Source: Eledone cirrhosa (lineage: Eukaryota). Taken from it: a stretch of DNA of 64,000 nt. The stretch lies in the NCBI GenBank assembly GCA_964016885.1, contig OZ024749.1:44516001-44580000 (forward strand), given 5' to 3'. The notes beneath the pieces were generated by a model, which did no database searches, was not told the DNA's origin, and saw only the letters and a list, made by a program, of their open reading frames with translations. This document shows positions 1 to 64,000 of the stretch, in pieces. The number at the start of each line of letters is the position of its first letter. The stretch's first letter is position 1. Position numbers and translations under genes: made by a program.

Positions 1-17030: not shown

Positions 17031-17088
17031 AAATATAAATATGTATATATTATATATATATATAAATATTTATGTATATATATAACAT

Positions 17089-17166
<78 letters not shown>

Positions 17167-17261
17167 GTATATATATGAATACAGAGACATGTATTTCTAT
17201 ATTTCTATTGAATAGCTATATGCCAGTTTGGCAAGCATCTTATATAATACATATATATATA

Positions 17262-17311
<50 letters not shown>

Positions 17312-17543
17312 TGTGTGTGTGTTTATGTGTCTGTGTGTGTGTGTGTGTATGTGACTGTTTCCATGTGTGCCCATGCGTGTGTGTAACTATGTAAGATATG
17401 TATGAAACAAATAATAAATCTGTCATTTTAACGTAAATTAGCTTCATTCATCCAGTGGGCCAATGCAAAATCAGAAATAGTCGCTATTTTGCGCATACAC
17501 ATATGTTAAAATAGAGACACAAATAACTGCGGAGCAACAACAC

Positions 17544-17616
<73 letters not shown>

Positions 17617-17619
17617 TAT

Positions 17620-17838
17620 GTGAAGGCGTGTGGCTGAGTGGTTAGAGAATTGGATTCGCAATCGTAAGGTTGTGAGTTCGATTCCTGGACCAGGCGATGC
17701 GTTATGTCCTTGAGCAAGACACTTTATTTCACGTTGCTCCTTCTACCTGGAGTTGCGACCGATAGATAGTATTAGCGATTGGAAAGACCAACGGAAACAT
17801 TGTTCCCTCGGTCCGATTTGACGAAAGTCGATCGTTTA

Positions 17839-17840
<2 letters not shown>
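17620..17840 (+). mobile_element. tRNA-derived SINE group 1a
   Basis: A-box tggctgagtggt and B-box gagttcgattcc, then gtccttgagcaagacact. Five near-identical copies in the window. Confidence 0.93.
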
Positions 17841-17881
<41 letters not shown>

Positions 17882-17965
17882 TCTATATATAAACACATAT
17901 ATATATATATATGTATGTATATATATAAATGTATATATAAACACACACACACATATATATATATA

Positions 17966-18241
17966 TTTCAGAAGATCCCGTTAAGGGTGAAAGCACCGAT
18001 TCTTTGCTTAAACTTCAATCTGCCATTTTAATATATATATATATATTTATTAAAATAACAGATTAAAGTTTAAGCAAATTTAAGAGTTTCAGAAGATCCC
18101 GTTAAGGGTGAAAGCAGCAATTCTTTGTTTAACTTTAATCTGTTATTTTCATAAATATTTCCTCTACGGTTTTTATATATTTGATATATATTTATCCTTA
18201 TCGAGCCCTCTTTGGATTTTAGTCTTCAAATTTATTATTAT

Positions 18242-18245
<4 letters not shown>
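17966..18245 (+). mobile_element. Family C elements (17966-18032 and 18047-18245) with HHR-like motif
   Basis: Consensus gagttt CAGAAGA tcccgttaagggt GAAA gca..tgc TT aaactt. The second copy has an inverted short end at left and the long end at right. Confidence 0.75.
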
Positions 18246-18274
<29 letters not shown>

Positions 18275-18616
18275 AAATGGATCCTGGACTTGATGCGAGA
18301 GGAAAGGGGAATGGCCTGAGAAAATCATCAAATACTGAAATTGAGTAAATGACTAAAGGTTTTGTAGATATTTATGAATGTATTCATTCTTTCATGTTTG
18401 AATTGTTTTCGTGAGGAAAATCTTGTAACGCTTTTATCATATATATATAATCACATAGAGATAAATAAAAATGGAGAAACTAATCATGCCATCGTGTCCA
18501 GGAATTGAACCCAATATCTTGAACACGAGATTTTAATGGATCAAATCATTTTAAATGCTATTTGTTTTTAACCTTTAAATCCTCTAAATCATATATATTT
18601 AAACAAAAACACACGC

Positions 18617-18769
<153 letters not shown>

Positions 18770-18897
18770 CACACACACACACACACGCACACACATACGC
18801 ACACACACACGTACGTATATTGTAATACGCAGAAAAAGAGCCATACAAGTCGATCACCAGAATATTTTTCATTTCATATGAATATATATATATATGT

Positions 18898-18939
<42 letters not shown>

Positions 18940-19411
18940 TTGTGTGTGTATGTGTGTGTATGTGAGTGTGTAGGTGGGGGTGTTATGTGTACATAAAACG
19001 AGATAGATAGCTAGAGAAGGTGGGGGTGGGGTGGGGGGTGTTCAACTAAATGCATACATACAAAAAAAAAAATTGATAGACATTTAAACGGTAGTTTGTA
19101 AACAGATATATGGGCATAGATGTAAACATTTCATTGAGACGTTCTTTACCACTGTTTCAAACAATAAATTATACGGGGCACACACTCCGCCTCCTACAAA
19201 CTCTAGTAGACCACCCATGGGTGTAACATTTCAACTGATCAGCACCGACACAAAGACACTTCAGTTTATATTCGTTTCAGTAGGCAGTGAGTTGTGTAAT
19301 AGTAATACTATGTGATATCGTCAAGTAGAGATTACTGTTTAATGTCTGTAAAAGAAATATATACTTATAATAAATAAAAACAAGAAAGGTAAATATATAC
19401 ATTCATACGTT

Positions 19412-19509
<98 letters not shown>

Positions 19510-19557
19510 ATGTATATATATATATGTATATATATATAAATATATATATATATATTA

Positions 19558-19589
<32 letters not shown>

Positions 19590-19709
19590 CATGATCTATG
19601 TGAAACGAGCGATACATTTTCCTTTCTTTTTTCATATATATATATATATATATATGTATATATGTGTGTATATTTATATATTATATATATATATATACAC
19701 ATATATAAT

Positions 19710-19741
<32 letters not shown>

Positions 19742-19743
19742 AT

Positions 19744-19805
<62 letters not shown>

Positions 19806-19807
19806 AT

Positions 19808-19850
<43 letters not shown>

Positions 19851-19944
19851 AAAGAAAGGAAAAGGTATCGCTGGTTCACATAGATCATTCCGCCATTCTT
19901 GAACACAACATAATGCTTATGTATATTGAATGTAACTATATATA

Positions 19945-20004
<60 letters not shown>

Positions 20005-21109
20005 TATGTTGAACAATGGAAACAAATGGAGAAATCTAGTACTCAATTAATTGTTTTACGATCGTTTCATATGACCATGGTATATCCATGCATGAATATA
20101 TTTCTTTAGTTGTGTATATAAATAGCGCTCTATAAACATATATATACATGTGTACATGCTTCTTCCTCTTGCTCTTACTCGACGAGGCTGGGGGACATCC
20201 TAACCCAGCCATCCTTAAGCATCGTCGTGCGTATAGCCGAGTATCTTACAATAAAAAGATTAGAAGCAAGATTGACCTCATTGTGATTCGAATTCAGGGC
20301 AGAGAGAGCCGGAAAGATTAACTTGAATAATGCTATCCCAACCACCAAGCATATTTATGTTTGAACACAAATTCTTAATTCAAAAAGTGACATTAGAATC
20401 ATAGAAATCAGATGTCAAAATGGATGCCAAGGAGGCTTTCCATCATGCCATTGCTTAAACTTAATTGGAAGGCTTTGCATTCATTACATTGGTTCATGTA
20501 CGGCGCTCAGCTAAATATTTATGAAATATTAAATATTTACATTTAAAAATTTACTTTTCCTTAGAATCCACTACACACAAAAACAATACAAACACAAACA
20601 TACACACACATAAATACAAACACATATATAAATATATATTTGCTTTCTTTTTCACTCTGTTGAGAATGGCGTCGCAGAATCAGACAAAAGGCAGTCTAAT
20701 TCTATAGCAACACGAATCAATGGAAAATATAAAGTAGATGAGACAGTTTCAAATAAACAGATATTAATCGATAAATAATTCTTATAAACTGAAGCAGTAA
20801 TATAAGACATATTTTTATTTCGTCTGAATTATTGTGCATTACTGAATAATATATAATGATTTTTTTTATTTTCCTATTTGTGTTGGGAGAAAGCCAAAAA
20901 TTCTTAAAGGAGAGTTATAATATAGTCACAGAAATCCCAGGGCATGTATGCTAATGGCTTTCTCTACTCACAAGATTATTGAAATTTAAGATTCATATTG
21001 ACGGAATTTGAACTCAAAGCGTTGAAAACGTAATGAAATAATATAATGTCAATGACATTATTTAGTGAATATTTAAATCGTTGCTTGTATAGACAGCTAG
21101 TCATTAAGG

Positions 21110-21535
21110 AGTTGGATTAAATACATTGGTATAGTTTGGTCTACCAGTTGTGTTATATGGTCTTGACTGTGTTAATTGGACGACAATGTAACTTCAGAAG
21201 CTCTCTACATTCCAGAACCCCATCATGAGATTTATGACTGGCAAGCGGCTCAGCGACCGTATCTGTATCAGTGAGCCGCTCAACATTACCAAATTTAGAC
21301 CAATTACATCAATTGTCAAGTCAAGAGTACTCAAACTATACAGCCATTTAAAAAGATCAACTCGTGGTGTGAGTAGGTTATGCCTGGAAGCAAGGTTGGC
21401 TGGTAAAAGAAGCAGACGCCGGCAGCCAAAACGCTGGCTTGACGATGTCAACTTATGGACTGGACTTGATCTTTGCTCTTTGGACTCTGCTGCTGGTGAT
21501 CGAACTTTGTGGAGAGAGATATCTCAAGTTGATGC
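21110..21535 (+). mobile_element. Decayed RTE-clade LINE C-terminal coding region
   Basis: In-frame LPVVLYGLDCVNWTTM*LQKLSTFQNPIMRFMTGKRLSDRI...YSHLKR...GKRSRRRQPKRWLDDV...AAGDRTLWR matches the RTE C-terminal pattern (LLYG, GH..R, R.RGRP..RW.D, DR..WR). Confidence 0.88.
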
Positions 21536-22305
21536 GCAGTTTTGCGCCACAAGAATATGTTCGATCTCTCTAAGCTCAGGGTTTAAATTCCGTTGAGGTC
21601 AGCTTTGCTTTCTCTCATTTTAGAAGCGATAAATAAAGTAGCAGTCCAGGATTTGAGGAATGACGGAATTATTAAAGAGTCAGACTGAATGCTTTACCGA
21701 AGCTGATTCAGCTCTCAGCATTCTGAATTCAGATCCCGCCTCGTTCTGGCAAACATTGCGATCGTACATGCAGATAACACCAGCAATGGAAAGACTATTT
21801 GAAAGGAACATACTTTCCTTGGTTTGATCTCACGATTAGCTCCTTACCTTTCTTTTTATATTGACATTGAATTATGAATCATGTCGTCAGCATTGTTTAA
21901 TTTCAACCGGGTACGAAAGACAATGCCGTGAATAAATCTTATTTACATTTAGTTCTAAACATATCGTATAGTCTTAATTACCGATAGCTTCAATACACGT
22001 ACATACACACAGAGTGAGAGGCAGAGAGAGTGAGAGTGAGTGAGTGAGTTAGAGTGAGGCGGGGGTGGAAGTGATATGGAGAGAGTTTGAGAGAGAGAGG
22101 GAGAGAAAGAGAGAGATACATCTATATCATGTGATATGGTGGGATAGATAAATTGATAGATTGATAGAGAGATTGATAGATGATAATATAAACCAAATTG
22201 TATTGATGTATAGTCTTTAAAAAAAGACAATTAGAGAGTCACGAACGTAAATATACTTATATCACAAACATATAGGCACACACAAAAATATATATACATA
22301 TACAT

Positions 22306-22380
<75 letters not shown>

Positions 22381-22419
22381 ATATATATTTATAATTATAT
22401 ATATTATATATATGTATAT

Positions 22420-22456
<37 letters not shown>

Positions 22457-22493
22457 CATGAATATATATATATATATATATATATATACATGA

Positions 22494-22571
<78 letters not shown>

Positions 22572-22606
22572 GTATATATATATGTATATATATATATTTA
22601 TATTTA

Positions 22607-22713
<107 letters not shown>

Positions 22714-22933
22714 GTGTCCAAGTAAGTAGCTAGCAGATGTCATTGATCGCTCCATAAATTAGCTGAACACGCCATAATGGAATCTATTCAGCATTGAAAT
22801 GGTGCTTGCCTGATTTCTATCTCATCGGTGTGAGTTCAACATTAGTTGTAACGCAAGTGAACCATTTGAAAACATACTGTAAATATGTTCGTTAAATTTT
22901 GCATATATGTATATATATATATGTATATATATG

Positions 22934-23052
<119 letters not shown>

Positions 23053-23069
23053 GTATATATATGTATATA

Positions 23070-23112
<43 letters not shown>

Positions 23113-23277
23113 ATATGTGTGTGTTTATGTATATATATATAGTGCTTACGAATATAGTGTATACCAACATGACACATTTATCACATACATATGTAAATAA
23201 TATAAACATCCCGAATTATACAGACATATACACCCAAACACACATAAATAGATACACACACATATGTATACACACAC

Positions 23278-23346
<69 letters not shown>

Positions 23347-23423
23347 ATATATATGTGTAAATATATTTATATATATATATATGTATATATATATATGCAT
23401 ATATACAGACACGACACATGTAT

Positions 23424-23473
<50 letters not shown>

Positions 23474-23921
23474 GGTCACATACATGAACATATGCACTCA
23501 GTGATATTTCTTTAGATCGGTAAAGGAAATTACTCTCTTTATTTAGTTTTTCTATAGAATGTAATATATATTTCCTGTATTGATACGGAGTAAATCAATT
23601 TACTAAGTGTAAAACAAGATATACACTTGTCAAGACTACACAAAGAAAACAGAGCTCCTAATTAATTAATGTATATATTATTATCTAACTAGTCACATAC
23701 ATAAACATATCCATATATATATATGTATATATGTATATATATATATAAATGAAGTAATTCCGTCGGAAAGGTCCAGGAAAAAAGACTGCTCTCTCTCTAT
23801 ATATATATATACAGAGAAAGAGAGAGAGAGAGGGTGAGAGAGAGATAGAGAAATAGATAGAGAGAGGGATAGAGAGAGAGAGCGAAATACGTATATATAT
23901 TTGTGATATGTCTATATCTGT

Positions 23922-23988
<67 letters not shown>

Positions 23989-24422
23989 TCTTTCTCTCCA
24001 TACACACACACACACACACACACACTCTCTCACAGATACGCACACACACACATATATATATATATGGATATGGGTATATGCATATGTGTATGTATGTGCA
24101 CGAATCTGTGCTTATATATATATATATATGTGTGTGTGTGTGATGCCATCGAATTATTTTTGTAACTATGTTTCTTGTCACACTGGTTATGAAATGACGA
24201 CGTGTGCATGTGTATATGTACACTATAATATATGTGTAGAGATAAAGAAGAAAAAAACAAACTGCAAGTTGAGGAAATGTTTGCATGTTGGTTATGTGTC
24301 CTTTATTACAGTCTGAAAAACACTAACACAGTGTCAGTGGCATTGGATGTTTCTGTGTGTTGTTACAGTTACGTTATACTATTATATTGCATGCTTACAT
24401 GCATGGCAATACAAATACACAC

Positions 24423-24597
<175 letters not shown>

Positions 24598-24649
24598 TAC
24601 GCGCGCGCATATTTACATATATAGTGAAAGAGTGAAGAATAACATGTTC

Positions 24650-24684
<35 letters not shown>

Positions 24685-24717
24685 TTGGATTTTAGTCTTC
24701 ACATTTATTATTAATAC

Positions 24718-24802
<85 letters not shown>

Positions 24803-25200
24803 GTATATATATGTTTTGCTAGTTTGCTATGGCCAAATGTTAAAGATAATATAACAAAAATTGGACCACTACAACTAGATATTAACAAGGAAAACGTTAC
24901 AAAACACAACAGCAGACAACATGAAAAGTTATTCAGAGAAAGAAGAGTTAATTTGGTTCCGCGGAAGATTGAAGTTGTGGAATAGAAGCGTGCTAACTGT
25001 ATTGCCTTAACACCGGCCACTCCAACCGTATTTCTATGGCTTTTAGTATTTCTACAGGCCTTAAATGTCACGACTGCAACACTTACCAATGGCCTATGTG
25101 TCATATACAAATAGATACACACATAGATACACACACATTTATACATATATACGTACATACATAAATACAAAGATACATATATATATATATTTATTATTAT

Positions 25201-25265
<65 letters not shown>

Positions 25266-25294
25266 AATATATATATATATCTAAATATATATAA

Positions 25295-25351
<57 letters not shown>

Positions 25352-25362
25352 AATATATATAA

Positions 25363-25459
<97 letters not shown>

Positions 25460-25664
25460 AATATATACATATATATATATAAATATATACATATATATAT
25501 ATAAATATATAAATACATATAAATATATATAATACATATATATATATATAAATATATATATGTATATAAATATATATATATTTATATATATATATTTATA
25601 TACATATATATATTTATATATATATATGTATTTATATATATTTATATATATATATGTATATATT

Positions 25665-25697
<33 letters not shown>

Positions 25698-25810
25698 ATA
25701 TATATTTATATGATATATATTTTCCTTATCGAGCCCTCTTTGGATTTTAGTCTTCAATTTTATTATTATTACTATATATATTTATATATATATATGTATT
25801 TGTATATATT

Positions 25811-25841
<31 letters not shown>

Positions 25842-25846
25842 GTATA

Positions 25847-25941
<95 letters not shown>

Positions 25942-26329
25942 CACACACTTACAAAGACATTGTCTTGAACTTGTCCTGAAGAAATGTTAATCTAAACGAT
26001 CCAATCCAACTAACATTTGTGTAAAGTAGGGAAAAATTCTAGGTTTTTAATATATACGAGGTGGCATTTTGTAAGGAGATAAATATTTTTAGACATTCGT
26101 TCTCTCTATACATAGGCTAAACAGATACGTATACACGCACACAGACACAGACACACACATATATATGTATATATATATACATATATATATATAATCATAT
26201 GATTTTAAAGTTCCTTGACTATTTCTTGATCAAAGAAATATATTATAGACGATTTAGTCAAATAAACCTATTGCACACACACTAAATTCTCATTTAAGTA
26301 ACTGCATAATACTAACCTCTTGTTCACCA

Positions 26330-26582
26330 GAAACTGAGTGCATGGCTTACTTAAACTCTTGTGAGGTCTTGGGTTTTAGCTGTTAGTCAAAGTCTCTTCT
26401 TTTTTTCCTACTTTGGGGAAGTACTGGTTCTGCCTTGCTCGTCTCTCAGATCTCAGAGATACACACTCCGTCGATGTAAATTTACTCCAAAGATACTTCA
26501 GGAGAAACCCATTCCGGCCGCTTGAATTCCTGATCGTATTCTTTTGGTCACTACCCAAGATTCATGACCATAGGAAAAGGCT
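26330..26582 (-). mobile_element. Decayed RTE-clade LINE fragment
   Basis: Minus-strand LSYGHESWVVTKRIRSGIQAAGMGF resembles the RTE motif LTYGHE.W.MT.R.RSRIQAAEM.F. Confidence 0.8.
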
Positions 26583-26937
26583 GGTACTACTGTTAGTAAC
26601 ATTTTATACAGACAAAAATATTATATATCAAATTGAGGTAAAATTTGGTGGATCAACGAACAAAACAGCAATGCAATATGGTGATGGATTATATTTTTTT
26701 GAAGTTTAATTCTCGTGAAGAATTGAGTTTTAATATCCAGCCTCATTGCTATGATACAATATACGAAATAATTGGTGGTGGACCATTTATTCAGATAAAT
26801 TCCTAGTTTCTATAAAGATATGTGATGTTGTCCCAATGCAAGACACATCACTATCACTACTGTTTGTGTTTGCCATTAGTCTATGCTTGCCCAAATGATT
26901 TGCGCTACCTTATATATATATATTTATATATATATAT

Positions 26938-27055
<118 letters not shown>

Positions 27056-27386
27056 TCATATATATATATATTTATATACATACATATATATATTCCTTTT
27101 TCGGCTTCCAAATCTCCCGAAGCGTGAATAAAGTCTCGCCTACTCCATGGAGCTATCGGTAGCCAGAAGAAAGGAGGATATATATTTACTTTTACTCGGT
27201 AATGGATATAAACATAATATTTAAAAAGCCGAACACATTCTGTGACAGCCGTACTAATAGCTTCGTCTGTGTACTTTTACTTCACATTTCCTATTTATAC
27301 GCAAACACGCAGAGGCGCTCATGCTTTAGTCATAGGCACACACCCATATATACATATGGACATACACACACACACACGTACACACT

Positions 27387-27476
<90 letters not shown>

Positions 27477-27554
27477 CATATATTTATGTTTGCATACATA
27501 TGTATAAATATATGTATGTACATATATAGATGTGTGTGTGTTTGTACGCATACC

Positions 27555-27597
<43 letters not shown>

Positions 27598-27850
27598 CAT
27601 ACCGTATATATATAGTAATAATAATAAATAGGTGTTTGTCCGTGTGTGAGTAAGTGTATCCTTGTATCCTTATGTGTGTGTATGAATCCATAAGCGCATA
27701 TGAGTATATATATATATATATATATATAAATATATATATATATAAATATATATATATAAATATATATATATATAAATATATTATGAAGAGAGAAGAAACA
27801 TTTAGATATAATTAGTAATAAAATGTATCATACCCAAACTGTTCCTAAAT

Positions 27851-27938
27851 TCCTCGACTACGTAGTTTCGTGGCATAAACAAAAACAATATATCAAAGAT
27901 ATAGAGTCCTTGCGAGGTCTGCCAACTTATCAAGAGGA
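27851..27938 (-). ncRNA. Type I hammerhead ribozyme motif (U3-A8 variant), family A
   Basis: Reverse complement of 28098-28185. Confidence 0.75.
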
Positions 27939-28097
27939 TACCTCATTTTACTAGTCTCAAGAACGCGTCTACACGACGTGAGAAAGAATCCCAAAAGGCG
28001 GAGGGGGAGATAGTCACGCGATATATCTCCCCCTCCGCCTTTTGGGATTCTTTCTCACGTCGTGTAGACGCGTTCTTGAGACTAGTAAAATGAGGTA

Positions 28098-28185
28098 TCC
28101 TCTTGATAAGTTGGCAGACCTCGCAAGGACTCTATATCTTTGATATATTGTTTTTGTTTATGCCACGAAACTACGTAGTCGAGGA
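28098..28185 (+). ncRNA. Type I hammerhead ribozyme motif (U3-A8 variant), family A
   Basis: tcctc TTGATAA gttggca[...]tgccac GAAA ctacgtag TC gagga: 5-bp stem I, stem II, palindromic stem III. Predicted GUC cleavage after 28180. Confidence 0.78.
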
Positions 28186-28688
28186 ATTTAGGAACAGTTT
28201 GGGTATGATACATTTTATTACTAATTATATCTAAATGTTTCTTCTCTCTTCATAATGTATTTTTAACTCTGATACTGGTTCAGTCTGGTTCAAACTGAAT
28301 TGGTCTGTCCCAGTCATTCGTTGAGCAACATCGGTGAAGTTGGCGCCCTTAACTCACAGTTGGGTGCGGGTGCATTCATGTATATATGTGTGTCCCCGCA
28401 TGTATCTGTGTGTTTCTAAATGTATTAATAACTCCCTCTGGTCGAGCAATCTTTGAGGTGTGGGGACAACTGGAAAGCTTCCATTACTCATGCTTCTCGC
28501 CTTCTTCACTACCTCTTCTGCGGCCTCGATATGAATACCCCCTCCGCCTCCGTGGTATTTTCTTCGTGGTTATAAGAGGCTTAGCTCTGTTTCTCGACCG
28601 TTATATCGCGTGACTATCTCCCCCTCCGCCTTTTGGGATTCTTTCTCACGTCGTGTAGACGCGTTCTTGAGACTAGTAAAATGAGGTA

Positions 28689-28776
28689 TCCTCTTGATAA
28701 GTTGGCAGACCTCGCAAGGACTCTATATCTTTGATATATTGTTTTTGTTTATGCCACGAAACTACGTAGTCGAGGA
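28689..28776 (+). ncRNA. Type I hammerhead ribozyme motif (U3-A8 variant), family A
   Basis: Identical to 28098-28185; predicted cleavage after 28771. Confidence 0.78.
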
Positions 28777-29013
28777 ATTTAGGAACAGTTTGGGTATGAT
28801 ACATTTTATTACTAATTATATCTAAATGTTTCTTCTCTCTTCATAATGTATTTTTAACTCTGATACTGGTTCAGTCTGGTTCAAACTGAATTGGTCTGTC
28901 CCAGTCATTCGTTGAGCAACATCGGTGAAGTTGGCGCCCTTAACTCACAGTTGGGTGCGGGTGCATTCATGTATATATGTGTGTCCCCGCATGTATCTGT
29001 GTGTTTCTAAATG

Positions 29014-29047
<34 letters not shown>

Positions 29048-29055
29048 CATACACA

Positions 29056-29278
29056 GTGAAGGCGTGTGGTTGAGTGGTTAGAGAATTAGATTCGCAATCG
29101 TGAGGTTGTGAGTTCAATTCCTGGACCGTGCGATGCGATATGTCCTTGAGCAAGACACTTTATTTCACGTTGCTCCTTCTACCTGGAGTTGCGACCGATA
29201 GATAGTATTAGCAATTGGAAAGACCAACGGAAACATTGTTTCCTCGGTCCGATTTGACGAAAGTCGATCGTTCCTAAG
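29056..29278 (+). mobile_element. tRNA-derived SINE group 1a
   Basis: Near-identical to 17620-17840. Confidence 0.93.
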
Positions 29279-29796
29279 ATATATATACAATGTGAATGAT
29301 ATATGCTGTGATATGGGTATGTTTATAGATGTTCGTTGAGATGTGTTCGCTACGTTTCAACGTTGATGATCCTGGACCATATAGAAGACTCAATAAGTAA
29401 ACATTTCTGCATTAACTTATATGATGTGATATGTATATATGTGTGTATGTATATATGTATGTGTGTGTGTGTGTACGTATGCGTGTGTGTGCGTGCGTGA
29501 GTGTATGTGCGTGTGTATGTGTATAGTTATACGATCTGCTATGCATCTATGTGTGTGTATTCCTAGGTGTGTGCGTGTGTATGTGTGTGTGTATGTATGT
29601 ATTTGTGTATATATATATATATATGTGTGTGTATGTGTGTGTGTATTCATAGACGTCTATGTGTGTATAAGTGTGTGTATGTGTGTGTTTGTCTGTTTGA
29701 ATTCTTATACGTCAATGTGTGTAAGTCTGTGTTTGTGTGTATATATATATATATATATGTGTGTGTATTTGTATTCCTATTCGTCTATGTGTCTAC

Positions 29797-29844
<48 letters not shown>

Positions 29845-30783
29845 GTATGTATTTGTATTCGTATTCGTCTATGTGTGTACGTGTGTGTGTATATATATAT
29901 GCGTATATATTTGTATTTGTATACGCCTACGTGTGTCTGTATACGAGTATATATGTATGTGTATTGTCACAATCGTTATAGAATATTGAGAGGCTTTAGT
30001 AAATAATGGTAAGAGCAACAGAGCAAGTGATCTTTAGTGACAAGAGATGGGCTGGAGAATCAATTTTCAAGATGTCTCCCAGCAGCTTCCCCTGTTTGTC
30101 TGTCTTACAATATGCTTGTCTTTCACTCTCGTTCCCTTTGAGTCTCTCTATCTTTTACTCTCTTCTGTCTCTTACACGTTCTGTCTTTCCCCCTGTCTCT
30201 CTTTCAGTCTCTATGTACTTTACTCTCTCTTATCTCTCACCTGGTCTGTCTTTGTCTCTGCCTATACTTCACTCTCTCAATTTCTCAATTTTCCCCTCTG
30301 TCGATCAATCTGTCTGTTGGTTTATCACTAAATGTTTCCCTCGGTATGACCCTTAGTCTATTTATCCTTCCTTCAGCCTATCTATCTATTATTCTGTCTA
30401 TCAGTCTGTCAAAAATTCTATCTATCTTTCACTCTGTCTGAACATCAGTTTGTCACTATGTTTACCTTTCAATCTATATGACATTCACTCTCCGTCAATC
30501 GTCTGTGTGTCTGCCGCGTTATCAACTGATCAAATAGATGTAACATTATAAAATATGTTGCAGCATTCAAGGTGGTCATATGAGCATGAACGCGAGGCTT
30601 CGTTCCGTCTCTTTATACACCTAACACTTTGTTTATTTCTAACCCATCACAACACATGACTTGTCTACTCCATATTGCTCTCGCCTTCTTTCTCTCGCTC
30701 TATATATATTTCTCTTTAGCTCTCTTTTTTATTGTTCCTATCGATATATCTATCTATGTAGCCCTCCCTGACATTCACCCCCC

Positions 30784-30943
<160 letters not shown>

Positions 30944-30957
30944 TTATATATATATAT

Positions 30958-31066
<109 letters not shown>

Positions 31067-31902
31067 GTTTGTTTCCAGACAGTTTAGCTGGCTGCCATAC
31101 CAGACTCCACGTCATAACACATACACTCTCTTATCCTTATAAGTTTGTATGAATGTGTATGTGTGTATATATATGTGTGTGTGTGTGTGTGTGCGTTTGT
31201 ATATATGATTATACGCATATGTGTATGTGAAAATCTATAGATGGGTATCTCCCAAATTTTTCCATATTTGTCTTCCAATTGACTCCATATTTAAACGCAT
31301 CTCTACCCTCTCGTCTTCAATTTCGATTGAAAGATTGAATCAGACTCTCTACGATTCTGTCATTCTCTCTGTTTTACATCTATAACTCAAGTCCCATAAT
31401 CAATCTCTATCTATCTCATATTTTCCCGCTCTCTTTCTCATTCTGTCTCTCTCCTCTTCCTCTTCCTGTTCCTGTCTCTCTCTCTCTCTCTTCAAAATCC
31501 TCAACTTGTATTTGACCAGAAGTTATCAGTTTAACAAGCAACTGTTTTATATATCTTCATTCTAGATTAGTCAACACATTCTTTATCACTGTATTATCTA
31601 TCTCCTTAGTTCTCTACTCTGATAAGTTTATCTATGCTTGTCACCAGTCTTTCTGCCTGCCACAACGGCTGTGTGTCTTTCTGTTTGTCTCTCTTTGACT
31701 TTGTGTCTCTCACTCTTTTACTCATTTACTATTTCCGTCTACGTGGATTCACTCCCTTCTTTCACGCTCTCTTCTGCAGGTTTGTGTAAGCAGAACCTCG
31801 CACTCTTGTCCACTTCCTCCATCCCTACTCCTTGAGCCATCCTCCCCCCTCTTCCTCCACTTTCCCCTTCTTCTTCACCATCACTTCCTACTGCTCTTCC
31901 TC

Positions 31903-31909
<7 letters not shown>

Positions 31910-31990
<81 letters not shown>
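31910..31990. repeat. (ACT)n microsatellite
   Basis: Seen directly. Confidence 0.97.
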
Positions 31991-31994
<4 letters not shown>

Positions 31995-32094
31995 TCCTCC
32001 TATTTCTCTAGCGAGACGGCAAAGCAATCATCCACGTTGTGTTACAGTACAGTACAGTAGAGAACAACATACATTTTATTTAGCCATCTCTCTC

Positions 32095-32158
<64 letters not shown>

Positions 32159-32565
32159 CGCCCTCTCACGCTCAAAGCGCTGAGCTAAGACAGTAATTAA
32201 AAGCTATATAAATAAAAACACTTCAGTCTTATCTCTCATGGGGTACATTCCCCTCTTCTTTTGCGCCACTGAAAAGGCGGCTTTGTCTTTCAAGCGTGAT
32301 ACACGAAATTGTAGACTGGTCTACAGAGAATTCCTGCCATTATGTCAAATATTGGCCGTGCGGTGATGGCGGTTGTAGTCCATTCAATGTCTCTTCAATC
32401 GCATGGCGTCAGTCAAACTATCAAGCGTTGATACATGGCAAACATAATGAACACAGGGACATATAAAAACACAGAAAAAAAAAATGCATAGCAGAAAATG
32501 AAAAAGAAAGAAAAACAAAACTGAAAAATATTGTAAAAAAGATATAGACAATGAAAAGATGAAAC

Positions 32566-32597
<32 letters not shown>

Positions 32598-32649
32598 GTG
32601 TGTGTGTGTATACACATATTTCCTTGTCAATATATTTTTACAATATCTT

Positions 32650-32690
<41 letters not shown>

Positions 32691-32805
32691 CATATTTATA
32701 CATACATATACATATACATATATACATACATATACATATGTGTGTGTGTGTGTGTGTAAATGTGTTTGACTATACATGCATAGACGAGTACAAACTTATT
32801 TGTGT

Positions 32806-32884
<79 letters not shown>

Positions 32885-48563: not shown

Positions 48564-49245
48564 CCAAGAGGTTATCAAAATACGATAAAAGATGTCTTCA
48601 GACGTCTTCTATAATATTCCTAGCGTTCTGCTTTGATGCTTTATATCAAATAACATATATCCAATAGCAGACACTTCTTAGAAACCTTCATCTCAAGTAG
48701 AAATGATATTTCGGTAAAGTTTCGCTATTCCAATAAATGGGTATCGATCGATTTTAATATTCCTTCCTCCACTCTCTTTTTCTCTGTCTTATTTCTTTTC
48801 TGTCCCTCTGTGACTCGCACTCTCCCTCTCTTTCGTACGCCATCTCACTCTCTCACTCACACACACGTACACACTTATATGTATGTATGTATGTATGTAT
48901 GTAAGCATGCATGTATGTATGTGTGTATGTATGTATGTATGTATGTATGTATGTATGTATGTATGTATGTATGTATGTATGTGTGTATGTATGTGTATAT
49001 GTATGTATGTTCCTCTGGTTTTATAATTTCACGTTTTTTTGCCAATAGAGAGAGAGTCGGTTTCTAACATAGACACAAGACACTCTCATTGGAATTTACA
49101 CGACATCAACTAGGTAGACATGTATGCATGTCTGCATGCATGCATGTGTAGGTATGGATGTTATTGTATGTGTGGATGTGTATGTTTTGATTTGTATGTG
49201 CGCAGATGTATATGCTTAGTATCTGTACATGTGTATATGCAGTTA

Positions 49246-49553
49246 TTAGATGCAAAATATTTGGAATGTTTTACATATTTTTACTGTTCCATTAATGGAT
49301 TGTACTTGTAATTTCCTAACTAGTTGTGTTCTTTCTGTTCCTGTGAAGCCCAGCTTCTCAAGATTTGTATTGAGGTAGTTTCTAACATACCCCAGTGCCT
49401 CAATAACCACAGGCATAAATATGAAGGTGTAATCAGGGTGAAGTATCTGCAGAGTTCTCATCAGTTCTGTATAAATATTCTACTTTTCGCTAATCTTTGA
49501 TATTATATTGGCATCTGCTGGACAGCTAACTTCCACTACTGTGCATGCCTTCT
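49246..49553 (-). mobile_element. 3' end of an REL-endonuclease non-LTR retrotransposon (R4/Dong-like), decayed
   Basis: CTVVEVSCPADANIISKISEK*NIYTELMRTLQILHPDYTFIFMPVVIEALGYV fits the REL pattern (D/E)V..P.D.N..K..EK..KY..L...PVVIGALG; one in-frame stop. Confidence 0.82.
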
Positions 49554-49594
49554 CATGCATATATATATATGTATGTATATGTGTATATATATAT

Positions 49595-49713
<119 letters not shown>

Positions 49714-51109
49714 AATGCATGTGCAGGCCATTATTTCTACTTAATATGGGTGATGATCATGATGAAGATGATGATGATATATGTGATTATGAATTATTAA
49801 AAAAAAAATCACTAGGGGAAGGAATGTTCATAATTTCATATTTTTCTCCGTACTGCCGCCGTCCTAGTCTTGATAGCAAAGTTTCAGTACGAACAAACAT
49901 TACGTTAAGCCCAGGCCTCTATTGTTGTTCGACATATGTCGCGTGCACTCATGTTTCGAAGAAACTTTCGGTGTGTCAGGTAAAAGAACACACGGTTGAT
50001 CTGTGTCAACTGAGAATAGAAGAGCTTAAACCTAGCTTTAGAAGAGAGAAAAGTCCAAAATAATCACTTTAGAATCCTCCATTTCGTGTCGTTGATTTAC
50101 ACAGCTCACCCGGGACTTGTACAATGATTCTATAGAAAACCGGATTTTCGCTAACGTGTTTTGTTTAGTTTTTGTCTTTGTAATTTTATTATTATTATTT
50201 TCTATTTTTTTCTTCTTATTGTTGTTATTTTTACTTGCTGTAAATCACATGTCCCATATAATCATACTTGAAAGACTATATTAGTGTAGAGACTGAACTT
50301 AGTAATATTAGCATAAGTATTTGTTGTTGTTTTATATTTTGTCATTTGCGTTCAGTTATAATTTCACCTCTTTTACTTTACTCTTCTTTCTTACCTACAT
50401 ATCTTCCTCTATTTCTCGTTTTGTAGCTCTCTATCCTTCTTTCTCTCTCTCCGCTTTTCTACATATCTTTCTTTCTCTGTATCTGCCTTTCTACATATAT
50501 TTCTTTCCTTCTCTCTTTCTCTCTTTCTCTCTTTCTCTCTTTTTCTCATGTACTTAGTGAGAACAATGTATTCTTTTGATTATTCTTTCAGTCGTCTGTG
50601 TTGTGATACTTATGTATACTAAACTCAGTAAAGGTAGAAACGCAGCAAGCTGACTTCAGTATTAAGTCGTTAGGTGCCCAGAGTATTAATCTAGTTCGTG
50701 ACTCCGACTCCATGGTACTAACTTTTCTGCCAAACACCAAGATATATAGATGACTAGAGAAACACGAACACTGATAGCAAGGAGGACTAATATTGTTGAT
50801 TTTGATTGCTCCGAAGCAGAAATAAAACCGCCTGTTTTTCTTTTTCTCTTTTTCGTCAGTTTCCTACGAACGAATTGACCTAGCTATATATGAACATGTA
50901 TATAAACATATATTAATCAGGAATATTTTCTAGTGTAAATGGTGGAGAAATTGCTGAAATAGAAGGTTATTAGATTAAATGTCTCCCCATACTTATATAC
51001 GCCTCTTACTTTTACAATATAATAAAATCATTTTTGGGATAGGCTGTAGATTTTTTCCCTTCTGATGGCAATAACATATATTGTATTATCATATTATCCT
51101 AGATTTTAG

Positions 51110-51460
51110 TGTAGGCCTAATATAGCCGGATAATGTAACGGTTAACTTCACAATCCTTAAGTCTCGGGCTCAAACCCAATGTATGGATACTTGGGAAATT
51201 GTCAATTATCGCTATCACTTGGAAAGTGTCGTTTACCATAGGTTATGGGAGTTAAATTGAGAAGACAGAAACAGTACGAAAGATTTATTTCAAAGAGCTA
51301 GCATTAGCGCCCACTGTGTCATGTTGAATCTTCCTGAGAATGGTGTTAACGCTACATGTGCCTTTGGAAATATCAGCCACTTACGTGCTAATTTCGTGGA
51401 GAGGCTGTTCCATTGATCGCACAAATGGAACATTCATTGTCAAAACTGAAGGAATTCAAT
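51110..51460 (+). mobile_element. Old degenerate SINE-like repeat
   Basis: Its 3' part resembles the reverse complement of 6878-6945; otherwise recognised only from memory of cephalopod SINE tails. Confidence 0.4.
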
Positions 51461-51848
51461 TCCATTCTAGTTGTAGTAAACAACATTACCCAAAATACAT
51501 CACTGGTAAATGTATATATCACCAATTAAGTTTTGAGTAAGTTTATTACATTAATATTAACATACAATAGCAGACTATAGTATCGAGTCCATCATTAGCC
51601 AACTATTCCGGGAGAACACGGTTTAAAATGCATGCGATTTATACTAATATTATTTTGAATTTTAAAGCTTTTGAATTAGAAAATTCTACAAACTTTGATG
51701 AGTAATTTAATGATTGTTTAAAACAATTATTAATAAAATCATACAAAACTATGAAAACAAAACTTAATAAATTAGATAAAACTAGCACACAGTCGTGTTT
51801 TCAGCATGATAAGTCGAAGAGTAAAACTTTTCCGCATATATATATATA

Positions 51849-51924
<76 letters not shown>

Positions 51925-52027
51925 TTTAAAAAGTGATATAGATATATAGATATGTAAATATGTACGTATACACACTAATACATATATATATAGATTATAT
52001 AGTGTTGTGTATATTTATGTATGTGCC

Positions 52028-52066
<39 letters not shown>

Positions 52067-52806
52067 TATACGCGTAGTCATATCTATATACCTTTATACA
52101 TATATACATAAATATATCTTGGCATAGATGCATACATAAGGACATACATAAGTACATACAAACGTAGGATACATACATAGATGGAAACAAATATATTCAC
52201 GATAAACGGAAGCGGTTTGAATCTGCTAGCTTACAAGTGAACTTTTAGTTCATCATTCTCTGAATAATCGTGACTCAACAATCTGGAGCATTTTATAAAA
52301 CGTTAATAAAAGTAAAATAACTCTACGAAAGAACATCCGTGACTGACAGTGAAATATACGTTGAAAGATGGAGTAGCTTCCGTTACAACGAAGCCGGGTT
52401 CTATTCTTTCCATGCATTTCACAAAGACACCGCAATCACATATTAATGACAAGTTGTTGTCAAAAACGCGCATTTCTCTTGCATGGAAATATTAGAGAAA
52501 CAATCTATGGTAAAACAACTTTGATACAATATTTCAACGTCTGTGTCTGTGTGTGTGTATATCACTGTGTATCACTGTGTATCACTGTGTGTCACTGTGT
52601 GTTACTGTGTGTCTGTGTGTCTGAAGATATGTTTCATTCTGGAATTGTGTACACACACACACATAGAAACGCAAACACACACACACTCACATATGCATAT
52701 ATATATCAATATATACAATGTATGTGTGTGTGTATAGATATGAGTGTACATGTATATATAATGTTATATAATATATTTACATGTATATATATATATATAC
52801 ACACAC

Positions 52807-52888
<82 letters not shown>

Positions 52889-52936
52889 GTATATATATAT
52901 ATTTATTTATATGTATATATATATATAAATATAAAT

Positions 52937-53145
52937 AGTAATAATAATAAAATTGAAGACTAAAATCCAAAGAGGGCTCGATAAGGATAAATATATCAAA
53001 TATATCAAATATATCAAATATGTCAAATATATAAGAACCGTAGAGCAAATATTATTTAAAAAAAAACAGATTAAAGTTTTAAAATTGAAGACTAAAATTG
53101 AAGACTAAAATCCAAATTTTAAAACTTTAATCTGTTTTTTTAATA
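52937..53145 (-). mobile_element. Family C element, rearranged
   Basis: Long end (minus) with an aaatatatc expansion, a duplicated aaaattgaagact, then the inverted short end. Confidence 0.75.
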
Positions 53146-53174
53146 AATATAAATATATATATATATATATATAC

Positions 53175-53412
<238 letters not shown>

Positions 53413-53632
53413 GTGAAGGCGTGTGGCTGAGTGGTTAGAGAACTGGATTCGCAATCGTGAGGTTGTGAGTTCGATTCCTGGACCGGGCGATGCGTTATGT
53501 CCTTGAGCAAGACACTTTATTTCACGTTGCTCCTTCTACCTGGAGTTGCGACCGATAGATAGTATTAGCAATTGGAAAGACCAATGGAAACATTGTTTCC
53601 TCGGTCCGATTTGAAGAAAGTCGATCGTTAGG
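53413..53632 (+). mobile_element. tRNA-derived SINE group 1a
   Basis: Near-identical to 17620-17840. Confidence 0.93.
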
Positions 53633-53898
53633 AATATATATATATCCAAATATATATATCCATATATAGATACACCATGTATATATATATATATATATCA
53701 TGTGTGTGTGTGTGTGTCCGTCCATATACATGTATATATAGTTTTATTCATTGTCACATAGTTTTATTCATTGTCACAAATACTGTTTGTCCTTTTAACC
53801 GAGGCTCAATCGACCATTTGCTGTGATTGTCAATCTGACGCCTTCTTCACACACACGCGCATATAGCTTATACATACACACATATACATTGTATATAT

Positions 53899-53936
<38 letters not shown>

Positions 53937-53944
53937 GGTTATAT

Positions 53945-54157
53945 AGTGTAATAATAATACATTTGAAGACTAAAATCCAAAGAGGGCTCGATAAGGATAA
54001 AAATATATCAAATATATGAGAACGATAGAGCAAATATTTATTAAAATAACAGATTAAAGTTTAAGCAAAGATTCGGTGCTTTCAGACTTAACGGGATCTT
54101 CTGAAGATCCCGTTACATGTGAAAGCAACGATTATTTGCTTAAACTTTAATCTGTTA

Positions 54158-54163
<6 letters not shown>
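53945..54163 (-). mobile_element. Family C element, asymmetric palindrome centred at 54102
   Basis: Centre taacgggatcttc t gaagatcccgtta; long end at left, short end at right. Confidence 0.85.
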
Positions 54164-54217
<54 letters not shown>

Positions 54218-54281
54218 ATAAAAAACGAAAAGGCTCGCAAATTGAACTGTATATCTAATATTATTCAGTTAATAATAATAC

Positions 54282-54312
<31 letters not shown>

Positions 54313-54638
54313 ACATAATCAGCGAAGCATTTAAAACATATTTAGCTTAAGCCAAAACCTCGATTAGGAAGAATATAAACTATACAAACTAAAATAAACC
54401 AGCTTCACTCATATAAGCTCCACTCCTGCAGTTTCTGTAATTAAAAAACAATTTTAATTATCTCAATAAAATGAGACAACCAATATTGGAAGAAAGTCCC
54501 TGACCGAGGGAACATTTTGGAAGAGGAAAAAAATATTTAATAAATATCATAGTCCATGCCCTTAACTTTCTGACTTTAAATGTTTTCACACTAGTTTATT
54601 AGCTATTTTGTAGCATCTCCGCGTATGAGCCCATCATT

Positions 54639-54693
<55 letters not shown>

Positions 54694-54727
54694 ATAATAT
54701 ATTATATATATTATATATATATATATA

Positions 54728-54782
<55 letters not shown>

Positions 54783-54802
54783 TAATATATATATATATAT
54801 AA

Positions 54803-54893
<91 letters not shown>

Positions 54894-54898
<5 letters not shown>

Positions 54899-56367
54899 AA
54901 CCAGTAAGACCCCGACAGCTGAGCTCAAGCCGTTTCGACGGCTAATTCTGGACTAAATGAACATTTATCCTGGTATTTAAATAGCCGATCTTCTCAAGGG
55001 GTAATTCCATATATGGTCAAAGTTATTGTCAAAAATCAGTAGTAATTCTGTGGTTGCAAATTAGTAGGGGAGATGGTGGCTAAACCTGCCAGTAGGAGAA
55101 AGAGGGGAGGGGGTGGAGTAGACCCAATCAAGCGTTGGTAGTGCCAGCTACAGCTGGGCATGAGGTCAAAGAAGATACAGGGGAGGGGGAGGGGGAGGAA
55201 GTCGGAACGGTAGGTAGAACAATGGGGGGTAAAAATAGGAAAGAAAAAATACTGAGAGTGAAGAAAAGCAAAAAAGTGTAAAGAAAAAATTAAATTCTAC
55301 GACCTAGGTGTCAGGCTATTGTTAGGCGAGAATAAAATAAAGAAAGAAAGAAAGAAGTAAATAAATAAATAAATAAATAAATAAGGAAATAAGTAAAAGA
55401 ACTAGGTGGGACGAATTAAGCAAGGACCCTTTTAAGAGGTATAAGTACGTAAATGATACGGTGACTGGTCAACAAAAGGGGCCAAAATACTAAAGAGACT
55501 ACCACGAAATAAACAATAAAGGTTTCCATCCCGGGCCAGCAACGACCCAGTGCAGCAAAGTGAACTTGTACGACATAATAATTCTGAGTCCCGGGAAAAA
55601 TATATACTAATGCTAACTCTAAAAGATCTAAAACAAGCTACATGAAAGTTCGTACGAAATAAAGGTAGAATACGGAGAAATAAGTTCAGAATCCACCCCG
55701 CCCAGAAGAAAAGCGAAGCAAGAAATACTGAAACGAAAAAATAAGGCATAAGTGCCACTAAGAAATAAAGAGGGCACAGAGAATAGTGGGAGCGGTCGGA
55801 AAAGGGGGGCAAGTATCCGGGGTCTAAGCCAACTGCTATAAAGGGCGGAGTCCGCCAAATCTATCAAAGACTAGGGGAGGGGGGAGTGGGGGTACTTTTT
55901 TCTTTACACTTTTTTGCTTTTCTTCACTCTCAGTATTTTTTCTTTCCTATTTTTACCCCCCATTGTTCTACCTACCGTTCCGACTTCCTCCCCCTCCCCC
56001 TCCCCTGTATCTTCTTTGACCTCATGCCCAGCTGTAGCTGGCACTACCAACGCTTGATTGGGTCTACTCCACCCCCTCCCCTCTTTCTCCTACTGGCAGG
56101 TTTAGCCACCATCTCCCCTACTAACTTGCAACCACAGAATTACTACTGATTTTTGACAATAACTTTGACCATATATGGAATTACCCCTTGAGAAGATCGG
56201 CTATTTAAATACCAGGATAAATGTTCATTTAGTCCAGAATTAGCCGTCGAAACGGCTTGAGCTCAGCTGTCGGGGTCTTACTGGTTCCTATTACCCACTC
56301 TACTACCTCAAGTATTGAGTACTTTGGTGCGTTATGGTCCACCTGGTTCCTTACCACATTTCCTTCG

Positions 56368-56370
<3 letters not shown>
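54894..56370. mobile_element. Family B longest copy: 396-bp inverted repeats, 606-bp spacer, ~80-bp extension
   Basis: 54894-55289 is the reverse complement of 55896-56291 (one mismatch seen); flanked by (TA)n. Confidence 0.9.
56183..56276 (+). ncRNA. Type I hammerhead ribozyme motif (U3-A8 variant), family B (mirror copy 54909-55002, minus)
   Basis: acccc TTGAGAA gatcggcta[...]tagccgtc GAAA cggcttgagctcagctg TC ggggt; predicted GUC cleavage after 56271. Confidence 0.8.
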
Positions 56371-56422
<52 letters not shown>

Positions 56423-57244
56423 ATATATATATATATATAGTTCGTATCATAAGAACCTCTGTTATTTTGGACATTCCAATAAAAGCTTCACGGTTCTGAG
56501 ACATTCACAACCATTTATTAAATTTCATTTAACACGAAGAAAGAATATCTTAGAAGAATATTCAATAAATCATATGATTGATTCGAGTTTTCGAACAGGA
56601 CTCAGTTAATATTTATTCGTTATCTGGAATATATATATAAACATGACAGATTCCCTGCTATATATTTACTGTGTATATATTTACCAACGTAGATTAATAT
56701 AAGCTGAAGGTAGCGAGATAAAATTTTAATTACTAAAAGGATAGAAAAAATATATCATCCTAAGAAAACAATAAGGAAACAATATCATTATGAAACGTAG
56801 TTTTCTAACTCAATGGAATCTAAACGAGCAATATACCCAGATGGTGAGAAATGATGAGATATTTCCACTAAGACAAACATTCACACACGCATCAACACAC
56901 ATATTAGCACATAACAAATATTTAACATAACACATATATATTAATACACAAATAAACACGTATATAAATGCATACACAATCGTACGTGCACAGACACACA
57001 CACACCTAAACTATTACAAACATATTAACTAAACAATCACACATAACCACATACACACAAAACACACACCAACATATAGTCTCATAAAACACATACATCA
57101 TTATAGACACACACAGACACATAGGCCGAACAGGGATACATGTATATTTTAATTAGCTAAGCTGTCTTTCAGACTTTTATATACCTATATTTTAGACAGC
57201 TCACGTACTACGTTCTCTCTCACCACTCCTCTAACCCTCCACTC

Positions 57245-57384
<140 letters not shown>

Positions 57385-57414
57385 AGTATGTATGTATATA
57401 TATATATATATATA

Positions 57415-57564
57415 GGAACAAGTAGGTCCAGAATTAGCCGTCGAAATGGCTTGAGCTCAGCCGTCGTGGTCCTACTTGTTCCTATTACCCACTCTACTAC
57501 CCTAAGTATTGAGTACTTTGGTGCGTTAAGGTCCATCTGTTTCCTTACCACATTTACTTCGTTA
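57415..57564 (+). mobile_element. Family B truncated copy
   Basis: Inverted short end ggaacaagtagg followed by a homologue of 56232-56370. Confidence 0.88.
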
Positions 57565-58081
57565 TATATATATATATATATATATACTTAAATGTATATA
57601 TTTATATATATATATACATATATATATTTATATATACATACATATACATACAAACTTTTTCAGTTTGTATGGCGTTTTAACATATTGTTTAGCTCCAGTT
57701 TTCTTAACTATTGAGCACTTGCCAGCATTTCTACGATTTTGAGTTTCGTTTCGCTTTTTCTACCAGTCGAAATACGATTCTCGCTGAATTATATTTATAT
57801 ATATAAATATATATATATATTGAATTAGAAACACTGTCGTAACTTTTAATTCCTTCATATGAACATACATAGGGTTTTCCGTCTCCATTGTATATGCTTG
57901 TACAATTATTAAGCAATAATAGGGAAGCAAGATAATGAAAACCTTAAGAAAACTTACGTGGATTAAATTCTGAATGAGTATTCAAAATAAAGCAAAAATA
58001 AAAGCATTACAGAATGGAATATGTGATTCTGTCGCCTTCGTTTCTATGGCATATATTCATCCCCTCATATATATATCTATA

Positions 58082-58113
<32 letters not shown>

Positions 58114-58125
58114 CATATATATATA

Positions 58126-58204
<79 letters not shown>

Positions 58205-58295
58205 GCATATATATACACATGCACATATATATGCATGTGTATATACATGCATGTATATCTACCTATATATACATATATAAATATATATATATATA

Positions 58296-58483
58296 TAACG
58301 AAGGAAATGTGGTCAGGGACTAGATAGACCATAACGCACCAAAGTACTCAATACTTAGGGTAGTAGAGTGGGTAATAGGAACAAGTATGACCCCGACGGC
58401 AGAGCTCAAGCCGTTTCGACGGCTAATTCTGGACTCAATTCGTCGAAACGGCTTGAGCTCTGCCGTCGAGATTCATACTTGTT

Positions 58484-58486
<3 letters not shown>
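58296..58486 (-). mobile_element. Family B truncated copy with inverted short end
   Basis: 58296-58437 minus, 58441-58486 plus. Confidence 0.88.
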
Positions 58487-58581
<95 letters not shown>

Positions 58582-59239
58582 TTTATATTAGTAGAGAATT
58601 ATATATGGATTGTATGGAATGCCTATACTGTTAGCTATTTTCCCACAGACGCCATACTATTCGTGCTAATATGTGAGGGATGTCTAGCCGTATGGTTAGT
58701 AATGTGGATTCAAAATCCCCTGGTTCCAGGCTGGATTCCACTACACTACATATGTATTTTCTCAAGTAATAATATCTTCCCAGTTATCAATGCTTTCGTC
58801 TCTGCAACTACAACCTTCCCTAAATAAAGACCCTCTTACTATGACCTGGTTAAATCCTCCCCAAATTAAGTGTATAAGTATACAAATGATTAACAACATA
58901 TATGATGTCTCTATTTTCAATATTTATAATAAATCGCTGATCTGGTTCAATCGGTAGTAGCGTTGGATTAAATTGTTTCGTTATATATTCTATCTTAAAT
59001 CCTTCCAAGTTTAACGTTTTTTTTCTTCTCTACGATGTTGAGTAATAAATAGTTTACCATTCCGGGACTGTGATCATTCCTGATGATTTCAAACGAATGA
59101 AACAGTTCTAGAAGAAATTTCTCCCTCTCACTTGGTATCTCTCTGTCTATCTCTATGTCTGTCTGTCTCTCTCACTCTGTCTTTGATGATTTTTTTCCAA
59201 AGAAACAGTATTAATCCCGTAGAAGCCATCTCTATATCA

Positions 59240-59310
<71 letters not shown>

Positions 59311-59773
59311 ATCGTATTCAAAGGCCATGAATCTAGACAATATTAAAATAAAAACATTGGTCTCGGTTTAGATGTTTAGGACACGAACCGATAACGGTCC
59401 ACGCACGTACATTCGTACCATTTCACCTACACATTCCCACTACATACCCGCAAATGTATAATGGTTTGTTTTCTTTAAAAAATGTGTTCATTCTCACTAC
59501 CTACGTTTTCAATGGCACATATCCTATCACGTATATACATCATTATATCGATACCTAACACTCTCAGTCTTATAACAATTCCTGCATACGGATCAGTATC
59601 ACCTCTATCGTGTGTAATCCTGCGTACTACATTCCCTTTACACATATTCACCTATTGCTGTTCATTCTTCTGAAATCCTTTCTTCATACACAAGCCATAC
59701 AATCGACCATCTTCCTTGGCAACATTTATTGTTCTCTGTCGGTAAAATTCAACCATTTTTGTGTGGTACACCT

Positions 59774-59804
<31 letters not shown>

Positions 59805-59807
<3 letters not shown>

Positions 59808-59895
59808 CGAAGGAAATGTGGTAAGGAACCAGATGGAGTCCAGAATTAGCCGTCGAAACGGCTTGAGCTCAGCCGTCGAGGTCCTACTCGTTCCT
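59805..59895. mobile_element. Family B minimal copy
   Basis: Long end (minus, ~30 bp) joined to the plus-strand HHR 3' half and short end. Confidence 0.85.
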
Positions 59896-60032
59896 ATATA
59901 TATATATTTATTTATTTATTAAAATAAAAGATTAATAAATATTTAATAAATATTTGCTGTACGGTTATTATATATATTTATATATATATATATATTATCC
60001 TAATCGAACCCTCTTCGGATTTATTATTCTTA

Positions 60033-60128
<96 letters not shown>

Positions 60129-61104
60129 ATATATTCAAAAGTGTCAGCTGGTCCGAAACTTTGATAACTTTTCTTTTCTTTGACAACACAATATATTAAC
60201 AATGTATTACGTTGATTTTTAACTGGTGATGTATTGTTCAACATATTATTGTTCATTTTTTGGTCCATCAAATGATTCCTGAATTCAAAACTATATTGAC
60301 ACAGATCAAACCCCGATTACTCTATTAATATATATCTTAATGAACCATTTGTCAGTCTCATAGTAGACATTTTAAGAAAATATATTTTCCTAGATTGGTC
60401 TTACAAATCTGGTGACTAAATTCATACGGTTCCACTCCCAGCTAGCTATCAGATACATTATTAACACAGCCGGCCCTCTGCCTTCGCTATTACGTAATTT
60501 AAGCTAGTTTATCCTATTGAAACCTAAGTGACGCAATCATTAATAGAAGAAGGATATAGCGATGCAGTGATATATTTATTTCTTGTTAACAGTGGTTTAC
60601 ATATATTGGCAAGCATCAGTATTAATATGAATGTGATTACTCAACATTTTACAATAAGAATTAAGACTATATGAACTAATTCCATCGTTAGTATATTGCC
60701 AACAAATCATTTTTAGCTGTGCATAGTAGATACATAGTAAAATATTGTATCATTAACCAAGAAATATTCACTAAAAATTCGTCTGTGATATAACAAACTC
60801 TACCATACTATTTACCACTGCCAAGCATTTACCACTGCAATTTGCACATCATTACCTCCACCATTTTGTGACAAGAAAAACAAAACTTTATAAGAGAATA
60901 TAACAAAATCAAAACACACAAAAAATGGCTGCCCACGTAGGATACTATATTCCGCTATCGGGGAGTTATCGTAATGTATTAAATCCTATTGTTAAAGTTG
61001 TCATCATTAGCACACGTCACTTATCATCAAATTCTTCGCCTCAAACATCAATGTGATTACAACTACAACTACTAACGATAGCTATATTAAACAACATATA
61101 ACAG

Positions 61105-61218
<114 letters not shown>

Positions 61219-61235
61219 GTGTGTGTATATATATA

Positions 61236-61277
<42 letters not shown>

Positions 61278-61300
61278 TATATATATAGATATATATACAT

Positions 61301-61354
<54 letters not shown>

Positions 61355-61444
61355 CATATATACAGAGAGAGAGAGATATATTTATATATATAATTATACA
61401 TATATATATATGCATATATATTTATTAATATAAATATACATTTA

Positions 61445-61485
<41 letters not shown>

Positions 61486-61494
61486 ATATATGTA

Positions 61495-61574
<80 letters not shown>

Positions 61575-61744
61575 CATCAAAACCAGTCCCACCCATGACG
61601 CCTTCTACTACCTATTTTACAACATCACATCCGTACTAATTAATACGAGAACACAAAAAAAGTTTTAAAAAACAAAAAAAAGCAAATACCGACACAGCAT
61701 TTACCGAATCTCCGTATTTCTAATTGATACATATAAATATTGCT

Positions 61745-61812
<68 letters not shown>

Positions 61813-61821
61813 TATATATAT

Positions 61822-61878
<57 letters not shown>

Positions 61879-62303
61879 TGTGCCGCTGTATGCGTGAGAG
61901 TCTATACGTATACATATTTATATAAGCATATATATATATGCATGTGTTTATGTATATATAGGTATGTCACTTTCCAGGTTAGCATTATGAGACATCAGTA
62001 AAGTCAACTAGATCATTTTGTCATTTTTATGGAAACTGAGCGAAAGATCTTCCCACCCCCCCCACCACCCCCCAACACACACACACGCATACACACATCT
62101 ACCCATCTCCTCACACACACACCTACACTAGCTGCTCCACCAAGCCTCTGTTGAAACAATGAGTGTTAATGACGTTTATAGAATACATACCACCTTCATT
62201 GTTGGAGACATAGGATATTCGGGATGATTATATGCATTTCTGAATAGCAGAATTTGGTGATACGAAAAACAGAGAGAAATAGGGAGTGAGAATGATATAG
62301 GGT

Positions 62304-62358
<55 letters not shown>

Positions 62359-62546
62359 GGAGAGGGAGATAGTGAAAGAAAGAGGGAGAGTAAGAGGGAA
62401 ATAAAGAGGGAGTTGGAGATAGAGAGGGGCAGTGGGGAGAAAGAGGTCTATATACGGAGAGAGTGAGAAGCACAGAGATAAATAGAGATTGGAAAATAGA
62501 AGCTGAGGGTGATAGAAAGAGTTAAAATAATCATTACACATATATG

Positions 62547-62970
<424 letters not shown>

Positions 62971-62982
62971 ATATATATATAC

Positions 62983-63023
<41 letters not shown>

Positions 63024-63099
63024 ATTGTTTATATATATATATGTAAATATGAATGTTTATCTATATACGTATATGTGCGTATATATATATATATATATA

Positions 63100-63240
63100 T
63101 AACGAAGGAAATGTGGTAAGGAACCAGGTGGACCATAACGCACCAAAGTACTCAATACTTGAGGTAGTAGAGTGGGTAATAGGAACCAGTAAGACCCCGA
63201 CAGCTGAGCTCAAGCCGTTTCGACGGCTAATTCTGGACTC
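63100..63240 (-). mobile_element. Family B truncated copy (long end only)
   Basis: Reverse complement of 56231-56370. Confidence 0.9.
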
Positions 63241-63693
63241 ATATGTATGTACATATATATATATATATATATGTACATACATAAACAGCTTTGGTTGTTT
63301 TACTATGCTTAAAACCGTCGTTCCGTAAGACGTATGTACCTGATTATGTGTGCAGTCTGATTTTCAGGATTTGACTGTTGCCTCGTAGATAATGGCCTCT
63401 CTCTCTTACATGACACATCTACAGGGCATGGGTTTCTCATGCTAGCATCAGGCTAGGTAGCGATGTGATGATTTATTGTTTATAATTCATTTAAAGTTGG
63501 GCATTGAACTAAAATTGACTGTAAGGTTGTGCCTTTTGAAATGTTTCCTCTAAAGTTGACTAGATTGGAAGTGTTTGCACTGACGTTCGGTGAGAAGGGA
63601 GGCGGGAACCATATTGTCCTATGGTTATATTTGAATCATATATATATATATATATATAAATGCATATATATGTATGTGTATGAGTGTGTGCAA

Positions 63694-63727
<34 letters not shown>

Positions 63728-63771
63728 CTTTCTCTATCTCTCTCTTTCTCTCTCTCTCTCTTTCTCTCTCT

Positions 63772-63861
<90 letters not shown>

Positions 63862-64000
63862 ACATACATTTGCGTGTGTGTGAGTGTGTTTGTGTATGCA
63901 TATATATACAGATGTAAGCTTGCAAACATATCTACATTAAAAAAATCCGCGACTTATATTTTTTTTTTTCAAAAAAAATTCGGTTTCATTTTTATGAAAT

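What the first reader, a model, noticed from the sequence alone, without database searches (positions are those of the whole stretch)
56183..56276. Two unrelated families use a non-canonical UUGANAA hammerhead core (U3-A8 covariation)
Seen: family B has TTGAGAA and family A (28103-28109) has TTGATAA exactly where CUGANGA belongs. Both lie between well-formed stems I and II, with GAAA, a GUC triplet, a bulged U near the base of stem II and a large stem II insert. Known: C3 and G8 form a tertiary Watson-Crick pair, so U3-A8 preserves it. Inference: the double change suggests selection for activity, and descriptor searches with the canonical core would miss these motifs.
Basis: partly seen in the sequence, partly recalled or inferred. 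Interest (0 to 1): 0.85.

Follow-up and report, generated by a model that had tools for sequence, protein, structure and literature searches.

The report
Penelope hammerheads with known U3-A8 core
Two jumping-gene families in this animal genome carry a hammerhead RNA motif that likely cuts itself, with a swapped core base pair that is already in print; the new point is that family B's lineage likely spread to over a thousand copies while that pair was mismatched, before it was restored.

Summary
Observation confirmed: five type I hammerheads, all UUGANAA, lie in the window (shuffle mean 0.38). Family B sits in the terminal repeat of a young, intact Hydra-clade Penelope-like element (3,531-bp unit, 716-aa RT/GIY-YIG). 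Family A sits in a 591-bp non-coding tandem unit (retrozyme-like). The U3-A8 core is not new: Perreault 2011 and Cervera and de la Pena 2014 (about 1,300 in Schistosoma Penelope elements) report it, and this scan met it in other genomes. Genome-wide, short-stem motifs covary strongly: 7,356 U3-A8 and 3,798 C3-G8 against 125 C3-A8 and 84 U3-G8. Against a simple 'double change proves selection': 1,364 of 6,335 clan-B motifs have an unpaired C3-A8 core. On a tree built from the ORF alone, they form a ladder of once-active subfamilies from which the window's U3-A8 subfamily descends by one C-to-U change. So pairing is favoured over the long run but was dispensable for a time, which fits published in vitro data that Penelope insertion does not need cleavage. 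Cleavage is untested; no RNA run was listed. Verdict: new member of a known kind, with one useful evolutionary twist.

The parts
56183..56276 (+). Family B type I hammerhead: core UUGAGAA 56188-56194, GAAA 56249-56252, predicted cut after C56271
54909..55002 (-). Second family B hammerhead, in the inverted arm (core starts 54997)
55893..56374 (+). Sense arm of the family B insertion: 482 bp of pLTR plus tail, ending in (TA)n, 99% identical to full-length units
54894..55896 (-). Inverted, 5'-truncated arm of the family B insertion (1,003 bp, 3' UTR and pLTR), ending in (TA)n
28098..28185 (+). Family A type I hammerhead: core UUGAUAA 28103-28109, palindromic stem III, predicted cut after C28180
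28689..28776 (+). Second family A hammerhead, one 591-bp unit downstream; likely dimer partner
27851..27938 (-). Third family A hammerhead, in the inverted arm (core starts 27933)
28024..29013 (+). Family A sense arm: about 1.7 tandem units of 591 bp, longest open frame in the unit 86 codons, ends in (TA)n
27771..28025 (-). Family A inverted arm, ending in (TA)n

Best explanation
These are type I hammerhead ribozyme motifs with a U3-A8 core in the terminal repeats of two mobile families, B an intact Hydra-clade Penelope-like retrotransposon and A a 591-bp non-coding tandem repeat likely derived from such an element, and they likely cut their own RNA, probably slowly, after the GUC at 56271 and 28180. 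Shown: anatomy, element context, copy numbers, covariation across families. Inferred: the U3-A8 pair stands in for the tertiary C3-G8 pair. B can fold as a monomer, while A would need its neighbour unit, through the palindromic stem III, to form a dimer. Cleavage would trim multi-unit transcripts to unit length, with possible circularisation. Cleavage is favoured but likely not required for copying: insertions end 20 or 103 bases downstream of the cut site and so read through an uncut or rejoined motif, and clan B stayed active through a phase with an unpaired C3-A8 core before C3-to-U restored pairing.
For: Context. Family B recurs at a 3,531-bp period with a 716-aa open ORF and 62 listed near-identical full-length ORFs (a floor). 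It has the Hydra marks RWR, DKT, CxCX5C, CxxC/CxH and (TA)n targets. Family A recurs at a 591-bp period. Covariation. Short-stem patterns give U3-A8 7,356, C3-G8 3,798, C3-A8 125, U3-G8 84 (controls 53, 9, 22, 34). In 400 kb of evenly spaced genome stretches: 15 C3-G8, 2 U3-A8, 0 mismatched. In 78 metagenome relatives: 30 C3-G8, 2 G3-C8, 0 mismatched. Conservation. In 30 clan-B copies picked without constraining the core, N7 takes all four letters while U4, A6 and A9 are 30 of 30 and G5 and A8 29 of 30. Columns with a second letter or gap in 3 or more rows: 13 of 37 in loop II, 0 of 6 in GAAA plus UC, 2 of 17 in stem III. Family A relatives (about 78% and 70% identical) change stem I compensatorily and swap one palindromic stem III for another. 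Literature. U3-A8 is natural and was active in vitro (Perreault 2011). A Penelope hammerhead loses cleavage with single 3 or 8 mutants and is partly rescued by the G3-C8 double mutant (Frangieh 2024).
Against: No cleavage data exist for these motifs. 1,364 of 6,335 clan-B motifs are C3-A8, and sister family K has an A4 core in most copies seen, so core lesions are tolerated in this genome. In a pairwise mutant scan of one type III hammerhead, only the G3-C8 swap rescued activity in this region, so U3-A8 was low there (Roberts 2023). Metazoan Penelope hammerheads cleave weakly in vitro, and no RNA reads ended at the cut site in Anolis. None of 52 BLAST hits to the B 3' region starts in the 10-base bin holding the cut site. 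Folding stability is not above shuffles. Genome counts are copies, not independent events.
Confidence: 0.72

Rival explanations
1. The motifs are catalytically silent or nearly so. They are kept as a folded RNA landmark, for example for protein binding or for placing the two reverse-transcription start sites, and 3-8 pairing is kept for folding rather than cutting.
For: The C3-A8 grade was active: shared ORF differences from young family B are 27 synonymous to 8 non-synonymous, with 1,364 motifs. Family K carries A4. Hammerhead mutants did not affect Penelope insertion in vitro. U3-A8 was low in one mutant scan.
Against: Every other catalytic position stays fixed between clan-B subfamilies while N7 and loop II drift. 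Across families only Watson-Crick 3-8 combinations dominate. Pairing was regained in the youngest clade.
Confidence: 0.2
2. The C3-A8 subfamilies are not really unpaired. C3 pairs with G7 in a slipped register (CUGA-GA plus an extra A before stem II), or forms a protonated C-A wobble, so the pair was never lost and selection for activity was continuous. This is my speculation.
For: 98 of the 100 listed C3-A8 motifs have G7, whereas U3-A8 copies use A, C, G and T at position 7. An extra base after A9 is a recurrent feature of Penelope hammerheads.
Against: The C3-A8 phase spans only about 0.05 substitutions per site of ORF backbone (summed), so an unchanged N7 is expected by chance. I found no data that a core lacking N7 is active.
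Confidence: 0.07
3. Chance resemblance to a hammerhead.
For: Rfam gives no hammerhead hit; folding z-scores are weak.
Against: 5 observed against a shuffle mean of 0.38. Thousands of genomic matches against tens in controls. The position in the pLTR is as published for this clade.
Confidence: 0.01

Closest known systems
Hammerheads of metazoan Penelope-like elements, U3-A8 variant of Schistosoma Cercyon (Cervera and de la Pena 2014, PMC4209133)
   Same: Type I motif in the pLTR, U3-A8 core, long stem II with an unpaired base at its 5' end, short stem I (5 bp), G10.1-C11.1, palindromic stem III, copies in tandem or inverted pairs.
   Different: B has a full stem III able to close as a monomer, and both families carry a roughly 40-nt structured stem II insert. 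An amplified C3-A8 intermediate is not described in the parts I read.
Natural U3-A8 core covariation (Perreault et al. 2011, PMC3088659)
   Same: The same compensatory change at the same tertiary pair.
   Different: There 'several examples'; here at least 7,356 short-stem motifs plus most of clan B's 6,335, and more numerous than C3-G8 under the same patterns.
Hydra clade of C-terminal EN+ Penelope-like elements (Craig et al. 2021, PMC8557442)
   Same: RWK-like motif, DKT, CxCX5C linker, CxxC and CxH in the endonuclease, (TA)n targets, hammerhead near the 3' end, inverted 5'-truncated copies.
   Different: All 26 Hydra rows of their File S2 have CUGANGA cores and short stem II loops (found with a canonical descriptor). 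The unit here is 3.5 kb against their 'generally <3 kb'.
Non-LTR retrozymes of animals (Li, Clavereau and Pollet 2026, bioRxiv 10.64898/2026.07.22.740005)
   Same: Family A is a non-coding tandem repeat with one type I hammerhead per unit; such repeats are argued to derive from Penelope pLTRs.
   Different: U3-A8 core and long stem II. The parent element was not identified and circular RNA was not tested.
Anolis Poseidon element PAc (Frangieh et al. 2024, PMC11167929; author name recalled)
   Same: Two 3' termini downstream of the hammerhead (here 56291 and 56374), matching the two internal reverse-transcription starts that define the 'tail'.
   Different: Different clade, C3-G8 core; the tail here is 83 nt against 30-40.

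Membership tests
Type I hammerhead ribozyme | Three stems around a junction, stem I open | tested here: met
   for A, stem III forms only as a duplex (self-duplex -12.9 kcal/mol, hairpin 0)
Type I hammerhead ribozyme | Core U4 G5 A6 N7 A9, G12 A13 A14, A15.1-U16.1, H17 | tested here: met
Type I hammerhead ribozyme | Watson-Crick pair between positions 3 and 8 | tested here: met
   U3-A8 in all 5 window copies; not met in 1,364 of 6,335 clan-B relatives
Type I hammerhead ribozyme | Match to an Rfam hammerhead model | tested here: not met
   likely because of the insert and core change, so this reflects the model's reach
Type I hammerhead ribozyme | Site-specific self-cleavage | not testable with these tools
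   needs a cleavage assay
Hydra-clade Penelope-like element (family B) | Single ORF, RT followed by C-terminal GIY-YIG endonuclease | tested here: met
   716-aa ORF with YRDDG and a VIY..AYIG motif, read by eye; Pfam scan gave 0 families; 2,205 homologues
Hydra-clade Penelope-like element (family B) | RWK motif, DKT, CxCX5C linker, CxxC and CxH | tested here: met
   RWR, DKT, CNCPDRSIC, CNLC, CKH in P0001 against the definition; RWK is RWR here
Hydra-clade Penelope-like element (family B) | (TA)n insertion, partial tandems and inverted truncated copies | tested here: met
Hydra-clade Penelope-like element (family B) | Phylogenetic placement with named Hydra elements | not tested
Non-LTR retrozyme (family A) | Non-coding tandem repeat with a type I hammerhead in each unit | tested here: met
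Non-LTR retrozyme (family A) | Transcription, self-cleavage and circular RNA | not testable with these tools
   no RNA holder listed for family B; family A was not searched
Non-LTR retrozyme (family A) | Derivation from a Penelope pLTR | tested here: inconclusive
   inverted-arm structure, two 3' ends and (TA)n targets fit; no linked ORF in 31 A loci or 3 relatives

The most novel reading that the evidence does not exclude
Clan B preserves a fossil record of a ribozyme's tertiary core pair changing by way of a mismatch. An autonomous retrotransposon lineage carried C3-A8 through several successive subfamilies, made more than 1,300 genomic motifs, then regained pairing as U3-A8. With 3-8 changes recurring between families in the same genome and an A4-core sister family, this is a natural allelic series showing that hammerhead cleavage tunes, but is not required for, Penelope transposition in vivo.
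Probability: 0.6. Interest if true: 0.55.

Novelty: new member of a known kind. Interest (0 to 1): 0.36.

Why it matters
The core variant is already in print, so the finding as written is ordinary. What Penelope hammerheads do in vivo is still open. This genome holds young intact elements with U3-A8, older autonomous subfamilies with C3-A8, and families with C3-G8 or an A4 core. These natural alleles in one scaffold let cleavage rate be compared with copy success, and they show a compensatory change in a catalytic RNA passing through a long-lived intermediate. In practice, under my patterns U3-A8 motifs outnumber C3-G8 about two to one, so canonical descriptors undercount hammerheads here.

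Tried and rejected
Rfam on the whole window was swamped by microsatellite hits to microRNA models (150 of 675 rows shown); local scans gave no hammerhead. Pfam gave nothing for the ORF. Covariation among top BLAST copies was uninformative: 38 of 38 B motifs were identical, and 106 A motifs differed only outside the core (overlapping loci recount copies). The parent of family A was not found. No ORF homology was seen in the A loci, and the ORF fragments beside relative L229 are separate nested insertions. The long-stem U3-A8 pattern (5,786 matches, control 209) misses family A because of its last base, so I have no genome-wide count for A beyond 1,095 first-look candidates. Sequencing runs: no RNA holder listed, so no reads were laid. 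Przybilski and Hammann 2007 (PMC1986816) is not held. The family-level cluster table includes several AT-rich false positives and misses family E, so I use it only qualitatively. I first read the hammerhead-like text near window 54100 as a CUGA core, then rejected it as an inversion-junction artefact of family K. I considered C3-A8 being a register or deletion artefact and rejected it: it is a plain substitution. The root of clan B is unresolved, so I cannot say whether C3-A8 came straight from C3-G8 or from an older U3-A8.

Full report
Observation. A descriptor that leaves positions 3 and 8 free finds five type I hammerheads in the window, with cores at 56188 (+), 54997 (-), 28103 (+), 28694 (+) and 27933 (-). 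All are U3-A8, and none has the canonical core. Sixty shuffles give a mean of 0.38. The five belong to two insertions, so they are not five independent events. Rfam misses both sites. Family B folds into the three-way junction as its minimum-energy monomer, though no more stably than shuffles. Family A's stem III is a perfect 10-base palindrome that forms only as a duplex, the signature of dimeric hammerheads.

What the families are. The window is G000:C9:44516001-44580000 of a 3.0-Gb, microsatellite-rich genome; I did not determine the host. Family B recurs at a 3,531-bp period, and each unit has an open 716-aa frame starting about 280 bases downstream of the hammerhead core. Sixty-two near-identical full-length frames were listed, a floor. 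The protein has the marks by which Craig et al. 2021 define the Hydra clade of Penelope-like elements; I did not place it on a tree with named members. The window copy is a typical truncated insertion: a 1,003-bp inverted arm and a 482-bp sense arm between (TA)n runs. Family A is a 591-bp tandem unit without a long frame and with the same inverted-arm, (TA)n anatomy. It fits the non-LTR retrozymes argued to derive from Penelope repeats. Its parent was not found. A and B share no significant DNA similarity.

Is 3-8 covariation real? Yes, across families. One pattern with short stem II gave whole-genome counts of 7,356 U3-A8, 3,798 C3-G8, 125 C3-A8 and 84 U3-G8, against reversed-pattern controls of 53, 9, 22 and 34. 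The listed mismatched rows are mostly scattered single copies of the same families, or junk. In 40 evenly spaced 10-kb stretches the free descriptor found 15 C3-G8, 2 U3-A8 and no mismatch; in 78 metagenome loci encoding relatives of the B protein it found 30 C3-G8, 2 G3-C8 and no U3-A8. On an RT tree of 31 rows, the U3-A8 carriers clan B and family E are not one clade (p-AU 0.0002), so the pair changed at least twice, by two gains, a gain and a loss, or exchange of repeats. The endonuclease tree is weaker: starred branches force only one change, p-AU 0.007. In 30 clan-B copies chosen without constraining the core, N7 takes all four letters and the other core positions, apart from position 3, hold in 29 or 30 of 30. 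Loop II and the flanks drift (stem II and part of stem I were fixed by the pattern and carry no weight). Family A's relatives change stem I compensatorily and replace one palindrome by another.

The result against the simple reading. The core-free pattern counts 6,335 clan-B motifs (control 0). Of the first 100 listed, 19 have C3, 1 has U3-G8 and none has C3-G8. A dedicated pattern counts 1,364 C3-A8 motifs, 21.5%, and the change is a plain substitution. With positions 3 and 8 masked, 11 of 12 C3-A8 rows formed a supported group (100/94; 29 rows). A wider set of 33 rows placed C3-A8 rows between old and young U3-A8 groups. A tree from the 3' part of the ORF alone (19 arms that retained it, of 48 examined, plus two family K outgroups) shows a ladder. 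At the base is an unresolved mix of old U3-A8 and C3-A8 rows; above it come six C3-A8 rows branching in succession; at the top is a U3-A8 clade (100/99) that holds the window's subfamily. Monophyly is rejected for both states. Codon differences shared by the C3-A8 copies against young family B are 27 synonymous to 8 non-synonymous, whereas private ones are 23 to 38, so the lineage was likely under protein selection through this phase. The window's U3-A8 thus likely arose by one C-to-U change from a mismatched, active ancestor. Caveats: few rows, a distant outgroup with different base composition, and possible recombination between ORF and repeat. The sister family K has C3-G8 but A4 in place of U4 in most copies seen.

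How it likely works. Shown: anatomy, context, counts. From established hammerhead chemistry (recalled): the 3-8 pair positions nucleotide 8 for catalysis and G12 acts as base. Inferred: transcripts of tandem units cut after GUC, B possibly alone and A with its neighbour, giving unit-length RNA. Copies of B end at two sites, about 56291 (18 of 52 hits) and 56374 (26 of 52), both downstream of the cut site, and none starts in the cut-site bin. Templates were therefore uncut or rejoined at that motif. This matches the Anolis element, where single 3 or 8 mutants abolished cleavage, the G3-C8 double mutant partly restored it, cleavage needed the protein, and insertion in vitro was unaffected. Activity of U3-A8 cannot be assumed. 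It was active in earlier work cited by Perreault but low in one complete pairwise scan, and metazoan Penelope hammerheads cleave weakly.

Comparison with what is known. Perreault et al. 2011 report natural U3-A8 covariation. Cervera and de la Pena 2014 report about 1,300 U3-A8 motifs in Schistosoma Penelope elements using a dedicated descriptor, along with the long stem II, the unpaired base and the palindromic stem III. All 26 Hydra rows in Craig's File S2 are CUGANGA, so U3-A8 in this clade may be unreported. Paper searches for an amplified natural C3-A8 form found nothing. The library lacks most subscription journals, including the 2007 paper on 3-8 exchanges; a 2017 paper on dimeric Penelope hammerheads is recalled, not seen. 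What I saw of each paper. PMC4209133: parts 1-2 of 4, supplements not seen, and they may list further core variants. PMC3088659: passages and section 8. PMC8557442: passages, section 11 and part 2 of 59 of the supplement. PMC11167929, PMC9901934, PMC3884650 and PMC7151607: passages. bioRxiv 2026.07.22.740005: part 1 of 5. Earlier notes of this scan describe U3-A8 Penelope hammerheads in other genomes, and none exists for this genome.

Verdict. A real feature, correctly spotted, of a kind already published: a new member of a known kind. Interest 0.36.

Noticed in passing
window 17966-18038, 18085-18165, 38149-38292, 54027-54170; L068 8150-8230, L079: Family K, the sister group of clan B (54% protein identity), has a hammerhead-like motif with core CAGAAGA (U4 replaced by A) in most copies seen, a U-U pair at the base of stem II and C3-G8 intact.
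   Followed up: partly
window 63096-63239 (-), 58292-58439 (-), 57426-57568 (+), 15207-15337 (+), 59801-59897: Abundant 140-bp clan-B stubs hold only the 3' half of the hammerhead; 32 of 52 hits start within window-equivalent 56220-56249, inside the stem II insert and about 40 nt upstream of the cut site, suggesting a reverse-transcription stop.
   Followed up: partly
L105 2765 and 5268 (-), metagenome contig WLWI01015891.1: Two tandem type I hammerheads with a natural G3-C8 core, about 2.5 kb apart.
   Followed up: no
L185-L190 (G000:C1:6519939-6521558): Another U3-A8 tandem repeat with a 316-bp period and no long ORF; several further U3-A8 families exist in the genome.
   Followed up: partly
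L238, L239 against L192, L197: Closely similar short hammerheads occur in both C3-G8 and U3-A8 form (one cluster), a candidate second recent switch.
   Followed up: no
L213, L214, L216, L217: Two more intact Hydra-type families (719 and 714 aa, about 42% identical to family B) with C3-G8 cores.
   Followed up: partly
window 53415-53530 and 29060-29160: A recurring interspersed repeat that looks like a tRNA-derived SINE (by eye, not tested).
   Followed up: no
window 6987-7262: Six exact copies of a 46-bp unit.
   Followed up: no
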